Positions 1 through 64,000 of a DNA stretch of 64,000 nucleotides are shown one piece after another (the first letter of the stretch is position 1; each line of letters opens with the position of its first letter). Under the pieces are notes generated by a model, which saw only the letters and a list, made by a program, of their open reading frames with translations, searched no databases and was not told the DNA's origin. Made by a program: the position numbers and the translations under genes. Where the stretch lies: positions 60,246 through 124,245 of the forward strand of contig CAYSSM010000001.1 in NCBI GenBank assembly GCA_964433905.1. The letters are read 5' to 3'. This stretch comes from an uncultured Candidatus Saccharibacteria bacterium. GTDB lineage: Bacteria; Patescibacteriota; UBA1384; UBA12157; JAENIV01.

Positions 1-1106
1 TTATTGAGAAAATCAATTTAAAAATCCGTCAAGTCGGCTTGGGTAAATTTTCGTCAGTCGCCGGTAGAAAATACGCTATGGATCGGGACCATCATTGGGA
101 TCGAACAATTCAAGTCTTCAAAATGCTGGTTGAAGGTAATGCTCCGGCAGCCGAATCTATTGAAAAAGCTATTACCCAAAATTATAAAAAAGGATTAGAA
201 GACGGTGCTATCGAACCAACGTTAATTAAAGATCAAAATGTAAAAGTAACTATCAAACCCAATGATGTGATTTTATTTTTTAATTTTCGTCCTGATCGTG
301 CCAGACAACTGACAGAAATTTTCGTTAACACCGACTTTAGGCATTTTTTTTGGAAACCGCAAGTTCCGGTCAATTTACTCTTTTCTTCGCTTACGAAATA
401 TTCGAGAAAATTTAATACTCAAATTGCTTTTCCTCGAAAAATGATTTCTAATATTTTACCTGAGGTTTTGAGCAAATATCATAAGAATGATTTAAGAATT
501 GCCGAATCGGAAAAAAAAGCTCATGTTACTTACTTTTTTAATTGCGGGCGGGAGGAACCGTTTAAGTTTGAAACATGCAAAATATTTGCTTCGCCCGATA
601 CTGATAATTACGATCAAACACCGGCAATGTCCGGCAGGCAAATCACTCAAGCGGCAATAACGGCAATTGGGCAAAACACAGATTTTATATTAATTAATTT
701 TGCCAATGTCGATCTGATTGCTCATACGGGAAATATTATCGCTGCCGGTCAAGCGGTCTTAAAAGTCGATCTTTTTGTTAAAGAGATTGTTGAAAGTAAT
801 CTTCGCGCTGGCGGAGCGACAATCATTACGGCAGATCACGGCAATGTTGAACAAATGGTAAGCATAAGCAAAAATGTCGAGCAAGAAACTCACCATACTT
901 TCAATCCCGTGCCTTTTATATTGATTGCCAAAGACAAGAAAAAGAATCTCATCCAAGGCGCTTTATCGGCATCGGCCAATACTTTGTCAAAAATTTTGTC
1001 GGCAAAAAATACTTTGGCTGATGTCGCGCCAACGGTCTTGGAAATAATGAATTTGCCCAAACCGGCTGAAATGACCGGCCACTCGCTTTTGCGCGAATTG
1101 GAATAA
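1..1106 (+). CDS. gpmI: 2,3-bisphosphoglycerate-independent phosphoglycerate mutase, 5'-truncated at the window edge. The frame is open from nt 3: IEKINLKIRQVGLGKFSSVAGRKYAMDRDHHWDR.
   Basis: iPGM motifs are present: YAMDRD.HWDR, FFNFRPDRARQL and ADHGN. The ORF-track M at 39 is internal; the frame continues to nt 1. Confidence 0.8.
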   Translation, partial: IEKINLKIRQVGLGKFSSVAGRKYAMDRDHHWDRTIQVFKMLVEGNAPAAESIEKAITQNYKKGLEDGAIEPTLIKDQNVKVTIKPNDVILFFNFRPDRARQLTEIFVNTDFRHFFWKPQVPVNLLFSSLTKYSRKFNTQIAFPRKMISNILPEVLSKYHKNDLRIAESEKKAHVTYFFNCGREEPFKFETCKIFASPDTDNYDQTPAMSGRQITQAAITAIGQNTDFILINFANVDLIAHTGNIIAAGQAVLKVDLFVKEIVESNLRAGGATIITADHGNVEQMVSISKNVEQETHHTFNPVPFILIAKDKKKNLIQGALSASANTLSKILSAKNTLADVAPTVLEIMNLPKPAEMTGHSLLRELE

Positions 1107-1107
1107 T

Positions 1108-3090
1108 ATGGATACACTATTTAATCCACAATCGATTGCTGTTATCGGGGCCTCAAGGCATCCGCAAAAATTAGGTTATCAAATTCTTGATAATATTGTT
1201 AAGAATGGTTTTAAAGGTAAGATTTATCCGATTAATCCCGAAGCAGATAAAATTTTAAACTTAAAAGTATATAAAGAAATTTCTGAAGTTGATGACGAAA
1301 TTGACTTAGCAGTGGTGATTGTGCCGGCTAAAATTGTTGAAAATATAATAGCCAATTGTCAAAAAAAGAATGTTAAGTATGCCATTATTATTTCATCCGG
1401 TTTTGCCGAACAAGGAAAATCCGGTAAAATTTTACAAAATCGTATTAACGACATGCTAAAAGACTCGCCTTTACGAATTATCGGGCCGAACTGTTTGGGA
1501 ATAATTAATACTGACAATAATTTAAATGCTACTTTTGCCGCCCCAAAATTAATCAAGGGAAATGTTGCCGCGGTTTTCCAATCAGGCGCTTTGGGGGCGG
1601 CACTGCTGGATTGGGCGAATGAATATAATTTTGGTTTTTCAAAATTTATCAGTTTAGGCAATAAAATTGATATCGAAGAATCTGAATTGATTGAATATCT
1701 GGCTGAAGACGATGACACTAAAGTTATCGCCCTTTACCTTGAAGATATTCGTGATACCAAAAAATTTTATAGCGTATGCCGTGAAGCTTCATCGCAAAAA
1801 CCAATCATTATTTTAAAAGGCGGTATGACGGTAATTGGCGCAAAAGCGGCTTTTTCACATACGGCGGCGATGGTCACACCTCGTCATATTATCAAAGCTG
1901 TTTTTTCGCAGTCAAATTTGATTGTTGCCAAGACGATTGAAGATTTACTCAATTTAATTCAAGTTCTTTCGTGGGAACCGGCGGCAACATCAAAAAATAT
2001 TGCCATTATCAGTAATGCCGGCGGACCGGCGATTCTTGCCACAGATGTTGCCAGCCGGTGTGGTTTGCATCTGCCCAAACTTCATGAGGAAGTTTTAAAT
2101 AATGTTTTGCCCGAAATCGCATCGAGTGATAATCCAATCGATTTAGGAGGCCAGGCTTCAGCTAAAGATTATCGCAAGGCATTGGATTACTGTCTTAATA
2201 ATAAAATGATTTCATCGATTGTGGGGATTCTTACTCCGCAGACTTCGACCGAAATTGAAGAAACTGCCAAAGTTTTTGCAAGTTTTAACAATGCCAAAAA
2301 ACCGATTGTGGTTTCATTTTTGGGTGATAGATTGGTTGACAAAGGAATTTCTATTTTAAAAGATGCCCATGTTCCTCATTTTGATACGCCGGAAGAAGCA
2401 GTAAAAGCGCTAGCCAGCTCGATTAAATATTGGAAAAAAGACAAACAAAATTATCATCTGATAGATTTTAACTCAACAAATTCTAACGCTAATTGTGATA
2501 ATGTCTATGAAGTGATTGAAAATTACAATATTCCTTTTGCTGAGTTTGAAATCGTCAATAATTTTGATGAGGCAATAAAAATTAGTAAAAATTTAGGTTA
2601 TCCGCTGGTAGCAAAAAACATTTCTGGAAAATTTGTTCATAAACATAAAGCCGGAAAGGTAGTATTAGGTATCAATGATAATCATTCATTTAAGCTGGCT
2701 TTAAAAAAAGTTAGTTTTCCAGCGCTCATTCAAAAAATGATAAATTTACCTTTCGAAGTAATTGTGGGAGTAAAACAGGATATAGATGCCGGAGCAGTTC
2801 TAACTTTTGGCTGGGGTGGTATTTATACCGAGGAAGTTTCTGACATTGCGGTGAGAATTTCTCCCTTGACTTTAAATGATTTGGACGAGATGATAAAAGA
2901 AACAAAGATTGGCCGCATTTTACATCGAGAAAATATTGATTTATCAGTATTGAAAAATATTATGATTGAACTTCTTCAGATTTCAATCGATAACCCGCGT
3001 ATTTTAGAGATCGAAATTAATCCAATCAAATTATCCTTCGATAAAACAATATGCGTTGACGCGCGAATGAAAGTTTCAGAGGTTAAATGA
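1108..3090 (+). CDS. Acetyl-CoA synthetase (ADP-forming), fused alpha/beta (CoA-binding plus ATP-grasp); acetate-forming and ATP-yielding.
   Basis: The N-terminus MDTLFNPQSIAVIGAS...GYQILDNI is a CoA-binding Rossmann domain of the NDP-forming acyl-CoA synthetase family. There is a C-terminal ATP-grasp-like region, and the 660-aa length fits a fused ACD. Confidence 0.75.
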   Translation: MDTLFNPQSIAVIGASRHPQKLGYQILDNIVKNGFKGKIYPINPEADKILNLKVYKEISEVDDEIDLAVVIVPAKIVENIIANCQKKNVKYAIIISSGFAEQGKSGKILQNRINDMLKDSPLRIIGPNCLGIINTDNNLNATFAAPKLIKGNVAAVFQSGALGAALLDWANEYNFGFSKFISLGNKIDIEESELIEYLAEDDDTKVIALYLEDIRDTKKFYSVCREASSQKPIIILKGGMTVIGAKAAFSHTAAMVTPRHIIKAVFSQSNLIVAKTIEDLLNLIQVLSWEPAATSKNIAIISNAGGPAILATDVASRCGLHLPKLHEEVLNNVLPEIASSDNPIDLGGQASAKDYRKALDYCLNNKMISSIVGILTPQTSTEIEETAKVFASFNNAKKPIVVSFLGDRLVDKGISILKDAHVPHFDTPEEAVKALASSIKYWKKDKQNYHLIDFNSTNSNANCDNVYEVIENYNIPFAEFEIVNNFDEAIKISKNLGYPLVAKNISGKFVHKHKAGKVVLGINDNHSFKLALKKVSFPALIQKMINLPFEVIVGVKQDIDAGAVLTFGWGGIYTEEVSDIAVRISPLTLNDLDEMIKETKIGRILHRENIDLSVLKNIMIELLQISIDNPRILEIEINPIKLSFDKTICVDARMKVSEVK

Positions 3091-4151
3091 AAGAGTTACT
3101 TACTGGCAACCAATCGGCAATCAAAGGCGCGTTAGCGGTAGGCGCAGAAATTATGACTGGCTATCCAATTACCCCTACTACGGAAATGCTGGAATATTGG
3201 GCCGAAGAGGCAAATAAGAATCCTGCTTTAAAATTTTTACAGTCAGAAGATGAGATGGCGGCCGGTTTTGCCATGATTGGCGCGATTTTAGCCGGTAAAA
3301 AAGCATTTTCTGCCACCGCCGGTCCCGGCAACATTTTGATGCAGGATGCTTTTGCGATGGCGGAAAACATGAGACTTCCGACAGTGGCTTTTATTAATCA
3401 AAGAGGAGGTCCTTCGACAGGTACGGTTATTTATTCTCAACAAGAGCTTAATTTAACTTGTTTTGGCGGCAATGGCGAAGGCTTGCGGATTGTTTATTCT
3501 TGTGCGGGCGTGCAAGATATGTATGACTATGCGATTAAAGCATTTAACACGGCTTGGAGATACCGTTTCCCGACCTTTATGCTCTCCGATGGCTATCAGG
3601 GAAAAATGAAAACTGAAATTGAAACCTATTCTTTGCAAGAAAAACAAATTGAAAATATTCCCGCCTATCCATATTTATTAAATCCGGCCAATAAAGAAAC
3701 GGTTAATTTACGCAATACTTACAATTTAGAAAAAGATTTAAACTATTTAATAGAGGAGCATAAAAAAGCTTTTGATGAAATTGTACCTGAAATTATTGAA
3801 TTTGAAGATCTTCATACTTTGGATGCTGAGATAGTTATTTTTGCTCACGGAATAATTGCATCAGCCTCAAAACAAGCAATTGACAGCATGCGATCTATGG
3901 GGGTTAAAGTAGGCTTATTTAGGCCTATCACTTTAAATCCATTTCCGAAAGATAATGCCATATCAATTGCCAAGAATAAGCGATTGATATTAGTTATTGA
4001 GTCTTCTTTAGGTCAGTTCGAAAGAGTTGTCAAAGAAAATTTGTACGGTTTGCAAACTAAGATTATTGGTCTAAAAAAACCGGCGCTTGGCATATCACCG
4101 GAAGAAATTATCTCTAAAGTAAATGATATTTTGAAGGAGCAGAATGGCTGA
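3087..4151 (+). CDS. porA: 2-oxoacid (pyruvate):ferredoxin oxidoreductase alpha subunit.
   Basis: The N-terminus GNQSAIKGALAVGAEIMTGYPITPTTEMLEYWAEE is POR/KOR alpha-like. The start overlaps the upstream stop by 4 nt. Confidence 0.8.
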   Translation: MKELLTGNQSAIKGALAVGAEIMTGYPITPTTEMLEYWAEEANKNPALKFLQSEDEMAAGFAMIGAILAGKKAFSATAGPGNILMQDAFAMAENMRLPTVAFINQRGGPSTGTVIYSQQELNLTCFGGNGEGLRIVYSCAGVQDMYDYAIKAFNTAWRYRFPTFMLSDGYQGKMKTEIETYSLQEKQIENIPAYPYLLNPANKETVNLRNTYNLEKDLNYLIEEHKKAFDEIVPEIIEFEDLHTLDAEIVIFAHGIIASASKQAIDSMRSMGVKVGLFRPITLNPFPKDNAISIAKNKRLILVIESSLGQFERVVKENLYGLQTKIIGLKKPALGISPEEIISKVNDILKEQNG

Positions 4152-4872
4152 AGCGGCATTTCCCAAAGTTTGGAAAAAAAGTTCCAAACCACATAAATTT
4201 TGTCCCGGATGTGGTCAGGCATTAGCTTTAAAAATATTGGGCTATGCTATTGATGAACTCGGAATTCAAAATAAAATGGTTTACGGCTGTGATATTGGCT
4301 GCTCACTGCTTACATGGGACATGTTCGATGTTGATACGGTTCAAACGCATCATGGCAGAGTTTTGCCAACCATGGTTGGTTTTAAATTAGCAAAACCTGA
4401 AGCGATTGTAATCGCTTTTATGGGAGATGGTGGCGGCTATGCAATTGGCGCGCAACACTTAATAAATTCGGCAATGCGTAATGACAAAGTAACTGTAATT
4501 TTAATTAACAATGCCAATTATGCGATGACGGGTGGGCAGATGGCGCCGACAACATTAATAGCTGAAAAAACTACCACAACACCGCTGGGAAGAAAAATAG
4601 AAAATTATGGTGGCCCGATTCATGGACCGGAAATGCTTTCCAAAATTGTTTCTGACGATGCCTATTTGGCTCGAACAATCTCAACCAATATTGAAGATTG
4701 CAAAGAAAAAATAAAAAAGGCTTTTCAAAATCAAATTGACAGCCATGGCTTTAGTTTTGTAGAGATTTTATCAATGTGTCCGGTCAATTGGCACACGAAT
4801 ACGCAGGAATCCTTAGATTTTTGTGAAAAAGAAATGGTTAAAATATTTCCGTTGGGAGAATTTAATGATTAA
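4144..4872 (+). CDS. porB: 2-oxoacid:ferredoxin oxidoreductase beta subunit (TPP-binding).
   Basis: CPGCGQ Cys cluster at the N-terminus. GDGGGYAIGAQHLINSAMRNDKVTVILINNANYAMTGGQ is a TPP-binding motif. Confidence 0.8.
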   Translation: MAEAAFPKVWKKSSKPHKFCPGCGQALALKILGYAIDELGIQNKMVYGCDIGCSLLTWDMFDVDTVQTHHGRVLPTMVGFKLAKPEAIVIAFMGDGGGYAIGAQHLINSAMRNDKVTVILINNANYAMTGGQMAPTTLIAEKTTTTPLGRKIENYGGPIHGPEMLSKIVSDDAYLARTISTNIEDCKEKIKKAFQNQIDSHGFSFVEILSMCPVNWHTNTQESLDFCEKEMVKIFPLGEFND

Positions 4873-5692
4873 TATTCTAGTTGCTGGCGAAGGCGGTCAA
4901 GGCGTTCAATCAATCGCTAAAATCATAAATACTTCAGTAGATGAGTCTTCTAAAGAAAGTTGCTACCTGCCAAGCTTTGGGGTAGAACAGCGTGGTGGTG
5001 TTTCTTTAGCTTTTTTAAGAATAGATGCTAAAAAAATACTATATCCGCGTTTTGATAAAGCAGACATTATCGCAGCTTTATGCAGCCGATCGATCGATTC
5101 AATCAAAGACTATATCAAAGATGATACTTTTTTGATATACGACGGCTCAATTGTGGAAAATAGCGTTTTAGATCAAATTAAACCTAAAGTTAAAAAATAT
5201 ATAAATATTCTTGCCAATAATATCGCCATAAAAAAATATTCCGTTAAGTCAGCTAACATGTTGATGTTGGGCGGGGTTGTGGCGCAATTGATAGATGTTA
5301 ACCTATCGATTATCGAAAACAATATTAAGAATGAATTCAAAGATAAAATCGCTGAAAATCCCGAGATTGGGACTATGAATATTAACGCTTTTCACGAAGG
5401 ACTAAATATTGCCAAAAGTTTTGACCAAAGTAGCGAAGAATTGGTCGGTAAGCCAGCGCACGAAATAAAAACGGAATACAAAGATGATAAGAAAAGTTGG
5501 ATTCGTTTTCCCGAATATTGCAAAGGCTGCGGCCTTTGTCTTGTAAGATGTCCTGTTCAAGCGCTTCATTTTTCAAAAGAAGTCGGATTTTTAGGTAATC
5601 CTTTGCCCGAAATTGATATTGATAAATGTATTACTTGCGGTCAATGTGAACAAATCTGTCCAGACGGAGCAATAAAAGTTGAAAAAAGTTAA
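4865..5692 (+). CDS. 2-oxoacid:ferredoxin oxidoreductase gamma subunit fused to a delta (2x[4Fe-4S] ferredoxin) domain.
   Basis: MINILVAGEGGQGVQS is gamma-subunit-like. The C-terminus has two CxxCxxCxxxCP motifs (CKGCGLCLVRCP and CITCGQCEQICP). I chose the ATG at 4865, which overlaps the porB stop by 8 nt, over the ORF-track start at 4823. Confidence 0.7.
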   Translation: MINILVAGEGGQGVQSIAKIINTSVDESSKESCYLPSFGVEQRGGVSLAFLRIDAKKILYPRFDKADIIAALCSRSIDSIKDYIKDDTFLIYDGSIVENSVLDQIKPKVKKYINILANNIAIKKYSVKSANMLMLGGVVAQLIDVNLSIIENNIKNEFKDKIAENPEIGTMNINAFHEGLNIAKSFDQSSEELVGKPAHEIKTEYKDDKKSWIRFPEYCKGCGLCLVRCPVQALHFSKEVGFLGNPLPEIDIDKCITCGQCEQICPDGAIKVEKS

Positions 5693-5704
5693 CAAATTAT
5701 GCCA

Positions 5705-5747
5705 CATCTGACAATACACATCGCAAGTGAATTAGCGGATGTGTCTT
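5705..5747. repeat. REP-like palindromic element, copy 1: CCACATC..ACACATCGCAAGTG..TTAGCGGATGTGTC.
   Basis: The inverted repeat ACACATC / GATGTGT lies directly 3' of the RAYT gene. Two related copies are at 6432-6475 and 39250-39300. Confidence 0.6.
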
Positions 5748-5750
5748 AAA

Positions 5751-6398
5751 TTATTCATGTAAAAGATCTTTGATTCTTGTTAAATCTCGTGCGTAACTGG
5801 CATAATCTTCAACAAATTCCCGATAATTTTTAGGTGACCCTATTATTTTTAAAATAAAACCGGAATGGCAAAGCCGATCATTGGTATTGTTTAGGTAATG
5901 ATGATATGAAGACCAACTATAAGAAGAGCTGTCATTGCAAATACCAGAGGTATAAGGATTAAGGTGAAGATATCGAGACAAGTGTATCAATTGTTCGTCA
6001 GATTCTATCATAACGACTCGAAACCGTCCTTGGGTTAAAGTTCCCACTCTATCGTTCTTTTCATTATAATATCTTGTGTAACTATCCAAAGACCGTCGCA
6101 TGAAAATACTAATTCCATTATCAACAATCTGACGAAGAAGCAAATGAAAATGATTGGGCATCAGACAATAAGCATATATCTCCACTAGTGGTTTTTGAGG
6201 TTCTATTCTAAGAATTTTATCTATCTCCGTCTTATCAATTTTTGAGAGCCTAAGTTTATCTTTATTTTCAAGATAAAAACTGAAGGTTTTGAGTAGTCTT
6301 AAGTAGTCAAAATCGAAATCAAAAAGATTTTGTTTAGCGACTCCCCTATTATAGACATGATAAAGGTGGTCATTGGCATACACGGGTTTAACATACAT
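5751..6398 (-). CDS. REP-associated tyrosine transposase (RAYT; IS200/IS605-family Y1 HuH transposase).
   Basis: HVYNRG, the HuH motif CLMPNHFHLLL and SRYLHLNPY (catalytic Tyr region) are all present. About 215 aa, flanked by REP-like hairpins. Confidence 0.8.
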   Translation of the reverse strand: MYVKPVYANDHLYHVYNRGVAKQNLFDFDFDYLRLLKTFSFYLENKDKLRLSKIDKTEIDKILRIEPQKPLVEIYAYCLMPNHFHLLLRQIVDNGISIFMRRSLDSYTRYYNEKNDRVGTLTQGRFRVVMIESDEQLIHLSRYLHLNPYTSGICNDSSSYSWSSYHHYLNNTNDRLCHSGFILKIIGSPKNYREFVEDYASYARDLTRIKDLLHE

Positions 6399-6431
6399 AA
6401 GTTTAATATATCATTTATCTTTAGTTTTTGT

Positions 6432-6475
6432 CCACATCGTTAAAGACACATCGCAAGTGTTTAAGCGGTAGTATC
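6432..6475. repeat. REP-like palindromic element, copy 2: CCACATCGTTAAAGACACATCGCAAGTGTTTAAGCGGTAG.
   Basis: It shares CACATCG..ACACATCGCAAGTG..TTAAGCGG with copy 1 and lies just 5' of the RAYT start. Confidence 0.55.
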
Positions 6476-6496
6476 CAAGAAAAAACGCTTAGATAT

Positions 6497-6531
6497 TTGA
6501 AAAAGGTGGTAAAAATATGATATATTAAATT
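6497..6531 (+). promoter_or_regulatory. Candidate sigma70-type promoter for tRNA-Ala (TTGAAA-N17/18-ATATAT/TATATT).
   Basis: TTGAAAAAGGTGGTAAAAATATGATATATT lies about 45 nt upstream of the tRNA. Confidence 0.35.
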
Positions 6532-6574
6532 AGAATTGGAAGAATAAATTCATTTAGATAGAATTAAAATTTAA

Positions 6575-6646
6575 GGGCCTGTAGCTTAGAGGAAAAGCGT
6601 TAGTATGGCATACTAAAGATCGCGAGTTCGAGTCTCGCCAGGTCCA
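6575..6646 (+). tRNA. tRNA-Ala (anticodon GGC).
   Basis: Cloverleaf folded by hand. The acceptor stem GGGCCTG/CAGGTCC carries the G3:U70 Ala identity pair. D stem GCTT/AAGC. Anticodon stem TTAGT/ACTAA with loop ATGGCAT (U33, GGC, A37). T arm GCGAG-TTCGAGT-CTCGC. Discriminator A73. No CCA is encoded. Confidence 0.85.
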
Positions 6647-6731
6647 AAAATAAACAATAGAATGACTCGCATTTGCGGGAAGGTCCGAGATAGTTGCCTA
6701 AAGGCGAGTCCCCGACGGTCCACCAACTATT

Positions 6732-9239
6732 ATGGAAAAATACGTTTTTAAATTAATTGAAAAAAAGTGGCAGAAGATATGGGAAGAAGAAAGCTACGGT
6801 AAAGCCGAGGATTTTTCAAAAAAACCAAAGCACTATCATTTGGTTGAGTTTCCCTATCCTTCAGGTGAAGGACTCCACATCGGCCACTGCATGAGCTATG
6901 GCGCGTCCGATGCTTATTGCCGAATGAAACGGATGCAGGGTTTTGAAGTAATGTTTCCAATGGGCTGGGATGCTTTTGGGCTACCGACAGAAAATTTTGC
7001 CATTAAAAACAAAGTTAAACCTCAAGATGCAACTAAGAAAAATATTGATAATTACCGCCGTCAGATGAAATCTCTCGGTTATTCGTTTGACTGGTCTCGC
7101 GAAGTAAACACAACAGACCCTACTTATTACAAATGGACTCAATGGATTTTCCTGCAATTTTACAAACACGGAATTGTTGACGGAAAACTTATCGAAGTAT
7201 TGGATGATGATACTGAAACACCTCGCCTTGCCTATCAAGCTGAAATGCCGGTTAATTGGTGTCCTTCATGTAAAATAAATCTTGCCAATGAAGAAGTTGT
7301 GGGCGGCGGCTGTGAACGCTGCGGGACGCCGACAATTAAAAAAATGCAAAAACAATGGATGCTCCGAATCACCTCGTACGCCGATAGATTGATAACTGAC
7401 TTAGATAAAGTTGATTATTTGGATAAAATTAAAACCCAGCAATTAAATTGGATCGGAAAATCTGAAGGCGCGAATATAAAATTCGAAATCCGAAGTTCGA
7501 AATCCGAAACAAATTCTAAATCACAAATTATAAATTCAAAACAATATATAGATGTTTTCACAACGAGGGCAGATACTTTGTTTGGGTGTACTTATGTTGT
7601 GTTAGCGCCAGAACATCCATTGATAAACAAAATTAAAAATAAAATATCAAATATTAAAGAGGTTGAAGAATACATTGATAAAGCGACAAGGAAATCAGAT
7701 TTGGAACGGGCGGAAATTGAAAAAGAAAAAACCGGCGTTGAGCTAAAAGGGATCTCGACCACAAATCCAATCAACAATGAGAAAATTCCAGTTTGGATTG
7801 CTGATTATGTTCTACTAACATACGGAACGGGCGCCGTCATGGCAGTCCCCGCTCATGACCAACGCGATTTCGAATTTGCTAAAAAATATGAGATTAGGAT
7901 TAAAATGGTGATTTGTCCTAACTATCCGAATCCTGTTTGTCCAGTTCTTGAGAAAGCTTTTGAAGATTACGGTCATTTAGTTGATTCTGGAGAATTCGAC
8001 GGTTTCACATCCAAGGATGCGCAAAAGAAAATTACAGAAAAACTAAAAGAAATCGGGGCTGGAGATTTTGGCATTAATTACAAATTGCGTGATTGGATTT
8101 TTTCTCGTCAGCATTATTGGGGTGAGCCGATTCCGATTGTCCATTGTGAAAAATGTGGCGTTGTTGCTTTGGACGAAAAGGATCTACCACTTAAATTACC
8201 AGAAATTGAACATTACGAACCAACCGATACTGGTGAATCCCCACTGGCAAAAATATCAGAATGGGTAAATACAAAATGTCCGGGTTGTGATGGCGAAGCC
8301 AAGCGTGAAACCGACACAATGCCTAATTGGGCCGGTTCTTCATGGTACTATTTAAGATATTGTGATCCAAAAAATACCAACTCTCTTGCGGATCAAAAAA
8401 TATTGGATTTTTGGATGCCAGTTGATTTATACAATGGCGGCGTCGAACATACCACTTTGCATTTACTTTACTCACGGTTCTGGCACAAGTTTTTGTACGA
8501 TCTAAAAGTTGTCCCAGGTGCAGAGCCATATCAAAAACGAATAACCCACGGATTAATTTTGGGAAATGATAATCAAAAGATGAGCAAATCACGTGGCAAT
8601 GTTATTAATCCGGATTCAATTGTTGAAAAATTTGGAGCAGATACTCTACGCGCCTATATTATGTTTATCGGGCCTTACGACAAGGAATCTGCTTGGAATA
8701 TGGCTGGGGTTCTGGGTGTTTTTCGATTTCTGAATCGTGTTTGGAAAAATTCAAAAAAAATTAATGATTCTGATTCGGAAAAAATGCACTATAAAATGAA
8801 TCAAACAATCGATGGTGTTAGTAAAGATCTTGAATCGTTCAGTTTTAACACGGTGATTTCTAAATTAATGGAATTAAATAATGCTATCGAGAAAGAAAAT
8901 ATATCAAAAGAATCATTTAGTACATTTTTGAAATTGCTATTTCCTGCCTGTCCGCATATTGCTGAAGAACTGTGGGAGAAGTTGGGTTTTGATGAAAAAA
9001 TCAAAAATCAAGAGTGGCCAAAAGCGGATAAAAATTATTTGGTTGAAAAAGAGGTAAATATTGCCATTCAGATTAATGGTAAGACCAAAGGCTTAATAAA
9101 AGTTGCTCCTAGCGCCCCTCAAAGTCAAGTTGAAGAAGGTGCAAAAAAAGATAAACGATTGCAAGAAATACTAGAAGATAAATCGGTAAAAAAAATTATT
9201 TATGTTGCTGGACGGATTATCAATTTTGTGGTAGAATAA
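6732..9239 (+). CDS. leuS: Leucyl-tRNA synthetase.
   Basis: HIGH motif PYPSGEGLHIGHCMSY, KMSKS motif and an 835-aa class I aaRS with an editing domain. Confidence 0.9.
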   Translation: MEKYVFKLIEKKWQKIWEEESYGKAEDFSKKPKHYHLVEFPYPSGEGLHIGHCMSYGASDAYCRMKRMQGFEVMFPMGWDAFGLPTENFAIKNKVKPQDATKKNIDNYRRQMKSLGYSFDWSREVNTTDPTYYKWTQWIFLQFYKHGIVDGKLIEVLDDDTETPRLAYQAEMPVNWCPSCKINLANEEVVGGGCERCGTPTIKKMQKQWMLRITSYADRLITDLDKVDYLDKIKTQQLNWIGKSEGANIKFEIRSSKSETNSKSQIINSKQYIDVFTTRADTLFGCTYVVLAPEHPLINKIKNKISNIKEVEEYIDKATRKSDLERAEIEKEKTGVELKGISTTNPINNEKIPVWIADYVLLTYGTGAVMAVPAHDQRDFEFAKKYEIRIKMVICPNYPNPVCPVLEKAFEDYGHLVDSGEFDGFTSKDAQKKITEKLKEIGAGDFGINYKLRDWIFSRQHYWGEPIPIVHCEKCGVVALDEKDLPLKLPEIEHYEPTDTGESPLAKISEWVNTKCPGCDGEAKRETDTMPNWAGSSWYYLRYCDPKNTNSLADQKILDFWMPVDLYNGGVEHTTLHLLYSRFWHKFLYDLKVVPGAEPYQKRITHGLILGNDNQKMSKSRGNVINPDSIVEKFGADTLRAYIMFIGPYDKESAWNMAGVLGVFRFLNRVWKNSKKINDSDSEKMHYKMNQTIDGVSKDLESFSFNTVISKLMELNNAIEKENISKESFSTFLKLLFPACPHIAEELWEKLGFDEKIKNQEWPKADKNYLVEKEVNIAIQINGKTKGLIKVAPSAPQSQVEEGAKKDKRLQEILEDKSVKKIIYVAGRIINFVVE

Positions 9240-9300
9240 ATAAAGTGATACGAAATACAAAACACATACTAAAATACGAAAAAAAATAAGAGAGGATTTT

Positions 9301-9534
9301 ATGGCAGAGCCAAAGAAAAGACTAACATCGAGCCGCTCAGGCAATAGAAGATCGCATCTTCAACTTAAAAAACAAACTTTATCAAACTGTCCAAAATGCA
9401 AAAATGCAAACTTGCCACATCTTGTTTGTCCTACATGCGGTTTTTACAATGGCAATGATGTCCTAAGATTAGAAGAAAAAGCCAAAGCTAAAGATCAAAG
9501 ACGCAAAGAGCAGGAAAAAGAACTGGAGAAATAA
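9301..9534 (+). CDS. rpmF: Ribosomal protein L32.
   Basis: MAEPKKRLTSSRSGNRRSHLQL.. is the L32 N-terminal signature; CPKC..CPTC zinc ribbon. The SD AGAGAGGA lies upstream. Confidence 0.8.
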   Translation: MAEPKKRLTSSRSGNRRSHLQLKKQTLSNCPKCKNANLPHLVCPTCGFYNGNDVLRLEEKAKAKDQRRKEQEKELEK

Positions 9535-9977
9535 TGAATAGGCATCTTTCGAGAGTTATTATTATGCAGACTTTATACGAATGGGACTTTCGACCAGATT
9601 CTGATATTTCAGAAATAAAACAAAGAAACATAGATAACTATCAAGAAGATGCTGATAACAAATTCATTGACAATACTATCAACGGTATTATCAAAAATCA
9701 AAAGACGATCGATGACGAAATTACAAAAGCAGCCCCGGAATGGCCGTTAGAGCAAATTTCTTCAATCGATAAAACAATTTTACGGATCGCCATTTTTGAA
9801 TTATTAAAATCCGATGAAGTTCCACCCAAAGTAGCTATTAATGAAGCGGTAGAATTAGGAAAAACTTTTGGCGGTCAGAACTCTTCCAAATTTATTAATG
9901 GGGTTTTAGGAACTGTTTATCGTAGCTCATCAAAATATAATCCCAAAGACGACAAAAAGGAGAATAAGGATGAGTAA
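9534..9977 (+). CDS. nusB: Transcription antitermination factor NusB.
   Basis: RHLSRVIIMQTLYEWDF and KVAINEAVELGKTFGG..SKFINGVLG are NusB motifs. There is an ATGA overlap with rpmF. Confidence 0.8.
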   Translation: MNRHLSRVIIMQTLYEWDFRPDSDISEIKQRNIDNYQEDADNKFIDNTINGIIKNQKTIDDEITKAAPEWPLEQISSIDKTILRIAIFELLKSDEVPPKVAINEAVELGKTFGGQNSSKFINGVLGTVYRSSSKYNPKDDKKENKDE

Positions 9978-10674
9978 CATTGAAGAATTTGCTAAAAAAA
10001 TAAATATTACATTTAATAATGGAGATCTCTTAAGGCAAGTTTTCGTTCACAGATCATATTTGAACGAAAATATTGGTTTTGATCTGGATCATAATGAAAG
10101 ATTGGAATTTTTGGGAGATGCAGTTTTAGAATTAATCGTTACAGAATATTTATATCAAAATTTTGACAATCCGGAGGGTGAACTAACAAATTTAAGATCA
10201 GCTCTCGTTAAGGGTTCCATGCTTTCTAATATCGCGCAAGAACTTGAAATTGACAAATTTTTATATTTATCCAAAGGTGAGGCAAAATCCGAAGGTAAAT
10301 CAAAACAATTAATCATGGCAAACGCTTTCGAGGCACTAATTGGAGCGATTTATCTTGATCAGGGTTATGAAGTCACATCGGAATTTATTAAGAAGAATAT
10401 TATTAAACATCTAAAAAAAATTATGGATCAAAAGCTGTATCTTGATCCTAAAAGTCATTTACAGGAATTAGCACAAGATCAACTTTCGGTTACGCCAAAC
10501 TATCAAGTATTGGGTGAGCATGGACCCGATCATGCCAAAAGTTTCACGGTTGGATGTTTTATTTCCAAAAAATTAATTGGAGAAGGTTCTGGCAGCTCTA
10601 AACAAACTGCCGAAAGCGCCGCTGCTTCATCGGCTTTAGAACATTGGACGGAAGCTAAGTCACAAGACTTTTAA
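9970..10674 (+). CDS. rnc: Ribonuclease III.
   Basis: RNase III signature ERLEFLGDAVLEL and a C-terminal dsRBD. Confidence 0.9.
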   Translation: MSNIEEFAKKINITFNNGDLLRQVFVHRSYLNENIGFDLDHNERLEFLGDAVLELIVTEYLYQNFDNPEGELTNLRSALVKGSMLSNIAQELEIDKFLYLSKGEAKSEGKSKQLIMANAFEALIGAIYLDQGYEVTSEFIKKNIIKHLKKIMDQKLYLDPKSHLQELAQDQLSVTPNYQVLGEHGPDHAKSFTVGCFISKKLIGEGSGSSKQTAESAAASSALEHWTEAKSQDF

Positions 10675-11378
10675 ACGACATAGGTTCTTAATTGTTTATA
10701 GATTTCATTCGCCTTATTGCGATAATGATCTTTTCGACGAAATTCCCATGGCATAATGGGATCTTTTTTTAATATGAGAGCATATTGGAAGATTAATTTT
10801 TTAGCGCTATATTTAGGATTTGTATCTTTATTAATATTTTTTAATATTCTTTCCGCGGATAAATTGAAAAGCTTGTATTCATCTTCTAGTTCGGGTAAAT
10901 TCCATGATTTTTGGATAATAGTATTATCGATACCATTAGTTCTACTTACTTCAAAAAACTTAATTTTATTTTGTAATTTAAGACGATTTTTAATTTCTTC
11001 GATCTCACTTTTAATGTCATTCGGCGATATCCATACACTTGCTTGCAAAAGCCCCATTCCCATTTTAGTTAAAGCTCGTCTTAAGCGATCTCTAACATCA
11101 CGGTTGACTTCCGGTATGTCAAAGATTACCAATCGCCATTTACCATCCCACTTGCCAGTTTCTTTTAAAGGCTTCAAGATCTTATCGAATTCTCGTTCCC
11201 CTTTTTCGGTTATTTTGTAATAGAATTCATCTTCTTTTTTTATTTTTTCAGCATAAGAGAGATTTTTAAATTTTGCTAATACACCGTTAGCTTTTTTCCC
11301 CCAACGGTTGATTCTGTAAAGTGGCACAACTTTTTCGTCTTCCAATAATATGAAAATTTCTTGCAAAGGTGTTAACAC
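10671..11378 (-). CDS. PaaX-family-like regulator: N-terminal winged HTH plus a Cas2-like middle domain.
   Basis: WDGKWRLVIFDIPEVNRDVRDRLRRALTKMGMGLLQASVWISP matches the PaaX / Cas2-like core, and ..YYKITEKGE is wHTH-like. The call rests on motif recall only. Confidence 0.5.
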   Translation of the reverse strand: MLTPLQEIFILLEDEKVVPLYRINRWGKKANGVLAKFKNLSYAEKIKKEDEFYYKITEKGEREFDKILKPLKETGKWDGKWRLVIFDIPEVNRDVRDRLRRALTKMGMGLLQASVWISPNDIKSEIEEIKNRLKLQNKIKFFEVSRTNGIDNTIIQKSWNLPELEDEYKLFNLSAERILKNINKDTNPKYSAKKLIFQYALILKKDPIMPWEFRRKDHYRNKANEIYKQLRTYVV

Positions 11379-11431
11379 ATTGCTCCTTACTTAGAACTAT
11401 AAAATACCACACTTAGTTGACGGTCGTCAAG

Positions 11432-12373
11432 TTATTTCCAAGTCCAATTATTAAACCCCCATTCCAATAATTTCTTACTTTCTTTGGCTGAAGCAACAAT
11501 CGTATCCTCATTGGTATTTAATATTACCGAAATGATTTTATGATTATCTTTTTCGGCCTGCGCAACTAAACCATGTCCTGCAGCAGGCGTAAAACCAGTT
11601 TTGATTCCGATAGCAAAAGGATAATAATATTGTTCTTCTAAGCGGATCAAGCGATTTGAGTTTTCCAAATTGTGAATTATCTTACCGTCAGTTGAGCTAA
11701 AGCTAATATCAGGTATTCTCACTAATTCACGAAATTGCTTAATTTTCATCGCATAGCTTGATAGAATTGCCAAATCGTAAGCGGTAGAATATCCGCTATC
11801 ATCTAATCCTGCAGGATCTTTGAATTGAGTATTTTTTAGGCCTATTAATGACGATTTTTTATTCATCATTTCTACAAACTTATCTTTTCCGCCAAAATAG
11901 GTCGCTAATGCAAAAGCGGTATCATTGCCAGACTTAATTAATAATCCTTTTAAAAGATTATCTACAGTAATTTTTTCGCCGACTCTTAAACTAATATCGG
12001 AACCTTCAATTGCTATCATCGGATAGGTAATTTCTACAATATCATTTAATTTATCGTTAAAATCCTCTAATACTAAAGTTGCTGTCATTATTTTAGTGGT
12101 TGAAGCGATCGGTACTTGTAAATTCGGTTCTTTTGAAGCTAAAACATAAGAACTGTCAACATCCATTAAAATATATGACTTGGCATATATTTGGAGATCA
12201 TTGGCATTAGAATTCTTCTGTGGGGGCTTTGTGAGGGCAAGCTTAACAGGTTGAATACTTTTTTGAGTACCTAATATCTTTTGGGAATTACTTTTATTTT
12301 CACTGCGATAGAAAATTCCCAATAAGACAATTAGTAAAACTCCACAAATTGCCCAAAGAGTTTTTGAAAGCAT
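11432..12373 (-). CDS. D-alanyl-D-alanine carboxypeptidase (peptidase S11, PBP5-like) with an N-terminal TM/signal anchor.
   Basis: SxxK motif ASTTK and SxN motif KSGNDTAF. N-terminal hydrophobic segment. Confidence 0.75.
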   Translation of the reverse strand: MLSKTLWAICGVLLIVLLGIFYRSENKSNSQKILGTQKSIQPVKLALTKPPQKNSNANDLQIYAKSYILMDVDSSYVLASKEPNLQVPIASTTKIMTATLVLEDFNDKLNDIVEITYPMIAIEGSDISLRVGEKITVDNLLKGLLIKSGNDTAFALATYFGGKDKFVEMMNKKSSLIGLKNTQFKDPAGLDDSGYSTAYDLAILSSYAMKIKQFRELVRIPDISFSSTDGKIIHNLENSNRLIRLEEQYYYPFAIGIKTGFTPAAGHGLVAQAEKDNHKIISVILNTNEDTIVASAKESKKLLEWGFNNWTWK

Positions 12374-12374
12374 T

Positions 12375-13751
12375 TTATTTGCTTATTTTAATATTTAATT
12401 CTTTTAGTTGCGATTCGTCAACATTTGATGGTGCGTTCATAAGTAAATCACGACCATCCCCTGTCTTGGGGAATGCTATTACTTCGCGGATAGATGGTTC
12501 GTTTTGAATAATCATTATCAATCTATCCAAACCCCAAGCTATACCGCCATGAGGAGGCACTCCATATTTGAAAGCTTCAAGCATATGGCCAAACCTATCA
12601 TTAATAGTTTCTTTTTCGTAACCTAATATTTCAAAAACTTTCGACAACACTTCTGTTTTATGACTTCTAATACTGCCGCCACCAATTTCTTCGCCATTTA
12701 ATACTAAATCATATTGGGTTGTTCTAATGCCTTCGATCTCGCCATTTAGTATTTTTTCTTTGTCTTCTGGCATTGGGTCAGAAAATGGGTTGTGGGTAAA
12801 TGTCCATTTTTCTTCTTTGTCTTTTTCAAAAAAAGGAAAATCAATTATCCAGCAAAAGGCGAGTTCATCAGGATTGTTTTTGTTTTTTCGCAAATCAGGC
12901 CGGTCAGTTTGATATTTCGATATAGCATCTTTATAAGTTAAAACAGGAAAAGAACCAGTTTGAATATTTTTTTTAGGGCAAAATTCTTTGATTATTTCTT
13001 TAACTAATACTTCGCTTATTTCCATTACATCTTTTTGTGATACGAAACTCAATTCCATATCTAGTTGAGTATGTTCTGGTTGACGGTCGCCACGCGGATC
13101 TTCATCTCTTAAGCAACGAGCTATCTGAAAATATTTTTCTACACCAGAAACCATCAATAACTGCTTAAATTGCTGGGGAGACTGTGGCAAAGCATAAAAT
13201 TTTCCCGCATGAAGCCGGGAAGGAACTAAATAATCTCTAGCGCCTTCAGGTGTACTTTTTGTTAAAAGTGGTGTTTCAATTTCCAAAAAATCTTCGCTAA
13301 TTAACCTATCTCGGATGAATTTAATAATATCAGATCTAATCTTTAAATTATTTTTCATTCGGTCTGATCTTAAGTCTAAATAGCGGTATTTCATTCTTAA
13401 ATCTTCGGATATTTTAGAAGTATCGTTAATTTCAAAAGGCGGTGTAATACTTTCAGCTAAAATCTCCAAATTTTTTGCTTGAATTTCCACCTTTCCAGAA
13501 AGAATTTTAGGGTTTACCAACCCTTCAGGCCGTTTTTTAACGGTTCCAAATACTTTTATGACATCTTCAGCACTAAGTTTTGAGGCAGTTTCATAAGTTT
13601 TATCATCAAAAACTATTTGAGTAATACCCCATCTGTCGCGCAAATCAATAAAAATTATTTTGCCATGATCCCGACGGGCTGAAACCCACCCAAACAATGT
13701 AACTTCCTTGTCTAATTGTTGTTCAACTTCTTTTGATAAAACTCTTTCCAT
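12375..13751 (-). CDS. aspS: Aspartyl-tRNA synthetase, short form (458 aa) without the bacterial GAD insertion; possibly non-discriminating.
   Basis: N-terminal OB fold VTLFGWVSARRDHGKIIFIDLRDRWG. QSPQQFKQLLM and FQIARCLRDEDPRGDRQPEHTQLDMELSF are class II motifs. Motif 3 is GGIAWGLDRL. Confidence 0.75.
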   Translation of the reverse strand: MERVLSKEVEQQLDKEVTLFGWVSARRDHGKIIFIDLRDRWGITQIVFDDKTYETASKLSAEDVIKVFGTVKKRPEGLVNPKILSGKVEIQAKNLEILAESITPPFEINDTSKISEDLRMKYRYLDLRSDRMKNNLKIRSDIIKFIRDRLISEDFLEIETPLLTKSTPEGARDYLVPSRLHAGKFYALPQSPQQFKQLLMVSGVEKYFQIARCLRDEDPRGDRQPEHTQLDMELSFVSQKDVMEISEVLVKEIIKEFCPKKNIQTGSFPVLTYKDAISKYQTDRPDLRKNKNNPDELAFCWIIDFPFFEKDKEEKWTFTHNPFSDPMPEDKEKILNGEIEGIRTTQYDLVLNGEEIGGGSIRSHKTEVLSKVFEILGYEKETINDRFGHMLEAFKYGVPPHGGIAWGLDRLIMIIQNEPSIREVIAFPKTGDGRDLLMNAPSNVDESQLKELNIKISK

Positions 13752-13752
13752 T

Positions 13753-15645
13753 TTAGCTCCTCAATTTTGCATTGAATTTATCTTCAATCTTTTTAATAAT
13801 ATTTTCAATGATTTTATTTGCTTTTTGATCGTCAACAGGTTTCTCTAAATCTTGTAGCCAAATATGATAAGCTAGATTTTTTTTGTTTTGACCAAACTTA
13901 TCAGAAACGAATTCATCAAATAATTCTACCAATAAAATGACATTGGAGGCTTCTAAGATCGTTTTTTCGACATCTTGTGAGTCTATGGTTGCATCAATTA
14001 TAAATGCCAAATCCCTTATTGTCGGTGCGAATCTGGAGATTGGTCGATATTTATTCTCCGATATTTCTAACGAATAATCGTGGCTATCGATATTAATATC
14101 ACCTATTTTTAATATTAAGTATTTGATAGGCCTTCGTATCTTATAAGCTTCTAAGATATTTTTATCAGCATCATTTATTTTGAAAGGAACATTTAAAATA
14201 TCACAAACTTTTTTTAACATTACATCGCTATTACCACTAGTTAATACTCCCAACTCCCACCATTCTTTATCTTTGCTAAAGACTTTTTCTATTTCAAAAA
14301 TATTTATCTCCGGTGCCCATGGGTTTTTAGCAGCCGCTTTAAGTAAAGGAATAATAAGAGAAGGTCTTAGATACTGAGTTTCTGGAGAAATTGGTTTTTC
14401 AATTTCAGGAACATCATTTTTCGAAAATCCAAACTGTTGTAAACTTTTTTCATCAGTAAACGAATACGAATATATTTCCGTAAAACCGATTTCTTTAAGT
14501 TTGTCTTTAATATATTCACGCTTAATATAGTCTTTATTGGGAGTTGTTTCGGCTGGATCAAAATTACTTTTTCCTAAATTATTATAGCCAAAGATTCTCG
14601 CCACCTCTTCAGCAATATCTTGCCAAATTTTCAAATCAAAGCGGCGATATGTGGGAATGGTGGCAATATTATCATAGCAGGCGATTCCAAACCTATATAA
14701 ATAGTTTTTTATTTCTTGTTCGGAAAAGTTTGTTCCCAACAAACGATTAATTTTAGAAGTCTCAAAAGCAATTTTTATTTCTTTTTCTTTTAAAGAAATA
14801 ATATCAATTAAATCTCCGCATGTTGCCTTACATGTCTCAATAATCAATTCTGCTGCCATATTGACGCCTTGGACAGTTCCTTCGAAATCAACGCCTCTTT
14901 CGTATCGGTAGGAAGCATCAGTCATGTGATTTAGATATTTAGATGCTAATCTAATTAATACCGGGTCAAAGATTGCGCCTTGCAATACTATTGTTTTAGT
15001 TTTTTCGTCAACTTCAGATTTAATACCTCCCATAATACCGGGTAAGTCGTATATTTTTTCACTATCCTCGATAATTATCGCGTTTTCCGGTAAAATTCTA
15101 TTTTTGCCATCAAGCGTTGTAACTTCCTCACCCTTTTTTGAAAGCCTGACATTCATTAAGCCAGCTTTTATTTTATCGTAATCAAAAGCGTGCAAAGGCT
15201 GACCCGTGGCGACCATTACATAGTTGGTAATATCAACGATATTATTTATTGGCCTGAATCCGTAAGATTTCAACCTTTCTTGCATCCATTTTGGGGATTC
15301 TTGAATTTTAATATTGTCAATAATCCTTGCTGTAAATCTCGGACAAATCTTCGGATCTGCTATTTTAATATTTATATTCTTATCTATTTTTCCATTTTTA
15401 ATCTTAACTTTTAACTTTTCACTTTTAACTTTTAACTCATAGAGTGCAGCGACTTCTCTTACCATCCCTAAAATCGAAAGACAGTCTCCCCTATTGGGAG
15501 TAATTTCAAAATCTAAAATAGTATTGTCATCTTGTTTTTTAATCGAATCAACTTCATGACCAAACAAACTTAAATCATCCGCCAGCTCTGCTGGAGATTT
15601 TTTTATGTCAACAAATTCTTTCAACCACTCGTATGATATTCTCAT
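13753..15645 (-). CDS. pheT: Phenylalanyl-tRNA synthetase beta subunit (630 aa).
   Basis: N-terminus MRISYEWLKEFVD.. and B3/4 plus B5 domain-like regions. Adjacent to pheS. Confidence 0.8.
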   Translation of the reverse strand: MRISYEWLKEFVDIKKSPAELADDLSLFGHEVDSIKKQDDNTILDFEITPNRGDCLSILGMVREVAALYELKVKSEKLKVKIKNGKIDKNINIKIADPKICPRFTARIIDNIKIQESPKWMQERLKSYGFRPINNIVDITNYVMVATGQPLHAFDYDKIKAGLMNVRLSKKGEEVTTLDGKNRILPENAIIIEDSEKIYDLPGIMGGIKSEVDEKTKTIVLQGAIFDPVLIRLASKYLNHMTDASYRYERGVDFEGTVQGVNMAAELIIETCKATCGDLIDIISLKEKEIKIAFETSKINRLLGTNFSEQEIKNYLYRFGIACYDNIATIPTYRRFDLKIWQDIAEEVARIFGYNNLGKSNFDPAETTPNKDYIKREYIKDKLKEIGFTEIYSYSFTDEKSLQQFGFSKNDVPEIEKPISPETQYLRPSLIIPLLKAAAKNPWAPEINIFEIEKVFSKDKEWWELGVLTSGNSDVMLKKVCDILNVPFKINDADKNILEAYKIRRPIKYLILKIGDINIDSHDYSLEISENKYRPISRFAPTIRDLAFIIDATIDSQDVEKTILEASNVILLVELFDEFVSDKFGQNKKNLAYHIWLQDLEKPVDDQKANKIIENIIKKIEDKFNAKLRS

Positions 15646-15688
15646 ATTTTGTAATCAAAATTCCGCGCCAAGATTGCCCTTGGCTATT

Positions 15689-16375
15689 TTAAAACTGTTT
15701 TAAAAATCTTAAATCACCGCTGTTTGAAACTCTGATATCATCTAAGCCGAATTTATACATCATATATCTATCAACTCCAGGCCCCCACATTATCCCCTGC
15801 CATTTTTCCGGATTAATGCCGATATTTTTCAAGACTACCGGATGGGCCATACCCGCGCCAAGCATTTCTCGCCATTTACCATTAGGCATTTTTACATCAA
15901 CTTCTAAACCGGGCTCAACGAAGGGAAACAGATGCGGCCTGAATCTAATCTGAATATCATTGCCAAAAAGGGATTTCATGTATCCATCCAATATTCCTAT
16001 TAGGTAATCCATACCGATATTTTTATCAACTGCAATGCCATCAAGTTGGTAAAAATTATAATCATGAGTGGCGTCGGTTGCTTCGTGACGAAAACATCTA
16101 CCAGGAACCACAAGCCTAAAAGGCGGCTTCAAATTATTATCGCCAATTAAATGAGCTTCAGTAGTCGTTGTTTGCGTTCTAAGAAGTCTCTTATCTTTTA
16201 GCCAGAAAGTGTCCTGAACATCGCGCGATGGATGAGTGGCTGGTACATTTAAAGCATCAAAATTCCACCATTCTGAATCAATTTGATCTCCTTCAGCAAT
16301 ACTAAAACCCCGATCGGTAAAATATTTTAATGTTTGTCGCATAAATTGTGTTAAAGGATGTAAATGGCCTTTCAT
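15689..16375 (-). CDS. pheS: Phenylalanyl-tRNA synthetase alpha subunit, catalytic core only (228 aa, lacking the N-terminal coiled-coil).
   Basis: HPLTQ, FRHEATDATH and class II catalytic motifs. It starts at the core domain. Confidence 0.8.
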   Translation of the reverse strand: MKGHLHPLTQFMRQTLKYFTDRGFSIAEGDQIDSEWWNFDALNVPATHPSRDVQDTFWLKDKRLLRTQTTTTEAHLIGDNNLKPPFRLVVPGRCFRHEATDATHDYNFYQLDGIAVDKNIGMDYLIGILDGYMKSLFGNDIQIRFRPHLFPFVEPGLEVDVKMPNGKWREMLGAGMAHPVVLKNIGINPEKWQGIMWGPGVDRYMMYKFGLDDIRVSNSGDLRFLKQF

Positions 16376-16767
16376 CTATAACCTTTTTTAGGACTATAAT
16401 TTTTTGACTTAAAAAAAAGCTCAATCATTAATATTGCAACGACCAACAATGAAGCAACCCACCAGTTTAAAACACGCATTTGCTGTAAAAATAGCAATCC
16501 AACAAAAACTAAAGAGATCAATAAAGATTGTCGTAAAGTTGGTATGAGGTGAGCAAATATTACTTCCCGATTAGTCATCCAGATTCTTAAATAAAATCCA
16601 ATCAGTCCGAAGACTGCCGTCCAAAACAAAAACAAGGTGAAATAAAAAATTAGCAACATCCAGAACGGGCTTTGATATGGATTAACATTGAATAGTATTA
16701 AAGCGACCAACCCGGCTGAAATAAATAAAATAAAATACAAGCTAAAAAGATATAATCTGAGGATCAT
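16372..16767 (-). CDS. Hypothetical small integral membrane protein (about 4 TM).
   Basis: 131-aa hydrophobic ORF with ATGA-type overlaps to both rbfA (upstream) and pheS (downstream). Confidence 0.45.
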   Translation of the reverse strand: MILRLYLFSLYFILFISAGLVALILFNVNPYQSPFWMLLIFYFTLFLFWTAVFGLIGFYLRIWMTNREVIFAHLIPTLRQSLLISLVFVGLLFLQQMRVLNWWVASLLVVAILMIELFFKSKNYSPKKGYR

Positions 16768-17099
16768 TTTTTTGATACCTTTCGTAGAATCTTATCTATT
16801 TTTTCAATATTATCTAAGCCATGATCAATTAAAAAAATTAGCTTAGGGGTGAATTTCATCCTGAATTTTCTGCCTAAAAAATACTGAAAGCCTTTTGAAT
16901 TAGCGTTTAAGATTTTTAAAGCTTCTTTTTCTTTTGATTTATCGAGCAAAGAGATGTAAACTTTTGCTTCTTTAATATTAGCTGTCAGCTCCAATTCTGT
17001 TAAAGTCACAATCCCCATTTCTTCAGGAATGGTCTCTTGTATTAAAATAGAAATCTCTTTCTTAAAAAGAGCCGATAACTTTTCTTGCCTATGCGACAT
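16764..17099 (-). CDS. rbfA: Ribosome-binding factor A.
   Basis: RbfA-like KH domain pattern: ..LSALFKKEISILIQ..VTLTELELTANIKEAKVYIS. Confidence 0.7.
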   Translation of the reverse strand: MSHRQEKLSALFKKEISILIQETIPEEMGIVTLTELELTANIKEAKVYISLLDKSKEKEALKILNANSKGFQYFLGRKFRMKFTPKLIFLIDHGLDNIEKIDKILRKVSKK

Positions 17100-17132
17100 A
17101 TTTATAATTTATCATAAATAAGGTAATAATGC

Positions 17133-17162
17133 AAAAAAACGCTCTTAAAAGAGCGTTTTTTT
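17133..17162. terminator. Bidirectional rho-independent terminator (A-run, hairpin CGCTCTT/AAGAGCG, T-run).
   Basis: AAAAAAACGCTCTTAAAAGAGCGTTTTTTT lies immediately downstream of rpsI on the minus strand. Confidence 0.7.
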
Positions 17163-17180
17163 GCGATACGATATGAATTT

Positions 17181-17576
17181 TTATCTTTTTGCCCACTGTG
17201 GAGCTTTTCTTGCACCTTTGAGGCCCGGTTTTTTGCGTTCTTTCATTCTTGAATCTCTGGTTAAAAAACCTTCGACTTTAAGAGTTTTATGTAGCTCCGG
17301 GTTAAGTTTATCTAAGGCCCGAGCCACAGCCAATCGAATTGCCCCTTCTCGAGAAGTAAGTCCTCCGCCGGATACTTTTACAAAAACATCCAATTTGTCA
17401 TCATTATCGGTTATTTTTAGCGGTTCGGTATAAACCCGGCTAGGATTGGCGATTTCTTTTTCATTAATAAATATTTTCCCCGATCCTTTTGTTAATTTTA
17501 TTCGAGCTACGGCAGTTTTACGTCTTCCTATCGCTGTAATATTTTCCTGTTTAGATTCTGTTTTATTTGGCATCAA
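17181..17576 (-). CDS. rpsI: Ribosomal protein S9.
   Basis: GRRKTAVARIKL and a C-terminal ..GLKGARKAPQWAKR. Confidence 0.9.
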   Translation of the reverse strand: MMPNKTESKQENITAIGRRKTAVARIKLTKGSGKIFINEKEIANPSRVYTEPLKITDNDDKLDVFVKVSGGGLTSREGAIRLAVARALDKLNPELHKTLKVEGFLTRDSRMKERKKPGLKGARKAPQWAKR

Positions 17577-18012
17577 TGTCTCCGTTATAAATAATAAGGT
17601 TTTTAATCCACAATTTTCTTAGTTTATTTTTGGGCAACATTCCCCAAACCGATCGCTTTAATACTTCTGCCGGATTTTTCTTAAACATATCACTTAACTT
17701 TTCTTCTTTTAAATGTCCGATATAACCGGTGTGATGATAATAGATCTTTTGCGATAGTTTATTGCCGGTAAAAACCATTTTTGAAGCGTTATAAACTTTA
17801 ACTTGATCGCCAATATTTAAATAAGGCACAAAATCGGTTTTAAATTTACCACGCAAAAAATTGGCGACTTGAGTTGATAATCGTCCTAATACCACTCCTG
17901 ATGCATCAATTTCGTGAGATATGATTGGATGGTTATTTAGATTTACCGGTTTTTTGCTTTCCGGTTTCGACATTTTTCTTGGAGTCTTTTTTTGTAATTT
18001 TGTCTGGGGCAT
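17563..18012 (-). CDS. rplM: Ribosomal protein L13.
   Basis: L13 family pattern (..YHHTGYIGHLKE..). Confidence 0.85.
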   Translation of the reverse strand: MPQTKLQKKTPRKMSKPESKKPVNLNNHPIISHEIDASGVVLGRLSTQVANFLRGKFKTDFVPYLNIGDQVKVYNASKMVFTGNKLSQKIYYHHTGYIGHLKEEKLSDMFKKNPAEVLKRSVWGMLPKNKLRKLWIKNLIIYNGDIDAK

Positions 18013-18400
18013 TATCTTTATCCTCTATATTACTTTTGTTATCAATTATTGGTGCTTTTAGGATATTTCTCAATCTTAATAAAACCATGTCCGAACCGTC
18101 TCCCAACCTCTTCGTTAACCGATATTCTTCGATAAAACCCGTATTAATGTCCTCATATCGCGGGGATAAAACCTCGAACATTTTTTTGGTCGCATTTTTA
18201 TCAAAGAAATATCCAATCATTGTTCTTCTGGCATTAAGGTCATTTTTCTTAGCCAAAAAGATTAACTTTTCGGCCATTTTTTTTGTTTCTTTAGCCTTGG
18301 CTTTAGTAGTCTTTATTTTTTCATACAAAATTAAAGAAGTTGTTAAATTTCTTATTAAAGATTTTCGGTGATTGTCTGTTCTTGATAAGGAAATTCTCAT
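17933..18400 (-). CDS. rplQ: Ribosomal protein L17.
   Basis: N-terminus MRISLSRTDNHRKSLIRNLTTSLILYEKIKTT. Confidence 0.85.
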   Translation of the reverse strand: MRISLSRTDNHRKSLIRNLTTSLILYEKIKTTKAKAKETKKMAEKLIFLAKKNDLNARRTMIGYFFDKNATKKMFEVLSPRYEDINTGFIEEYRLTKRLGDGSDMVLLRLRNILKAPIIDNKSNIEDKDNAPDKITKKDSKKNVETGKQKTGKSK

Positions 18401-19173
18401 TTTTTAGCTTTTTTTGCTTTGGCAATTTTGATACTTTTTTTAGGAAGTTTTTTCTCAGGTGTTTTAACTTCCTCGGCTATTTGGCAGGCTTGACCGACGA
18501 GACTAAAATGTTCGACTAAAATTTGTGCTGCTGTTCCTAATGCTTTTTCCGGATCCAACGAACCATCAGTGGTAATTTCCATCGTCAGTTTGTCGAAATT
18601 GGTTTGACCGCCAACACGGGTGTTTTCAACTTCATAATGGACTTTTTTCACCGGTGTATAAATTGAATCTATAGCGATAGTGCCAATAGGCAATTTTTCG
18701 TCTTTTCTTTGCTCTAAAGGAATATAACCGCGACCCTTGTCGACAATAATTTCCATGGTAAGTTTTGCCCCTTTGCCTAAAGTTGCAATGTGAGCATCAG
18801 TGTTAACAACTTCACAAGCGGCATTTTTATCAAAATCTGCCGCAGTAACATTTTTAGGGCCTTTAATATCTAATTTTAATTTTGCCGGCTCTTCGGAATT
18901 GAAACGGAATCTTAATGATTTTAAATTTAAGATAATTTCAATATAATCTTCTTTGACTCCTGGTATGGCCATAAATTGATGGGTAATCCCCTCAATTTTA
19001 ACTGAATTAATCGCTGAGCCCTCAAGCGATGACAAAAGCACCCTTCTTAATGAGTTTCCAATAGTTACACCGTAACCGGGCGATAATGGCTCAATTTGAA
19101 ATGTGCCACGGTTATCGACCTTTTCTAAAGTTTTAATTTGTAATAAGCTTGTCTCTTGAAGTGTATAATCCAT
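18397..19173 (-). CDS. rpoA: DNA-directed RNA polymerase alpha subunit, NTD only (258 aa); no recognisable alpha-CTD.
   Basis: FQIEPLSPGYGVTIGNSLRRVLLSSLEGSA is the alpha-NTD. The protein ends in a short Lys-rich tail. Confidence 0.85.
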   Translation of the reverse strand: MDYTLQETSLLQIKTLEKVDNRGTFQIEPLSPGYGVTIGNSLRRVLLSSLEGSAINSVKIEGITHQFMAIPGVKEDYIEIILNLKSLRFRFNSEEPAKLKLDIKGPKNVTAADFDKNAACEVVNTDAHIATLGKGAKLTMEIIVDKGRGYIPLEQRKDEKLPIGTIAIDSIYTPVKKVHYEVENTRVGGQTNFDKLTMEITTDGSLDPEKALGTAAQILVEHFSLVGQACQIAEEVKTPEKKLPKKSIKIAKAKKAKK

Positions 19174-19217
19174 ACTGCCTCCGCGATGAGATGTAACTCA
19201 TCGTAATTAATATTTTA

Positions 19218-19808
19218 TTATCTTCGATAAAACTCAATAATCAATTGTTCGTCTAAGTCCGTATCAATCTCGGTCCGTAACGGAACGTGATCAACAAGCG
19301 CTTCCGTTTTTTTACCTTCGGCTTTCAACCATTTTGGGACAGTTACTTTTGTCACTTTTATATCATCGGATTTTTTTGGTGTAATTTTATCATGTGGTTT
19401 TAAAACCATTGAAGAGATGTTGCTTGGTTGGTCATTAATCATTATTTTTCGATGGCTGATTAATTGTTTGGCCTGTGTTCTGGATACCGCCCAACCTAAT
19501 CTGTAAAGAATATTGTCGAATCTTAATTCAAGCAGTTTCAATAATTCCTCGCCGGTTTGTTCGCGCGATTTAGAGGCGTTATTGAATATCTTGGCGAATT
19601 CCCGCTCTCTTAAGCCATATTCGGCTTTTGCTTTCTGCTTTTCTTGCATTTGACGTCCATACTCTGATTTTCTTGGATTTTGATTTTTAGCGCCGTGATC
19701 ACCAGGCAAATAATTTCTTCGAGTGAATGCGCATTTAGGACTGGTGCAACGAACACCTTTTAAAAATAATTTAGTTCCATGCTTTCGACAAAGACTACAT
19801 TTATCCAT
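19218..19808 (-). CDS. rpsD: Ribosomal protein S4.
   Basis: CSLCRKHGTKLFLKG is the N-terminal zinc-knuckle region of S4. Confidence 0.9.
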   Translation of the reverse strand: MDKCSLCRKHGTKLFLKGVRCTSPKCAFTRRNYLPGDHGAKNQNPRKSEYGRQMQEKQKAKAEYGLREREFAKIFNNASKSREQTGEELLKLLELRFDNILYRLGWAVSRTQAKQLISHRKIMINDQPSNISSMVLKPHDKITPKKSDDIKVTKVTVPKWLKAEGKKTEALVDHVPLRTEIDTDLDEQLIIEFYRR

Positions 19809-20191
19809 CAGACTCTCCTTGCTTTTTTGGGTCGGGTGCCGTTATGCGGAACCGGTGTAGTATCTTTAATCTGAGTAACCTTAATTCCTTGTCCACCTAT
19901 TGCTCTGACTGCGGATTCACGACCTGAACCAACGCCAGATATCATTACAACGGCTTCAGTGATACTGTATGGACCTGCTTTTTCTAAAGCTTTTCTGACA
20001 GCAATTTGAGCAGCAAATGGGGTCGATTTTTTAGCACCGCTAAAACCGACTGAGCCAGCCGTAGCCCAAGATAAAGTGTTACCGGAGGCATCAGCGATGG
20101 TTACAATACAATTATTAAAGGATGATTGGATAAAAATAATCGCTTTATCAACCTGTTTAATTTGTTTTTTCTTTTTAATCTGTTTAGCCAT
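19808..20191 (-). CDS. rpsK: Ribosomal protein S11.
   Basis: S11 family; position in the alpha operon. Confidence 0.9.
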   Translation of the reverse strand: MAKQIKKKKQIKQVDKAIIFIQSSFNNCIVTIADASGNTLSWATAGSVGFSGAKKSTPFAAQIAVRKALEKAGPYSITEAVVMISGVGSGRESAVRAIGGQGIKVTQIKDTTPVPHNGTRPKKARRV

Positions 20192-20207
20192 TTTTATACT
20201 CTAAATA

Positions 20208-20594
20208 TTATGTTTTTTCGGCAGATTTTTTGCGACCTGAACCAACGGTAACTCTTTTGCCTCTTTTGGTTCGAGCGTTTGTTCGTGTTCGCTGGCCTCT
20301 GACGGGCAAATTTTTAATATGACGGATTCCTCGATAGGATTTAATTTCCTTAATCCTCTTGATATTTTGACTTACTTCCATACGCAAATCGCCTTCAATT
20401 TTATAATTTTTATCAATAACCTCGCGGATTCTTTCAAGTTCCTGATCTGATAAATCAGCAGTTTTTGTGCCAAGTTTAATGTTGGCTAATTGACATATTT
20501 TCTTTGCTAACGGCAAACCAACACCTTTTAAATAAGAAAGTGAATATTCGATATGTTTATTATCCGGAATATTTATACCAGCAATTCTTGCCAT
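20208..20594 (-). CDS. rpsM: Ribosomal protein S13.
   Basis: N-terminus MARIAGINIPDNKHIEYSLSYLKGVG. Confidence 0.9.
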   Translation of the reverse strand: MARIAGINIPDNKHIEYSLSYLKGVGLPLAKKICQLANIKLGTKTADLSDQELERIREVIDKNYKIEGDLRMEVSQNIKRIKEIKSYRGIRHIKNLPVRGQRTRTNARTKRGKRVTVGSGRKKSAEKT

Positions 20595-20602
20595 ATTTCC
20601 TC

Positions 20603-20716
20603 TTAACCCTGACGCTGCTTATGTTTGGGAGTACTGCAAATTACCCGCAATACTCCATGACGGCGAATTATTTTACATTTTTGACAAATTTTTTTGACCG
20701 ATGGTCTTACTTTCAT
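20603..20716 (-). CDS. rpmJ: Ribosomal protein L36 (37 aa; not in the ORF track).
   Basis: Hand translation of the minus strand gives [37 protein letters not shown]. The stop TAA is at 20603-20605. Confidence 0.85.
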
Positions 20717-20772
20717 AAGTATAAATCCTTGGTTGACACCCTGTGGTCTTTGCCACAGGGGGATTTACAAAC
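20717..20772 (-). promoter_or_regulatory. Conserved leader/repeat immediately 5' of rpmJ with a perfect 8-bp hairpin (CCCTGTGG-TCTTTG-CCACAGGG).
   Basis: In sense orientation it reads TTTGTAAATCCCCCTGTGGCAAAGACCACAGGGTGTCAACCAAGGATTTATACTT-ATG. It shares the 15-nt GGATTTATACTTATG context with map. Confidence 0.4.
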
Positions 20773-20849
20773 GCCTCGCTGATAACTAATCTTTCTAATA
20801 ACAAATAGGGTTAGTTATTGGTTTAAATTCGTTATTAGTGAGGAGACGG

Positions 20850-21062
20850 CTACAGTCGTCTAGTTATTCTACCTTTAGTCAAATCGTATGGCGACATTTC
20901 TAATTGAACCCGATCACCGGGCAATATTTTTATGTAATGTAGGCGGATTTTCCCTGAAATGTAAGCTAAGACAATTTGATTATTGTCTAACTCAACTCTA
21001 AAAATAGCATTAGGCAATGCCTCAACGACTTCGCCTTCAAAAATCAATTTTTCTTTTTTCAA
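20850..21062 (-). CDS. infA: Translation initiation factor IF-1.
   Basis: S1-like OB fold: ..[32 protein letters not shown].. Confidence 0.9.
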
Positions 21063-21132
21063 TTAACTTCCTCAACTCATCAAATACTGAATAAATTAGT
21101 ATATTTATACATTAATATTATCATAATATCTT

Positions 21133-21966
21133 CTATTCGTCAAGTGTCATGGTGGCGAAAAGTTCATTTTTTCTTACCAATGACAGGATTAAACTTCTTA
21201 AAAAGGGAACTCTCAATTGGCTATGATACTGACTAATAGCCTTTTCCTTGAGTTTCAAATCATCATCGGAAAGTAAGAGTCTTTTCCATTGTTTATCATT
21301 TGTAACTACATCGACAGGTGGCAATAAAAATAAATTTGGACGATATTTTTTAGGTTGAGGGTAGCGATAATCATGAATTAAATATTTGTAAGCTGTAACT
21401 TTACTGTTATTTTTAATAACTTTTTCAACAATTTGGCCGGTTACTGAATGGTCGGGATGGATATCTAAAGGATGGGGATAAGCAATATAATTTGGCTCAA
21501 AATCGTCAATTTGATCTTTAAATAGCTTGTCTAATAATACTTCATCTTTCCCTCTTAATTTTCCGTCAGGCAAGTCTAAAAAGACTAAATTGTCGTTTTT
21601 TACTCCGAGGATACTAGTTGCTTTTCTAAATTCTTCATATCTTTTGACTTCTTTGCCCTGTTTATTACCGTCGGTCACCAAGATGATTTTCACAATTGCT
21701 TCGCGTTTAGTTGCTTCAATAATATAACCACCAACACCGATGGTTTCATCGTCAGGATGAGGAGAAAACACCAATAATTTGTCCCCCTTTTGAGGAACAT
21801 TAATATTATCCAGCAAATAAATAGCAGATTGCGGTAAAACATGGTTAAAACTGGCATAAATAAAGCTTGGAACAAAAAATAAACTTAAAACAATAACGAC
21901 TATTTGAATTTTGCGATTTAAAAATAATTTCTTTACTTTACTCATGGGTAAGAATTTCAACGCCAT
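21133..21966 (-). CDS. PIG-L/LmbE-family N-acetylglucosaminyl deacetylase-like protein with an N-terminal TM anchor.
   Basis: LLVFSPHPDDETIGVGGY is the HPDDE LmbE signature; ..VTDGN.. N-terminal hydrophobic helix. Confidence 0.6.
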   Translation of the reverse strand: MALKFLPMSKVKKLFLNRKIQIVVIVLSLFFVPSFIYASFNHVLPQSAIYLLDNINVPQKGDKLLVFSPHPDDETIGVGGYIIEATKREAIVKIILVTDGNKQGKEVKRYEEFRKATSILGVKNDNLVFLDLPDGKLRGKDEVLLDKLFKDQIDDFEPNYIAYPHPLDIHPDHSVTGQIVEKVIKNNSKVTAYKYLIHDYRYPQPKKYRPNLFLLPPVDVVTNDKQWKRLLLSDDDLKLKEKAISQYHSQLRVPFLRSLILSLVRKNELFATMTLDE

Positions 21967-22684
21967 CTTTTGTTACTGCGATTGTATGTTCAAAATGAGC
22001 CGATAAGGAATTGTCGATTGTTACAACAGTCCAGCCATCGTTAAGTATCTTTACTTTCCAATCGCCAGCTGAGACCATTGGTTCGATGGCCAATGTCATC
22101 CCCTCTTTTAAAACCGGTCCTGTTTTTCTTTTGCCAAAATTTAATATTGATGGTGGTTCTTGTAAATTTGTACCAATGCCATGTCCAGCCAAATCCCGGA
22201 TAATACTGTAATTTGCGCCTTCAATAATTGATTGAATACAATTTTGAATATCACCTAAATAAACTCCGGGTTTAATTTTTGATATGCCTTCGTGAAGCGA
22301 TTCTTTGGTAATTTTTAGCAATTGTTTTTTTTTAAAATCAATTTTACCGATAGCCACGGTGGCAGCGGTGTCGGTGTGATATGATTTCCATAATATTCCA
22401 ATATCAAGACCCAAAAGATCGCCCTCGCGCAAGATTCTGTTCGATGGTATGCCATGGACGACCTCATTGTTAACTGAAGTGCAAATTGTCGCCGGATAAC
22501 CATGATGACCTAAAAAAGATGATTTAGCACCGGATTTCTTAATTTCTTCTGTTGCGATGTTGTCAAGTTCTTTGGTAGTTGTTCCGGGTTTTGAAGCAAC
22601 AGTTAGTATATTTAAAATATGAGCGGCAATTTTACCACCTTCCTTCATAATTTGAATCTCTTTTTCTGTTTTAATCGAAATCAT
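21938..22684 (-). CDS. map: Methionine aminopeptidase type I.
   Basis: MetAP pita-bread fold motifs (..GHGIG.. and ..HFEHT..). Confidence 0.9.
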   Translation of the reverse strand: MISIKTEKEIQIMKEGGKIAAHILNILTVASKPGTTTKELDNIATEEIKKSGAKSSFLGHHGYPATICTSVNNEVVHGIPSNRILREGDLLGLDIGILWKSYHTDTAATVAIGKIDFKKKQLLKITKESLHEGISKIKPGVYLGDIQNCIQSIIEGANYSIIRDLAGHGIGTNLQEPPSILNFGKRKTGPVLKEGMTLAIEPMVSAGDWKVKILNDGWTVVTIDNSLSAHFEHTIAVTKDGVEILTHE

Positions 22685-22803
22685 AAGTATAAATCCATGG
22701 TTAACACCATATGGTCTCGGTCACAGTTCCATATATCTTTCAAAAAATAGTTTTTAATTTATATTAACGCCCTGCGGTCTCTGTCACAAGGGGATTTACA
22801 AAT
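22685..22803 (-). promoter_or_regulatory. Second copy of the rpmJ-type leader upstream of map, split by an insertion with the core duplicated.
   Basis: 22685-22726 AAGTATAAATCCATGGTTAACACCATATGGTCTCGGTCACAG and 22768-22803 ..CCCTGCGGTCTCTGTCACAAGGGGATTTACAAAT compare with 20717-20772. Confidence 0.35.
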
Positions 22804-22809
22804 ATGAAT

Positions 22810-23457
22810 TTATGTGGTTACTTTTTGGATATTTTCCCAAACTTTTTCGATCGAAGGATTGCCATCGACATTAATTAGTGTCCCTTTGTTTTTAAAAAAA
22901 CTAATTAAGGGTAATGTTTGTTGGTTATAAACATCAATTCTTTTTGTCAAAACAGCGAATTGGTCTTCAACGCGCACAACAAGATTGCCGCCACACCGAT
23001 CACACTTGGTTATTCCATTTTTGTTCGGATCTTCAAAAACTGTTTGACACTTGTCACACACTCTCCTTGTTTGCATCCTCAAAACCAACAATTTAGCATC
23101 GACAACCAAATTGATTACTTTAACATTGTTAATATGTTTTTTCGAAAGAATTTTTTCTAAATGCTCAGCCTGGGCGATAGTTCTTGGGTATCCGTCAAAG
23201 ACAACCCCGTGGTCAATTTCGAGTTCATCTACTTTTTTTGCAACAAATTTTTGTACCAATTCCTCTGAAATTAACTTGCCTTTACCTTCATCCCAAACCT
23301 TTTTAAATTCTAAACCTAAGGCAGTGTTCAGCTCTGCTTCCCGGCGCATTAAATCTCCGGTACCAAAATAAACATAATCAAGTTTATCGGCCAATTTACG
23401 GGCTTGCGTACCTTTCCCTGAACCAGGCGGTCCTAATATTATATAATTTTTTAGCAT
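22810..23457 (-). CDS. adk: Adenylate kinase (with a Zn-binding lid).
   Basis: P-loop GPPGSGKGTQ and lid CDKC..CDRCGG. Confidence 0.9.
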   Translation of the reverse strand: MLKNYIILGPPGSGKGTQARKLADKLDYVYFGTGDLMRREAELNTALGLEFKKVWDEGKGKLISEELVQKFVAKKVDELEIDHGVVFDGYPRTIAQAEHLEKILSKKHINNVKVINLVVDAKLLVLRMQTRRVCDKCQTVFEDPNKNGITKCDRCGGNLVVRVEDQFAVLTKRIDVYNQQTLPLISFFKNKGTLINVDGNPSIEKVWENIQKVTT

Positions 23458-23472
23458 AATTTACTCAGAAGT

Positions 23473-24096
23473 TTACGGTGAGGCTGTTGAAGAAGCAATT
23501 GGTGAAGGACTAACCACCGCAGAAGGTGACACATCAACATTTTCTTTTACTGCATCTATTAGCCAGATATTATTTTCTAATATGGTTTTAACTATTCTAT
23601 TAGTTGGATTGTTGGGATAATTTAATACAATCTTTGACTCAACCGTAGATTCGTCAATTTGTTTCGAGGAAGAAATTTGAAAGTCTACCGGTTTTTCCTT
23701 AACGGATAAGAATTGGTTAAGCTGAAGTAAAATATTGGAATAAAATTCACCTTTTTCGTCTTTATAGGTAGCCAATTTGGCTTGAGCAGAAATGGTCAAC
23801 AAGTCTTTAGCTTTACTTCCTTGGATTTTTCCTTCTTCAGTTGAAGAAGAATTACTCCAAAAATCTAAAAAACTTGTTACTACTTTTTCGGATTTTGTTT
23901 TCCATTCGGCTTCGGTAATATTAATATCAGGGCTGGAAGTTACTGCCGAACCGTTAACGATATAGGTTTTATAATACCAAAAACTGCCACCAATTGTCAA
24001 AGCGATAATGACAGCAATCACGAACCATTTTACAACATTACCTTCTGAAGGAATTGGAGACTGGTTATAAGAATTTTGATCCATTATACCTCGCAA
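23473..24096 (-). CDS. Hypothetical single-pass membrane / extracytoplasmic protein.
   Basis: TM helix WFVIAVIIALTIGGSFWYY, then a soluble domain with a Ser/Pro-rich C-terminus. Confidence 0.5.
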   Translation of the reverse strand: MRGIMDQNSYNQSPIPSEGNVVKWFVIAVIIALTIGGSFWYYKTYIVNGSAVTSSPDINITEAEWKTKSEKVVTSFLDFWSNSSSTEEGKIQGSKAKDLLTISAQAKLATYKDEKGEFYSNILLQLNQFLSVKEKPVDFQISSSKQIDESTVESKIVLNYPNNPTNRIVKTILENNIWLIDAVKENVDVSPSAVVSPSPIASSTASP

Positions 24097-24100
24097 AAAA

Positions 24101-24784
24101 TTACTGGGCTGGAATTATCATCTCAATTACCCAAATACCTTTATCGCCCTTCGTGATTGGCTGAATCAATTTTATTAAATATTTGCCATTTTCATTTTCA
24201 GCAATAACTTCGGCTTTGCCGCTATTAGTATCTTTGCTTTTTTGAGTATATGTATCTGTGATTTTCAAGCCGTATACATTTGGACCGTCGGCTCGAGCCG
24301 TATCTTCAGGACTTAAACGAAATTGATTTTTGCCAGTTTCGACAGCCGTTTGCAAGGTAGTCGATTTGCTGTTGTCTATTGTATAAGCAACTTGACCATT
24401 TCTTGGAATAATTAAAACTTGCCCGGCTTGCACTTTATCTTTATCGGTGATACCATTGGCGGCTGATAAATCTGTCAATGTCGTACCGTTTTTTTGAGCA
24501 ATAGCAAAAAGTGTTTCGCCTTGCTGAATGGTGTAAGTATCTGTCGGATGTGACGGTCTTTCATTTGCTGAAGTAGCCTTTGTCACAGTTGAATTATTAT
24601 CGTTCAAAGGCGAACCAGAAAGCACGCCAGTTGAAGAACTATCAGCTGTTTTTGTTTCAGCTGGCACCTTAGTTTCATCATTTTTTGTTGTGCGGCCATT
24701 AAAAAATAAAAATGTCGTACTTGCCGCCAGCAAGGCTACTAAAAAAACTAAGCTATAAAGCAATAATCTTGTTTGTTTAGCCAT
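24101..24784 (-). CDS. LysM domain-containing envelope protein.
   Basis: LysM YTIQQGETLFAIAQKNGTTLTDLSAANGI..GQVLIIP and an N-terminal TM. I chose the start at M9, where upstream TGGGGGTAAAA could serve as an SD. Confidence 0.6.
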   Translation of the reverse strand: MAKQTRLLLYSLVFLVALLAASTTFLFFNGRTTKNDETKVPAETKTADSSSTGVLSGSPLNDNNSTVTKATSANERPSHPTDTYTIQQGETLFAIAQKNGTTLTDLSAANGITDKDKVQAGQVLIIPRNGQVAYTIDNSKSTTLQTAVETGKNQFRLSPEDTARADGPNVYGLKITDTYTQKSKDTNSGKAEVIAENENGKYLIKLIQPITKGDKGIWVIEMIIPAQ

Positions 24785-24798
24785 TTTTACCCCCAATA

Positions 24799-25767
24799 TT
24801 ATTGCCAACCCAAGACTTGATTGCCTTTTTGGATTGGTTTTATTAAATCTTTATCTAATCGAACGATGTAAATTTGCCCTGTTGTATTATTATCGACTTT
24901 ATCTTTGTATTGGGCAGCAATATATGCTAAATTATTGTTCTTTAAATATACGAAATTTGCGATTCCACCACTTATTTCAGCAATTTCTTTTTCATTTTGG
25001 CCGTTTGTATCAATTTCGATTATTTTGGAAGATTTACCATTAAACGATCTTGTTGAAAGAATTATTTTATTGTTCGTAGATGAGATCCAATCAATTATCT
25101 TATTTTCGTAGATTTTAATTTGCGATTTTTCCTTATCGACAAGATCGATTCTATTTAATTCGGCATTATTACCAGACATAACCGAATATAAAATAGCATC
25201 TCCCTGTATATTCCAAGCAAAACTATTTATTTCCGTCTCGGAATTAGTCAAATTCCGGCGATTTTCTCCCGAAAGACTTTCAGTATATAATGTATAACCG
25301 TAGTTTTCTTCCAAATTAGAAAACTTAATATAAGCAATGGTTTTTCCATCTGGCGAAACGAGCCATTTTAGAGGTAACACAAACTCTTTTCTTATGGATT
25401 TAATTTGAGCATTATATAAATCAATGCTTATCAATTCACCTGAAGTTGCGCTTTTATCTTTTGCTACTATTGCCAAAACTTGATTAGACTGGCTAACCAA
25501 GTTTGACAAAGATATGATTTTTTTATTTTCATCAAAATCGGTAAAAACTTTTTTCCTGGCATCCCCATCAGTTTGCCATATTTCAAACGCGCTACCTTTA
25601 TTAGTATAGGTTAAAATTTCTGCAATTTCAGCGGTTTTTAAGGTCTTACTTTCACTAACACTTATTTCTTTAGATGTCTGTTTGTCTAAGTAATTAATAT
25701 TTATATACCAAGACAATCCTCCAATTACCGCCAGAAATAAAATAACAGTAATGATTTTTTGGGCCAT
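24799..25767 (-). CDS. TolB-like PD40 beta-propeller repeat protein with an N-terminal TM.
   Basis: The SPDGKTIAY PD40-type repeat and W..DGD segments recur. N-terminal hydrophobic helix. Confidence 0.5.
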   Translation of the reverse strand: MAQKIITVILFLAVIGGLSWYININYLDKQTSKEISVSESKTLKTAEIAEILTYTNKGSAFEIWQTDGDARKKVFTDFDENKKIISLSNLVSQSNQVLAIVAKDKSATSGELISIDLYNAQIKSIRKEFVLPLKWLVSPDGKTIAYIKFSNLEENYGYTLYTESLSGENRRNLTNSETEINSFAWNIQGDAILYSVMSGNNAELNRIDLVDKEKSQIKIYENKIIDWISSTNNKIILSTRSFNGKSSKIIEIDTNGQNEKEIAEISGGIANFVYLKNNNLAYIAAQYKDKVDNNTTGQIYIVRLDKDLIKPIQKGNQVLGWQ

Positions 25768-25864
25768 ACATATTCACTAATCTTGGTTACAATTACATCA
25801 AAACAAAGTAAGACCTTTAGTTGTTACTTTTAACCATAACTTATTGCCAGAAACATGACTAAGC

Positions 25865-26179
25865 TTATACCTCTGGTGATGTGGTAGCAGAAGGTGATAC
25901 CGATGGTGACGCAGACGGTGATGTCGATGGTGAAGCTGACGGAGAGGCGGATTTAGCTGGCGATGGACTTACGCTAGATTTTACCGTTGGTGATTTGGTC
26001 ACACTCGCGGTTGGTGACGGTGAAGTAGTGGGAGTCGACTTTTTGGAAAAGTTGGTGTAATAATACACACCACCTGCTACCAAGATAACTATCACCAAAA
26101 TGATTAATAGCCATTTTAGTGATCCGCCGCTTTGTGGAGCGGCTGTTGGTGCCGGCATTCCGGGTTGAGGTTGATTCAT
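25865..26179 (-). CDS. Small membrane-anchored protein with a Ser/Pro/Thr-rich low-complexity tail.
   Basis: TM WLLIILVIVILVAGGVYYY followed by (SPS/TSP)n repeats. Confidence 0.45.
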   Translation of the reverse strand: MNQPQPGMPAPTAAPQSGGSLKWLLIILVIVILVAGGVYYYTNFSKKSTPTTSPSPTASVTKSPTVKSSVSPSPAKSASPSASPSTSPSASPSVSPSATTSPEV

Positions 26180-26321
26180 AAAACCCTCCTTATATATTAT
26201 TATAGATGATTAGATGATAGGATCAATAGGGAATCGCCTATTTACCCGTTTATGTTTGTTCTAACCACCTTTTTATTAATATGTATCGTACTGACGCAAT
26301 TAGTAGCTGTGCCTGTAACTA

Positions 26322-26388
26322 GCTTTAATAATTCTCGTAGGATCGCATTAACAACTGTGCCTGTATTTGTCTCATTGTTTCTATTATA
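26322..26388. repeat. Exact 67-bp direct duplicate of the secY 3' end; the second copy is at 26445-26511.
   Basis: GCTTTAATAATTCTCGTAGGATCGCATTAACAACTGTGCCTGTATTTGTCTCATTGTTTCTATTATA is identical in both copies by inspection. A partial third fragment lies at 26305-26320. Confidence 0.8.
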
Positions 26389-26447
26389 TTTTGCCGAAGC
26401 AAAATTCGGAAATAGAAACAATATTTTTCAATAATTAACACTTGGCT

Positions 26448-27722
26448 TTAATAATTCTCGTAGGATCGCATTAACAACTGTGCCTGTATTTGTCTCATTG
26501 TTTCTATTATAACAGAAACCATAATTAAAATACCAGTGCCACCAATTACTAAAGTATTTATCTTAGTAATTGCCTGGATAATAAACGGCAAAACAGCAAT
26601 AACTCCAAGGAATAAGGCACCGGTAAGATTAATTCGAGAGATAATTCTTGCCAGATAAGATGAAGTTTCCCCTCCGGGTCTGACACCAGGGATAAAACCG
26701 CCTTGTTTTTGCAGATTTTCTGAGATTTGATTGGGTTTTAAAACAATCCCAGTATAAAAGAAGGTGAACAAGATAACTAATATAAAGTAGAAAATTCCAT
26801 AAAACAAATTGTTATTAAACAAATTAGCAACCCATGTAGAAGCGGAAGCGAGCCACTCTGAACGAGCCTGAGTCAAGACTTTAGCCGCTACCCCAGGAAA
26901 GATCATGATCGACATGGCAAAGATAATTGGGATGACCCCAGCGGTATTTACTCTGATTGGAAGATAAGAGTCAACTCCGCCGTACGATTTCATGCCGCGA
27001 ATGCGCCTGGCGTATGATACGGGTATTTGGCGCCGACCCTCATTAACAATAATAATTAAAATAACTACAGCAATAGCAATGAGCCCAAATAAGGCTAGAC
27101 TAATAATTTTAGTCGTATCCATAACTGCCAGCGTATTTCTTACTTGGGCAGGTACACTGGCAATTATTCCTAAGGCAATAATCAACGAGATACCGTTACC
27201 GATGCCATTTTCAGAAATTAATTCTCCAATCCACATCAGCAAGATCGTGCCGGCGGTAATCGAAAGTAACATTACCGCTAATTGGAGCGGCGTCCATGAA
27301 AACAATATCCCTTGACTTTTAAGCAAAGTTAACATGCTAAAAGATTGGATCAGTGCTAACGGCACGGTGATAATTCTCGTCCAGTAATTAATTTTTTTCT
27401 GACCTGATTCACCTTCCTTTCGAAGTTCTTCCAATGAAGGAATCACCATGGTCAAAAGCTGAACAATAATCGTGGCGGTAATATACGGTCCGACACCCAT
27501 CATAATAATCGAAAAATTTTCCATCGAACCGCCGGAAAACATATTTAATAAACCAAAAATTTGGTTTCTCGAGAAAAAAGTTCTCAAAGCTTCAATATCA
27601 ACACCGGGCAGAGGAATATGAGCTAAAACTCTCGTAATAACCATTAGACTAATAGTATAGAGAATCTTTTTTCTTAGATCAGGCAGGGTAAAAACTTGAT
27701 TAATTGTTTGCCAAATACGCAT
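26448..27722 (-). CDS. secY: Preprotein translocase subunit SecY.
   Basis: 10-TM SecY pattern. Position between rplO and (normally) adk. Confidence 0.9.
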   Translation of the reverse strand: MRIWQTINQVFTLPDLRKKILYTISLMVITRVLAHIPLPGVDIEALRTFFSRNQIFGLLNMFSGGSMENFSIIMMGVGPYITATIIVQLLTMVIPSLEELRKEGESGQKKINYWTRIITVPLALIQSFSMLTLLKSQGILFSWTPLQLAVMLLSITAGTILLMWIGELISENGIGNGISLIIALGIIASVPAQVRNTLAVMDTTKIISLALFGLIAIAVVILIIIVNEGRRQIPVSYARRIRGMKSYGGVDSYLPIRVNTAGVIPIIFAMSIMIFPGVAAKVLTQARSEWLASASTWVANLFNNNLFYGIFYFILVILFTFFYTGIVLKPNQISENLQKQGGFIPGVRPGGETSSYLARIISRINLTGALFLGVIAVLPFIIQAITKINTLVIGGTGILIMVSVIIETMRQIQAQLLMRSYENY

Positions 27723-27828
27723 AAAATATCATTTAACTTAAAATATAAACCTTTATGGGTTCTATTTTATTCTATCATTTGAGTCGAATTAGTCAACTAA
27801 GCAGATTGTTTATAAGAACCTGCTGTTA

Positions 27829-28275
27829 TCAACGAAGACTTTTCTTTTTTACGAGTTTTATTTTTTCAATTTTCGCATCGCGTATTTTTTTAACTAACGA
27901 GATCTCCCTAAAAATATAGTTTTTGGTTGGCTTTATGTCGGTTACAATCTTTACTGCCAAAGTCTTATTTTTAATTAATCCTTTTTCGAAAAGAGCTTTT
28001 ATGTCAATCTTACTACCTGGTTTAAATTTACTTTCAATAACGGAAATTTTAATTATTTCCGGTTTTTGCTGACGGCTGGCAAAGCCTTTTTTCTTGGGCG
28101 ATCTTTGAATTAACGCCATCTGCCCACCTTCAAATCGACGGGGAATATTATAACCAGAACGCGATTTTTGGCCTTTAGTTCCACGACCAGAGGTTTTACC
28201 TCGGCCACTACCCAAACCACGACCTACGCGTTTATTTTGCGTGATAGTTGTTTTTATCTTTTCATTTAGTTTCAT
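27829..28275 (-). CDS. rplO: Ribosomal protein L15.
   Basis: [27 protein letters not shown] chose the start at M15, where AAGGA precedes with a 5-nt spacer. Confidence 0.85.
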
Positions 28276-28771
28276 TTTCATCCTTTTTGAGTGCTGACAA
28301 TTTTTTAAAAGCTTCAATCACCGCAATACTGTTGTTGATTTTATTGGCAGTACCCAATATTTTTCCGACAATATTTCTGATCCCTGCCAGTTCACAAACA
28401 ACTCTAACGGCGCCGCCAGCAATAATCGATGTGCCAGGCCTCGCCGGTTTTAAAATGATATGAGCAGCACCGATTTTTATTTCAATCTTATACGGTATAG
28501 TTTCGTTAGTGATAGGCACATCAATCATGTTTTTTTGCGCCACACGGGTCGCTTTAGTGACAGCATTAGCCACTTCAGTTGCTTTTCCAACGCCAATTCC
28601 CACGCGACCAGCTCGATTACCAATAATCACTAATACCCTGAATCTGATTCTTTTTCCACCGCGAACAGTACGCGAAATTCTGTCTACCTGTAAAACTTTT
28701 TTTTCGTTTTCAGTTGAGCCTTCTTCTCCGCCTCCAACTTTGTTGTAACGATTAGTATTTTGATATGTCAT
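28262..28771 (-). CDS. rpsE: Ribosomal protein S5.
   Basis: S5 dsRBD plus a C-terminal domain pattern. rplO follows directly with no L30 gene between. Confidence 0.9.
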
Positions 28772-29086
28772 TTAAAACTCCAAACCAGCTTTTCTTAAAT
28801 CTTCAGCTATTTTTTGTACTCTGCCATGATATTGATAACCGCTGCGGTCAAAAACAATTTTCTTTATATTTTTTTTGAGTAATTTTTGAGTCAGTTCTTG
28901 AGCTGGATCTTTAGATTTTAAAGTCGATGCCGAAGCGATCGTCATACCTTTACTATCATCGATTACCTGTAAATAAAGGTTGTTGTTTGAACGAAAAACC
29001 GACAACCTCGGCCGCACGGTTATACCAGTTAATTTCCCTCTAATTCTTTTTTTACGATTGATTCTATTATCCATTTTTTTCCTCAT
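28772..29086 (-). CDS. rplR: Ribosomal protein L18.
   Basis: ..RPRLSVFRSNNNLYLQVIDD.. Confidence 0.9.
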   Translation of the reverse strand: MRKKMDNRINRKKRIRGKLTGITVRPRLSVFRSNNNLYLQVIDDSKGMTIASASTLKSKDPAQELTQKLLKKNIKKIVFDRSGYQYHGRVQKIAEDLRKAGLEF

Positions 29087-29637
29087 TGGGCGGTGCCCAA
29101 GGCTGCTTTGGCAGCTTTACCAGGCTTTCTTCTTGGTATTTCGTCAATATATTTTATGCCTTTGCCCTTGTACGGTTCAACCGGACGGACGCGACGAATA
29201 TTCGCTGCAGCTTGACCAACTTTTTGATTATCAATTCCTGAAACGGTAATAATGTTTTTTTCAACTTTAAATTCAATACCTTCGGGAGCAACTTGCTCAA
29301 CCGTATGTGAAAAACCTACATTCAAAATCAGTTTATTTCCTTGGACTTCAGCACGGTAACCTACGCCTTTAAACTCTAACTTTTTTTGAAAGCCGATGCT
29401 TACGCCAGTTACAATATTAAATATCAACTTTCTAAATAGTCCATGGAGCGCTTTAGAAAACTTGTCATTTCTTGCTCTACTGACTGCGATTTCTAAACCT
29501 TCGATTTTTACAGCGACATTCTTGGGAAATTTTAAAGACAGCTCGCCCAAGGGACCCTTGGCCCTTACTTCATCGTTATTTATTGTAACTTGAGTATTCT
29601 CCGGAATGATAATTTTTCTTTGACCAATTTTTGACAT
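29083..29637 (-). CDS. rplF: Ribosomal protein L6.
   Basis: L6 two-domain pattern; position. Confidence 0.9.
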   Translation of the reverse strand: MSKIGQRKIIIPENTQVTINNDEVRAKGPLGELSLKFPKNVAVKIEGLEIAVSRARNDKFSKALHGLFRKLIFNIVTGVSIGFQKKLEFKGVGYRAEVQGNKLILNVGFSHTVEQVAPEGIEFKVEKNIITVSGIDNQKVGQAAANIRRVRPVEPYKGKGIKYIDEIPRRKPGKAAKAALGTAQ

Positions 29638-30015
29638 TTAATTTACCTCGGCAATAACTTCCCCGCCCAAGCCTTTTTTTCTGGCATCTTCGCCATTCAT
29701 CAGACCTTGAGAGGTAGAAATAATAATAATTCCTCGCGACCCTTTCAAAAGCGGAATACGGCTTGATGTGGCATAATATCTTCGGCCGGGTCGACTTATT
29801 CTTCTTATACCATTTAATTTGTTAATATCTCGAAGTTTAATCTCAATATATGTAAATTTATCAATTTTATTTTCCTTAAAATCGTCAACATAACCGTGTT
29901 CCTTTAAAATAGAAAGTATTCCCATTTTTAATTTTGAAAATTGGACGGTCAGTTTTTTCTGATCGGCATTTTTGGCATTTAATATATTAGTAAACATTTG
30001 AGCGATTGGATCCAA
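29638..30015 (-). CDS. rpsH: Ribosomal protein S8.
   Basis: MDPIAQMFTNILNA.. Confidence 0.9.
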   Translation of the reverse strand: MDPIAQMFTNILNAKNADQKKLTVQFSKLKMGILSILKEHGYVDDFKENKIDKFTYIEIKLRDINKLNGIRRISRPGRRYYATSSRIPLLKGSRGIIIISTSQGLMNGEDARKKGLGGEVIAEVN

Positions 30016-30028
30016 GATTACTCCTTTC

Positions 30029-30214
30029 TTACCAAGAAGATTTTGTTATACCCGGTATTTGTCCCTTTGCCGCCATTTCACGAAAACAGATACGGCAGAT
30101 ACCAAACTTGCGCAGGTATCCGCGTCTTCGACCACAACGAATACATCGTCGGACAACACGGGTTGAATATTTAGGTTTCTTTTTTGCACGCATGATTTGC
30201 GAAACTTTAGCCAA
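30029..30214 (-). CDS. rpsN: Ribosomal protein S14, type Z (zinc-binding, 61 aa).
   Basis: [23 protein letters not shown] (CxxC..CxxC). Confidence 0.9.
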
Positions 30215-30767
30215 CTTTACTCCTTACCGGGGCTTTTTTAAAAGGAAAACCCCATGCTTTAAATAATTTTTGACCTAAATTGGAATCTCTAACATTGGTT
30301 ACTATTGTCAGAGACATTCCGAATAAAACTTCTGATTTATCGTAGGAAATTTCCGGAAAAACAATTTGCTCGCTAATTCCTAAGGTAAAATTACCATTTT
30401 TATCAAAACTTTTTTGATCAAGCCCACGAAAATCACGCACACGCGGCAAAACAATATCCGCAAGTTTAGTAATAAAATCAATCATTTTTCTTCCGCGCAA
30501 GGTTACCGTTAAGCCTACCTGGTCATTTTGACGAATTTTAAAACCGGAAACGGCTTTTCTGGCAGTTCTAATTGCCGGTTTTTGACCGGTAATCACCTTC
30601 AATCCGTCGGTAACTATTTCTAAAAATTTCGGATTAGTTTTTGTCGCACCGATACCCACATTAACAACGGTTTTCAATATTTTAGGCATTGCCATAACAT
30701 TTTTTATGCCAATATTCTGGCTTAATTTTTTGTTAACTTCGATTAATTTTTTATCCATTTGTGTCAA
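30207..30767 (-). CDS. rplE: Ribosomal protein L5.
   Basis: L5 family; position. Confidence 0.9.
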
Positions 30768-31077
30768 GACCTTCTTTGCATTTACGGCAAATTCTCATTT
30801 TTTGATTATTGGTAATTTTATAACCGGCTCGGACGGGCTTTCCGCAACTTGGGCAAATAATAATAATATTAGATACGTCCATAGGGGTAATTTTGTCGAT
30901 AATGCCACCGTGGGGATTTTTCTTTGACGGTTTTAAGTGATGTTTGGCAATATTGGTACCGGTAACTACAACTTTATTTTCTTTAGGAAGCACTCTCTCA
31001 ACCATGCCTCTTTTGCCGTAATCTTTACCGGCAATAACCATAACATTGTCACCTTTTTTTATCTTTAACTTATTCAT
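30751..31077 (-). CDS. rplX: Ribosomal protein L24 with a C-terminal C4 zinc-ribbon extension.
   Basis: KOW motif IKKGDNVMVIAGKDYGKRG. The C-terminus carries CPSCGKPVRAG..(13 aa)..CRKCKEG. Confidence 0.85.
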   Translation of the reverse strand: MNKLKIKKGDNVMVIAGKDYGKRGMVERVLPKENKVVVTGTNIAKHHLKPSKKNPHGGIIDKITPMDVSNIIIICPSCGKPVRAGYKITNNQKMRICRKCKEGLDTNG

Positions 31078-31445
31078 TAAAGCACCTCCAAAGCCATTGA
31101 AATAATGCGACCAAAGCCCAAATCTTTTAATTCTTTCCCAACAGGTCCGAATATTCGGCTGCCACGCGGTGTTTTATCGGGATTTATCAATACAACCGCA
31201 TTATCATCAAATCTTACACTGGTCCCGTCAGGTCGTTTTATGGGTTTTCTTAAGCGAACGATCACGCCACGGATAACTTCTTTCTTTTTAACTTGAGTAT
31301 GCGCTGTGGCAGATTTAACCGAGCCAATTATAATATTACCAATCGTAGCCGCCGCCGCTTTGCCACCGCCAACAACACGAATAACCATTACTTCCCTGGC
31401 GCCTGAATTGTCTGCAACATTTAAGCGGGTGTAACTTTGAATCAT
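31077..31445 (-). CDS. rplN: Ribosomal protein L14.
   Basis: MIQSYTRLNVADNSGAREVMVIRV. Confidence 0.9.
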   Translation of the reverse strand: MIQSYTRLNVADNSGAREVMVIRVVGGGKAAAATIGNIIIGSVKSATAHTQVKKKEVIRGVIVRLRKPIKRPDGTSVRFDDNAVVLINPDKTPRGSRIFGPVGKELKDLGFGRIISMALEVL

Positions 31446-31684
31446 ATGGCCTCTTTAATATTAATAACTTTCCATGATTTACACTTACTTATCGGTCGCG
31501 TTGATACAATCGTTACAATTTGACCTTTTTTGACATCTTTTTGGGTATCAACTAAAAATTTCTGTGATTTAATATAACTTTTTCGATACATTGGATGAAT
31601 TTTTTTATAATCGATATTAATTAGAACGCTTTTATCAAGACTGTCGCGCAAGGCAACACCAATTAATTTGGTTATTTTAGACAT
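31442..31684 (-). CDS. rpsQ: Ribosomal protein S17.
   Basis: S17 OB fold; ..STRPISKCKSWKVI.. Confidence 0.9.
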   Translation of the reverse strand: MSKITKLIGVALRDSLDKSVLINIDYKKIHPMYRKSYIKSQKFLVDTQKDVKKGQIVTIVSTRPISKCKSWKVINIKEAI

Positions 31685-31901
31685 TTTTCTCCTTAATTTC
31701 TGACATCGCTTTTTCAGTTAAAATTGACCAAACTCGGGCAATTTTTTTTTGCTGAAAATTTATTTCTCGATAATTTTTCAACTTATTAAAACTCGATTTG
31801 AATTTTAATTCAGTCAATAATTTTTGCGAATCATGCAATTCTTTAATCAATAATTTACTATCTTTGGTTCTTAATTCTTTAAGTAAAATTTGTTTTTTCA
31901 T
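31677..31901 (-). CDS. rpmC: Ribosomal protein L29.
   Basis: L29 helical pattern ..[14 protein letters not shown].. Confidence 0.85.
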
Positions 31902-32308
31902 TTTTTCCTCGTTATAAACCGGCTGGGAACACTAAGTTTGTGGGCGCCAAGACGCAAGGCCTCGCGGGCAATTTCTTCGGACACTCCATCCATTTCAAAA
32001 ATAATCCGACCGGGTAAAACCACTGCGACAAAATGATCTAAGCTTCCTTTGCCGCCACCCATACCACTTTCTGCTGCTGTTTTGGTAATTGGTTTATCAG
32101 GAAAAATTCTTACCCAAACTTTACCACCTCGCTTAATATAGTGAGTGATAGCGCGACGAGCGGCTTCGATCTGGCGAGCTGAAACCCATGCTCTTCCCAG
32201 AGATTTAATGCCGAAACTGCCAAAAGACAGAACTGAACCTCTGGCAGTAACTCCGCGCATTTTTCCGCGACAAATTTTTCTATGCTTTAATTTTCTTGGA
32301 ACTAACAT
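31898..32308 (-). CDS. rplP: Ribosomal protein L16.
   Basis: L16 family; position. Confidence 0.9.
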
Positions 32309-32317
32309 ATATTACCT

Positions 32318-32986
32318 TTACAAACTTTCGATTATATCACCTTTATATATCCATACTTTTACACCAATGATGCCGTAGGTAGTTAAAGCGTCAACTTGAG
32401 CATAATCAATATCTGCCCTAAGTCGACCTAAAGGTATCGATCCATTACCATAATGTTCACGACGAGCGATTTCCGCCCCGCCTAATCGACCGGCGATAAC
32501 AACCTTAACACCCAAGGCTCTTTTTTCCATAACTTTGGCAATCGTCTGCTTGATGGCTCTTTTGTAAGCAATTCTTCGCTCGATTTGATGAACAATTTGT
32601 TGAGCCACTATTTCAGCCGATAATTCTCCGTTCTTAATTTCCATGATTTCAATTTCAATTTTTTTATTTGCTAAACCGGTCTTATTATTTCTTATTTGAA
32701 GACAATTTTTTAATAAATACGTTTTAATCTCGTTAATTCCTTGACCACTGCGGCCAATTAAAATACCCGGTTTTGAGCTATAAATAGCAACTTTTATGGC
32801 ATCTTGATCGCGCGATAATTCTATTTTTGCAACTCCGGCGTTTTTGCCGAATCTTTTGCCAAGCAGGGTTCTAATCTCAATATCTTCAGCTAAATTTTTA
32901 GCAAAGCTCCTGGGGGCAAACCATTTTGACTGCCAATTTTTATTTAGTTGTAAGCGAAAGCCAATCGGGTTTACTTTATGACCCAT
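32318..32986 (-). CDS. rpsC: Ribosomal protein S3.
   Basis: MGHKVNPIGFRLQL... is the canonical S3 N-terminus, so I chose M9 of the ORF-track ORF as the start. Confidence 0.85.
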   Translation of the reverse strand: MGHKVNPIGFRLQLNKNWQSKWFAPRSFAKNLAEDIEIRTLLGKRFGKNAGVAKIELSRDQDAIKVAIYSSKPGILIGRSGQGINEIKTYLLKNCLQIRNNKTGLANKKIEIEIMEIKNGELSAEIVAQQIVHQIERRIAYKRAIKQTIAKVMEKRALGVKVVIAGRLGGAEIARREHYGNGSIPLGRLRADIDYAQVDALTTYGIIGVKVWIYKGDIIESL

Positions 32987-33551
32987 TTTTACCTCTTTTT
33001 TTATTTTCAAAAGGCTGAATACCTCGTAGCCCTTCGGTCTGAGACCTCAGGATCGAAGACTTGCTACGAGGATGAAGCCTATTTGGAAACAAACTTGCCC
33101 CATCGGGGATACTCCGCCGCTTGCTGCGGAGTAGTTTATTTTCGTTTGAAAATATTATTGTTGCGTGCGATGATCGTTTTAAGATTGCGGTGGCCCGACC
33201 TCGATGAATCATGCGACGGCGTTTTAATTTTGGCCCTTCGTTAATCATTATTGACTTAATATAGATGGGGCCGTCAAGATTATATTTATTTTTAGCAATG
33301 TCGATCCCATTCTTGATGACCGAAATCAACGGTTTAGCGGCAAGCTTAAAAGAAAAAGTCAAAATATCAACTGCTTTTTCCGCTTCCTGGCCGATAACTA
33401 AATGTGCCACTAAGCTCATTTTATCGGGAGTCGTTCTAATAAAACGATCGCGGACAACTATTTCCTGAATTTTTTCAGATTTCTTGTTATCGAATTTAAC
33501 TTTATCTATTTTTTGCGTATCGTTTACTTTTACTTTTTCCACAATTGCCAT
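32976..33551 (-). CDS. rplV: Ribosomal protein L22 with a ~50-aa basic C-terminal extension encoded by a GC-rich hairpin repeat (copy C of the new family).
   Basis: The L22 domain spans about aa 28-140. The frame then runs through 33131-32976 without a stop and ends 11 nt inside rpsC. Confidence 0.8.
   Translation of the reverse strand: MAIVEKVKVNDTQKIDKVKFDNKKSEKIQEIVVRDRFIRTTPDKMSLVAHLVIGQEAEKAVDILTFSFKLAAKPLISVIKNGIDIAKNKYNLDGPIYIKSIMINEGPKLKRRRMIHRGRATAILKRSSHATIIFSNENKLLRSKRRSIPDGASLFPNRLHPRSKSSILRSQTEGLRGIQPFENKKRGKNGS
33016..33137 (-). repeat. Hairpin repeat family, copy C (minus orientation), inside the rplV 3' end.
   Basis: Its reverse complement reads AAACTACTCCGCAGCAAGCGGCGGAGTATCC..GCAAGTTTGTTTCCAAATAGG..TCCTCGTAGCAAG-(23-nt insert)-CTACGAGGTATTC. 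It aligns with 51451-51545. Confidence 0.7.
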
Positions 33552-33904
33552 TATTTTGCTCCACTTTCAGCTTTAGGTTTTTCTTCTTTGGAAGCTTTAA
33601 CTGCTTGAGCCTCTTTAGCCACTACTGCTTGCTCTTCTTCTTTCGCCATACGACCACCGTGTCGAATGAATTTTCTTGTTGGTGAAAATTCACCTAATTT
33701 ATGACCGACCATATCCTCAATTATTAATACGGGGATATGTTCGCGGCCATTATGAACTCCGATTTTGTGACCGACCATTTCGGGAGAAATAACTGAACTT
33801 CTAGCCCAAGTTTTAATAATTTGCCCGTCACCGGCTTTCAGATTCTTAATTTTTTTGATTAGATTTTCATCAATATACGGACCTTTTTTTAGCGATCTAC
33901 TCAT
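33551..33904 (-). CDS. rpsS: Ribosomal protein S19 with a Lys/Glu/Ala-rich C-terminal tail.
   Basis: [15 protein letters not shown].. is canonical S19; there is an extra ~25 aa at the C-terminus. Confidence 0.9.
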
Positions 33905-34728
33905 TTCTTTCTCCTTGATATAATCATACTCTTCGAATATTTATTTTTTTTGCGGGTTCTGACCCCTAAAGCATGCTTGCCCCATGGGGTTTTCGGATAT
34001 TTTAAGCCAATCGGATTATTACCTTCGCCACCGCCATGAGGATGTGCGGCTGGATGCATCGCTTTACCTCTAACAGACGGTCTGATTCCCATGTGTCGTT
34101 TACGGCCGGCTTTTCCAATTCTTTGTGCCGAATGAGTGATATTTGAAACTTGACCGACAGAGGCAAAACACTCGGCGTTAATTTTTCTAATTTCATCAGA
34201 CGGCATTTTCAGATTTACAAATTTTTCCTCTTTGGCCACAATTGTAGCAAAAGCACCAGCTGAACGCACCATCTTGCCGCCTTGAGTAGGCTTAATTTCG
34301 ATATCAAATATTCTGATACCATTAGGAATATTCTTAAGTTTTAAGCGATTGCCTATTTTAATTTCGGTCTTGTCGGCAGAGATAATCTCATCTTTAACTT
34401 TTGCCCCTTCCCACGCCAGAATATATTTTTTAATTTTGCCATCAAACTTTACTAAAGCAATAAAAGAAGATCTGTAAGGATCATACTCGATGCTTTCGAT
34501 AATTGCTGACGTATCCATAATTTCGTTTAAATTGGAAATTATTCGATACTGCTTTTTTTCACCGCCGCCCTGATGGCGAACGCTAATTTGGCCAGTTCTA
34601 TCGCGCCCGGCATGACTTTTCAACTTCAAAATCAGGCTTTTTTCAGGCCTTTTCTTGGTCAAAACCGAGTAGTCGGTAACTGACATTTTTCTCCGAGATT
34701 GAGTTGTAGGTTTGAAAAATTTAAGCAT
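33901..34728 (-). CDS. rplB: Ribosomal protein L2.
   Basis: L2 family; position. Confidence 0.9.
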
Positions 34729-35007
34729 TTATTTTTCTTCAAATCCGGGTATTTTTTGTCCTTTTTTAAGAGTGATAACCGCTTTTTTATATGATTTTAT
34801 TTTTGCGGCAAATTTACCCTTTACTAATTTGCTTGTCGGCTTTACTTTAATAATATTTACTTTTGTAACATCAACTTTATAAATATTCATAATTTCTTCG
34901 GCAACTTGAACTTTGTTAGCTTTGATATCGACAACAAAGACATATTTACCGACAGTATTCCCGGTCATTGATTTTTCTGAGATTAAGGGTTTAATTAATA
35001 TTTGCAT
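34729..35007 (-). CDS. rplW: Ribosomal protein L23.
   Basis: I chose the start at MQILIKPLISEKS (canonical L23 N-terminus), which removes the overlap with rplD. Confidence 0.85.
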   Translation of the reverse strand: MQILIKPLISEKSMTGNTVGKYVFVVDIKANKVQVAEEIMNIYKVDVTKVNIIKVKPTSKLVKGKFAAKIKSYKKAVITLKKGQKIPGFEEK

Positions 35008-35644
35008 TTTTAACCTTAAATAGTTTTTCGATGGCTTCAATGCCTTTTACATCTGTCAATAAATAATCAAATTGAAGTAAATCTTTAGTGTTTAAACCGC
35101 TGGGTTGGATTACTTTTAGATAAGGGATATTTTCGCAAGAAAGCATAACATTGACATTTATTTTATCTATCAGTATCAAAATTGTTCCCTCTTCGATCGG
35201 CAGTTTTTCTATAAATTTTTGAATTTGCGCCGTGCTGATTTTGGGCATTTCGATTTTTGGTACAACGATTAACTTTTTTTCAGCTATTTTTTGGGATAAA
35301 GCTATTTTTAATGAAAGATTAGACATCTTTCGGGAAATTCTAAGATGGTAATTTTGGCTTTTTCGCGGACCAAAAGTTACCCCTCCGCCACGCCATAAAG
35401 GTGATCGGATCGATCCGGCTCTAGCGTTACCGGTGCCTTTTTGCCTGAAAGGTTTGCGGCCACCGCCGGAAACATCGCCACGATTTTTAGTATGAGCAGT
35501 CGACCGGCGGTGATTTGATTCATAAATTCTTAAAACCTGCGCTAACAAATTTGGGTTATCTTTAACGGAAAAAATATCCGAAGAAACATCCAAATTACTA
35601 TTATCTTTACCGGCAGCAGAATATATTTTAAGCTTCATTTTCAC
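34991..35644 (-). CDS. rplD: Ribosomal protein L4.
   Basis: ..GGGRKPFRQKGTGNARAGSIRSPLWRGGGVTFGP.. Confidence 0.9.
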   Translation of the reverse strand: MKMKLKIYSAAGKDNSNLDVSSDIFSVKDNPNLLAQVLRIYESNHRRSTAHTKNRGDVSGGGRKPFRQKGTGNARAGSIRSPLWRGGGVTFGPRKSQNYHLRISRKMSNLSLKIALSQKIAEKKLIVVPKIEMPKISTAQIQKFIEKLPIEEGTILILIDKINVNVMLSCENIPYLKVIQPSGLNTKDLLQFDYLLTDVKGIEAIEKLFKVKNANIN

Positions 35645-36236
35645 TCCACATCATAACGGGACTGTTATTTGCCCCAGGAACGGCTCCGGATAAAATCATT
35701 ATCTTTTTTTCTAAATCTATTTTAACTATCGGCAATTTTTTGACAGTAATTTTGACCGCGCCTTGATGGCCGGCCATTCGTTTGCCCTTGAAAACCCTTT
35801 GAGCGTCAGTTGAGCCAATCGAACCGGGCTGGCGATAATTGTTCGAGCCATGGGTTTTCGGCCCGGTATGAAAGCCGTGACGCTTAACTGTGCCGGAAAA
35901 ACCTTTTCCCTTAGAAATTCCGGTAACATTGATATTTTCACCTTCATGAAACTGCTCTAAAGTGATTTTATCGCCAATTTGATATTCTTTATCCGAGATT
36001 ACCTCAAATACCTTGTTAGGCTTAATATTTAATTTATCAAATCGGCCGGCTTCGGGTTTGTTCAAACGTTTTTTGCTGAAAGCGCCTATTTGAACCGCTT
36101 TGTAACCGTGTTTTTCTTGGTTTTTCAAATCGGTGACAACATTGTCTTTTACTTCAACCAAAGTAACCGCTACAGCCGCGCCAGCTTTATCAAATATTCT
36201 TGTCATACCAATTTTTTTACCATAAATCGCTTTCAT
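35628..36236 (-). CDS. rplC: Ribosomal protein L3.
   Basis: I chose the start at MKAIYGKKIGMTRIFD (M9 of the track ORF), where AAAGGGG precedes as a possible SD. Confidence 0.85.
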   Translation of the reverse strand: MKAIYGKKIGMTRIFDKAGAAVAVTLVEVKDNVVTDLKNQEKHGYKAVQIGAFSKKRLNKPEAGRFDKLNIKPNKVFEVISDKEYQIGDKITLEQFHEGENINVTGISKGKGFSGTVKRHGFHTGPKTHGSNNYRQPGSIGSTDAQRVFKGKRMAGHQGAVKITVKKLPIVKIDLEKKIMILSGAVPGANNSPVMMWSENEA

Positions 36237-36318
36237 TAAAACCCCTTTGCCCGGAAACATTCTCCTTAAAGAATATTATCCTGACCGCCGTTTATATAGA
36301 TTATCTTAATTATATAAT

Positions 36319-36639
36319 TTAAGTTTTTATTTCGATATCGACACCAGCCGGTAGATCCAAACTCATAAGCGAATCGATTGTTTTAGCCGAAGGATCAAAA
36401 ACATCAATTAATCTCTTGTGGATTCTCATTTCAAACTGTTCCCGGCTATCCTTATGAACAAAAGGGGATTTTAAAACCGTCACCTTGTTTTGTTCTGTCG
36501 GTAAAGGAATCGGACCGGTAACCACCGCTCCTGTTCGTTCGGCCGTTTCAATGATTTTTCGCGCCGATTTATCAATAATACGGTGGTCGTAGGCCTTCAG
36601 ACGGATTCTAATCTTTTGTTGATGTTCGCTTTTTGCCAT
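36319..36639 (-). CDS. rpsJ: Ribosomal protein S10.
   Basis: ..[14 protein letters not shown].. Confidence 0.9.
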
Positions 36640-36652
36640 TTTTAATAAAAAT

Positions 36653-37837
36653 TTATTTAACTATTTTGGTAACAACACCCGCCCCGACAGTTTTGCCGCC
36701 CTCGCGGATAGCAAATCGCATCCCCTCTTCCATTGCCACCGGTTGAAGCAATTTAACTTTGAATTTAATCGTATCGCCAGGCATAACCATTTCGGTATCG
36801 GCTGGCAGTTCGACTTCACCAGTAACATCGGTAGTTCTAACATAAAATTGCGGTTTGTAACCTTTAAAGAACGGAGTATGCCGACCGCCTTCCTCCTTGG
36901 TTAAAATATATACTTCAGCATCAAATTCGGTGTGAGGAGTAATCGAACCAGGCTTTGCCAAAACTTGACCGCGCTCGATATCTTCACGTTCTACTCCGCG
37001 AAGCAAGGCCCCAATGTTATCGCCGGCGATACCTTCATCAAGCTGTTTCTTGAACATTTCCACACCGGTTACAATAACTTTCTTGGTTGGCTTTAAACCG
37101 ACGATTTCAATTTCTTCATTGACTTTAACCTTGCCACGTTCGATTCTGCCGGTAGCGACAGTGCCTCGGCCCTTAATCGAAAAAACATCTTCAACTGCCA
37201 TTAAAAACGGCTTTTCAATATCTCGTTTTGGTTCGGGAATATAGCTATCAAGAGCATTGATTAATTCATCAATTGATTTAACAGCATCGGCATCGCCTTC
37301 AAGAGCTTTTAAGGCTGAACCTTTAATAATGGGAATTTCATCACCGGGATATTCGTATTTTTTCAAGAGATCGCGAACTTCCATTTCCACCAAATCAAGC
37401 AGTTCATTATCGGTAACCTGATCTATTTTGTTAAGAAAAACGACAATATTTGGCACCCCGACTTGATAAGCCAACAGAATATGTTCTCTGGTTTGAGGCA
37501 TAGGACCGTCGGCAGCAGAAACAACTAAAATAGCACCGTCCATCTGAGCGGCACCGGTAATCATGTTTTTGACATAGTCGGCATGACCCGGACAGTCAAC
37601 ATGAGCATAATGACGCTTTTCGCTTTCATATTCAACATGACAAGTAGCAATGGTAATACCACGCTCTTTTTCTTCTGGTGCATTATCAATTTGATCAACT
37701 GTTCGCGGTTGTGCCAAGCCTTTTTTAGCTTGAACCTGCAAAATCGCTGCTGTCAAAGTAGTTTTGCCGTGGTCAACATGACCAATAGTTCCCACATTTA
37801 CATGGGGTTTCTTTCTTTCAAATTTTTCTGCTGCCAT
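36653..37837 (-). CDS. tuf: Elongation factor Tu.
   Basis: [14 protein letters not shown], 394 aa. Confidence 0.95.
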
Positions 37838-37976
37838 TTAAGACTCCTTACACAAATTAATATTACTCTTATATTTTACCTTATTTTAATTTAACTGTCA
37901 ACATTTAGAGCTAAAAAATTCCCCTCGAAACTAAATATATCAAATTATTTTTCTTCTGTCAACCTTCAGCAACCAG

Positions 37977-38933
37977 TCAGGATTTTTTACTCAGTTCTAA
38001 ATATGTCAAAGTCAGCGCGCTTGAATAAAAGGCGTTGTAGGCACCGGCAAACACCATAAAGCCGATTAATACTGCCAAACCGGCAATAATTGCATAAATA
38101 ATCGCCATAATTTTCGAGGCTAAAAGTAAACCAAACCCAATGGCTAATAAAAGTCCGCCAATAAATAATACAGCTAAAATAACGGCGATCCCCACTCCAA
38201 TACTAATGGCGTAAAGAAGTAAATACATCACAATTACTTTGCCTAAATTATCGCGAACCATATGGAGAGAATGGCGGATGCTTTCCCAAACACTTAATTT
38301 TTCCAATACCACCACTCTTAACGAATATGGTGAGATAAATGATACCAGTAACCAAAAAATCAAATCAACAAAAAAGAGCAATATTCCCCAGATAATAGCC
38401 AAAATATACTGATGAGAGACAACCAATAAAGCCACCGGGCCGATAAGTAATATCAGCGATGCCAGAATCATCAAAAAATAAAGAATGTTTACTCCCAAAA
38501 TGCGCCAGAAATTATGCCAACCAAGCAAAAAACCGATTTTGAAATTATTTTTCTCGTTTATGGATATTTTTTTAACCGAACCGATCAAGGCGCCTTGGCT
38601 AACAATACCAATGATATACATCACCAATCCAAATACCGTCAAAATGGCAATCAAGGTTAATATTATCGCTCCGTAACTCAGCCAAAAAGAAGCAAAATCA
38701 AAATTGGTAGAATTATTTTCAAAAGCTTTTTGCCATTCAGAGCTACCACTAGAGTAATTTAAACCAAAACTGCGGTAACCGCCATAACCGCCAGCTAGCA
38801 TTCCAAAAATCCACAAATACTTTTGTTTTAAAGCAATTTTGTAAGAATTTCTTACTATTTCAAAATAATCCATCAATCCTCCTTTGAGTGATACTTTTAT
38901 TGAATTATAACATAATTGCTTGACAAGAGGCAA
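37977..38933 (-). CDS. Hypothetical polytopic membrane protein inserted between fusA and tuf.
   Basis: About 7 predicted TM helices. The start is uncertain; MDYFEIV at aa 21 is an alternative. Confidence 0.5.
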   Translation of the reverse strand: MPLVKQLCYNSIKVSLKGGLMDYFEIVRNSYKIALKQKYLWIFGMLAGGYGGYRSFGLNYSSGSSEWQKAFENNSTNFDFASFWLSYGAIILTLIAILTVFGLVMYIIGIVSQGALIGSVKKISINEKNNFKIGFLLGWHNFWRILGVNILYFLMILASLILLIGPVALLVVSHQYILAIIWGILLFFVDLIFWLLVSFISPYSLRVVVLEKLSVWESIRHSLHMVRDNLGKVIVMYLLLYAISIGVGIAVILAVLFIGGLLLAIGFGLLLASKIMAIIYAIIAGLAVLIGFMVFAGAYNAFYSSALTLTYLELSKKS

Positions 38934-39249
38934 TTAATCTGTTACAATTGCTTGTTTTGTAAATTTATAGGTTTTTTTTGATGGATATAATTTTACTTTT
39001 AATTTTAATTTTCTATGTCAGCGTATTAGTGAGCTTCGTCATTTCAATCGCAGCTTTTTCGCTTTCTACAAAAATAAAAGCCAATTTTTGGATTTTAGGT
39101 CTAATTTTGGGTATTTTTATCTTAAATTGGATAAAATTGGCTTTGTAATATAGTTAGAAACTTGAAACATCATTTCTATATAAAAATCTATTGACTTTTT
39201 AACTATTATAAGATTGCTTTGCTCGCACTCGCAATGACATTTATCATTT

Positions 39250-39300
39250 TTTCTATCCTTTAGACACATCGTTATATCCACATCGTAAGTGTATTAGTAG
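39250..39300. repeat. Solo REP-like palindromic element, copy 3.
   Basis: AGACACATCGTTATATCCACATCGTAAGTGTATTAGTAGATGTGCTC shares CACATCG(N7)CACATCG(C/T)AAGTG and the CACATC/GATGTG inverted repeat with 5705-5747. Confidence 0.55.
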
Positions 39301-39357
39301 ATGTGCTCTTTCCTTATTTAGATGCTATTTTATGTTCTCGACTATGCTCGAACTAAA

Positions 39358-41454
39358 TTATTTCTTCTTTCCCTCGATAATCTGTTGGGCGATGTGGCGA
39401 GGAACTTCGGCGTAATGGTCGAATTCCATCGTATATGAAGCCCGTCCTTGAGTCATGGAACGAACCGAGGTTGCATAGCCGAACATTTCCGAAAGAGGCA
39501 CCATCGCATCAATGACTTTTTGTTTAGCCCGATCAGACATTTTTTCAATATGACATCTTTTTGAGTTAAGATCTCCTAAAACATCACCCATAAACTCTTC
39601 AGGAGTGACAACTTCCACTTTCATAATCGGCTCAAGTAAAATCGGATCGGCTTTTTTCACTCCGGCTTGCAAAGCCATTGAACCGGCAATTTGAAAAGAT
39701 AGCTCCGATGAATCAACATCATGAAACGAGCCATCGTAAAGCATAACCGACATATCAACCAACGGATAGCCGGCAATTACTCCTTTAGTCATGGCTTCTT
39801 TAACGCCTTTTTCAACCGCAGGAATAAATTCCTTGGGAATTGTGCCACCGACAACTTTATCGATAAATTCAAAGCCTTCTCCATGTTCTTTTGGAGCCAG
39901 TTCCAGCCAAACATGGCCGTATTGACCGCGTCCACCGGTTTGGCGAATATACTTTCCTTCTTGACGGGCGGTGGCTTTAATCGTTTCTTTGTAGGCAACT
40001 TGGGGAGCGCCGACATTGGCTTCAACATTAAACTCCCGTTTCATTCTATCGACAATAATTTCCAGATGAAGTTCGCCCATTCCTTTAATAATTGTTTGGC
40101 CAGTCTCAATGTCGCCTTTAACTTGAAAAGTAGGATCTTCTTGAGTTAAGCGATTTAGGGCAATGCCCATTTTTTCTTGATCGGCTTTGGTTTTTGGCTC
40201 AATGGCCACCGAAATAACCGGTTCAGGAAAAGTAATTGATTCTAAAATAATTGGCGATTTATCGTCGCAGAGAGTGTCGCCGGTAGTCGTTTCTTTAAGT
40301 CCAACAGCAGCGGCAATTTCTCCGGCATAAACTTCCTGAACTTCTTCGCGGGCGGCAGCGTGCATTCGCACAATTCGGCCAATGCGTTCTTTTCTATCTT
40401 TGGTGGTATTTAGAACATACGAACCGGCTTTAAGAGTGCCTGAATAAACCCTAAAGAAGGTCAAAGTTCCAACAAAGGGATCCGAGGCAACCTTAAAAGC
40501 TAGGGCTGAAAAGGGCGCTTCATCGGATGTTTCGCGAGCAACTTCTTCTTCAGTTCTTGGTTTGAGACCTATAATCGGAGGAACATCTAACGGCGAAGGC
40601 AAATAATCGATGACTGCATCCAACATTGGCTGGACTCCTTTGTTTTTCAAAGCCGAGCCGCAGAACACCGGAATAAGTTTATTGCTTATGGTCGCCACCC
40701 GTAAAACCTTCTTTAATTCTTCGTAGGTTGGCTTTTTTCCATCAAGATATTTATTTAAAAGAGTGTCATCTTGCTCGGCAATTTTTTCAATTAAAATTTG
40801 GCGGTATTTATTAACCCGTTCATGCAATTCAGCTGGAATTTCTTTTTCTATTATTTCCTGACCTTTATCGCCTTCAAAATAAACCGCTTTCATTTTCAAA
40901 AGATCGATAATGGCCGTAAATTTATCTTCAGTGCCATCGGGAATCTGCATGGCGACCGCGTTGTCAGTCAAGCGTTCTTTGATTGAACTAAAAGAATGAT
41001 CAAAATCCGCCCCCATGCGATCAAGCTTGTTAATAAAGCAAATTCTGGGAACTTCATACTTATCGGCTTGATGCCATACAGTTTCCGACTGCGGTTCAAC
41101 GCCGGCGACACCGTCGAAAACAACTACCGCGCCGTCAAGAACCCTCAGAGACCTCTGAACTTCGGCCGTGAAATCAATATGACCAGGGGTATCGATAATA
41201 TTGAAGCGATATTTTTCATTGGGTTTGTCTGTGGTTGCCCAAAAACAAGTGGTGGCAGCTGAGGTGATAGTGATTCCGCGTTCCTGCTCCTGTTCCATCC
41301 AGTCCATCACCGCCTCGCCTTCATGAACCTCACCGATTTTATAAGTTTTACCCGTGTAATATAAAATACGCTCTGAGACAGTAGTCTTACCCGCGTCAAT
41401 ATGGGCAATAATGCCGATGTTACGATTATTTTCTAAAGAATATTCCCGCGCCAT
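39358..41454 (-). CDS. fusA: Elongation factor G.
   Basis: AHIDAGKTT, 698 aa, five-domain EF-G. Confidence 0.95.
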
Positions 41455-41535
41455 TAAGTCCTTTCAAAATTTTCTTAAATTAAAATATATCTACTCTTTA
41501 TTATTGTATACTATTTTTTACCCTGAATCAAGACC

Positions 41536-41563
41536 AAAAAAGACGCCCCGAGGCGTCTTTTTT
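41536..41563. terminator. Bidirectional rho-independent terminator (A-run, AGACGCC-CCGA-GGCGTCT, T-run) between the PLDc_N gene and fusA.
   Basis: AAAAAAGACGCCCCGAGGCGTCTTTTTT. Confidence 0.65.
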
Positions 41564-41581
41564 GTTTAAGTTTAAACTTAA

Positions 41582-41863
41582 CTACTTATCCGGAATTGTG
41601 CCTTTTTTGCGGCCGATTATCAAGTAAAGAATCGGACCAATCCAGCTAATCAAGATGATTAAAACAATCCACAGGATTTTATCGTTCTGGTTTGGAAATT
41701 GACGACGGATAACGTCAATCAATGCCCACAAGAATAGTGCCAAGCCACCAAAGGCGAAAATAACCCAGAAAATAACCCATACTGCTGCCAATCCAACCGC
41801 GGCTGTTCCAACTGAAGCGGCAGCTGCGGCGGCAGCAGGATCGTATGTTACAGAATAATCCAT
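41582..41863 (-). CDS. Small membrane protein with a PLD-nuclease N-terminal (PLDc_N-like) domain.
   Basis: LWALIDV..W..LIILISWIGPILYLIIG pattern, two TM helices and an Ala-rich N-terminus. Confidence 0.5.
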   Translation of the reverse strand: MDYSVTYDPAAAAAAASVGTAAVGLAAVWVIFWVIFAFGGLALFLWALIDVIRRQFPNQNDKILWIVLIILISWIGPILYLIIGRKKGTIPDK

Positions 41864-41925
41864 TATACCTCCTTTTTGGAGCGACCTTTATTTAAATATG
41901 CCACTGATAGATTCTTTTGTCAAAT

Positions 41926-42396
41926 TTAGAAGCGGGCGTAGTGCGCAAAGGCCTTGTTGGCTTCGGCCATTTTATGCATATTTTCTTTTTGCTTGACTGC
42001 CGTTCCGGTATTTTCAAACGCCGCCAAAATTTCTGCGCTAAGCAATTTGTCAAACGATTGTCCACGCGACTTGCGCGCAATAGCGATCAACCACCTCATA
42101 GCTAAGGATTCCGCCCGATCTGGATTTAATTCGGTTGGCACTTGATAAGTGGCGCCACCGATTCGACGTGGTTTAACTTCCAAAAGAGGTGAAGTGTTTT
42201 TTAAAGCTTTATCAAAAACTTCCAATGGTTCTTTGTTTGTTTTTTCTTTAAGAATATCAAAAGCGCCATAAACTAATTTTCTGGCAGTTTCTTTTTGTCC
42301 TCGCAGCATAATTTTATTGATAAACTTTTCCACCGTAACCGATTGATATTTAGGATCGGGATTCAATTTTCTTTTTGGGGCTTTCTTAGCTCTCAT
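41926..42396 (-). CDS. rpsG: Ribosomal protein S7.
   Basis: S7 family; position after rpsL. Confidence 0.9.
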
Positions 42397-42823
42397 TATT
42401 GCCTTTCTTTACAGATACTTTTGATCCATATTTTGAACGGCCTTGCATCCGATTTTCAACACCAGCGGTATCAAACTTGCCACGAACGATGTGATATCTA
42501 ACGCCCGGCAAATCTTTAACACGCCCGCCGCGAATTAAAACTACCGAATGCTCTTGTAAGTTATGGCCTTCACCGGGAATATAAGCAGTCACTTCCTGAC
42601 CAGAAGTAAGCCGGACCCTGGCGATTTTACGCAGTGCCGAGTTTGGTTTTTTTGGAGTAACAGTTGTTACTTTAACACAAACCCCACGCAAAAAAGGCCG
42701 GCCTTTGACAAAATTTACCGGACGGTTTTTTAAAAAATTAAAACCGCGACGTAAAGCAGGGGTTTTAGTTTTGCTTACTTTAGACTTGCGGCCGTATTTT
42801 AATAATTGTGATATGGTTGGCAT
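42386..42823 (-). CDS. rpsL: Ribosomal protein S12.
   Basis: [14 protein letters not shown].. ; ..[10 protein letters not shown].. Confidence 0.9.
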
Positions 42824-42824
42824 A

Positions 42825-45800
42825 TTATTTTTTTCCTAATGCAGTTCCCGCCGGAATTAACTTACCAATGATAACATTTTCTTTCAACCCTTGCAATCGA
42901 TCTACCGCGCCTCGCGTAGCGGCATCAATTAGAATCGAGGTTGTTTCTTGAAAAGATGCGGCCGATAGAAAACTTTCAGTTTTTAGAGCCACTCTGGTGA
43001 TACCGCTGACTTGTTCTTCGCAGGTAGCCGGTTTTTTGTTACTTGCTTTAAGATTATTGTTTACTTTTTGAATCTCTAATTTGTCAATAATCTGACCTGA
43101 TAGAAAATCAGAATCGCCCGATTCTTTAATTTTTACTTTTGAAAACATTTGTCGAACAATTGTCTCAATATGTTTATCGTTAATTGTTTGACCTTGAGAA
43201 GCATAGATTTCCTGAATGCTGCGAATAATATATTTTTGAATCGGCACTTTGCCACGAAGTTTTAAGGCAAGAGCCAGATCAAGATGGCCTTCAGTTAAGT
43301 CTTGGCCTTTAGAAACTTCGTCGCCGTCACTTACTTTAACATTAGCACGGCCACTGACAGCATATGTAATAGTGACTTTCTGAGTTGATGTAACTGCTAT
43401 TTTTTTATCTGAAATCGAAATTTTACCAGCAATTCCGGCTCGAATGGCTTTCTTGTCCACCGCCATCGCTAAAGCTTGGCCGCTTTTAACAATATCGCCA
43501 CTTTTAACATTGACTTTGTAATCGCTATAAACATCGTATTCTTCTTTGAGATAGTCGGCAGATGACAAAACAATATTTTGACGATCTTTCTCGGCAACAA
43601 TTCTAACTTTTCCGTCAATTTCGGCTAAAATAGCCGGCGACCGTGGAATCCGAGCTTCAAAGAGTTCTTCAACACGAGGTAAGCCGGAAGTAATATCTTC
43701 ACCGGTAATACCGCCCATATGAAAAGTTTTCATTGTTAACTGGGTGCCAGGTTCGCCAATGGCTTGAGCCGCCATAATGCCAGAGACGGTGCCAAATTCT
43801 ACCATTCTACCAATAGCTAAGTCTCTACCGTAACAAAGCTGGCAAACACCACGTTCGGCTTTACAATTTAGAACAGACCTGACAATAACTTCGTTAATTC
43901 CGCTATCGCCGATTTGCGTAGCTTTTTCTTCATTTATTTCTTCATTCTTTTTTACAATAACTTTATTTTTGTCTTTGATATCCTTGAAGGCTACCCGTCC
44001 AACTAATCGTTCATCGAATTTTTCACCGATTTCTTCAGATTCTTGCCGTTCGAGCGCAAAACCTTCATCAGTGCCACAATCTTTGGTCGTAATAATAACA
44101 TCATGAGAGACATCGACAAGACGTCTGGTTAGGTAACCAGCTTCGGAAGTGCGCAAAGAAGTGTCTGATTTACCTTTTCTGGCACCGTGAGTTGAAATAA
44201 AGTATTCGATAACTGACAAGCCTTCTTTGTAGTTTGATCTAATCGGCAGTTCAATAATTTCACCCGCCGGGTTAACCACTAAGCCTTTCATGCCACCCAT
44301 CTGAGTAATCTGAGCGACCGATCCTCTGGCGCCAGAAACAATCATGACATAAACGGGATTGTTTTTATCGAATTCTTTTAGCATTTCCCCCTCAAGAATT
44401 GATCGGGCGCCATTCCAAAGTTCGATCGTTTTAATATTTCTTTCCGAATCGGTAATTAAGCCCCGTTGATATTGATTATCGATTTCTTCTAATTTTTTAT
44501 CACTGTCTTGAAGAATTTTTTCTTTATTAGAAGGAATAGAAATGTCATTAGCCGAAATTGTCATACCCGACAGGCCAGCATGCTCAAAACCGATTTTCTT
44601 GATTTTGTCGACAATGTCAGCCGTAATTTGCATGCCGTATTCTTTAAACATATTAGTAATTAGTTTTTTGAGTGATTTTGAATCCATATCATGATTTTGA
44701 AAAGGAATTTCGTCAGGTAAAATATTGTTGAATAAAATTCTTCCCACAGTCGTTTCGATTATTTTTATTTCCGCTTCTTGAGATTTATCAAGATGCATTC
44801 TAACCTTGATCTTGGCACGAGGGTGGACAAAACCTTGATGATAGGCCAAAATAGCTTCGTTTTTAGAGCCAAAGATTTTATCTTCCCCCGAAACATTCGG
44901 TTGGATGGTTGTCAGATAATAACAGCCAAAAACAATATCCAGCCTCGGTGAAATAACTGGTTCGCCTGAAGCAGGTTTAAGAATATTGTTTGACGATCTC
45001 ATTAAATTGGTTGTTTCATCTTTTGCTTGTGAAGAAAGAGGAACATGAACGGCCATTTGGTCACCGTCGAAATCAGCATTAAAAGCATGGCAAACCAACG
45101 GATGAATTTGGATTGCTTTTCCTTCGATTAAAACCGGTTGGAATCCTTGAATACCCAAGCGATGCAAAGTCGGCGCGCGGTTAAGTAAAACATAATAATT
45201 GCTGGTAATTTTTTCTAAGATGTCCCAAACCACCGGGTCGCCGGATTCAATTAAACGAGTAGCGTTTTTAACATTGTGGACATGGCCATCAGCGATTAAT
45301 CTTGAAATGACAAACGGCTTAAATAATTCCAAAGCCATAACCTTGGGAATACCGCATTGATGAAGCTTGAGTTCAGGACCAATAACAATCACCGATCGAC
45401 CAGAGTAATCAACGCGTTTTCCTAAAAGATTTTGGCGAAAACGGCCTTGCTTGCCTCGCAACATATCGGAAAGTGAACGCAATTTTCTAGCGGTGGCGCC
45501 GGTTGAAACGGCTCTGCCGCGACGAGCGGAATTATCGATTAAGGAATCAACCGCTTCCTGCAACATCCTTTTTTCATTGCGGCAAATAACTTCGGGCGCG
45601 CCTTGAGAAATTAATCTCTTTAAACGATTATTTCGATTAATAACTCTTCGGTACAAATCATTCAAATCAGAAGCGGCAAATCTGCCTCCGTCAAGCTGAA
45701 CCATCGGCCGCAAATCCGGAGGAATAACCGGCAAACGGTTTAAAATTAACCATTCCGGTTTAATCCCGGCATCTTTCATATTGGTAACCAACCTTAGTCT

Positions 45801-46592
45801 TCTTAAAACACGGCGGCGATTAACCCCAATAGTTGTCTTTAATTCCAAGTTTAATTCTTCGTATAATTGATTTAAATCGGTATTTTTTAGAATTTCCGAA
45901 ATTGCTTCAGCGCCAATGCCAACTTTAATAATTTGGCCATATCTTAATGATAAATCTTGATATTTGCTTTCGGTCAAAATCATTTTTCGATTAAGAGAAA
46001 GAATTTCTTGCTTGGTAGCGCGGTAAGCAATTTCAACTTTAGCCATTTCCATGTTGTTGTCAGCCAGTTTATTCTTGGCTTCCGCAAACTCTTTTTCCAA
46101 TTGCTCTAAGGCGCTTTTTCGAATATTTTCATCAACATCCAAAATCATAAATCCGGCAAAATAGATCACCCTTTCCAGATCGTTGGTAGAAATATCTAAA
46201 ACCAAGCCTAAAACCGACGGTACGCCATGAACATACCAGATATGAGTTACTGGCACAGCCAAATCAATATGCCCCATTCTTTCACGTCTAACAGACGAAC
46301 GAGTAACTTCGACACCGCATTTATCGCAAATTACGCCTTTATAACGAATTTTTTTATATTTTCCGCAGTAACATTCAAAATCTTTAACCGGTCCAAAAAT
46401 TCTCTCGTCAAAAAGACCATCGCGTTCCGGTTTTTGAGTACGATAATTAATAGTCTCCGGTTTTAAAACTTCGCCAAAAGACCAAGCTAAAATTTCGTCG
46501 GGTGATGCAACAGAAATTTTTAGAGCATCAAAATCGTTGATTCTTGGTTGATCTTTATGATTAGCTTGTTGTTTAAATTGAGCTCTAGCCAT
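42825..46592 (-). CDS. rpoC: DNA-directed RNA polymerase beta' subunit.
   Basis: Zn-binding [23 protein letters not shown] and [12 protein letters not shown] (the catalytic DFDGD). Confidence 0.95.
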
Positions 46593-49500
46593 TATTCTTC
46601 TCCTTCATCTATCGGTTTTTCTTTCATTTCTGGTTCGGGAACATCAAGTTCGGTTACTTCGACATCTTCGTCCGCCGCCACAGATCCAACCATAGCCTTG
46701 TCTTTAACAACCGGCGAAGCAACTTTTTTTCTTGAAAGCTCGGCTGAAGTTAACATTTCGACATTTAACCCCAATGATTGAAGTTCTTTAACTAAAACAT
46801 AAAAACTGGCAGGAATTTGTGGTTTTTGAATCGGCTCGCCCTTAATAATTGATTCATATGCTTTTGAACGGCCGATAACATCATCGGACTTAATCGTCAA
46901 AATTTCCTGCAAAGAATGGGCGGCACCATAGGCTTCCAAAGCCCAAACTTCCATTTCGCCGAATCGCTGGCCGCCAAATTGAGCTTTACCGCCTAAAGGT
47001 TGTTGGGTAACCATTGAATAAGGCCCGGTTGAACGGGCGTGCATTTTATCATCAACCATATGGCAAAGTTTCATCATATAGATAATGCCAACGGTTGTTT
47101 TTTGATCAAAAGGATTGCCGGTACGGCCATCGTAAAGCTGAACCTTACCGTCCGCAGGAAGACCGGCTTTTACTAATTCTGCTTGAATAGTTGGATATTC
47201 AACGCCTTCGAAAACGGGAACTGCCACTTTGTAATTTAATCTTTGAGCTGCCCACCCAAGATGGGTTTCTAAAATCTGTCCTAAGTTCATACGGGAAATT
47301 ACACCCAAAGGATTTAAAACAATATCCAGCGGCGTGCCGTCGGCCAAGAAAGGCATTTCTTCTTCCGGCAAAACCACCGAAATGACACCTTTATTACCGT
47401 GACGGCCGGCTAATTTATCGCCAATTTGAATTTTTCGAAGTTGTGCCACCGCTACCTCTACCATTTGGTAGACGCCGGCGGGCAATTCGTCGCCGCTTTC
47501 TTTGGAAAAGATTTTAATATCAACAACTCTCCCATATTCACCATGAGGCAAACGTAATGATGTGTCTTTAACATCTTTGGCTTTTTCACCAAAAATAGCT
47601 CTTAATAGTTTTTCTTCAGCTGACAGTTCAGTTTCACCTTTAGGAGAAATTTTACCGACTAAAATATCGCCGGCCGAAATTTCGGCGCCGATTCGAACGA
47701 TACCTTGTTCGTCAAGATTAGCCAATGCTTCTTCACCGACATTTGGAATATCGCGAGTTAGAAGTTCCGGTCCCAATTTTGTATCCCGGACTTCAAGAGA
47801 GTATTTTTCAATATGAACTGAAGTATAAACATCATTGCGGACTAATTTTTGAGAAATAATAATTGCATCTTCAAAATTTGCGCCCCTAAATGACATAAAG
47901 CCGACTAAAACATTTTTGCCCAATGCCAATTCGCCTTGCTCGGTTGCCGATGAATCAGCGATAATCTGGCCATTTTTGACTTTATCACCGACTGAAACAG
48001 CCGGAGCTTGATTAAGACAGGTCCCTTGATTAGAACGTAAAAACTTTTTTAAACGGTAACTTTCTTTTTGGCCGTTTTTTTGTTGAATGCTAATTTCCGC
48101 CGCCGAGACATCGGTTACCGTACCGTCTATCTTACTATATAGACACTGACCGGAATCTTTTGCCGCCGCCTCTTCCATACCGGTTCCGATAACAGGCGCT
48201 TGAGGTCTGACCAAAGGCACCGCTTGTCTTTCCATATTTGAACCCATTGAGGCGCGAGTGGCATCATCATGTTCGACAAAAGGAATTAAAGCCGTTGACA
48301 GGGATACCGTTTGTTTAGGCGAAACATCAACATATTGAATCTTGTTGGTTCTTTCAATTTGCGGCAGGCCAAGCCGACGAACAATGGTTCGCGATTCCAA
48401 AAAGTAGCCGTCTTTATCAAATTTTGACGACGCCGGCGCAATAATCGATTTTTCTTCCGCGTCAGCGTCTAAATAGATTAATTTATTAGTAACTCTTGGT
48501 TTTTTATTTTTACCCTCTTCGACAACTAAATATGGAGTTTCCAAAAAGCCGTATTCATTAATTTTGGCATATGAGGCCATATAGCCAACCAAACCAATAT
48601 TCGGACCTTCGGGAGTCTCGATTGGACAAATACGGCCGTAGTGTGAGGAATGAACATCACGAACTTCAAAACCGGCTCGTTCGCGCGAAAGACCGCCCGG
48701 TCCGGTAGCCGACAAACATCTCTTATGCTCTAATTCAGCTAAAGGATTTGTCTGATTCATAAACTGGGACATCTGCGAAGAAGCGTAGAATTCCTGCAAA
48801 ACCGCGGCAATCGGCCGGGCGTTAATTAATTGATTGGCGGTAACAGTATCAGGATCGAGCACCGACATACGGTCTTTAATAATTCGTTCCATACGCAAAA
48901 AGCCAACTCTTACTTTTCCTTGGACAAGCTCGCCTACTGCTCGTACACGGCGGTTTTTTAGATGATCAACATCATCAGGCTCAGCAGTTGGATCATTATT
49001 CAAACGAATAATCTCGCGAATCACTTCAACAACATCTTCGATTCTTAAAATTCTATTTTTAAGCTCATTTTCAACATTTAGCCCTAACCGGCGGTTTACT
49101 TTATAGCGACCGACTTTACCTAAATCATAACGCTTTGGGTTAAAAAACATCGCTTCTAAAAATGTTTTAGCGGTATCGGCCGTCGCCAAATCACCCGGCC
49201 TGATTCTTTTATAAACTTCGACTAATGCTTCTTCGTATGTTTTAGCGGTATCGCGACCTAAAGTCGCTTTGATATAATCGTGATCAGCATTATCATTAAC
49301 GCCCTCAAAAGCTTTAATGATTTGGTCGGTATTTAAACCTAAAGAACGCAAAAAGGTTGAAATAAGAATTTTTCTTTTTCTGTCAACTTTGACATAGATT
49401 ACATCTCGCTGGGAAGTTTCAAATTCAAGCCAAGCGCCGCGCGAAGGAATGATTTTTGCTCCAAAAAAATGTTTGTCACCTATTTCATTAGCGACAAAGA

Positions 49501-49906
49501 GAACTCCAAAAGAACGAACTATTTGAGAAACAACAACTCTTTCAATACCATTAATAATAAAAGTCCCACGGTCAGTCATTAAAGGAAAATCGCCTAAAAA
49601 GATATCCGATTCTTTAATTTTACCGGTAACTTTATTGGTTAAACGGACATGACATTTAAGCGATGATTGATAGGTAAGATTCTTGTTGCGGGTAGTATCT
49701 TCATCATAACGCGGAGTCTCCAATGAAGTGCTTAAAAAATCTAATTTCAAAAGCTTGCCGGTAAAGTCTTCTACCGGGTTAATTTCGTCTAATAGCTCGC
49801 GAATCCCCTCTTTGAAGAACCAGTCATAAGACTTGGTTTGAACCTCAATCAGATCAGGAAGGGGAATGGACATTTGTTTAGATTGATTGAATTGGACTCG
49901 AGACAC
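46592..49906 (-). CDS. rpoB: DNA-directed RNA polymerase beta subunit.
   Basis: ..IPLPDLIEVQTKSYDWFFKEGIRELL.. and conserved beta regions. The ORF track starts at GTG 49930. I favour GTG 49906, which lies 7 nt after GAGGAG; ATG 49873 is also possible. Confidence 0.9.
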   Translation of the reverse strand: MSRVQFNQSKQMSIPLPDLIEVQTKSYDWFFKEGIRELLDEINPVEDFTGKLLKLDFLSTSLETPRYDEDTTRNKNLTYQSSLKCHVRLTNKVTGKIKESDIFLGDFPLMTDRGTFIINGIERVVVSQIVRSFGVLFVANEIGDKHFFGAKIIPSRGAWLEFETSQRDVIYVKVDRKRKILISTFLRSLGLNTDQIIKAFEGVNDNADHDYIKATLGRDTAKTYEEALVEVYKRIRPGDLATADTAKTFLEAMFFNPKRYDLGKVGRYKVNRRLGLNVENELKNRILRIEDVVEVIREIIRLNNDPTAEPDDVDHLKNRRVRAVGELVQGKVRVGFLRMERIIKDRMSVLDPDTVTANQLINARPIAAVLQEFYASSQMSQFMNQTNPLAELEHKRCLSATGPGGLSRERAGFEVRDVHSSHYGRICPIETPEGPNIGLVGYMASYAKINEYGFLETPYLVVEEGKNKKPRVTNKLIYLDADAEEKSIIAPASSKFDKDGYFLESRTIVRRLGLPQIERTNKIQYVDVSPKQTVSLSTALIPFVEHDDATRASMGSNMERQAVPLVRPQAPVIGTGMEEAAAKDSGQCLYSKIDGTVTDVSAAEISIQQKNGQKESYRLKKFLRSNQGTCLNQAPAVSVGDKVKNGQIIADSSATEQGELALGKNVLVGFMSFRGANFEDAIIISQKLVRNDVYTSVHIEKYSLEVRDTKLGPELLTRDIPNVGEEALANLDEQGIVRIGAEISAGDILVGKISPKGETELSAEEKLLRAIFGEKAKDVKDTSLRLPHGEYGRVVDIKIFSKESGDELPAGVYQMVEVAVAQLRKIQIGDKLAGRHGNKGVISVVLPEEEMPFLADGTPLDIVLNPLGVISRMNLGQILETHLGWAAQRLNYKVAVPVFEGVEYPTIQAELVKAGLPADGKVQLYDGRTGNPFDQKTTVGIIYMMKLCHMVDDKMHARSTGPYSMVTQQPLGGKAQFGGQRFGEMEVWALEAYGAAHSLQEILTIKSDDVIGRSKAYESIIKGEPIQKPQIPASFYVLVKELQSLGLNVEMLTSAELSRKKVASPVVKDKAMVGSVAADEDVEVTELDVPEPEMKEKPIDEGEE

Positions 49907-50074
49907 TAAAAAACTCCTCAAAAATACCACAGCAACACCTACTGCTTAGAGGCAGAAATTTGCGTTAATAATTATTTGGTCCCACCCTTTTTTATAACTA
50001 TATTTATTACTATCTTATCTTATAATAAGATATTATTTTTGTCAAGCCCTGGGGATTAATTTTTGCCGCTAAAC

Positions 50075-50578
50075 TTAAAATATTTGTTGGCTCCCACAGA
50101 AGGAAGATGTACCAGAATCAAGTAAAATGTTATTTGACTGAGAGGAACTTTTAGGGGTACCGATGATCATTTTGTAAACATTCAAAGCGATTGCGCCAAT
50201 AAAAAGTATTATTATTATCCACAGGGCCAATTTGAATTTTATTCCGACAATATCCCAAAAAACCTTCTTGATAATTAAAAAATCGATCAATAAAATAGCT
50301 AATAAAACCAATAAATCCAAGTAGTAAATATAGGTTATAAAAACATTCATTACGGTATAGATAATAATCGAGATTGAAAATATGGCGATTATTTTGGTAG
50401 TATCGTCAAACGCCTTGCCTCTTTTTATTTTATTGACAATGATTCTCACGATCAAATACAGAGCCAAAAAAATATTTATAAAAATAATTAAACTTATAAC
50501 TCCCCGAGCTAAACTTGCGAATATTGGCGTCGGAGCAAGACAAGTCATATAGTTAGTAAAATTTTGTTTAAATTTCAA
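50075..50578 (-). CDS. Hypothetical polytopic membrane protein.
   Basis: 167-aa hydrophobic ORF in the accessory block upstream of rpoB. Confidence 0.4.
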   Translation of the reverse strand: MKFKQNFTNYMTCLAPTPIFASLARGVISLIIFINIFLALYLIVRIIVNKIKRGKAFDDTTKIIAIFSISIIIYTVMNVFITYIYYLDLLVLLAILLIDFLIIKKVFWDIVGIKFKLALWIIIILFIGAIALNVYKMIIGTPKSSSQSNNILLDSGTSSFCGSQQIF

Positions 50579-50616
50579 AATTGTCCTTTGAGAATCGTTT
50601 TCAATTATGTGCTAAT

Positions 50617-51009
50617 TTATTGTAAATTTTGATCGTCAATCACCTCTTCCTCCTGCGGTTGAGCCACATCAGCACCAACTTCAATCAGAGCGGCTTCATC
50701 GCCAGCCATTCGCTTAACGCTTAGTTCGGCAACCTCGGATGTTTTGAAAGATTCGGCAGTTTGAGGCGAAACGATAACATTAATAGTATGTGGCGGTTGA
50801 TTGGCGCGAAAACCATCAAAAAGAAAAGGAGAACAGGCATACAGGCTGACATGGGGGATATAAACACCCTCAGGAACCGGGTGAGACTGGGCTAACGACT
50901 CTTGCGTTACTTTCATCTGAGCAAAACCAACTTTTTGTTCTTTGTTTTCGCTTGTTTCCGGTGGAATTTCTGTAGGAATAGGTTCTCGGCCGATACCAAA
51001 AATACTCAT
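50617..51009 (-). CDS. Hypothetical protein (130 aa, acidic C-terminus).
   Basis: No recognisable motif. GC content looks slightly above the local background. Confidence 0.45.
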   Translation of the reverse strand: MSIFGIGREPIPTEIPPETSENKEQKVGFAQMKVTQESLAQSHPVPEGVYIPHVSLYACSPFLFDGFRANQPPHTINVIVSPQTAESFKTSEVAELSVKRMAGDEAALIEVGADVAQPQEEEVIDDQNLQ

Positions 51010-51209
51010 AACTTCTCCTTTTTGTAAATTAACTAATAATAATTAATTGTAAAACACTGCTTAATTAAATATTAACTCAAACTGAAATATAAATCAAAGT
51101 AGCTAATTCTGTCTAAAAGTAATAATATTTAAATGTAGAATAGATAATTTCAGAAAGGAGGTGAGCAGTTTTTTTCATACCTGAAGTATTAATTAGTAAG
51201 GAGCAAAAA

Positions 51210-51452
51210 ATGAAACAATCAATTGCATTATTAACTATCTTTTTGAGTTTAATCGTATTTTCCAATGTTACCAATGTCGCCAGAAATCAAAAACAAACCT
51301 TAGTTACTCCGTCGCCAGTAGTCAACAAAAGTGATATCAAGGATGCAGAAGTCAACCGCTACAACAACAAGTACCAAATCCAAGTTAATTATGATGTTAA
51401 TTCAATTACTGAAAAATTAAACTGGATAACTCAAAACGAATTAGCCAAATAA
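51210..51452 (+). CDS. Small secreted protein (signal peptide plus a ~55-aa mature part).
   Basis: Strong SD TAAGGAGCAAAAAATG and signal peptide MKQSIALLTIFLSLIVFSNV. Confidence 0.5.
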   Translation: MKQSIALLTIFLSLIVFSNVTNVARNQKQTLVTPSPVVNKSDIKDAEVNRYNNKYQIQVNYDVNSITEKLNWITQNELAK

Positions 51453-51545
51453 ACTACCTCGCAGCAAGCTGACGAGGTATCCCTGAAGGGAAAGTTTGTT
51501 TTTAACAGGTTTTCATCCTCGTAGCAAGCTACGAGGTATTCAACC
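51451..51545 (+). repeat. Hairpin repeat family, copy A (full length, two hairpins).
   Basis: AAACTACCTCGCAGCAAGCTGACGAGGTATCCCTGAAGGGAAAGTTTGTTTTTAACAGGTTTTCATCCTCGTAGCAAGCTACGAGGTATTC begins within the stop codon of the small ORF. Confidence 0.7.
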
Positions 51546-51606
51546 TCTGAAAATAAGCCACACTGCGATAAAACCTCAATGTATTGCCTAAGATGAAAAG
51601 TGTATT

Positions 51607-51637
51607 TTTATACAAAACCCCGCAAAAATATGCGAGG
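51607..51637 (-). terminator. Rho-independent terminator for the 181-aa gene: CCUCGCA-UAUUUU-UGCGGGG followed by a U-run.
   Basis: On the minus strand the sense reads CCTCGCATATTTTTGCGGGGTTTTGTATAAA, immediately after the stop at 51638. Confidence 0.55.
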
Positions 51638-52183
51638 TTAGTTGTTGGTTAAAAGTTTTCTTAAACGCAAAGTGTTTGCCACATCGCTATCACTTGCATT
51701 TAGACTTGATAAAAATTCGTCAAACTCAGGATTATTAAAAAATAAATTATCACATTTAAGGCTACAAATTACCGAATATTGCCTGAATAACAATTTACCT
51801 ATCGGCCGACTCAGTTCTGCCGGAGTGGGAGAAAGTATCATAAAATAAAATTTTTGTTTTTCTCTTGCAAGTATTTGAAAATCGTTTAATTTATTTTTAT
51901 CAAGATCGTCAGACTGCCCTTTGAAAATTACTATATCTCCAGAATCATAACAAAATGCAGCTGCTTGGATGATACTTTTTTTGCCAACAGCTGGATTTGC
52001 AATATTTACTACCACATGATCAGGTAAAATCGTAATCGGCCCTTTAGTATTAGGCAGCAATTCATCAAGCGTTAAAAATATGCCAAAAGGATAATATAAA
52101 CACAGAACAGGAAATATTTCAGATCCATCAGCCTTAAGACCGATAGATGCCACTGAAGCTGTTAGCACACTGGCTACTGGCAT
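51638..52183 (-). CDS. Hypothetical protein (181 aa).
   Basis: The true start is AAGGAGGAAATT-ATG at 52183. The 105-aa N-terminal extension in the ORF track (to 52498) runs through a terminator and into the neighbouring GC-rich gene, so it is spurious. Confidence 0.55.
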   Translation of the reverse strand: MPVASVLTASVASIGLKADGSEIFPVLCLYYPFGIFLTLDELLPNTKGPITILPDHVVVNIANPAVGKKSIIQAAAFCYDSGDIVIFKGQSDDLDKNKLNDFQILAREKQKFYFMILSPTPAELSRPIGKLLFRQYSVICSLKCDNLFFNNPEFDEFLSSLNASDSDVANTLRLRKLLTNN

Positions 52184-52268
52184 AATTTCCTCCTTGTCAA
52201 AGTACAATTCATTCTTAATTACAACATTATAACTAATATTATTATTTCGCAAGATAATCTTTTTAGAT

Positions 52269-52304
52269 AAAAAAAATGCGCCCGGGACAAAATGTCCCGG
52301 GCGC
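52269..52304 (-). terminator. Strong GC-rich rho-independent terminator: GCGCCCGGGAC-loop-GTCCCGGGCGC (11 bp) followed by an 8-U run.
   Basis: Plus strand: AAAAAAAATGCGCCCGGGACAAAATGTCCCGGGCGC. It lies 28 nt after the stop of the SdrD-like gene. Confidence 0.8.
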
Positions 52305-52331
52305 TTAAAGTTCGTCACCGTCTTGCGGTCA

Positions 52332-54110
52332 CTACGGGTAAATGACCGTTCCCGGATCAGGCAAGATGAACGGAACAGCGTCGTTATTGTTGAGTAAGTC
52401 GAGCTGACCCGCCATCGCCGTTCGTTGGGAATCGCTCCCACTCTGCCAGACCTGAATTGCCTGGGTAACCAACGTCTGCGTTGACACCCAAGAACCATTC
52501 AACCAGATCGCAGCTCCTACACCACCCAGCCGATGCCGACAGTTCATAATGAAAGCATCGAGCTGTTGAGCCAGTTGTTCACGCGGATCGCCGCCGGCGT
52601 TGGAATCAACAAGGAAATGGCTTTGCTCGGCCAAGGCCGAACCGGCAGGAGCGATGGTCTCTCCCCAGTCGCCGTTGGCAGCAGCAACGGGGGTTCCGTT
52701 AGCAAAAAAACCGTCAATCGGCTCGTCGCCGGCGCCAAAGTAACTGGACGGCGCTTGCCACGGAGCCAGACTGTTAAGGTATGCAATGTCAGACGGAGTA
52801 GTTTCACCCAACCCGTTCTTGTTATGCCAATACCCCTTGGTATCAAAATCAGCCTGGCCTTGGCGAATGTTGCCGAACTCCACTCGAGCCGAATCACCTG
52901 AAGCCAGTTGAATCTGCCTTGTCATGGGAGTAGTGTTCACCCACCCACCAGAAAGAGGCATCCGTTCGGTGATATCGTACAAACCCGGCATGATCCAGAA
53001 GGTGTCACAACCGTTAGACTTGGTTATGGAAACGCTGTCCCATACCCACCCTGCCACGGTTGTGCCATGCTCGTAGATCCACCAGCCGGGAATACCAGGC
53101 TCGCCTGCGTCCCAGATACCGTCGCCATCGAGGTCGTAGAACTTACAGACCGTTAGACGGGCCAACTGGATGTTGCCGAAGATAACTTCATGAGTTTCCC
53201 GGGAAGTCCCGGCAACCAAGAAATAGGCCGCAGGATAGTCGCGGATGCGGACGCCGTCGAGGTAGGTGCAGGTGTACATCCACCCTTCGCGCTGTTCCTC
53301 AACGAAGTTCCAAAATCCAGCCGGTTCAGTGGTGATCTGGATGGGCGTATAGTAAGTGTTGGTAACACCGAGGGGATCGATTGCATCAACCCGCCAACCA
53401 GTGATTTCCAACTCGCCTGCATCCCAGATACCGTTACCGTTAGCATCGTTGAACTTCTTAACAGTCACGACCGGCGGCGTATATGGAGGACCATTACGAC
53501 GCACCTTAAAGTTGTCGGTCTTGCTGTCCGGTGGCCTGAAACCGTGATAATTCCCCGGGCTGTAGCCGTTGTCAACGAGGTTGGGATCGCCGATGAAGTT
53601 TTCGCACGGAGTTATCCATACCTTGTAGACACCACCCTTATTGGGTGTGTCAAGGTAGGGCATCAACTGAACAGTGATCGCGCCCAGTTCAGGGTGATCG
53701 ATATCGATGCCCGTCTTGTGAGTGCAGTCGACTTCCACCCAGACACCCCTGACCTTCGTCAGCTTGGTGCACGGGTAGACATAGTCGATGACCCCAAGAG
53801 CACTGACGTGGACCTTGCGGCACTTAACCGCGTCTGTCGAGAGAAGAACCTTCCCTGACGGGTCAGTGACCTGAAAGTAGTAATCGCCCTCGTTAAGCCC
53901 CGCCGCGCCCGCAGGCGCGTTGGACCCAGGCCCGCCATCGAGATAGACATCCTCTTTGGCCGCGAAGATGTTAGCGTTGACTCGCGAACCGTCAGCCGTG
54001 GTCGTAAAAATCGCCCCCGGCATCGGCCCGGCCAAAGCCTGAGTGCTGGCCAGTGCCAACACCCCCAAAGTAGCCAGCACAACCATAATCAGCACAACCC
54101 TTCGTCCCAT
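52332..54110 (-). CDS. Secreted protein with two SdrD-B-like (Cna-B type, Ca-binding) repeat domains; GC-rich, probably of foreign origin.
   Basis: Signal peptide MGRRVVLIMVVLATLGVLALASTQALAGP. FNDANGNGIWDAGELEITGW and FYDLDGDGIWDAGEPGIPGW match the D.NGNG..D.GE.G..G motif. Codon usage is strikingly G/C-rich versus the flanking genes. Confidence 0.75.
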   Translation of the reverse strand: MGRRVVLIMVVLATLGVLALASTQALAGPMPGAIFTTTADGSRVNANIFAAKEDVYLDGGPGSNAPAGAAGLNEGDYYFQVTDPSGKVLLSTDAVKCRKVHVSALGVIDYVYPCTKLTKVRGVWVEVDCTHKTGIDIDHPELGAITVQLMPYLDTPNKGGVYKVWITPCENFIGDPNLVDNGYSPGNYHGFRPPDSKTDNFKVRRNGPPYTPPVVTVKKFNDANGNGIWDAGELEITGWRVDAIDPLGVTNTYYTPIQITTEPAGFWNFVEEQREGWMYTCTYLDGVRIRDYPAAYFLVAGTSRETHEVIFGNIQLARLTVCKFYDLDGDGIWDAGEPGIPGWWIYEHGTTVAGWVWDSVSITKSNGCDTFWIMPGLYDITERMPLSGGWVNTTPMTRQIQLASGDSARVEFGNIRQGQADFDTKGYWHNKNGLGETTPSDIAYLNSLAPWQAPSSYFGAGDEPIDGFFANGTPVAAANGDWGETIAPAGSALAEQSHFLVDSNAGGDPREQLAQQLDAFIMNCRHRLGGVGAAIWLNGSWVSTQTLVTQAIQVWQSGSDSQRTAMAGQLDLLNNNDAVPFILPDPGTVIYP

Positions 54111-54222
54111 ACCTTAGCCTCCCCAGTATTTGCCCTTGCGGGCTAGTAGTCGAACTCCGTCTTTAAAAAGCCAGAGCCGCCTGCAGACCCGCAAGGTATT
54201 TTTCAAAGATCAAATTAGAACT

Positions 54223-54251
54223 AATATAGCACATTTAACCATAAAAGTCAA
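54223..54251 (-). promoter_or_regulatory. Near-consensus sigma70 promoter TTGACT-N17-TATATT for the SdrD-like gene, followed by a ~105-nt GC-rich structured 5'UTR.
   Basis: Minus-strand sense: TTGACTTTTATGGTTAAATGTGCTATATT. The UTR has the inverted repeat TTGCGGG...CCCGCAA and the SD GGGGAGGCTAAGGT-ATG. Confidence 0.55.
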
Positions 54252-54307
54252 TATTTTGTACATGTACTGCATATGTGAGCGTAAAAAGCTAAACTAAAAT
54301 TACAATA

Positions 54308-55276
<969 letters not shown>

Positions 55277-55318
55277 TTACTATATCATACTTTTATTAAT
55301 TTACAAACCACTCATTGA

Positions 55319-56311
55319 TTACAAATAATCCAATGGGTTGAGTACTCGACCATTTTTAGTGATTTTGAAATGAACATGCACACCTGTCGACCAGCCGGTA
55401 TTGCCCATAACACCGATAACCTGACCTTGATTGACCCATTGGCCGGCAGAAACTGCAAAAGTTGACATATGCCCATAAAGCGTTTGCCAGCCGTCGCCGT
55501 GATCAATCACGATAAAATTGCCGTAACCACCACCCCAACCACGGGTGGCGCGGACAACTCTTCCTGAGGCTGAAGCAAAAAGGGTTGTTCCCGAACGCGA
55601 AGTTAAATCAACTCCATCATGAAAAGCCTCAAATGAAGTTCGACCAAACCCTTGAGACATATCCCAACCGGATGTAGGTCGCCTGAAAGTCCCCGAAAAA
55701 GGAATTTTAGTTGAGGCTCCGGCAACTTTTTTCTTCTGTAAATTTTGTAACTGGGTCGGCGCCAAATCCTGCGGTGGAATTTTTAATTGCTGACCGGGCT
55801 TAATCATATCTGACGACAAGCTGTTTGCAGTCTTAATAGTCGAAACTTTCAATCCATATTTCCAAGCAATGCTGGCGATGGTATCGCCGCCTTCAACCGT
55901 ATAAACGATTGTTTTTGTCCTTTTTTCATCTTTTTTCGATTCTTCAGTTACTTGAGTCGTGGTAAGTTCCGGCTTTGAAAGAAAATCTTGATCTTCCATC
56001 GCCAGAGCTACCGATAAAGGATCTTCCTCAATTTTAGTGGTAAAAGGTCCAACTTGAGAAACTACATCGGCAACTTCCGCCGGCGAAAGATCCATAATTT
56101 CTTCCGAAGGCTGAAAGTAATAAGAATTTTCTTGGGCTTTTGCCACATCAGCCACCACCGTAAAAAAAGCTATTATCATTATTGATAAATAGGGTAAAAT
56201 CCTTTTTTGATTAAAATCAATTAATCCCTCCGGTATGCGGTTGCGGATACGTTTTGACAGGATATCTTTTCTGAGGACAATTCTCTCTAAGATTTTTTTA
56301 AAAATATTCAT
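55319..56311 (-). CDS. Peptidase M23 (LytM) with a LysM domain and an N-terminal TM.
   Basis: LysM YTVEGGDTIASIAWKYGL..GQQLKIP and the M23 motifs HDGVDL / GNTGWSTGVHVHFKI. Confidence 0.8.
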   Translation of the reverse strand: MNIFKKILERIVLRKDILSKRIRNRIPEGLIDFNQKRILPYLSIMIIAFFTVVADVAKAQENSYYFQPSEEIMDLSPAEVADVVSQVGPFTTKIEEDPLSVALAMEDQDFLSKPELTTTQVTEESKKDEKRTKTIVYTVEGGDTIASIAWKYGLKVSTIKTANSLSSDMIKPGQQLKIPPQDLAPTQLQNLQKKKVAGASTKIPFSGTFRRPTSGWDMSQGFGRTSFEAFHDGVDLTSRSGTTLFASASGRVVRATRGWGGGYGNFIVIDHGDGWQTLYGHMSTFAVSAGQWVNQGQVIGVMGNTGWSTGVHVHFKITKNGRVLNPLDYL

Positions 56312-56370
56312 ATGTATAAGGGAAAGCCTACAATATCCAGTTTAACTTAACACGCAAGAATGTCAAATAT

Positions 56371-56430
56371 AAACTACTCTGCGGCTTGCCGCAGAGTATC
56401 CTGCGGAAAGTTTGTTTCCAAACAGGTTGA
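56371..56430 (+). repeat. Hairpin repeat family, copy B (short; lacks the second hairpin).
   Basis: AAACTACTCTGCGGCTTGCCGCAGAGTATCCTGCGGAAAGTTTGTTTCCAAACAGGTTG lies directly downstream of the infB stop. Confidence 0.65.
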
Positions 56431-56440
56431 AAATAAAAAC

Positions 56441-58369
56441 TTATTCCCCCAATTTTCGAGTTCGTTCTTCTTTTTTATAACATTCCAATGAGTCCCCCAC
56501 TAAAATTTTGGTTGGAGATTCTACTTTAAGACCGCATTCAAAACCCTCCGCCACTTCGGAAGTGTCTTTTTTATTTTGTTGTAAAGAGGTAATCTCGCCC
56601 ATACCAATAGTATCTTTATCACGAACAATCCTGACTTGGCAATGATCTTCTAATTTTCCTTTTGTTACCCTTCCACCAATAATTTTTTCATTTTTAGATG
56701 TCTTAAAAACAGCTAAGATTGATAGCCGACCGATTTCAGTTTCAATGATTTCCGGCTCAAGTAATCCTGATAGAGCGGCGGTTAAATCATCCAATAATTG
56801 GTAAATAATATCGTAGATAGAAATTTTAATATTTTCGCGGCGAGCCAAATTCATAACATCGGTTGACGCTTTAACGCGAAAGCCAATCACCAAAGCATGG
56901 GAGGCAACCGCCATATTGATATCTGACTCGGAAATATCTCCAACTCCCTCGTGAATAATTTTTATTTTAACTTCTTTATCTTCCAAATTCTTAAGTGAAC
57001 TCTTAATCGCTTCAAGCGAGCCGGCAACATCAGACTTAAGGACAATTTTGAGTTCTTTTATTTTTCCCGCTTTGATATCTTGCGAAAGTTCGGTGATGGA
57101 AATAACTCTGCGTTTAATTGTTTTTGTTTTAGTTAATTCTTTGGCAGTCTTTTCATTTTCAACAACCAAGAATCTGTTGCCAAAATCCGGTAGGTCCTGC
57201 AAACCGGCGATTCTAACCGGAACCGAAGGAGCAGCTTCTTTTATTTTCTTGCCCAAATAATTTTCCATAATCCTAACTTTGCCATAAGTATCACCGATAA
57301 CAATAGGGTCACCGATTTTTAGAGTTCCCTCTTGAACTAAAACCGTAGCAATGGGACCCATACCAGATTGCATATGCGACTCAATCACCACGCCAGTTGC
57401 AGAAAGCGTTGGATCAGCTTTAAGCTCTTTAAGGTCGGCAACCAGTAAAATCATTTCCAACAAACTATCGATATTTTTTGTTTCCTTGGCTGAAACATTG
57501 ATCATAGGCACATCACCGCCCCACTGCTCCGACAAAAGACCGTTGTCGGCTAATTGTCTCTTGGTTTTATCAATATCGGCATCGGGCAAGTCAACTTTAT
57601 TAATAGCCACGACAATTGGCACACCCGCTTCCTTGGCATGGTTTATAGCCTCAATCGTTTGCGGTTTTACGCCATCGTTTGCCGCTACCACCAAAACAAC
57701 CACATCGGTAATATTAGCCCCGTGAGCTCGCATGGCCGAAAAGGCCTCGTGTCCGGGAGTGTCCAAAAAAGTGATTTTGCGTGATTTAGACGCAAAATCA
57801 TCCTGAGTTTTACGAAGGATCTCTCGATTAGATTTGCTTCCTTGAGATGATGTTTCGTCTTTTGGACGAATTGTGACTTGATAAGCGCCGATATGCTGAG
57901 TGATGCCGCCTGCTTCGGTGGCAATAACATCCGTGTGGCGGATGGCGTCAAGCAATTTGGTTTTACCATGGTCAACATGGCCCATAACCGTAACTACCGG
58001 AGATCGCAGTTTTAGATTCTTTTTAACTTGTTTTAGAGATGCAACTATTTTCTCTTCTTCCTTCAACTTTACCTCAACGGCAAACTCATCAGCAATAATA
58101 GCCATTGTGTCAAAATCAATGAGTTCATTAATCGTCGCCATGACACCGTTTTTGACAAGTTTGGAAATTATTTCCGTAACGGACAAATTCAAAATATCCG
58201 CAAATTCCCGCACCGTTAAAACAGGCGAAATTAAAACAATTCTTTTTTCGGTTTTTTCTTTTTCGACTTTTGCCTCTTTAACCGCTTTGTTTTCTTCCAC
58301 TTGCGTTAAGCGCTTGCCTTCGGCTTTAGCTTCTTTTTTGCTTAATTTTCTTTGCTTTCTTTTTGCCAT
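56441..58369 (-). CDS. infB: Translation initiation factor IF-2.
   Basis: G domain [20 protein letters not shown]; 642 aa. Confidence 0.95.
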   Translation of the reverse strand: MAKRKQRKLSKKEAKAEGKRLTQVEENKAVKEAKVEKEKTEKRIVLISPVLTVREFADILNLSVTEIISKLVKNGVMATINELIDFDTMAIIADEFAVEVKLKEEEKIVASLKQVKKNLKLRSPVVTVMGHVDHGKTKLLDAIRHTDVIATEAGGITQHIGAYQVTIRPKDETSSQGSKSNREILRKTQDDFASKSRKITFLDTPGHEAFSAMRAHGANITDVVVLVVAANDGVKPQTIEAINHAKEAGVPIVVAINKVDLPDADIDKTKRQLADNGLLSEQWGGDVPMINVSAKETKNIDSLLEMILLVADLKELKADPTLSATGVVIESHMQSGMGPIATVLVQEGTLKIGDPIVIGDTYGKVRIMENYLGKKIKEAAPSVPVRIAGLQDLPDFGNRFLVVENEKTAKELTKTKTIKRRVISITELSQDIKAGKIKELKIVLKSDVAGSLEAIKSSLKNLEDKEVKIKIIHEGVGDISESDINMAVASHALVIGFRVKASTDVMNLARRENIKISIYDIIYQLLDDLTAALSGLLEPEIIETEIGRLSILAVFKTSKNEKIIGGRVTKGKLEDHCQVRIVRDKDTIGMGEITSLQQNKKDTSEVAEGFECGLKVESPTKILVGDSLECYKKEERTRKLGE

Positions 58370-58415
58370 TGTAAATTGATTTTATCACTTTCAGGAGTAA
58401 AAGGCAAGGTTAAGC

Positions 58416-58444
58416 TTGACTTTTGAGTAATTTTATGGTATAAT
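58416..58444 (+). promoter_or_regulatory. Consensus sigma70 promoter TTGACT-N17-TATAAT.
   Basis: TTGACTTTTGAGTAATTTTATGGTATAAT lies about 50 nt upstream of the TTG-start ORF, with the SD AAAGGAGA. Confidence 0.65.
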
Positions 58445-58494
58445 GCGAATTAGAATGCTGTGGAATATGCCAATCTCACCGAAAGGAGACCAAG

Positions 58495-58773
58495 TTGGCA
58501 CAACCAGAAATCGTTGATCACCTCGTACGAAAACACTGCCTAAGCATGAAACAGAACGTCCAGTTGCTCCTGTTGATCATTGAGGCTGCGGCAGCAACCA
58601 GCACCATCCCAGTTACAGAGTATGATGAAGAACCGGATAGTTACTACACGCCAAGTGGCGCAAGTCGTTCCGACTTTGAGATGAGACTGAAGAAGAGCAT
58701 GGAAACCGTCGACCGCCCGGTCATCCTCGCCTTCAAGGAATATCTGGAGGCCCAGACCGCCGCCCTAAAGTAG
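58495..58773 (+). CDS. Small GC-rich hypothetical protein (92 aa, TTG start).
   Basis: Good SD (GAAAGGAGACCAAG-TTG), GC-rich codons in an AT-rich genome, and a hairpin terminator 24 nt downstream. Confidence 0.5.
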   Translation: MAQPEIVDHLVRKHCLSMKQNVQLLLLIIEAAAATSTIPVTEYDEEPDSYYTPSGASRSDFEMRLKKSMETVDRPVILAFKEYLEAQTAALK

Positions 58774-58796
58774 GGCTACAAGAACACACCACACAA

Positions 58797-58821
58797 GAGG
58801 CTCTGCGGATCGCAGAGCCTC
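58797..58821 (+). terminator. Hairpin GAGGCTCTGCG-GAT-CGCAGAGCCTC (11-bp perfect stem) followed by a T-rich tract.
   Basis: Seen in sequence. It lies in the 66-nt gap between the small ORF stop and the convergent gyrA stop. Confidence 0.6.
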
Positions 58822-58839
58822 TTCCTATATATACTGTTT

Positions 58840-61761
58840 TTATAGCTTTCCACCCCAATAATTGGCTTCGGATGGTTTTTCTTTTTCTTCAAAAAGATTG
58901 GTTTGAGTATCTTTATTAATTTTTTTTGGCGATTTTAATTTAGCTGATTTTAGCGCTGTACCATCATGAACAGCCGCCCATTCGGGAAGACCGCCTTCTT
59001 TTGTATCAGCTTTTTGATTATCTTTTTCTTCTTCTTTTTTAGGTTTCGAAACTGCTGGCTCTTCTTCTTCTTCTTCTGCTGCTACTGCTACCTCTTCGGT
59101 TTCCTCTGCTGTTGCTTGTGATATTTTAAGTTCTTCTTCCGCTTCAACTACATCAATTTGCTGTTCAGGCAATTCTTTGTCAATTTCAATTAATTTATTG
59201 GTTTTATCTTTGCTAATTATCGTAACCGAAGTAACTTTATCACCCTGATTGAATCGAATTAAAGTTACTCCTTGAGTGTCGCGCTGTAATTTTTTGACTG
59301 TCGCAAGCGCCATTCTGATAACTTGGCCTTTGCGCGACGCCAAAATCAAATCGTAGTTATCATCGGAAACCAGCCTCATGCCAACAATCGGTCCGGTTCT
59401 TTCGGTTACATTAGCCGCCCGCAAACCCATGCCGCCACGAAGTTGCATATTAAACATCGTTAAAGGCGTTCTCTTACCAAATCCTTTTTCCAAAACAATC
59501 AGGGCATCAACCTTACTTTCGGCTCCGGCAGGAATAACATCGGTTGAGACAACATAATCATCACCCTTGAGCAAAATCCCCCGCACTCCGGCAGCGGTTC
59601 TGCCCATCGGACGAATGTCGGTTTCTTTGTAAAAAATAGATTGGCCTTTGGCAGAAACCTGAAAAACATTCTCATCACCGGTGGTTACTTTTACCCAACG
59701 AAGGCGATCTTCCGGACGAAGTTTAATGGCCAAAATTCCGGTTTTTCTAACCTTGCTGTATAGCTTCATGCTCGTTTTTTTAACAAGGCCTTTGCTTGTT
59801 GCCAATAAAATATATTTATATTTTTCGATATCACTCGATGACAGCGTAATCATGGCCGTTACTTTTTCTTCGGGCGAAATTTGTAGAATATTAACGATCG
59901 CCTGGCCTTTGGCAATCCGCGAAGCCGTAGGTATTTCATAGACCTTAGTATGGAAGATTCTACCACGATCGGTAAAGAAATAGACATCATCATGAGTATT
60001 AGACACCAGCAAATGTTCAATCATGTCTTCTTCTTTAGTTTCCATCCCAATCACGCCCTTGCCGCCTCGAATCTGGCTGCGGTAAGACGATACCGGCATC
60101 CTTTTTATATAGTTGCCGCGAGTAAATATGATAATCACTTGTTCTGACGGAATTAAATCCTCGGCGCTAAATCTGCCCAGTTCTTGCGGGTGGATTTTGG
60201 TCTTTCTGGGAGTAGCGTATTTTTCTTGAAGTTCTTTAAGCTCTTTTTTAATGATACTTAGAATCTTTTCTTCTGATGCCAAGACAGCTTCCAGCTCAGC
60301 GATTAATTTTAATTTTTCTTTGTATTCCGTTTCTACTTTTTCCCGTTCCAAGGCGGCAAGAGCGGCAAGGCGCATTTCCAAGATAGCATTTGCTTGAATA
60401 TCAGTCAGTTTAAATTTAATTTTTAGCTGCTTAAAAGCCACTTCGCGATTGGCCGATTTTCTAATTGTCGCCACCACTTCATCGATGTTTTTTAAAGCAA
60501 TCCGCAAGCCCTCTAAAATATGAGCACGTTCTTTGGCTTTCTTTAGTTCGAAAGCAGTGCGACGGCGGACAACTGCTTTACGATGCTTAATATATTCTTC
60601 TAAAATATTTTTGAGCGTTAACACTCGCGGCTGAAGGCCGTCGATTAGCGCCAGCATATTGGTATAAAAAGTCGTCTGCATCAATGTCAGTTCATAAAGA
60701 CGATTTAATATTTTTTTCGGATAAGCGTTGGCCTTAAGTTCAATGACGATTCTGACACCGTCTTTTCGATCTGACTCGTCTCGAAGATCGGAAATTCCTT
60801 CCAATTTCTTTTCTTTAACTAAATCGGCAATTTTGGTAATCAATTCGGCTTTATTGACCTGATACGGTATCTCGGAAACAATAATCCTAAAACCGCGTTT
60901 ATTTTCTTCAATATTGGCCACCGCCCGCATTATAATCGCTCCCTTGCCTGTAGCATAAGCGGCCTTTATTTGTTCCACCCCAAAAATTTCCGCTCCGGTT
61001 GGAAAATCGGGTCCTTGAATATATTGCATCATATCTTCGATAGTACAGTCGGGATTTTCAATTAAATGAATAACCGCGTCGCAAATTTCACCTAAATTAT
61101 GAGGCGGAATATTGGTTGCCATGCCTACGGCAATACCCATCGAACCGTTAATTAACAAATTAGGAAGCTTGGCCGGCATCACTTTTGGTTCTTGCCTGGA
61201 AGCATCATAGTTGGCCACAAAATCAACCGTTTCCTTGTCAATATCAGCGAGCATTTCGCTAGCGGCGGAAGTCAAACGACATTCGGTATAACGCATGGCG
61301 GCGGCGGCATCGCCATCCATTGAACCAAAGTTACCTTGACCGTCAACAAGCGGAAGTCTCATGGAAAAGCTTTGCGCCAATCTTACTAAAGTATCATAAA
61401 CAGCAATATCGCCATGCGGATGATATTTCCCCAAAACATCACCAACAACGGTGGCTGACTTGCGATATTTTGCTTGAGGAGTTAGCCCCAATTCCGACAT
61501 TGAAAATAATACGCGGCGATGAACCGGTTTTAGGCCATCGCGAACATCAGGCAAAGCACGGGCGATGATGACCGACATGGCGTAGGCTAAATACGACTCT
61601 TGCATTTCGTTTTCTAATATTCTCGGCCGCATTATGCCAAACTCGGTTTTCACATCCTTCGTTTTATCATCCTCAAAATTACCGATCGTTTCCGACTCGG
61701 CCACTTTTTCAGGATTAAGTTTTTCTAAATCTTCTTTACTTTCTTTGTCGCTTGCTGCCAT
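58840..61761 (-). CDS. gyrA: DNA gyrase subunit A with a ~100-aa acidic/Lys-rich C-terminal tail.
   Basis: Active-site region and ..AAMRYTE..; 973 aa. The C-terminus carries an EEEEEE stretch. Confidence 0.95.
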
Positions 61762-61958
61762 TATTTTCCTTCATGACTATGTTTTTTGAACTCCCCTTTG
61801 GCTTTTTTTACATTCGATGGCACCGCCCTTGGTTTGCCCCGTTGCTTGCCCATTCCTACCTCAATTTCGTACCAATTTTTATGAGATTTTTCCGTTTCCA
61901 AAAATGAGTTTGGTTTTACAATTTTTCCTTTAACTTTAACTTGTTTGGAATTTTTCAT
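61761..61958 (-). CDS. Small basic protein (65 aa) between gyrB and gyrA.
   Basis: SD AAGGAAAAAATG. Its stop overlaps the gyrA start. Lys-rich. Confidence 0.4.
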
Positions 61959-61973
61959 TTTTTCCTTGCTATT

Positions 61974-63905
61974 TTATACATCCAAATTTTTAACATATTT
62001 GGCATGAGTTTGAATGAAACGCTTTCGGGGCGCAACTTCGTCACCCATCAACATTGAAAAGATTTCGTCGGCTTTTTCGGCATCGGATATTTCCACTTTA
62101 AGTAAGACCCTGTTTTCGGGATCCATAGTCGTATCCCACAGTTGCGTTGGCGTCATTTCACCCAAACCTTTGTATCTTTGAATCGAAATACTTTCACCTA
62201 ATTTTTTAATGATTTCATCTTTTTGTTCATCATTGTAGGCAAATAACTTTTCTCTGCCTTTAGTAATGGCATACAAAGGCGGTTGGGCAATATATAAATT
62301 ACCGTTTTTTATAGTATCGGGAAAATGACGATAAAAAAGCGTGAGCAGCAAGGTTCTGATGTGCGAACCATCAACATCGGCATCGGTCATAATAATAATC
62401 CGATGATAGCGCAATTTAGCCATATTAATAACTTCACCAATGCCAACTCCGATAGCGACAATTAACGATTTAATTTCCTCGGATGCAAGCATTTTGTCAA
62501 GCCGGGTTCTTTCAACATTTAAAATTTTACCGCGCAAAGGCAGGATGGCTTGAAAAGTGCGGTCGCGGCCTTGCTTGGCCGAACCTCCGGCCGAATCACC
62601 CTCGACAATATAGAGTTCGCTTTTTTTGGGATCATGAGAAGAACAATCAGCCAATTTACCTGGCAAAGTCATCCCTTCCAAAGCGCCTTTGCGGATGACA
62701 GTTTCCCGGGCTGCTTTCGCTGCCAGCCTGGCTCTTAAAGACAAGGAACATTTTTCAAGTATTTTTCGGCCATCGGCGGGATGCTCTTCCAGCCAATATC
62801 CTAATCCTTCGTAAGTGGCCTGTTCAACCAAACTTTTCATCTCCGGATTGCCAAGCCGGGCTTTTGTCTGGCCTTCAAACTGCGGATCGGGTAATTTAAC
62901 TGAAATAACCGCCGTTAACCCTTCGCGAGTATCATCGCCGGTTAGCATGGCTTCGGAATTTTTAATTATTTCATACTTTTTTGCATAATCATTTAAAGCT
63001 CTTGTCAGAGCGGTTCGAAAACCAGTTAAATGGGTACCCCCTTCTGTTGTATGAATGTTGTTGGCAAAGGCAAAAACATGCTCATTGTAATCGTCAGTAT
63101 AAGCAAGCGCCACTTCGACTCGCGTGTTTTCTGTTTGCTTTTCAAGGTACACCGGTGGATCATTGAAGGAAGTTTTATTCTTGTTGATATGGCGAACATA
63201 TGAAGAAATACCGCCCTCAAAATAAAATGTGAAACAATTTTTAAGATCCGCTTTCGATTTTTGATCAGTGTCTTTTCTTCTGTCACAAATAGTGATACTG
63301 ACGCCTTTAGTTAAATAAGCTTGTTGGCGAAGATGGTTAAGAATTGTTTCCCATGAATAATTTATGGTAGAAAATATCTCTGAGTCAGGTTCAAAACTAA
63401 TGGTGGTACCTTTTTCGTCGGTTACACCGACATTTTTAACAGACCCCTTGGCTTTACCGCGAGCATATTCCTGAACATAGTGCTTGCCGTCTCGGAAAAC
63501 CTCGGCTTGCATCCATGATGAAAGAGCGTTAACGACCGAAACACCAACTCCATGCAAACCACCGGAAACTTTGTAAGCATCACTTTGACCAAACTTTCCG
63601 CCAGCATGCAAAGTGCTTAAAACCGTTTCCAAGGCGCTTTTTTTGGTTTGAGGATGAATATCAACCGGAATCCCACGACCATTATCTTTTACTCTGATCC
63701 GGTTATCGGCCAAAAGCTCGACAATGATCTTATCACAAAAACCGGCCATTGCTTCATCGATGGCATTATCGACGACCTCCCAAATAAGATGATGGAGTCC
63801 CTCCACACCAGTGCCGCCAATGTACATTCCTGGCCTGCGGCGAACCGGCTCAAGTCCTTCTAAAACAGTAATATTCTTGGCTGTATAATCAGATTGGGCT
63901 GACAT
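61974..63905 (-). CDS. gyrB: DNA gyrase subunit B.
   Basis: GHKL ATPase (..LHHLIWEVVDNAIDE..), the Toprim motif EGDSAGG and 643 aa. Confidence 0.95.
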   Translation of the reverse strand: MSAQSDYTAKNITVLEGLEPVRRRPGMYIGGTGVEGLHHLIWEVVDNAIDEAMAGFCDKIIVELLADNRIRVKDNGRGIPVDIHPQTKKSALETVLSTLHAGGKFGQSDAYKVSGGLHGVGVSVVNALSSWMQAEVFRDGKHYVQEYARGKAKGSVKNVGVTDEKGTTISFEPDSEIFSTINYSWETILNHLRQQAYLTKGVSITICDRRKDTDQKSKADLKNCFTFYFEGGISSYVRHINKNKTSFNDPPVYLEKQTENTRVEVALAYTDDYNEHVFAFANNIHTTEGGTHLTGFRTALTRALNDYAKKYEIIKNSEAMLTGDDTREGLTAVISVKLPDPQFEGQTKARLGNPEMKSLVEQATYEGLGYWLEEHPADGRKILEKCSLSLRARLAAKAARETVIRKGALEGMTLPGKLADCSSHDPKKSELYIVEGDSAGGSAKQGRDRTFQAILPLRGKILNVERTRLDKMLASEEIKSLIVAIGVGIGEVINMAKLRYHRIIIMTDADVDGSHIRTLLLTLFYRHFPDTIKNGNLYIAQPPLYAITKGREKLFAYNDEQKDEIIKKLGESISIQRYKGLGEMTPTQLWDTTMDPENRVLLKVEISDAEKADEIFSMLMGDEVAPRKRFIQTHAKYVKNLDV

Positions 63906-63930
63906 AAAAATAACTCCTTATTCTGAACAT

Positions 63931-63960
63931 AGTATAGCGTATAATTATTTACCTTTACAA
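63931..63960 (-). promoter_or_regulatory. Candidate gyrB promoter TTGTAA-N18-TATACT.
   Basis: Minus-strand sense: TTGTAAAGGTAAATAATTATACGCTATACT, about 25 nt upstream of the gyrB ATG. Confidence 0.3.
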
Positions 63961-64000
63961 TACGAAAATATTGAGGTTTAGCCCCTATTTTCTTATTTTT

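Follow-up and report, generated by a model that had tools for sequence, protein, structure and literature searches.

The 64-kb window, by which we mean the whole stretch of 64,000 nucleotides that was analysed, most likely contains a fixed, single-copy cassette, about 775 bp long and vertically inherited, that resembles REPtrons and TIRtrons. In this cassette a class-2 Y1 HUH gene is placed between two cognate, co-evolving, low-copy hairpin repeats. The gene product is a predicted class-2 Y1 HUH single-strand-DNA endonuclease/transferase, whose DNA binding, cleavage, mobilisation and autoregulation are predictions from the present analysis. The cassette extends a known kind of element, and because the arrangement is common across CPR bacteria it is no surprise. 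The genome is that of Berkelbacteria bacterium GW2011_GWB1_38_5, a member of the CPR (Patescibacteria). The features are listed in Table 1.

Table 1. Features of the cassette and its surroundings, in positions of the window.
Feature	Position	Strand	Basis or remark
Y1 gene, 215-aa HUH/Y1 protein (TnpA-Y1 class 2, RAYT/TIRYT-like)	5751..6398	(-)	motifs, profiles, model
Downstream repeat copy, ~44 nt, quasi-palindromic	5702..5745	(-)	repeat alignment, profile
Upstream repeat copy	6432..6475	(-), orientation as downstream copy	repeat alignment, profile
Promoter-like site, TGGACA-18 nt-TATATT	6405..6434	(-)	10/12 matches, TG before -10
Solo repeat copy	39264..39307 (profile match 39258-39309)	(-), same orientation	intergenic
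tRNA-Ala(GGC)	6575..6646	(+)	neighbour and boundary marker, outside the cassette

The Y1 gene is present in one copy in the window and lies between the tRNA-Ala(GGC) gene and the por gamma/delta gene, whose stop codon is at 5692. Its translation contains the motifs HVYNRG, PNHFHLL (including HFHLL) and RYLHLNPY, and by these motifs the catalytic residues are H83-F-H85 (HuH) and Y143 within RYLHLNP. After the latter motif come the tail motif YSWSSY and a helical C-terminal domain of about 65 aa. From the letters alone the ORF had earlier been read as a REP-associated tyrosine transposase with HuH and Y1 signatures. The ORF and its signatures are real, and the protein matches the Pfam profile Y1_Tnp (PF01797) with 29.1 bits at a cut-off of 23 (E 1.2e-6). 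The relation to REP-associated enzymes holds in part. With 47.2 bits the protein stays below the equivalog cut-off of 80 of the NCBIfam model REP_Tyr_transpos (NF047646), but the same model is matched by all 117 homologues in our alignment (best E 6.9e-19), and the IS200 model of NCBIfam weakly by three of them. Searching the PDB by sequence profile, 4ER8, the structure of E. coli TnpA-REP bound to a REP hairpin, is matched over both the HuH and the Y motifs (E 1.7e-4), and ISDra2 partially (E 0.035). The AF2 model of the protein (pLDDT 93.7), in which the tail forms three to four helices, has a fold that matches 4ER8, 2VJV and 2XM3. In Foldseek searches with this model the top match is again 4ER8 (E 1.9e-7, TM 0.75 on the target, 15% identity); among the TnpA proteins of the IS200 type, IS608 is found with E 1.6e-4 and ISDra2 with about E 1e-3. 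Thus, it is supported that the Y1 protein is a HUH/Y1 protein that is nearer to the RAYTs than to the IS200 transposases.

The catalytic residues are invariant across the 117 homologues (H83 and H85 of the HuH motif, Y143 and N147 of RYxHLNP), as is S164 of the WSSY motif. The consensus of the homologues contains PNHFHLL, FQG, RYIHLNP (RY[IVL]HLNP) and WSSY. No Pfam domain is detectable in the C-terminal tail of about 65 aa in any of the 117 members, and Bac_DnaA_C, HTH_23 and HTH_28 are absent at E<=0.1. The signature of TnpA-Y1 subclass 2.1 consists of NH[YF]H, FQ replacing WQ/WE, Y[IV]HLNP, and an SS proximal tail motif (Quentin et al. 2018, PMC6006769, Table 1). The motifs of the Y1 protein fit this subclass, an assignment by motif comparison and not by phylogeny.

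Searching the window with an nhmmer profile made from orthologous repeat copies gives exactly three significant copies of the 44-nt repeat, with E values of 4e-16, 1e-15 and 2e-13. They share the same orientation. The two copies flanking the gene are 75% identical, and the solo copy is 70% identical to the reference copy. Both flanks contain the exact 14-mer ACACATCGCAAGTG (5716-5729 and 6446-6459), for which a second exact occurrence is expected by chance about 5e-4 times in 64 kb. The downstream copy begins 10 nt past the por stop codon and ends 5 nt short of the Y1 stop codon (5751-5753). Its inner imperfect hairpin core (5717-5729) reads CACAT-CGC-AAGTG on the plus strand, with one A.A/T.T mismatch, and its outer arms are CACATC (5703-5708) and GATGTG (5738-5743). 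The inner core of the upstream copy is at 6447-6459, and its outer stem is degraded compared to the orthologous copies. Thus, the sequence-only reading was right in reporting the same motif on both flanks, as seen from the 14-mer and the 44-nt repeat, but not in the details, because the left copy has CACATCT instead of CACATCG and the spacer following CACATC[GT] is 6 instead of 7 nt. The inverted repeat ACACATC/GATGTGT that it described is intact in the left copy, at 5716-5722 and 5738-5744, and is present in the shorter form CACATC/GATGTG in the solo copy, but it is degraded in the right (upstream) copy (GTAGTAT). The two copies flanking the gene are direct and not inverted repeats. The flanking motif was also supposed to recur, and the search with its core in the window indeed returned one more copy, the solo copy; across the relatives the motif co-varies with the gene. 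A fourth candidate at 56550-56568 (E 0.064) is located inside an ORF and was taken as chance.

Neither strand has a GT[AG]G tetranucleotide at the hairpin's 5' foot, GTGG being found only inside the 3' arm GATGTGG, and the canonical REP tag is therefore absent. Together with the direct orientation and the single solo copy per 64 kb this argues against classical REPs, as which the flanks had been interpreted. The flanks, which are direct, contain neither GGGG nor the TIR motif GGGGWSAS. Searching the whole window against Rfam at the gathering threshold gave the tRNA as the only known RNA family. As single strands the three copies of the window are predicted to fold weakly (z -1.8, -0.08, and -2.0). 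The downstream copy was considered as an intrinsic terminator and rejected, because no terminator is called there and no T-run follows the copy. The solo copy lies between the fusA stop codon (39358) and a gene for a DUF7544 membrane protein. It is fixed at the identical position in nine sampled populations, with one SNP, so that nothing indicates that it moved recently, and recent mobility of this copy can be rejected. The GC skew changes its sign near 12 kb, and the cassette and the solo copy, which are on the same strand, may be on different replichores. Gene orientation also changes near 12 kb, and therefore no conclusion can be drawn from the strand/replichore pattern.

The orthologues at 85%, 74%, and 68% identity have the same repeat on both sides of the gene, and in these the nested palindrome is more intact. 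Its sequence on the gene strand is CACATCCGC-TAA-GACAC-TTACGAT-GTGTC-TAT-GCGGATGTG. Judged by the orthologous copies, the nested palindrome has partly been lost in the copies of the window. An alternative inner stem, CAC.T / A.GTG with a 3-nt loop, includes a T.T mismatch that is kept in 11 of 15 copies. Between lineages compensatory changes are found at two stem positions (GC/UA/CG and AU/CG). The covariation score of the stem is 0.18, compared to at most 0.10 for slid pairings, and was reached by 8 of 500 shuffles. L098, the orthologue with 68% identity, has its downstream copy inverted with respect to the window, L089, and L090. One relative encodes, 13 kb from its orthologue, a paralogue of 52% identity. 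A related palindrome particular to this paralogue, TTACACATC(C/G)GATGTGTAA, stands on either side of it and, as one solo copy, 8 kb away. A metagenome scan with CACTTRCGATGTG-N8-GATGTG gave 12 stretches, of which 10 are chance matches in high-GC contigs and the real ones are L096 and L098.

The upstream repeat is not separate from the promoter-like site, whose -35 hexamer (TGGACA) overlaps the gene-proximal end of the repeat. The -10 hexamer ends 6 nt before the ATG, from which we infer a Y1 mRNA without a leader. The same promoter geometry is also conserved in the orthologues L089 and L090. Across the family TGACAC, GACACC, and TTGACA are 10- to 24-fold enriched in the 100 nt upstream of the gene, and the enrichment of TTGACA/TGACAC is far stronger upstream than downstream. 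In 20 homologue loci TTGACA is located 34-38 nt before the start codon and TAnnnT at 16-19 nt (mostly 17), and the promoter hexamer is fused to a palindrome half-site, TTGACACC. As far as can be read from the DNA, this arrangement indicates a putatively leaderless or near-leaderless mRNA and suggests that the Y1 gene may be autoregulated.

The order por - Y1 gene - tRNA-Ala(GGC) - leuS is kept in four Berkelbacteria lineages, and the orthologues at this site are 85% (L090), 74% (L089), and 68% (L096 and L098) identical to the Y1 protein of the window. The exact protein was found in nine places, in one context only. Between the window and L089 the identity is 74% for the Y1 protein, 79% for porB, 68% for porA, 52% for porGD, and 48% for leuS. 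Thus, purifying selection on the Y1 gene has been at least as strong as on its housekeeping neighbours. L110 is a similarly distant relative (porB 85%, porGD 57%, and leuS 46% identity), in which the por genes are followed by a 31-nt spacer, the tRNA-Ala(GGC), and leuS-L32-nusB-rnc. Neither the Y1 gene nor the repeat is present in this por/tRNA-Ala spacer. The box GTAAAA(A)TATGATATATT upstream of the tRNA is common to the window and L110, and the surplus of the window is about 816 nt (5693-6508), of which 774 comprise repeat, gene, and repeat. Comparing the filled site to the empty one, the cassette has been gained or lost as one block, and this block-wise presence and absence shows an IS-like past. 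The tRNA-Ala lies outside the cassette because it is found at the same place in the cassette-less relative. The cassette is positioned upstream of the promoter of the tRNA, tRNA-derived repeats are absent from it, and among 60 homologue loci just 4 have a tRNA within a distance of 200 nt. The tRNA as integration target, or the locus as a tRNA integration neighbourhood as suggested before, is rejected because L110 has the tRNA without the cassette and because so few loci are near a tRNA.

In terms of 50%-identity clusters the family comprises 2,853 (E<=1e-30) or, with the looser threshold of E<=1e-10, 21,611, and at least 594 stretches in the GTDB species representatives encode a relative. The proteins already have the database label 'transposase'. 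Given this very large CPR family and the existing label, finding one member in a CPR genome is not notable, contrary to what had been thought. As a sample we took the best 80 of the at least 594 loci, which are 33-47% identical to the query and come mostly from Patescibacteria, with some from Omnitrophota and Elusimicrobia; 79 were usable. Some genomes have two to three family members. Within 120 nt on each side, 58 of the 79 loci have a repeat shared between upstream and downstream regions that scores at least 12. The mean score is 18.1, compared to 7.7 in mismatched locus pairs (95th percentile of the control 10). The flanking repeats are short locus-specific palindromes, for example ACACCCTTGGGGTGT, CCACCTCTAAGGTGG, and CAACCTCGAAGGTTG, at distances of up to about 70 nt from the start codon and about 40 nt from the stop codon. 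Their orientation is direct in 20, inverted in 14, and ambiguous in 24 loci, which is not obviously predicted by a single strand-specific mechanism.

Solo copies were counted as locus-specific 16-mers with up to 2 mismatches. There are 14 in 690 kb, or 2.0 per 100 kb, compared to 0.31 per 100 kb in cross-locus controls, which is a 6.5-fold enrichment at the loci. Most of the 20-kb homologue loci have zero solo copies, and the density in the window, one solo copy per 64 kb and thus a singlet, agrees with the family average. By extrapolation the repeat families are of low copy number, with tens of copies per genome of about 1 Mb, which is far below classical REPs. In the relative GCA_040961015.1 a copy of the family repeat is also found downstream of fusA. 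The copies of the window and of this relative are located on opposite sides of the conserved block AATAGCATCTAAATAARGAAA(A)AGAG, which suggests separate insertion points in the two lineages. In the literature searched, Patescibacteria were not found together with RAYT or REPIN except for incidental K07491 annotation. The obvious cognate hairpins of subclass-2.1-type proteins throughout the CPR, and the fusion of such hairpins to a leaderless-type promoter, are apparently undescribed there.

The mechanism of the cassette can be modelled by analogy on E. coli TnpA-REP and IS608 TnpA. The Y1 protein would recognise, in single-stranded DNA, the imperfect hairpin with the stem CAC.T/A.GTG and its conserved T.T mismatch, a hairpin that is nested inside the outer CACATCCGC/GCGGATGTG stem. 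Y143 would then cleave beside the hairpin, using a metal bound by H83 and H85. Rejoining of the DNA by the protein may occasionally seed or move solo copies like the one behind fusA. Because the upstream repeat overlaps the -35 hexamer, the Y1 protein probably also controls its own transcription.

The ends of IS608 and IS200 have their hairpins on one strand, and the size of IS200 is comparable to 0.8 kb. It could therefore be thought that the cassette is an autonomous IS of the IS200/IS605 type, with the same-strand hairpins as left and right ends and a unit of about 780 bp that still transposes as single-stranded DNA. The direct repeats on one strand as in IS608/IS200, the unit size near that of IS200, the empty site in L110 with the extra DNA of the window being bounded almost exactly by the two repeats, and the genomes with two or three family members would all agree with this view. 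However, the tyrosine motif is Y---NP as in class 2 and not the Y---Q of the IS200 transposases, and the IS200 model is touched by only 3 of the 117 members. The window also has a single copy, and the nine places all have one context. The gene has stayed at the same site in four lineages with proteins 68-85% identical, intact catalytic residues, and a conservation above that of leuS. The paralogues within one genome share only about 52% identity and differ in their repeats, the downstream copy of L098 is inverted, and solo repeats without a gene exist. Therefore, we regard an active IS200-type element as unlikely.

The repeats might also be ordinary cis-regulatory DNA or RNA elements, an upstream operator or promoter and a downstream terminator or stabiliser, which are neither cleaved nor moved and whose solo copies are coincidental or further operators. 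The overlap of the upstream repeat with the -35 of a well-placed promoter, the similar geometry in 20 homologue loci, and the enrichment of TTGACA/TGACAC, which is far higher upstream than downstream, are in agreement with such a role, as is the position of the downstream copy between convergent genes. However, the downstream copy has neither a T-run nor a terminator call, and in 58 of 79 loci the same element is present both upstream and downstream of the gene, in either orientation. Solo copies exceed the controls 6.5-fold at positions that differ between related genomes, and the Y1 protein has the fold and the catalytic residues of a hairpin-cleaving nuclease. A purely regulatory role does not explain repeats on both sides, in either orientation, and with an enrichment of solo copies, and seems quite improbable to us. 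A more far-reaching idea, which we put forward tentatively and consider rather doubtful, is that the CPR-wide family of 215-aa proteins is not a working transposase but a domesticated hairpin-specific single-strand-DNA nuclease with a host function, for which its own hairpin would be an autoregulatory switch in a leaderless promoter. Examples of such host functions would be the processing of structured DNA at replication forks, or the marking or organising of a few intergenic sites. If true, subclass 2.1 would gain a function and a cognate DNA site; it is the second largest of the subclasses, and no DNA element has so far been reported to accompany it.

RAYT-type genes are a textbook case of transposases that ceased to copy themselves and were kept by their hosts. 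Returning to the vertically inherited cassette, the tiny genomes of the CPR have little room for spare DNA, and yet the Y1 gene has been kept at one site over long divergence and is more conserved than leuS. At this locus and its relatives it is always accompanied by a co-evolving hairpin repeat of its own, with no more than a handful of solo copies. Such a compact and repeat-poor system makes it easy to see which DNA site is cognate to a subclass-2.1-type protein, and this can be tested directly in vitro. For annotation this means that 'transposase' calls of this family in the CPR are not evidence for an active IS or for tRNA-targeted integration.

Compared to known systems, the cassette has in common with IS200/IS605 elements (IS200, IS608, and ISDra2; subclass 1.1) the HUH/Y1 fold, hairpins on the same strand at both ends, a compact unit of about 0.8 kb, and filled and empty sites among relatives. 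The tyrosine motif of class 2 is Y---NP and that of the IS200 transposases (subclass 1.1) Y---Q (PMC6006769). Unlike IS200/IS605 elements, the window cassette has Y---NP, does not include tnpB, and encodes a protein of 215 aa including the tail domain, not a short core-only TnpA. It also differs from them by its single copy in the window, where near-identical further units are not found at other sites, by its long site fidelity and strong purifying selection, and by divergent paralogues with their own repeats. The TIRtrons are RAYT-like genes with non-REP flanking repeats, and a few of these repeats make up small families that are dispersed (Di Nocera et al. 2013, PMC3733652). The cassette agrees with these in having a RAYT-like gene with non-REP flanks, but its flanks are direct, not inverted, and do not contain GGGGWSAS. 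TnpA-Y1 subclass 2.1 corresponds to Bertels group 1 and includes most TIRYTs of Di Nocera et al. 2013 (PMC6006769). The motif signature and the length of the Y1 protein (215 aa compared to a median of 238; PMC6006769) are like those of subclass 2.1, but in contrast to the subclass 2.1 proteins and TIRYTs the distal Bac_DnaA_C/HTH_23/HTH_28 domain is found in 0 of 117 members. Quentin et al. 2018 reported no REP-like structures adjoining subclass 2.1 genes and did not mention CPR genomes (PMC6006769), whereas most CPR loci analysed here have flanking palindromic repeats. Bertels et al. 2017 found about 12 occurrences per replicon for the 16-mers flanking group-1 genes, and the low copy number of the repeats and the flank words that are only slightly repeated in the genome are similar to this group.

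With the E. coli RAYT (TnpA-REP, subclass 2.2 or Bertels group 2; 4ER8), whose gene is flanked by REP/BIME sequences and which is its best structural and profile match, the Y1 protein has the HUH and Y---NP motifs in common. It differs from TnpA-REP by the low identity of 15%, by a score under the NCBIfam equivalog cut-off, and by the extra C-terminal helical domain of about 65 aa. The REPs of classical REPtrons (subclasses 2.2 and 2.5) are defined by a hairpin with GT[AG]G at its 5' foot and by more than 100 extragenic copies per genome, often as inverted pairs (REPIN/BIME). The window repeats are without the 5' GT[AG]G, are direct and not arranged in inverted or REPIN pairs, and number about 1-2 per 100 kb instead of hundreds per genome. 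In its overall organisation the cassette is nevertheless like a REPtron: the gene is single-copy (one in the 64-kb window) and vertically inherited, cognate palindromic repeats are present on both sides and as solo extragenic copies, and the hairpin has a conserved mismatch.

The solo repeat, the third copy of the cassette repeat, takes the place that an intrinsic terminator has after fusA in a relative. In the relative's locus (L106, 5289-5420), a conserved block comes after fusA, and behind it lies an evident intrinsic terminator with the pattern GAGCGGAGA...TCTCCGCTC plus a T-run. The corresponding part of the window (compared over 39300-39360) holds the solo repeat and lacks a T-run. The window also contains a second repeat family, which is unrelated to the cassette repeat and has the pattern TGGAAACAAACTTTCC...GGATACTCCGC.GCTTGCTGCGGAGTAGTTTATTTT. 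It has three copies, whose GC-rich hairpins differ by compensatory changes in the stem; a T-run comes after the hairpin, and one copy lies immediately beyond the stop of ORF 56441..58369(-). The family has the look of a terminator or 3'-end module that recurs in the window. Further repeats of the window are listed in the table.

Coordinates of repeats, contig breaks and distant Y1 homologue loci
Feature	Sequence	Positions	Strand	Spacing
Second repeat family, copy	window	33050-33150	+	
Second repeat family, copy	window	51440-51540	-	
Second repeat family, copy	window	56356-56420	-	
Perfect 67-nt direct repeat	window	26322-26388 and 26445-26511		123 nt
85%-identical repeats	window	20713-20771 and 22681-22802		
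Contig breaks at cassette	L096 and L098	1-44 (L096), 1153-1484 (L098)		
tRNA-Ala near Y1 homologue (closest GTDB homologue locus)	L010	9780-9854 / 9977-10606		
tRNA-Ala/leuS near Y1 homologue	L063	6334-6407, 7463-9853, 9983-		
tRNA-Ala/leuS near Y1 homologue	L035	6911-9313, 9908-		

Both metagenome contigs with the neighbourhood of the 68% orthologue (L096 and L098) end inside or at the cassette: in one the end lies 17 nt away from the upstream repeat, in the other it falls within the Y1 gene. A possible reason for these breaks is difficulty in assembling the repeat. At the locus of the 85% orthologue (L090), the DNA past tRNA-Ala on its upstream side (~1-160) is not leuS; when read by eye, its reverse strand appears to carry a putative GIY-YIG-like nuclease ORF.

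Within the window, the signs of both GC skew and AT skew flip from 8-12 kb to 12-16 kb, and cumulative GC skew reaches a maximum at about 12000. As gene orientation changes at the same place, this switch may be a replication landmark or else a mere coding-strand effect.

Among the distant homologues, the closest one in GTDB (47% identity to the Y1 protein) belongs to a MAG labelled Nanoarchaeia. There, a divergent tRNA-Ala(GGC) precedes the Y1 gene at a distance of 123 nt, with neither por nor leuS close by. In two Omnitrophota loci leuS is directly upstream of the Y1 homologue, and in one of these tRNA-Ala(GGC) is also close. The proximity of tRNA-Ala(GGC) and leuS to such distant homologues could be due to chance or to an old linkage.

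Follow-up and report, generated by a model that had tools for sequence, protein, structure and literature searches.

The C-terminal domain (CTD) of the alpha subunit is regarded as present in every bacterial RNA polymerase (RNAP), where it reads UP elements and docks many known activators. A flexible linker normally leads from the polymerase to the CTD, a domain with two helix-hairpin-helix motifs (PF03118) that binds upstream DNA. For the E. coli and B. subtilis enzymes, it is established that an alpha subunit lacking the CTD still assembles RNAP and keeps basal transcription and that stimulation by UP elements and class I activation are lost. Cells can tolerate such a truncation: B. subtilis with a C-terminally truncated alpha subunit still grew, doubling every 1.9 h instead of every 1.0 h (PMC4495994). 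Natural losses of the domain are also on record. Passages of PMC8321222 (citing Sheveleva 2002) describe them for the alpha subunits of Hodgkinia and Tremblaya and for the rpoA of the Euglena chloroplast, and one sentence there places CTD loss in Parcubacteria too, citing Nelson & Stegen 2015 (PMC4508563), the main text of which makes no mention of RNA polymerase.

[quoted passage not shown] The same literature yielded no account of CTD loss in Berkelbacteria or of a patchy distribution of the domain across the CPR, and none of a polybasic alpha tail, of polybasic linkers in CTD-bearing relatives, or of AT-hook-like ends. Loss of the CTD itself has precedents; the conserved basic tail that we describe here appears to be undescribed so far.

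A complete rpoA gene encoding an alpha NTD and a polybasic C-terminal segment

We analyzed an rpoA gene in a 64-kb stretch of DNA (64,000 nucleotides; “the window” refers to this whole stretch). The gene begins with ATG and lies in the order rpsM-rpsK-rpsD-rpoA-rplQ-rplM-rpsI, the canonical alpha operon context of rpoA (Table 1). Pfam matches back the assignments of rpsM, rpsK, rpsD, rpoA, and rplQ, and rplM and rpsI were named from the list of open reading frames (ORFs) alone. The genome of the window is ∼37% GC (63% AT), and no rRNA operon was found in the 64 kb.

Table 1. Positions of rpoA, its parts, and related genes in the window
Feature	Coordinates	Strand	Evidence
rpoA, complete CTD-less alpha subunit, 258 aa	18397..19173 (including stop codon)	-	ORF, Pfam, NCBIfam
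Shine-Dalgarno sequence GGAGG, 4 nt 5' of the rpoA ATG	19178..19182	-	Direct sequence reading
Alpha NTD, residues 1-229, dimerization and beta/beta' assembly platform	18487..19173	-	AlphaFold2, Foldseek, GNSLRR motif
Disordered C-terminal segment, residues 230-258	18400..18486	-	Coil in AlphaFold2, pLDDT drop
Polybasic tail, residues 237-258	18400..18465	-	Lys composition
rplQ (L17), ATG overlaps rpoA stop	17933..18400	-	ORF; PF01196 at residues 15-110
rpsD	19218..19808	-	Pfam S4
rpsK	19808..20191	-	Pfam S11
rpsM	20208..20594	-	Pfam S13
rpoB, 1093 aa	46592..49873	-	All Rpb2 Pfam domains present
rpoC, 1255 aa	42825..46592	-	All Rpb1 Pfam domains present

The only Pfam families matched by the protein are the RpoA insert domain PF01000 (residues 58 to 173; E value, 1.7e-33) and the Rpb3/Rpb11-type dimerization domain PF01193 (residues 28 to 223; E value, 1.2e-23), into which the insert is set. 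It passed the cutoffs of both NCBIfam rpoA equivalogs (NF003519, 298.2 bits versus 277; TIGR02027, 275.1 bits versus 227.8), with matches that spanned profile positions ∼1 to 246 of ∼300 to 340, i.e., the N-terminal ∼75% of the models. The NCBIfam search also returned weak matches to the models for archaeal subunits D and L.

Structural comparison gave the same boundary. Alignments to all PDB alpha subunits were confined to query residues ∼13 to 245, and an AlphaFold2 model built from a 75-sequence alignment (mean pLDDT, 90.6) showed the canonical alpha amino-terminal domain (NTD) fold through the helix at residues 208 to 229, followed by coil over residues 230 to 258, where the pLDDT fell from 76 to 56. 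The top Foldseek matches in the PDB were the NTDs of RNAP alpha subunits (target-normalized TM score, 0.85 to 0.95; root mean square deviation, 1.2 to 3 Å). Both arginines of the GNSLRR motif (R43 and R44) were invariant in 34- and 75-sequence alignments, as were further NTD positions. Based on the predicted fold, the invariant GNSLRR arginines, and the presence of complete rpoB and rpoC genes in the window, the assembly function of this alpha subunit (dimerization and scaffolding of beta and beta') looks intact. We classify the protein as a true RpoA in which the CTD, one of the features that define the family, is missing.

Searches for the missing domain covered the ORF itself and the surrounding DNA. 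In the RpoA ORF, neither PF03118 nor the helix-hairpin-helix family PF14520 was matched in Pfam even at an E value of ≤1. The CTDs of E. coli and B. subtilis found nothing in the 64-kb window when used as tblastn queries, and neither did a CTD profile HMM that we built from 87 CTD-bearing homologues and ran with filters off against all 1303 six-frame segments of the window (best E value, 0.29; 7.6 bits). The sequence at the 3' end of the gene is equally restrictive. The rpoA stop codon TGA (18399..18397) and the rplQ start codon ATG (18400..18398) overlap as ATGA, and the L17 protein matches its own Pfam model from residue 15 onward, leaving no room downstream for a frameshifted CTD. A −1 slip at GCA AAA AAA runs into a TAA stop after one more codon, which makes an RpoA-L17 fusion impossible. 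A hidden or frameshifted CTD, considered as a candidate, is ruled out by the ATGA overlap with rplQ together with the six-frame HMM search.

The initial annotation of this locus, made from the sequence alone, had described an alpha NTD followed by a Lys-rich tail and had seen nothing resembling an alpha-CTD. Both statements held up: Pfam recovers NTD families only, residues 237 to 258 are rich in lysine, PF03118 is not matched, and the NCBIfam equivalogs are matched only in their N-terminal part. That annotation had also named two places where a CTD might still be found, a segment concealed by a frameshift and a separate ORF. The first is absent, given the overlap of the rplQ start with the rpoA stop, and tblastn and the six-frame HMM search found no such ORF within the 64-kb window. 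We regard it as nearly certain that the domain loss is real and complete in the rpoA gene. The gene is a genuine and complete rpoA, and its product consists of the alpha NTD and a disordered, polybasic C-terminal segment of ∼29 residues.

Distribution of the CTD among close homologues and across the CPR

The RpoA of the window is 100% identical to that of Berkelbacteria bacterium GW2011_GWB1_38_5 (P0001), a member of the CPR, and the identical protein sequence is present on 9 contigs in several repositories. The best 120 homologous clusters (62 to 100% identity, several of them named Berkelbacteria) were CTD-less without exception, with lengths of 245 to 287 aa. Their precomputed Pfam content was PF01000 and PF01193 only, and the CTD HMM matched 0 of these 120 clusters. 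A CTD-less RpoA is a fixed lineage trait in this Berkelbacteria-type clade. The occurrence on 9 contigs from several sources, together with an architecture shared by 120 of 120 clusters, effectively excludes an assembly artifact as the origin of the truncation.

At greater distances, both kinds of alpha subunit occur. Among 150 representatives of clusters formed at 50% identity, ∼85 had a CTD and ∼65 did not. Most database entries that seemed to be long CTD-less proteins (300 to 450 aa) turned out to be chimeras or Arg-rich translations of a wrong frame and were set aside; the genuine CTD-less set that remained consists of proteins of 250 to 300 aa. We scanned GTDB at one genome per species; the at least 80 loci returned, mostly from non-CPR bacteria and none from Berkelbacteria, served as the CTD-bearing control. 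Among the matches listed, the CTD was intact at 71 of the 73 non-CPR loci; one of the remaining two was frameshifted (L070), and the other had only a truncated CTD match (L002). The CPR loci among the matches listed were divided. Two from Saccharibacteria (L001 and L077), one from Gribaldobacteria (L056), and one from Patescibacteria (L006) had the domain, and it was missing from a Veblenbacteria locus (L009), a Patescibacteria locus (L003), and a locus on a chromosome of 898,885 bp (L024). A Pfam search of ten distant CTD-less RpoA proteins (L003, L009, L024, P0133, P0139, P0141, P0142, P0182, P0219, and P0123) gave no match to PF03118 or PF14520 at an E value of ≤1. Where an L17 match was obtained (L009 and L024), it lies directly 3' of rpoA.

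The nearest CTD-bearing relatives of the window RpoA are 48 to 52% identical to it (P0126, P0128, and P0134). Among such relatives are two proteins labelled “Candidatus Berkelbacteria” (P0312 and P0313), which are 321 aa long and contain PF03118; taxon labels are those of the submitters. We also recovered a case in which the two states sit close together: the CTD-less P0133 shares 66% NTD identity with the CTD-bearing Saccharibacteria L001, and the two pair with a bootstrap value of 100 in a neighbor-joining tree of the NTD. Because CTD-bearing proteins occur in Saccharibacteria, in Gribaldobacteria, in some relatives labelled Berkelbacteria, and at most of the non-CPR loci listed, we infer that the loss was secondary and that the CTD-less state is derived, not ancestral. 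The domain was probably lost more than once within the CPR. The deep nodes of the NTD tree had bootstrap values of 2 to 20; how often the domain was lost independently is therefore uncertain, and we drew only on well-supported shallow pairs.

Composition and origin of the lysine-rich tail

The polybasic tail of the window protein, KTPEKKLPKKSIKIAKAKKAKK (residues 237 to 258), consists of 22 residues, 11 of which are lysine. Across the window's 68 ORFs, no other product has so high a Lys fraction (50%) in its C-terminal 22 residues; L17 and L15 come next. The segment that follows the NTD in the 120 close homologues is 27 aa long at the median (9 to 51 aa overall), is not alignable in sequence, and carries a median net charge of +10.

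We compared the composition of 3420 tail residues from these 120 homologues with that of the NTD and with a random-codon expectation. Lysine accounted for 42.6% of tail residues (NTD, 8.0%; expected, 5.1%). Alanine was also more frequent in the tail (11.1%; NTD, 6.4%; expected, 3.9%), and threonine (8.8%; NTD, 8.1%; expected, 6.3%), valine (8.8%; NTD, 9.7%; expected, 6.3%), and proline (5.6%; NTD, 4.7%; expected, 3.9%) were well represented. Other residues were scarce or missing: asparagine was at 0.6% (NTD, 3.9%; expected, 5.1%), arginine was at 1.0% (NTD, 3.6%; expected, 7.1%), phenylalanine was at 0.1% (NTD, 3.4%; expected, 5.1%), and tyrosine was at 0.0% (NTD, 1.8%; expected, 5.1%). Set against the random-codon expectation, this composition cannot have its source in AT-driven drift. 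It is kept across homologues that range from 62% to 100% in NTD identity, and a Lys-rich composition appears again in P0133, which belongs to another CTD-less lineage. These comparisons show the tail composition to be constrained, that is, probably under selection. In its build, the tail is H1-like: disordered and rich in K, A, P, and T, with F, Y, and N each below 1%, and KAKK and KPKK repeats occur in the K/A/T/P/V-rich tails. A basic tail is not universal, as some distant CTD-less CPR proteins end in tails that are short, acidic, or mixed (e.g., P0143, P0164, and P0206).

A likely source of the tail emerged from relatives that retain the CTD. In the 49 nearest CTD-bearing relatives, the NTD and CTD are joined by a linker of 29 aa (median) with a Lys content of 29% and a median net charge of +2, and the charge is at least +3 in 24 of the 49. 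The linkers of the 71 non-CPR loci among the matches listed have a median length of 15 aa, a Lys content of 7%, and a median net charge of −4, and none of the 71 reaches +3. Since the linkers of CTD-bearing relatives, some of them labelled Berkelbacteria, are unusually long and rich in lysine, the tail is best read as a pre-existing polybasic linker that was kept, and further enriched in lysine, after deletion of the CTD.

Some CTD-less lineages carry a more specific ending. The motif KKRGRPKK stands at the extreme C terminus in four separate CTD-less clusters (P0166/P0277, P0182, P0219, and the Veblenbacteria protein L009), the tails of which are otherwise divergent, and it was found in no CTD-bearing sequence of the compared set. 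In L009, KKRGRPKK scores 11.9 bits against the AT_hook model (PF02178), below the cutoff of 17.4, and is to be read as a motif match only. The GRP core of the AT-hook is absent from the tail of the window RpoA, which limits the AT-hook argument to its relatives.

Possible roles of the tail and comparison with known systems

The explanation that we consider best, with a probability of roughly 60% for the whole, combines a secondary loss of the CTD, a tail that derives from the retained linker, continued basal transcription, and contacts between the tail and upstream DNA. Under this explanation, the NTD would dimerize and scaffold beta and beta', allowing basal sigma-dependent transcription to run. 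By analogy with what is established for RNAP of E. coli and B. subtilis, an enzyme without the CTD would be expected to have neither sequence-specific recognition of UP elements nor class I (CTD-contacting) activation. The two basic tails would exit from the upstream face of the polymerase, where the linker normally leads to the CTD, and could touch AT-rich DNA on the upstream side of the −35 element through nonspecific electrostatic contacts. In the lineages with KKRGRPKK, such contacts might be of the AT-hook type, in the minor groove. Contacts of either kind could partly stand in for the generic DNA tethering provided by the CTD, without its regulatory role.

Three comparative observations, namely, the composition of the tails, the polybasic linkers of sister proteins, and the KKRGRPKK ends, lend support to the idea of contact between tail and DNA. 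That the tail acts through such contact is a tentative proposal, to which we give slightly under even odds. Full-length CRP/FNR regulators are reported to be absent from the CPR (bioRxiv 10.1101/2025.07.04.663149), which fits relaxed selection on the CTD. A broader generalization is possible, if rather doubtful: that the alpha-CTD was repeatedly lost in the CPR and functionally replaced by a minimal module on what had been the linker, either an H1-like polylysine tail (the Berkelbacteria type) or an AT-hook (the Veblenbacteria type), with the two alpha tails holding RNAP on AT-rich upstream DNA.

The tail could instead serve a function away from promoter-upstream DNA, for example, by contacting nascent RNA or the ribosome, by binding an acidic partner protein, or by localizing RNAP to the nucleoid. 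Such a function would be in keeping with the identity of the other proteins in the window with Lys-rich termini, the RNA-binding ribosomal proteins L17, L15, L23, and S11, and with the existence of polybasic linkers in CTD-bearing relatives, in which the CTD already covers DNA contact. We nevertheless consider it unlikely, given that the tail occupies the position of the linker toward the CTD bound to upstream DNA in the established structure of RNAP and that four CTD-less clusters end in a motif of DNA minor-groove binding.

Less probable still is that the tail is no more than a linker remnant devoid of function, made rich in lysine as a by-product of an AT-rich genome. The GC content of ∼37%, the unalignable tails of 9 to 51 aa, and the short or acidic tails of some distant CTD-less proteins would all be expected of a remnant. 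However, AT bias predicts that K, N, F, and Y each make up ∼5%, far from the 42.6, 0.6, 0.1, and 0.0% that we observed, and arginine reaches only 1%. The stability of the composition over 62 to 100% NTD identity and its recurrence in the separate lineage of P0133 likewise argue against a functionless remnant.

We also weighed a split alpha subunit, in which the CTD would have its own gene at another locus and join RNAP in trans; this would be very surprising. The CTD search of this genome covered 64 kb, and short proteins consisting of PF03118 only do exist, as a CPR CTD profile recovered 33 of them from a collection of 5.8 billion proteins. However, the two on the longest contigs turned out to be pieces of ordinary rpoA genes, of which one has a frameshift and the other stops at its contig end, each directly upstream of rplQ. 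Similarly, of the 21 loci with a CTD of the Berkelbacteria type that we recovered from metagenomes, 20 had it between the alpha NTD (where upstream sequence was present) and rplQ, the exception being a 1.6-kb contig with half a CTD. No frame of the 64-kb window encodes the domain, and no means is known by which a free CTD could attach to RNAP.

Finally, an artifact of the truncation, whether through a frameshift in the A-rich 3' end, misassembly, or a pseudogene, is effectively excluded, because although the tail is encoded by indel-prone runs of A and many “CTD-less” database entries of 300 to 450 aa are frameshifted or chimeric, the rplQ start sits inside the rpoA stop, a −1 slip at GCA AAA AAA soon meets TAA, and the identical protein on 9 contigs is accompanied by 120 homologous clusters of like length and architecture.

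The absence of the CTD, fixed throughout a large environmental lineage and recurring patchily across the CPR, implies that one mode of gene regulation is missing there, in agreement with the small regulator repertoires of CPR episymbionts. The polybasic and AT-hook-like tails suggest a simple substitute for the DNA tethering of the CTD. Annotation pipelines and marker gene sets that expect an RpoA of ∼315 to 330 aa will call CTD-less genes partial, and promoter models for the CPR should not presuppose UP-element logic. If true, the proposed arrangement, a UP-element surrogate that is constitutive and independent of activators, together with zero class I activation, would amount to a distinct architecture of bacterial promoter recognition.

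Several known systems resemble this alpha subunit in part. Archaeal Rpo3 (subunit D) and eukaryotic Rpb3 and AC40 share with it a PF01193/PF01000 assembly platform and the lack of an alpha-CTD; unlike them, the window protein is clearly bacterial by its NCBIfam equivalogs and its operon, and its CTD-less state appears to be derived. Bacterial DNA-binding tails rich in Lys, Ala, Pro, and Thr are found at the C termini of actinobacterial HU and chlamydial Hc1. The disordered, K/A/T/P/V-rich composition of such H1-like tails is common to the RpoA tail, for which DNA binding is putative and suggested by sequence. The core of the AT-hook (PF02178) is matched by KKRGRPKK in the RpoA relatives, and the tail of the window protein is without GRP.

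Among alpha subunits proper, E. coli alpha(1-235) and the B. subtilis RpoA deletion protein (PMC4495994) likewise consist of the NTD only and still assemble into core enzyme and holoenzyme. These engineered proteins lack a tail, whereas the truncation in the window is natural, fixed in its clade, and accompanied by a conserved polybasic tail. According to passages of PMC8321222, the alpha subunits of Hodgkinia, Tremblaya, and the Euglena chloroplast keep the NTD, have lost the CTD, and work with few transcription factors, and are in this comparable to the window RpoA. They belong to endosymbionts and plastids with eroding genes, and those passages describe no basic tail for them; in contrast, the window has intact rpoB and rpoC, a conserved NTD, and a tail that is probably under selection. 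The sentence on Parcubacteria in PMC8321222 concerns the same phenomenon in the same superphylum, the CPR, and covers neither Berkelbacteria nor the distribution of losses, the polybasic tail, or the AT-hook-like ends. Among these systems, the window RpoA fits the class of naturally CTD-less alpha subunits, as the product of a complete, NTD-only gene that is fixed in its lineage (120 of the 120 best homologues).

Gene order and base composition in the window

An IS200-like Y1 transposase ORF adjoins the window's only tRNA gene, tRNA-Ala(GGC) (see table). Farther along, a gene for a PIG-L family de-N-acetylase sits between the spc-type and alpha-type blocks of ribosomal genes, with an infA-like ORF just downstream of it. 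The gene order around this unusual insertion is otherwise conserved. A GC-rich island (52.5% GC at positions 52001-54000 versus 34-42% elsewhere) holds a 592-aa ORF, whose sole match, to an SdrD_B-like domain, was weak and sub-threshold; the ORF may have been horizontally acquired or may reflect a binning or assembly chimera.

Features in the window and at comparison loci
Feature	Sequence	Position	Strand	Details
IS200-like Y1 transposase ORF	window	5751..6398	(-)	PF01797, E 1.2e-6
tRNA-Ala(GGC)	window	6575..6646	(+)	
Presumed L13 ORF	window	17563..18012	(-)	
L17	window	17933..18400	(-)	
infA-like ORF	window	20850..21062		
PIG-L family de-N-acetylase gene	window	21133..21966	(-)	N-terminal hydrophobic segment
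592-aa ORF	window	52332..54110	(-)	signal-peptide-like N-terminus
GyrA	window	58840..61761	(-)	973 aa
AT-hook-like motif region	L009 RpoA (Veblenbacteria)	residues 253-262		
Half-CTD ORF	L095, JGI Ga0209431_10197613 (1590 nt)	904-1224		
Tandem-fused alpha	L104, NCBI GCA_003864475.1, contig BGZO01000033.1	3001-4581		
Tandem-fused alpha	L105, JGI Ga0466735_163865	3001-4995		

Charged ends of CTD-less RpoA and of other window proteins

CTD-less RpoA from other CPR lineages (the Veblenbacteria locus L009 and homologue clusters P0166, P0182, and P0219) terminates in one and the same AT-hook-like sequence, KKRGRPKK, which follows an acidic stretch; the match to Pfam AT_hook was sub-threshold. Within the window, L17 carries a Lys-rich C-terminal extension of ∼45 aa past its Pfam domain, and the first ∼35 aa of the presumed L13 form a Lys-rich N-terminal stretch. 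Nucleic-acid-binding proteins with basic extensions seem to be a theme of this genome. GyrA has an acidic/Lys-rich N-terminal extension of ∼67 residues ahead of the topoisomerase domain.

A partial CTD and tandem-fused alpha subunits

At metagenome locus L095, a 106-aa ORF with rplQ directly downstream joins an N-terminus of unrelated sequence to a C-terminus that comprises the second half, but not the first, of a Berkelbacteria-type alpha-CTD; upstream, a membrane-protein ORF stands where the alpha NTD would be expected. This fusion may be chimeric or may reflect a genuine rearrangement.

Natural tandem-fused alpha subunits at L104 and L105 have rplQ just downstream, which is the normal rpoA position. 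Among the fused proteins, P0122 (526 aa) has the domain order NTD-NTD-CTD; its two NTD copies have diverged, and they share a single CTD. P0130 (664 aa) has the order NTD-CTD-NTD-CTD. In another RpoA homologue, P0121 (569 aa), the internal duplication is exact and is probably an assembly artefact. P0122 and P0130 look like single-chain alpha "dimers," and the number of CTDs per alpha dimer therefore seems to vary in nature, being two, one, or none.

Follow-up and report, generated by a model that had tools for sequence, protein, structure and literature searches.

Islands, ICEs, and IMEs that integrate in gene 3′ ends leave direct-repeat att sites and rebuild the gene, and their tandem accretion gives rise to CIMEs. 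In diversity-generating retroelements (DGRs), VR/TR pairs place a repeat of a gene 3′ end nearby. Translational coupling or attenuation by alternative RNA pairing is exemplified by the long-range coat–replicase pairing of MS2 and by the ermC leader. In the orphan 3′-end arrays of Rhs, CDI, and T6SS loci, a conserved 5′ body serves as anchor, a new 3′ end lies next to the gene, and older ends are pushed downstream, where they decay; close relatives differ in copy number and content, and anchored recombination has been proposed to displace the gene 3′ regions serially (PMC5361080). Transformation is able to generate tandem duplications via alternative pairing at repeats (PMC3784515), and for Patescibacteria natural competence is described in Saccharibacteria (PMC10633639).

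The 3′ end of secY in the window—the whole 64-kb stretch of DNA that was analyzed—shares its layout with these displaced 3′-end arrays: the gene is intact, it is followed by serial 3′ fragments, and the furthest of them is truncated and decayed. However, the 3′ ends of Rhs, CDI, and T6SS arrays are different toxins, each with immunity-gene cargo, whereas all copies in the secY arrays encode the same tail peptide, their only "cargo" is a palindromic spacer of 41 to 86 nt, and the gene is an essential housekeeping gene. With att-site islands, the locus has in common that a gene 3′ end is duplicated, that the gene stays intact, and that tandem site arrays are possible. Unlike att sites, the secY repeats do not flank inserted genes, lie 56 nt apart with no integrase found, and comprise the full 63 to 67 nt up to the stop, with copies in other genomes diverging synonymously. 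Transformation-triggered merodiploidy offers a further likeness, since incoming homologous DNA pairing at a repeat can create or resolve tandem units—by analogy, such a formation of tandem units is plausible in naturally competent Patescibacteria. Known events nevertheless span 100 to 900 kb between IS copies, while the secY unit measures ~0.12 kb and the process is inferred.

The likeness to MS2 and ermC is one of layout only: three to four mutually complementary segments, one of them hiding a downstream start and open to release by an upstream ribosome; the ORF or start signal and the regulated gene are only hypothetical here. As in DGRs, a copy of the last part of the gene lies just downstream with a hairpin adjoining. 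A DGR is nonetheless rejected, as the substitutions are of all types and fall on third codon positions instead of being adenine-specific, no RT is found among the locus genes, and the peptide is invariant. The palindrome GTTTCAATT...AATTGAAAC is reminiscent of CRISPR repeat ends; a CRISPR array, with short direct repeats of 23 to 47 nt and unique spacers of about their size, was discarded because a locus has just one or two such palindromes and always the same 70- to 80-nt tail plus linker between them. A MITE/REP-like or DNA-uptake motif was dismissed as well, the spacer core being unique in the window and AATWGAAAC being found 6 times against 3.6 expected. A literature search for secY partial duplication or Berkelbacteria secY gave nothing relevant.

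The repeated secY end in the window

The window bears one extra 123-bp unit in tandem before an identical tail and an older decayed tail (Table 1). Hereby, the original prediction of an exact 67-bp duplication of the secY 3′ end with 56 bp in between is confirmed: two exact direct copies with a start-to-start distance of 123 nt are present, and these are the only two 67-nt copies in the window, against 0 expected from shuffles. The repeat unit consists of the last 20 secY codons and the stop, followed by the 56-nt spacer; copy 1 is made up of 1 nt, 20 sense codons (IIETMRQIQAQLLMRSYENY), TAA, and AGC. A further fragment, earlier placed at 26305–26320, is real as well: CTGTGCCTGTA is found at 26307–26317, within a third tail copy that is truncated and bears indels. 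This copy 3* is decayed by substitutions and indels and adjoins copy 2 without a spacer. The SecY product of the window is 100% identical to the protein named SecY of Berkelbacteria GW2011_GWB1_38_5. Copy 2 is in frame with secY without an intervening stop in this genome only; readthrough into a SecY with a doubled tail was rejected, since relatives have another frame or stops in between.

Table 1 Features around the 3′ end of secY in the window
Feature	Position	Strand	Basis
secY CDS, 424 aa	26448..27722	minus	ORF and translation; Pfam SecY on identical protein
Tail copy 1 (resident): last 20 secY codons, TAA, and AGC	26445..26511	minus	exact 67-nt repeat, reading frame checked
Tail copy 2 (extra), identical to copy 1	26322..26388	minus	exact 67-nt repeat
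Tail copy 3*, truncated (start near codon I411)	26277..26320	minus	nhmmer, tail profile, model positions 23–65, E=2.9e-6
Quasi-palindrome GGTTTCTGTTATAATAGAAAC within secY, codons VSVIIET	26500..26520	minus	sequence inspection; inverted repeat I4
O element AATAGAAACAAT, included in quasi-palindrome GGTTTCTGTTATAATAGAAAC	26497–26508	minus	sequence
Spacer linker	26423..26444	minus	sequence unconserved; 13–25 nt long in all related arrays
Spacer arm ATTGTTTCTATT	26411..26422	minus	12/12 complementary to O element of either tail copy (inverted repeats I3, I4)
Internal loop TCCGAA	26405–26410	minus	RNA folds
Inner hairpin TTTTGC-TTCG-GCAAAA	26389..26404	minus	RNA folds
51-nt composite hairpin: arm, inner hairpin, and first codons of copy 2 (IIETM, including ATG)	26373..26423	minus	fold
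Cassette ORFs	23473–26179		
adk	22810–23457		

Three origins had been considered for the repeat: a recent duplication, an assembly artefact, and an integration footprint. An artefact is ruled out, because the 190-nt structure is identical base for base in three independent assemblies—NCBI LBUX01000001.1 (Berkelbacteria GW2011_GWB1_38_5), a JGI assembly, and an ENA MEGAHIT k141 assembly—that were made by different assemblers, two of them with k-mers exceeding the repeat in length. A fourth contig, from this same species (L141), lacks exactly one 123-bp unit and carries copy 3*; its SecY is 99.8% identical, and a single nt differs over the final 1,260 nt of secY that were compared. Hence, the 123-bp unit looks like a presence/absence polymorphism within the species. 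Together with the 100% identity of the two copies in the window, this variant supports their recent duplication or homogenization.

The integration footprint, ascribed to a four-gene cassette, did not stand up. ORFs indeed lie between secY and adk as described, but both repeat copies lie on the secY side of them, 56 nt apart, and the window has no further copy, also not near the far cassette end at 23473. The cassette—encoding a small PS-rich membrane protein, a beta-propeller, and a LysM protein—also lies 3′ of secY in single-tail relatives such as L149, L146, L011, L041, and L005, and, therefore, cassette and repeat are independent. The cassette is found throughout the clade and has no relation to the repeat, and a cassette-integration scar is rejected, as relatives have the cassette without the repeat. 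A link between duplication and insertion is essentially refuted, the duplication being a feature that recurs across the clade. The genes called within ±5 kb encode ribosomal proteins, SecY, the cassette, adk, map, and PIG-L, with no integrase among them, and a motif heuristic—a weak one—gave no tyrosine recombinase in 51 ORFs of the window. An attP of a phage or plasmid was ruled out, too, since neither tail nor spacer had a match in phage, plasmid, or viral contigs (IMG/VR patterns, INPHARED, and PLSDB).

The composite hairpin has an MFE of −17.3 kcal/mol (z = −6.96), and equally good folds were found in 0 of 200 shuffles. A Rho-independent terminator is rejected on its appearance: the hairpin is A+T-rich and followed by coding-like sequence, with no G+C-rich stem and U tract. 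A scan of 26189–26520 likewise gave no terminator-like site. Searches with Rfam 15 returned only chance-level matches for 26150–26650 (E>3, none at gathering score) and no match at the spacer of eight related loci. A tandem-inversion-duplication origin was excluded, as the palindrome centre is not secY sequence. Arm and hairpin may constitute an element acting on the secY transcript, be it in 3′-end formation, in stability, or in insulating secY from the envelope genes that follow; with the direct repeats on either side, the same element could also render the site recombinogenic.

Tail copies and spacers in related Berkelbacteria

Arrays with one or two extra secY tails are present in 19 of the 39 nonredundant related Berkelbacteria lineages of this sample. 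When every ORF of 80 aa or more in the window and the first 140 loci was screened, such a repeat was found at secY only, and no locus outside the clade bears it. Spacers homologous to that of the window occur in L069, L116, L150, and L078, and 18 other lineages show the same architecture. Copy number and spacer type vary between close relatives (94–98% SecY identity): one or two units are found within the species and one to three among these relatives, resembling a minisatellite. L069 carries three identical units, and the copies are identical within five arrays. The order in L061 and L078 is that of the window, with intact tails first and a truncated or degenerate one thereafter; old copies without a spacer (copy 3* in the window, the third copies of L061 and L078) are all truncated or degenerate. 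The unit of the window is best explained as a member of a fast-turnover structure that is confined to one Berkelbacteria clade.

Resident and extra copies differ almost exclusively by synonymous changes (pS=0.49, pN=0.02; pooled over the first 14 arrays). Among the spacer-associated extra copies, 22 of 23 are intact—with the stop retained and no indels—and the sole disabling change is a TAG in the second copy (c2) of L007. Neutral decay following one old duplication is thereby rejected (pN/pS ~0.04, p ~1e-42). An antisense ORF does not explain the codon pattern either, as first-position changes in Arg and Leu codons are silent only in the SecY frame.

The tails further show traces of exchange. 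The secY genes of L071 and L145 are ~97% identical, yet their 3′ third including the tail has patches with 10 to 14 mismatches per 45 nt. Tail alleles are common to different species, well beyond the similarity of their flanks: c2 of L145 and the resident tail of L076 are 94% identical with flanks of 74 to 80%, c2 of L143 differs from the resident tail of L149 at 3 of 66 nt with flanks of 78%, and c2 of L142 matches c1 of L061 at 94% with flanks of 72 to 75%. In the trio L149/L143/L066, the downstream copy and its flank align with the functional end of the single-copy relative. Random import from any clade member was rejected, since extra copies match the tail peptide of their host far more often than random resident pairs do at equal nucleotide distance; this case is weakened by the fact that sister species have tails in common.

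The spacers themselves are structured. In each array spacer, the arm is complementary to the first tail codons (IIETM) and a small covarying hairpin is present. Of 23 spacers in related arrays, 20 form a hairpin equivalent to that of the window; across the arrays, z ranges from −2.2 to −7. Formed by the spacer and the start of the next copy, these hairpins span 33 to 75 nt and are located 13 to 25 nt past the stop codon. Covariation links the arm to the O element in the copy before it (247 matches vs 233.6±2.8; 23 spacers, 5000 permutations). Within secY, synonymous-site conservation over 31 clade genes is maximal at the quasi-palindrome, with 0.64 to 0.66 vs a background of ~0.40. The spacers of L063 and L068 are identical at 47 of 48 positions, while secY third positions are 70% identical. 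The 24-mer TTCCGAATTTTGCTTCGGCAAAAT of the inner-hairpin region is unique in the window and recurs without change in L069 and L116, which are distant lineages; in the first 140 loci, exact matches to the type-1 spacer 24-mer are confined to the secY end.

Proposed origin of the repeated gene ends

We propose, at what we judge to be an even chance, that recombination displaces secY gene ends one after another and exchanges them, and that it does so around a palindromic 3′ element that is conserved and whose role is putative. Local unequal crossing-over or gene conversion would initially create identical copies, as in the window, and homologous recombination with alleles of related species would subsequently swap one copy, with the stretch immediately upstream (codons ~397–411), which is unusually conserved, as anchor. 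Copy pairs would then differ only synonymously because each imported tail had been a working gene end. Recombination between direct repeats would delete units, giving the single-copy variant of the same species, and unrefreshed copies such as 3* would decay. With these steps, the downstream copies would be former or imported gene ends and not a cassette scar. Several points speak against such recombination. Refreshment must far outpace neutral decay in all 19 lineages, given that a single one of the 23 spacer-associated extra copies is disabled. The strong spacer conservation, the stop distance of 13 to 25 nt, and the origin of the first spacer are left unexplained, and so is the persistence of arrays in about half of these streamlined genomes, where direct repeats should be deleted. 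By the RecA rules of model bacteria, tails that differ at every third base would, moreover, be inefficient substrates. The stop of the last tail is followed in the "S" subclade, after 3 to 22 nt, by the start of a gene without a Shine–Dalgarno sequence, for which a translated last copy is the better fit.

It is also possible, though not what we would expect, that spacer and extra tail form a selected functional module of an undescribed kind—either a structure-gated mini-ORF or a dedicated ~0.12-kb mobile unit with its own gene end. Both versions would account for the 22 of 23 intact copies, the hairpin at 13 to 25 nt from the stop, and the persistence in half of the clade. The mini-ORF version would provide a peptide that acts in regulation or as a relay and links the translation of secY with the envelope genes behind it, or a free SecY-tail mimic. 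Here, translation of the extra tail would start at the conserved ATG (M408) or at a near-cognate codon right behind the hairpin, yielding a 16- to 22-aa SecY C-tail peptide or simply bringing ribosomes to the envelope gene that follows. The arm would act as a switch: pairing with the next copy hides the start of that copy, which is freed when the arm pairs with the resident tail or when a ribosome terminating 13 to 25 nt upstream melts the arm. This translation is suggested by the purifying pattern at the codon level with its intact copies, including the silent first-position changes (AGA/CGT and TTG/CTG), by the sequestration of IIETM and the ATG in the hairpin, by a linker that is constrained in length and not in sequence, by the strong spacer conservation, and by the gene spacing in the S subclade. 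We nevertheless consider it unlikely. The extra copies lack a consistent preceding Shine–Dalgarno sequence or start codon, their frame relative to secY varies (0, +1, +2), in-frame stops occur one to two codons before the copy in L008 and L061, and c2 of L007 contains its internal TAG. The truncated third copy of L078, which has no start, is equally biased toward synonymous changes (8 vs 1 non-synonymous), a synonymous-only pattern also arises when working tails are imported, as is observed directly, and ORFs of the extra copies were never called by gene callers.

The mobile version appears still more doubtful. It envisages a tiny non-autonomous or att-type unit of 104 to 149 bp (tail and palindromic spacer), moved by a site-specific recombinase or another hairpin-recognizing enzyme encoded elsewhere in the genome, that would integrate in the secY 3′ end with a replacement gene end like the islands targeting 3′ ends, so that arrays are accretions. 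All spacer-associated units indeed have a common 5′ boundary at codons 403–405, their ends resemble inverted repeats (O element and arm), and their junction is palindromic over 33 to 51 nt. Spacer types are discordant with the SecY tree, close relatives carry different units, and a 36-nt core is nearly identical between lineages whose synonymous divergence is saturated. In addition, preservation of the tail coding sequence is required of any element that turns into the gene end as it arrives. On the contrary, no recombinase is seen at the locus or in the window, no larger cargo-bearing form was found in ~40 lineages, and spacer and tail are absent from the rest of the window, viral contigs, phages, and plasmids. 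With its 15 to 25 nt, the palindrome centre exceeds the length of a classical tyrosine-recombinase core, and the unconserved linker next to a conserved core argues for selection on the core and not for a recent transfer of the whole unit. Finally, the identical copies and the same-species variant without one unit would suit a private, one-off tandem duplication by replication slippage without wider meaning, as the identity would suit an artefact. Either is barely credible, given the same architecture with homologous spacers in 18 other lineages and the concordance of three assemblers, two with k-mers beyond the repeat; simple tandem duplication also predicts an A-B-A-B order, whereas A-B-A followed by an older decayed copy is seen.

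Meaning for Patescibacteria

The ends of secY and of the ribosomal operon serve as phylogenetic markers and binning anchors, and where tails are reiterated and exchanged, gene calling, marker trees, and strain resolution can be led astray. The spacer, for which Rfam gave no match, is a noncoding element that is structured and strongly conserved. If spacer or extra tails are functional, they would represent a new wiring of secY and envelope gene expression or a new minimal mobile unit. If displacement and exchange by recombination hold true, the locus would be a compact natural record of how frequently DNA is exchanged and reshuffled in uncultivated ultra-small Patescibacteria. This exchange would extend even into an essential gene and connect species with no more than 75 to 80% identity, and the "displaced gene end" pattern of polymorphic toxin loci would extend to a housekeeping gene.

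The repeated end of secY in the window

The loci and lineages compared here carry handles such as L001, the window's own secY, and "tail" denotes the last 20 secY codons with the stop. Copy 1, the resident one, comprises 1 nt, the last 20 sense codons (IIETMRQIQAQLLMRSYENY), TAA and AGC, and is repeated exactly as the original prediction had it. The further 16-nt fragment noted there falls within a third, partial copy (c3*), which lacks the first ~nine codons and bears substitutions and indels. No additional 67-nt copy was found elsewhere in the 64 kb, where none is expected by chance.

Features of the secY 3' end and of the spacer between tail copies 1 and 2
Feature	Position	Strand	Description
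secY	26448-27722	minus	424 aa
Tail copy 1	26445-26511	minus	exact 67-nt direct repeat
Tail copy 2	26322-26388	minus	exact 67-nt direct repeat, 56 nt from copy 1
Third partial tail copy (c3*)	26277-26320	minus	directly after copy 2
Linker of spacer		minus	22 nt
Arm of spacer	26411-26422	minus	12 nt, perfect complement of AATAGAAACAAT (inverted repeats I3, I4)
Internal loop of spacer		minus	6 nt
Small inner hairpin		minus	TTTTGC-TTCG-GCAAAA

The same 190-nt structure is present base for base in three assemblies—NCBI LBUX01000001.1 (Berkelbacteria GW2011_GWB1_38_5), a JGI contig and an ENA MEGAHIT-k141 contig, the latter two encoding a SecY identical to the window's. Hence, the assembly artefact initially considered is rejected, while recent duplication holds for the two copies of this genome. 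In L141, a MEGAHIT k127 contig of the same species (SecY 99.8% identical; 1 nt difference over the last 1,260 nt of secY compared), the secY stop and AGC join the decayed third copy directly. Exactly one 123-bp unit of tail plus spacer is absent there, so that the species seems to be polymorphic for the presence of this unit; the single-unit state may also be a collapse in a short contig.

The repeat had further been suspected to be the border scar of an integrated four-gene envelope cassette—a PS-rich membrane protein, a beta-propeller, a LysM protein and one unknown. This finds no support, as single-tail relatives also have the cassette, which lies wholly downstream of both copies. In more distant relatives (L009, L010, L059) secY directly precedes adk, and the cassette is therefore an old, clade-level insertion. 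Its Pro/Ser-rich gene (25865-26179) contains a 24-nt tandem repeat (25878-25925) and has, in the near-identical strains L001 and L002, lengths that an in-frame indel of 30 bp sets apart (104 aa vs 94 aa). Some lineages bear an extra ~85-105-aa ORF between the secY tail(s) and this gene (L063, ~2150-2480; L076 and L082, just after secY), whose product, judged by eye from its translation, may be coiled-coil-like. Gene content at the junction after secY is variable.

Elsewhere in the window, map and a second gene on the minus strand are each preceded by copies of an intergenic module (20713-20771 and 22681-22802, 85% identical). The module combines a G+C-rich hairpin, CCCTGTGG...CCACAGGG, with an RBS-like stretch after it, and has the look of a terminator/leader unit put to repeated use. 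A family of 44-nt repeats, 70-75% identical (CCACATC...GCGGATGTG), occurs at 5702-5745, 6432-6475 and 39264-39307, with two copies just upstream of tRNA-Ala (6575-6646).

Spread of the arrays and anatomy of the spacer

Loci of secY were taken from GTDB species genomes, JGI metagenomes and exact-protein look-ups, with redundant contigs removed. The clade comprises Berkelbacteria whose SecY is at least ~65% identical to the window's and bears the tail motif ET[MI]RQ.Q.Q..MR.Y..Y. One or two extra tails directly follow secY in 19 of its 39 lineages, among them the curated, complete CP011213 and the chromosome-level MAG OY969116 with three copies. An extra tail is absent from all of the ~100 loci that belong to other Patescibacteria or to Chloroflexi, and secY is the only ORF of 80 aa or more that repeats its own end in the first 140 loci and the window. 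Across the arrays, copies recur with a period of 104-149 nt, the frame of the extra copy relative to secY is not constant, and the native downstream gene is always contiguous with the last copy.

All spacers are built alike. A linker of 13-25 nt with no conserved sequence comes first, then an arm that is the complement of the codons opening the tail, and last a short hairpin. In the window, the arm is complementary to the codons IIETM (AATAGAAACAAT) with which every tail copy begins, and a single 51-nt hairpin (MFE -17.3 kcal/mol, z = -7) takes in the arm, the inner hairpin and the beginning of copy 2. Such a single hairpin, 33-75 nt long, is formed in 20 of 23 spacers, with z from -2.2 to -7 against shuffles for 14 representatives. 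The inner stems vary by lineage yet stay paired (TTTTGC/GCAAAA, TTTCGC/GCGAAA, AATTC/GAATT, AAATC/GATTT, CAGCG/CGCTG and one G+C-rich). Also, where the preceding copy varies at wobble positions, the arm follows—AATAGAAAC/GTTTCTATT, AATTGAAAC/GTTTCAATT, AATAGAGACAATG/CATTGTCTCTATT—a match reached by 0 of 5000 permutations; the arm is closer to the preceding copy in 8 cases and to the next in 2. The spacers of L063 and L068 are identical at 47 of 48 positions, whereas their secY third positions are only 70% identical, and a core 24-mer is the same in L001, L069 and L116 despite saturated synonymous sites in secY; the adjoining linker is not conserved. No Rfam family matches the spacer hairpin, no terminator-like site was found at the spacer, and its core has no second occurrence in the window. 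Conservation, covariation and a fixed distance from the stop argue for a functional spacer, most simply a putative RNA hairpin acting at the 3' end of the secY transcript. With direct repeats on either side, the palindrome might of itself favour recombination.

Within secY, synonymous-site conservation among 31 clade genes peaks at codons ~397-411 (0.64-0.66 vs ~0.40), a stretch of the TM10 coding region that forms the quasi-palindrome GGTTTCTGTTATAATTGAAAC (window 26500-26520). This hints at a constraint at the nucleic-acid level even in single-copy genomes. The single-copy L006 and L080 carry, in the first ~75 nt after secY, a spacer relic of linker, 13-nt arm CATTGTTTCAATT and half the inner hairpin, without a second tail; their relative L005 has none. 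In one subclade, a ~295-aa beta-propeller gene lacking a Shine-Dalgarno sequence starts 3-22 nt past the stop of the last tail (L112, L083, L148, L008, L070, L072, L074, L146, L078), and its translation looks as if coupled to termination at the tail. Upstream of secY, five loci (L142, L146, L147, L148, L150) have no ribosomal-protein genes, secY being therefore detached from the spc operon, and L008 (Berkelbacteria GWE1_39_12) bears a SAM riboswitch ~2.5 kb away (2382-2494; 49.4 bits, above the gathering score).

Divergence and exchange of tails

The copies are identical in five arrays, including the window; in the remaining ones, up to 15 of 54 positions distinguish the resident from the extra copy, and nearly all of these differences are synonymous. 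The first 14 arrays taken together give a pS of 0.49 and a pN of 0.02 (binomial p ~1e-42 against neutrality), and first-position changes in Arg and Leu codons identify the constrained frame as that of SecY. Only one of 23 spacer-associated extra copies bears a disabling change (TAG in L007); truncation or degeneration is seen in the copies that directly adjoin another with no spacer in between (window c3*, L061 c3, L078 c3*). The synonymous-only divergence and the intact extra copies rule out one ancient duplication that then decayed neutrally. Two accounts of the pattern remain: extra copies would be under coding selection, or would have been working gene ends until recently. An extra copy agrees with its host's tail peptide more frequently than do resident tails that are paired at random and equally distant in nucleotide sequence; tails are common to sister species, and this match therefore does not discriminate between the two.

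That recently working gene ends are displaced is directly shown. Copy number and spacer type differ among relatives 94-98% identical in SecY (L066 vs L143, L071 vs L145, L004 vs L142, L083 vs L148, and L070, L150 and L146 with 2, 3 and 1 copies). Between L071 and L145, secY is ~97% identical over the 5' two-thirds, and its 3' third, tail included, shows patches of 10-14 mismatches per 45 nt—a recombination mosaic. Copy 2 of L145 is 94% identical to the resident tail of L076 (flanks 74-80%), that of L143 differs from the resident tail of L149 at 3 of 66 nt (flanks 78%), and that of L142 is 94% identical to copy 1 of L061 (flanks 72-75%); different species thus have tail alleles in common far beyond the similarity of their flanks. 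In the trio L149, L143 and L066, the downstream copy and its flank align with the functional end of the single-copy relative, so that the newcomer is the resident tail with its spacer and the downstream copy is the displaced original. Copy 2 of L008 and of L066 are mosaics with a foreign 5' and a host-like 3' part, and in L068, not in its sister L063, the extra copy is overwritten by the resident sequence.

Origin of the arrays

We give an even chance to a scheme in which arrays arise via local duplication, imported tails, unit deletion and decay of unrefreshed copies. Identical units, as in the window, would stem from local unequal crossing-over or conversion, and working tails of relatives might enter by homologous recombination, for which conserved sequence immediately upstream would serve as the anchor. 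Direct-repeat recombination would remove units, as in L141, and copies no longer refreshed would decay, as c3*. Patescibacteria (Saccharibacteria) are naturally competent (PMC10633639), which makes it plausible that foreign DNA is taken up. Tandem duplications via alternative pairing can come from transformation (PMC3784515), and for T6SS and Rhs loci a model exists in which the 3' regions of genes are displaced one after another (PMC5361080).

That the tail–spacer module is functional or mobile in a manner not yet described is possible, in our estimate, at a clearly lower level. Translation of the extra tail as a structure-gated mini-ORF or relay would fit the codon-level pattern, an ATG sequestered by the hairpin, the constrained linker length and the closely following genes of the beta-propeller subclade; it is unlikely, however, as start signals are absent, frames vary, stops lie upstream, the L007 copy contains a stop, and a truncated copy has the same synonymous-only pattern. 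Less probable still is a tiny non-autonomous mobile or att-type element, moved by some enzyme. Its constant 5' boundary, ends resembling inverted repeats and a spacer distribution departing from the host tree count in favour; against it count the absence of a recombinase (among locus genes and in a motif search of window ORFs) and of cargo-bearing forms, and the failure to find copies at other places in the window or among viral, phage and plasmid sequences. That the repeat is an artefact or a slippage event private to this genome is hardly credible.

Our literature search found no description of reiterated secY ends. The pattern resembles the displaced 3'-end arrays of polymorphic toxin loci; unlike there, an essential housekeeping gene is hit, the peptide stays identical across copies, and the sole intervening sequence is a conserved palindromic spacer. 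In this clade, the secY tail is a hotspot: gene ends there undergo duplication and homogenisation, pass between related species, are pushed downstream and are lost by deletion.

Follow-up and report, generated by a model that had tools for sequence, protein, structure and literature searches.

The rplV gene on the minus strand of the 64,000-nucleotide stretch of DNA analysed here (the window) raises the question of how a hairpin repeat comes to lie, in frame and free of stop codons, within the gene of a universal ribosomal protein, and what protein is then made.

The rplV gene and its product

The window carries an S10/spc ribosomal protein operon on its minus strand, with the gene order L2-S19-L22-S3-L16. 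The gene of interest encodes uL22, as indicated by its PF00237 domain, by the position of rplV between rpsS and rpsC in the S10 operon and by matches to uL22 chains in the PDB; its 191-aa product matches the uL22 of the CPR organism Berkelbacteria bacterium GW2011_GWB1_38_5 with 100% identity. The preliminary description had read this frame as open through one copy of a repeat (copy C) and as stopping 11 nt inside rpsC, and we found the same: the 191-aa ORF ends as quoted there, with a TAA at 32978-32976, and the ATG of rpsC (32986-32984) is preceded by GAGG. The features of the rplV end are as follows.

32976..33551, minus strand: rplV, an unbroken ORF of 191 codons encoding uL22 with the inserted segment
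33150..33452, minus strand: uL22 fold, residues 34-134 (Pfam PF00237, E = 4.6e-23)
33135..33143, minus strand: upstream copy of the 9-nt direct repeat GAAAATAAA, representing the target or the 5' end of the element (from the sequence)
32998..33142, minus strand: repeat copy C, covering rplV codons ~138-184, with its core ATAAAC...AAAATAA at 33139-33001 (covariance-model match of 91.3 bits, E = 1e-16; aligned with copies A and B)
33000..33008, minus strand: downstream copy of GAAAATAAA, at the 3' end of the element (from the sequence)
32976..32999, minus strand: native end of rplV (KKRGKNGS*), overlapping the rpsC Shine-Dalgarno sequence GAGG (32992-32995) and ATG (32984-32986)

In an AlphaFold2 model built on 16 homologues, residues 31-135 are confidently placed and residues 140-191 form coil with a pLDDT of about 50. 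Codons 140-184 fall in copy C, and the repeat supplies 45 of the 52 residues of the tail, the pI of which is about 12. A basic extension of ~50 aa had been attributed to the repeat; this holds for those 45 residues, but relatives already have Lys-rich tails of up to about 40. Similarly, most of the interval 32976-33140 is indeed repeat, but its last ~25 nt (32976-33000) are native and comprise KKRGKNGS, the rpsC Shine-Dalgarno sequence and the start codon. The sequence is reproducible: 16 contigs, drawn from independent JGI, ENA and Logan assemblies, encode exactly this 191-aa uL22, and in all five of these loci that were read the DNA through the repeat is identical. The population occurs in aquifer samples, e.g. 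JGI 3300025030 and 3300025015.

An ancestral tail and stop codon flank the insertion

The closest homologues of this uL22 are only about 50% identical to it and have lengths of 118-165 aa. The collection of 5.8 billion proteins that we searched contained no uL22 of between 50% and 100% identity, and no uL22 in it other than the identical one covers the repeat-derived segment (residues 140-184); the insertion is thus lineage-specific. Among CPR relatives, uL22 tails are Lys-rich and variable in length, and several end in ...GS. In two of these relatives (L100 and L101) rplV and rpsC likewise overlap by 11 nt, the uL22 tails being RERNGS* and ASSGS*, respectively, over the ATG/GTG-GGTCATAA start of rpsC. 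Because relatives share both the 11-nt overlap and the ...GS* ending, the rplV stop is ancestral, and the repeat therefore sits within a pre-existing uL22 tail. The same comparison rules out the loss of the original stop codon, which the preliminary description had put forward as an alternative.

The two GAAAATAAA direct repeats are spaced 135 nt, or 45 codons, apart. Removing one GAAAATAAA unit together with the intervening sequence (135 nt) in silico yields a uL22 of 146 aa that ends in IIFSNENKKRGKNGS (NENKKRGKNGS), with the original stop kept and the rpsC Shine-Dalgarno sequence intact. A 35-mer representing this reconstructed empty site had no match among the metagenome contigs searched; as the collections searched contained neither an empty site nor a close relative, the insertion is reconstructed rather than observed directly. 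Read from the sequence, the segment is a 45-codon in-frame insertion into an existing, variable uL22 tail, eight codons before the ancestral stop.

A mosaic repeat family in CPR assemblies

Two further copies of the repeat, A and B, lie elsewhere in the window and are related to copy C both by alignment and by the covariance model, which establishes its family homology. Their positions, and the structural elements of copy C, are as follows.

51446..51559, plus strand: repeat copy A, the TAA of which (51450-51452) is the stop codon of an upstream 80-aa ORF
56366..56439, plus strand: repeat copy B, a short form without helix HP2, antisense, between infB and an M23 peptidase gene and 4 nt from the infB stop
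33110..33133, minus strand: helix HP1 of copy C (TACTCCGC...GCGGAGTA), 97% paired, with compensatory changes in 7 pairs
33098..33108, minus strand: small helix P2 of copy C (CCCCGATGGGG), from the covariance model and folding
33076..33094, minus strand: 5' strand of the long-range helix P3 of copy C (GTTTGTTTCCAAATAGGCT), in which 6 of 6 modelled pairs covary and subfamilies compensate
33022..33071, minus strand: helix HP2 of copy C (CCTCGTAGC...GCTACGAGG), with a nested hairpin module of ~29 nt in its loop (about 33031-33060)
33000..33016, minus strand: 3' strand of helix P3 of copy C (AGCCTTTTGAAAATAAA), from the covariance model and folding

The hairpin module nested in the HP2 loop recurs in another locus (L080). 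Copy C has a folding energy of -56 kcal/mol, and relative to shuffled sequence z is -6.3 for the element alone and -5.3 for the 201-nt region at the rplV end. The central GTTTGTTT segment of copy C shows complementarity to the AAATAAAC 5' end as well as to the AAAATAAA 3' end.

A pattern derived from the three window copies and run on species-representative genomes found 18 further copies: ten in MAG FK_Sedi_B_Bin.101 (labelled Bacillota), seven in two Saccharibacteria MAGs and one in a Patescibacteria MAG. With a looser pattern we recovered 69 metagenome loci, and a covariance model scored 95 copies, 82 of them distinct. The family as retrieved numbers about 100 copies, from Berkelbacteria, Saccharibacteria and other CPR assemblies. 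Four pattern matches in viral contigs were set aside as chance matches: they lie in phage coding sequence, have no hairpins and receive no covariance-model score. BLAST of plasmid and phage collections gave no match to the repeat. Rfam gave no match at gathering score in the window and only chance-level matches (E of at least 0.25) for copy C and four canonical copies, and our search of the literature on CPR repeats found no earlier description of such a repeat.

The family consensus is ATAAAC-TAC[HP1]GTA-T-[P2: CCC-loop-GGG]-MAA-GTTTGTTTT...[HP2]...AAAATAA(A). Members have the conserved ends ATAAACTAC...AAAATAA in common, fold into three or four helices that covary and may contain nested modules. 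In the covariance-model alignment 92% of helix cells are paired, compared with 28-52% when the partners are slid, compensatory changes occur in 24 of 28 helix pairs, and double-change cells number 368 versus 110 in shuffles; these counts are biased towards the covariance model, to which the alignment had been fitted. However, six diverse copies folded singly each yield the same architecture independently. Helix P3 joins the central GTTTGTTTT... segment to the 3' terminal ...AAAATAAA, and it is supported by a subfamily in which a central GTTTGTATTCAA pairs with a 3' TTGATTATAAA, a compensatory change.

Copies vary considerably around this plan. HP2 is optional (it is missing in copy B, L092 and L044), single-hairpin mini forms exist, a 32-nt module occurs singly or as three in tandem (L020/L070 and L053), and some copies contain further small nested hairpins; nested modules are flanked by TAATA or TTCA. 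HP1 and HP2 are alike within an assembly and different between assemblies, and near-identical copies occur at separate loci of one assembly (e.g. L050, L072, L082, L084 and L090). The near-identical dispersed copies, the nested modules flanked by direct repeats, the optional HP2 and the mini forms point to mobility or mosaicism of the family.

Where copies sit and which genes read into them

Between co-directional genes, 23 copies are in sense and 16 in antisense orientation. Many span from a stop codon to shortly before the next Shine-Dalgarno sequence, and in 22 of 83 distinct copies (26.5%) the element's own TAA ends an upstream open frame of at least 50 codons. Genes that stop in this way include rpoB, followed by rpoC (L020), the gene of uL2 in the S10 operon (L030), and those of SecD and glycyl-tRNA synthetase. 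Core operons are reached as well: in other assemblies copies lie at rplB-rpsS, at the 3' end of rplO and at rpoB-rpoC, and in the window at rplV-rpsC. Of all ATAAA sites in the 639 kb of these loci, 5.3% are stops of this kind, as are 26.0% of those ATAAA sites that lie outside long open frames. Special targeting of stop codons is thus ruled out, the frequency among copies (26.5%) equalling that at non-genic ATAAA sites (26.0%); on the simplest view, ATAAA sites are where the element settles, and gene-breaking copies are lost.

A few genes, at only about six of the 83 copies, read into the repeat. The frame they use is that of uL22, with AAT or GAT preceding AAA-CTA. FtsH gains 18 codons from its copy (L089), and a DUF2231 protein (L006) and a DUF433 protein (L032) gain 11 each; the uL15 gene (L023) enters a copy on a contig that ends before any stop. 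For all four of these genes the Pfam domain ends directly ahead of the element. The peptides added are alike (KLLRGKPRSIPTGKFV, KLLCGKPQSIPAGKFV and, in uL22, KLLRSKRRSIPDGASLF) and follow the pattern KLL(R/C)xKxxSIPxGKFV.

Only the copy in the uL22 gene is open throughout with a return to the native frame. Among 73 distinct copies placed in the uL22 frame, 31 are stop-free, 32 have a length of 3n and 19 (26%) combine both properties. As 26% of copies would be open and of 3n length in this frame, the open frame in rplV is not remarkable and is ruled out as a sign of selection; it is an expected, probably neutral outcome.

An in-frame insertion and its alternatives

We consider that copy C is an in-frame insertion of a non-autonomous, mosaic CPR repeat which is read through as a tolerated 45-residue segment of the uL22 tail, and we assign this reading a probability of roughly 0.72. 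The insertion site would have been an AAT-AAA (Asn-Lys) pair of the Lys-rich tail at the C-terminus. As copy C has no stop in the uL22 frame, translation most likely continues across it into the native KKRGKNGS* and finishes at the original stop codon, and both the rpsC Shine-Dalgarno sequence and the stop/start overlap would remain intact, as they are in the present sequence. The resulting uL22 would have 191 aa, a normal fold and an additional basic segment of 45 residues that is predicted to be disordered. Such a segment may well be tolerated: the PDB holds solved ribosomes with uL22 chains of 153-197 aa in which the fold ends about 20-70 residues before the C-terminus, and long tails are therefore tolerated at this terminus. 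Given these extensions and the varying length of the tail among relatives, the insertion in rplV is probably neutral or nearly so. More generally, we infer that the repeat inserts at ATAAA sites by moving as DNA, after which selection leaves copies only at gene ends and in spacers. Two observations count against an account by DNA insertion: the repeat has no linked transposase or other mobilising gene, and it has no terminal inverted repeats.

An unlikely but substantive alternative is that the repeat is mainly a functional structured RNA at gene ends and between cistrons, which may for example stabilise mRNA 3' ends, insulate or couple neighbouring cistrons or, in antisense orientation, serve as an intrinsic terminator, with the uL22 extension a by-product of placement between rplV and rpsC. 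Unpaired positions are conserved across lineages, P3 is compensatory between subfamilies, and the P2 loops are mostly TNCG, which as RNA is UNCG; conserved unpaired nucleotides, a long-range helix and such loops could reflect a function at the RNA level. In addition, many copies occupy the interval from a stop codon to the next Shine-Dalgarno sequence, and on the antisense strand HP1 followed by GTTTATTTT resembles an intrinsic terminator, copy B being so oriented 4 nt after infB. The loop evidence is ambiguous, however, as TNCG on one strand is C-GNA-G on the other, and C-GNA-G forms a very stable DNA hairpin. Moreover, both orientations are common, G.T pairs are not in excess of A.C (32 versus 49), the association with stop codons equals the neutral expectation, Rfam has no match, and the two copies that share a post-secD position in different genomes (L073 and L065) are degenerate in their 3' halves. 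A stronger form of the idea, which we think improbable, holds that the repeat is an undescribed class of structured RNA, widespread in CPR and not inert selfish DNA, that acts as a ribosome-sensitive switch or in RNA-based self-excision or mobilisation. The 5' UAA would then serve as the stop of the upstream gene, and a central GUUUGUUU could switch between pairing with AAAUAAAC at the 5' end and with AAAAUAAA at the 3' end and so set coupling, processing or termination between cistrons; if this were true, the rplV copy would be a module working from inside a coding sequence.

It is also conceivable, although very improbable, that the insert is absent from mature uL22, either through RNA cleavage or splicing at the direct repeats or because ribosomes stall in the hairpins, which would leave a functional protein of about 140-146 aa. 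The high stability of the element (-56 kcal/mol, z = -6.3) and the complementarity of the central GTTTGTTT to both ends, loosely like an internal guide, are consistent with this; but Rfam reveals no match to any ribozyme or intron family, the copies lie mostly between genes, where there would be nothing to gain from excision, several other genes simply end inside their copies, and hairpins of the size found in copy C are unwound by translating ribosomes. We give hardly any credence to two further readings. One is that the open frame is a sequencing or assembly artefact, e.g. a base missing in the GAAAATAAA run, and that uL22 truly ends at about 139 aa. The element's TAA does lie one base out of frame beside an A-run, but identical protein on 16 contigs and identical DNA in five loci argue against an error, and beyond the repeat the frame leads exactly back to the ancestral ...NGS* stop, as it would not after a frameshift error; assembly error, raised as an objection in the preliminary description, was thus not borne out. 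The other is that the extension is an old, lineage-typical uL22 tail with a chance likeness to the other repeats. Basic tails are indeed frequent in CPR uL22, but copy C scores 91 bits with the covariance model and shares all its helices with about 100 copies elsewhere, and residues 140-184 are matched by no homologue.

Comparison with known small repeats

The insertion of copy C into a protein gene, which had been likened to the RPEs of Rickettsia, is in keeping with that likeness, copy C being homologous to A and B and other genes reading into copies likewise. RPEs are multi-copy hairpin repeats of about 100-150 bp that are sometimes inserted in frame in protein genes, where they add a tolerated, family-typical peptide (PMC10969869). 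In-frame addition of a conserved, element-encoded peptide is found here too: uL22 is read through, the uL15, FtsH, DUF2231 and DUF433 genes are read in, and uL22, uL15, FtsH and others gain KLLRxKxxSIPxGKFV-like peptides. The two differ, however, in host phylum, sequence and architecture, RPEs being compared here by description. Whereas nearly half of RPEs lie in ORFs, the CPR repeat is mostly found at stop codons or in spacers, with only a few copies read by genes, and it is a mosaic with conserved TAA-bearing ends. It thus appears to be an analogue of RPEs only, and membership of their family lacks support.

BOX elements of pneumococci, ERIC and the enterobacterial RU-1/2/3 are also modular, intergenic and occasionally found in genes with open frames (PMC2759123; PMC10969869), and the optional HP2, tandem 32-nt modules and nested hairpins are the corresponding modular traits of the CPR repeat. 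In contrast to these elements, it has different ends and a preference for ATAAA, and we found no sequence relationship. Small structured repeats lying in frame in genes are therefore already known in kind, from RPEs and from intragenic ERIC/RU elements (PMC2759123). What is new here is the CPR host group, an apparently undescribed repeat family with conserved ends and a mosaic build, and the universal ribosomal protein genes affected.

With REP/BIME elements and their RAYT transposases the CPR repeat shares short, GC-rich, covarying hairpins that are homogeneous within a genome, variable between genomes and extragenic; unlike them, it has additional conserved single-stranded blocks and a long-range helix. 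Enterobacterial REPs have a 5'-GTAG head. In the CPR repeat HP1 is framed by CTAC...GTAT, which on the other strand places GTAG after the hairpin and differs from that head. Y1_Tnp (RAYT-like) genes, confirmed by Pfam, lie near two repeat copies (L096 and L059). The Y1_Tnp set retrieved is a conserved 181-aa CPR family of syntenic single copies, and in L096, L059 and L097-L099 these genes are flanked by a different REP-like hairpin family (CAAGCTAAAGCTTG / GCTACG...CGTAGC). The covariance model found no repeat copy in three 20-kb loci (61.7 kb) around three Y1_Tnp genes, and the window itself contains no Y1 gene. We therefore dropped RAYT as the mobiliser, the Y1_Tnp genes being flanked by another REP family and having none of this repeat around the three examined.

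MITEs and PATEs resemble the CPR repeat in being small, non-coding, multi-copy and structured, and short direct repeats flank both the CPR element and its nested modules. As in PATEs derived from IS200/IS605, terminal inverted repeats are absent and hairpins lie near the ends. The inverted repeats typical of DDE-type MITEs were not found when the 5' ATAAACTAC was compared with the reverse complement of the 3' end, TTATTTTG. Instead, ATAAACTAC... and ...CAAAATAA at the two ends form a direct repeat, and the only inverted complementarity is that of the central GTTTGTTT segment with either end. The ATAAA at both ends (9 nt, GAAAATAAA, in copy C) may be a duplicated target or an element-borne end. 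Unlike in MITEs, this flanking repeat is constant rather than a variable duplication, and no cognate transposase was found; neither tnpA nor tnpB lies nearby, and no transposase or other mobilising gene is linked to the family. Two similar hairpins in direct orientation and a fixed ATAAA flank would fit a PATE, yet single-hairpin and HP2-less forms exist. The CPR repeat thus lacks the cognate, repeat-flanked Y1 gene of REP/RAYT elements and the terminal inverted repeats of DDE-type MITEs.

Very small, streamlined CPR genomes nonetheless harbour a proliferating family of structured repeats that reaches core operons. With no known mobilising enzyme and no Rfam entry, this family is a target for the study of small-repeat movement in transposase-poor bacteria, and the covariance model and consensus offer a handle for masking or studying it. 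The family can add peptide segments to universal ribosomal proteins, extending tail evolution of the RPE type to a distant lineage, and gene ends annotated in CPR assemblies may be lengthened or shortened by a repeat element.

In solved ribosomes, uL22 extensions of tens of residues likewise follow the fold, as in PDB 5v7q chain S (197 aa), which we take to be mycobacterial uL22, and 7ood chain r (159 aa). These tails differ from that of the CPR protein in being lineage-wide and are not known to derive from the insertion of a repeat. Among the tryptic peptides predicted for the uL22 insert are SIPDGASLFPNR, SSILR, SQTEGLR and GIQPFENK.

Element copies at core genes and their hosts

Copies of the element also lie at other core genes: the uL15 gene runs on into one (L023:6911-7414; L numbers denote loci in other genomes or metagenome contigs), the element's TAA provides the stop codon of uL2 within the S10 operon (L030:1431-1518), and the rpoB-rpoC junction holds a copy within which the rpoB stop falls (L020:3561-3705). 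The largest number of copies per assembly, at least 10, was found on the JAMDEM01 contigs (L006-L022), which are labelled Bacillota; all hosts other than this assembly are CPR. This label could reflect a mislabelled bin, or else cross-phylum transfer of the element.

Nested modules and composite copies

Nested within some copies of the element is a 32-nt module, AATAAGCAAAGCTTGTTATTCACCCCGTTCAT, present either once or as three tandem copies (L053:2547-2754; L020:3600-3650) and bordered by TAATA direct repeats. In one copy (L013:4395-4470), a palindromic repeat of another kind, GTCATTCTGAACGAAGTGAAGAATCTC...GAGATCCTTCGCAATGCTCAGGATGAC, splits helix HP2; it resembles a repeat widespread in metagenomic assemblies. 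At L072, a 218-nt segment comprising the element and 160 nt of its upstream flank is present twice (2571-2788 and 3666-3883, 1095 nt apart), and the duplication runs up to the contig end. It may represent a repeat unit of larger size, or else the assembly may have wrapped around.

Y1_Tnp genes and a separate REP-like family

A RAYT-like Y1_Tnp gene of 181 aa is conserved in CPR genomes, with one copy per genome and synteny kept across assemblies.

Loci carrying the Y1_Tnp gene
L096:1-1240
L097:9500-11100
L098:9600-10800
L099:9500-10900

Both sides of the gene are occupied by arrays of REP-like hairpins (CAAGCTAAAGCTTG, GCTACG...CGTAGC and CAGCCTTTAGGCTG) belonging to a family distinct from the element. 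Together, gene and flanking arrays have the appearance of a REP/RAYT system of the classical type, here in Patescibacteria.

Other features of the window

Three further sets of repeats were observed in the window:
26322-26388 and 26445-26511: 67-nt direct repeats, 100% identical, 123 nt apart
20713-20771 and 22681-22802: repeat pair, 85% identical, with the GC-rich hairpin CCCTGTGGTCTTTGCCACAGGGGG inside
5702-5745, 6432-6475 and 39264-39307: 44-nt repeat, 70-75% identical, with arms CACATC...GATGTG

The second of these is unrelated to the element family. Two of the three 44-nt copies are close to the only tRNA gene found within the window (6575-6646). Positions 52500-54000 have a GC content of 55-57%, against a background of ~37%, and this island, which looks horizontally acquired, is spanned by a 592-aa ORF (52332-54110, - strand) adjoining copy A of the element.
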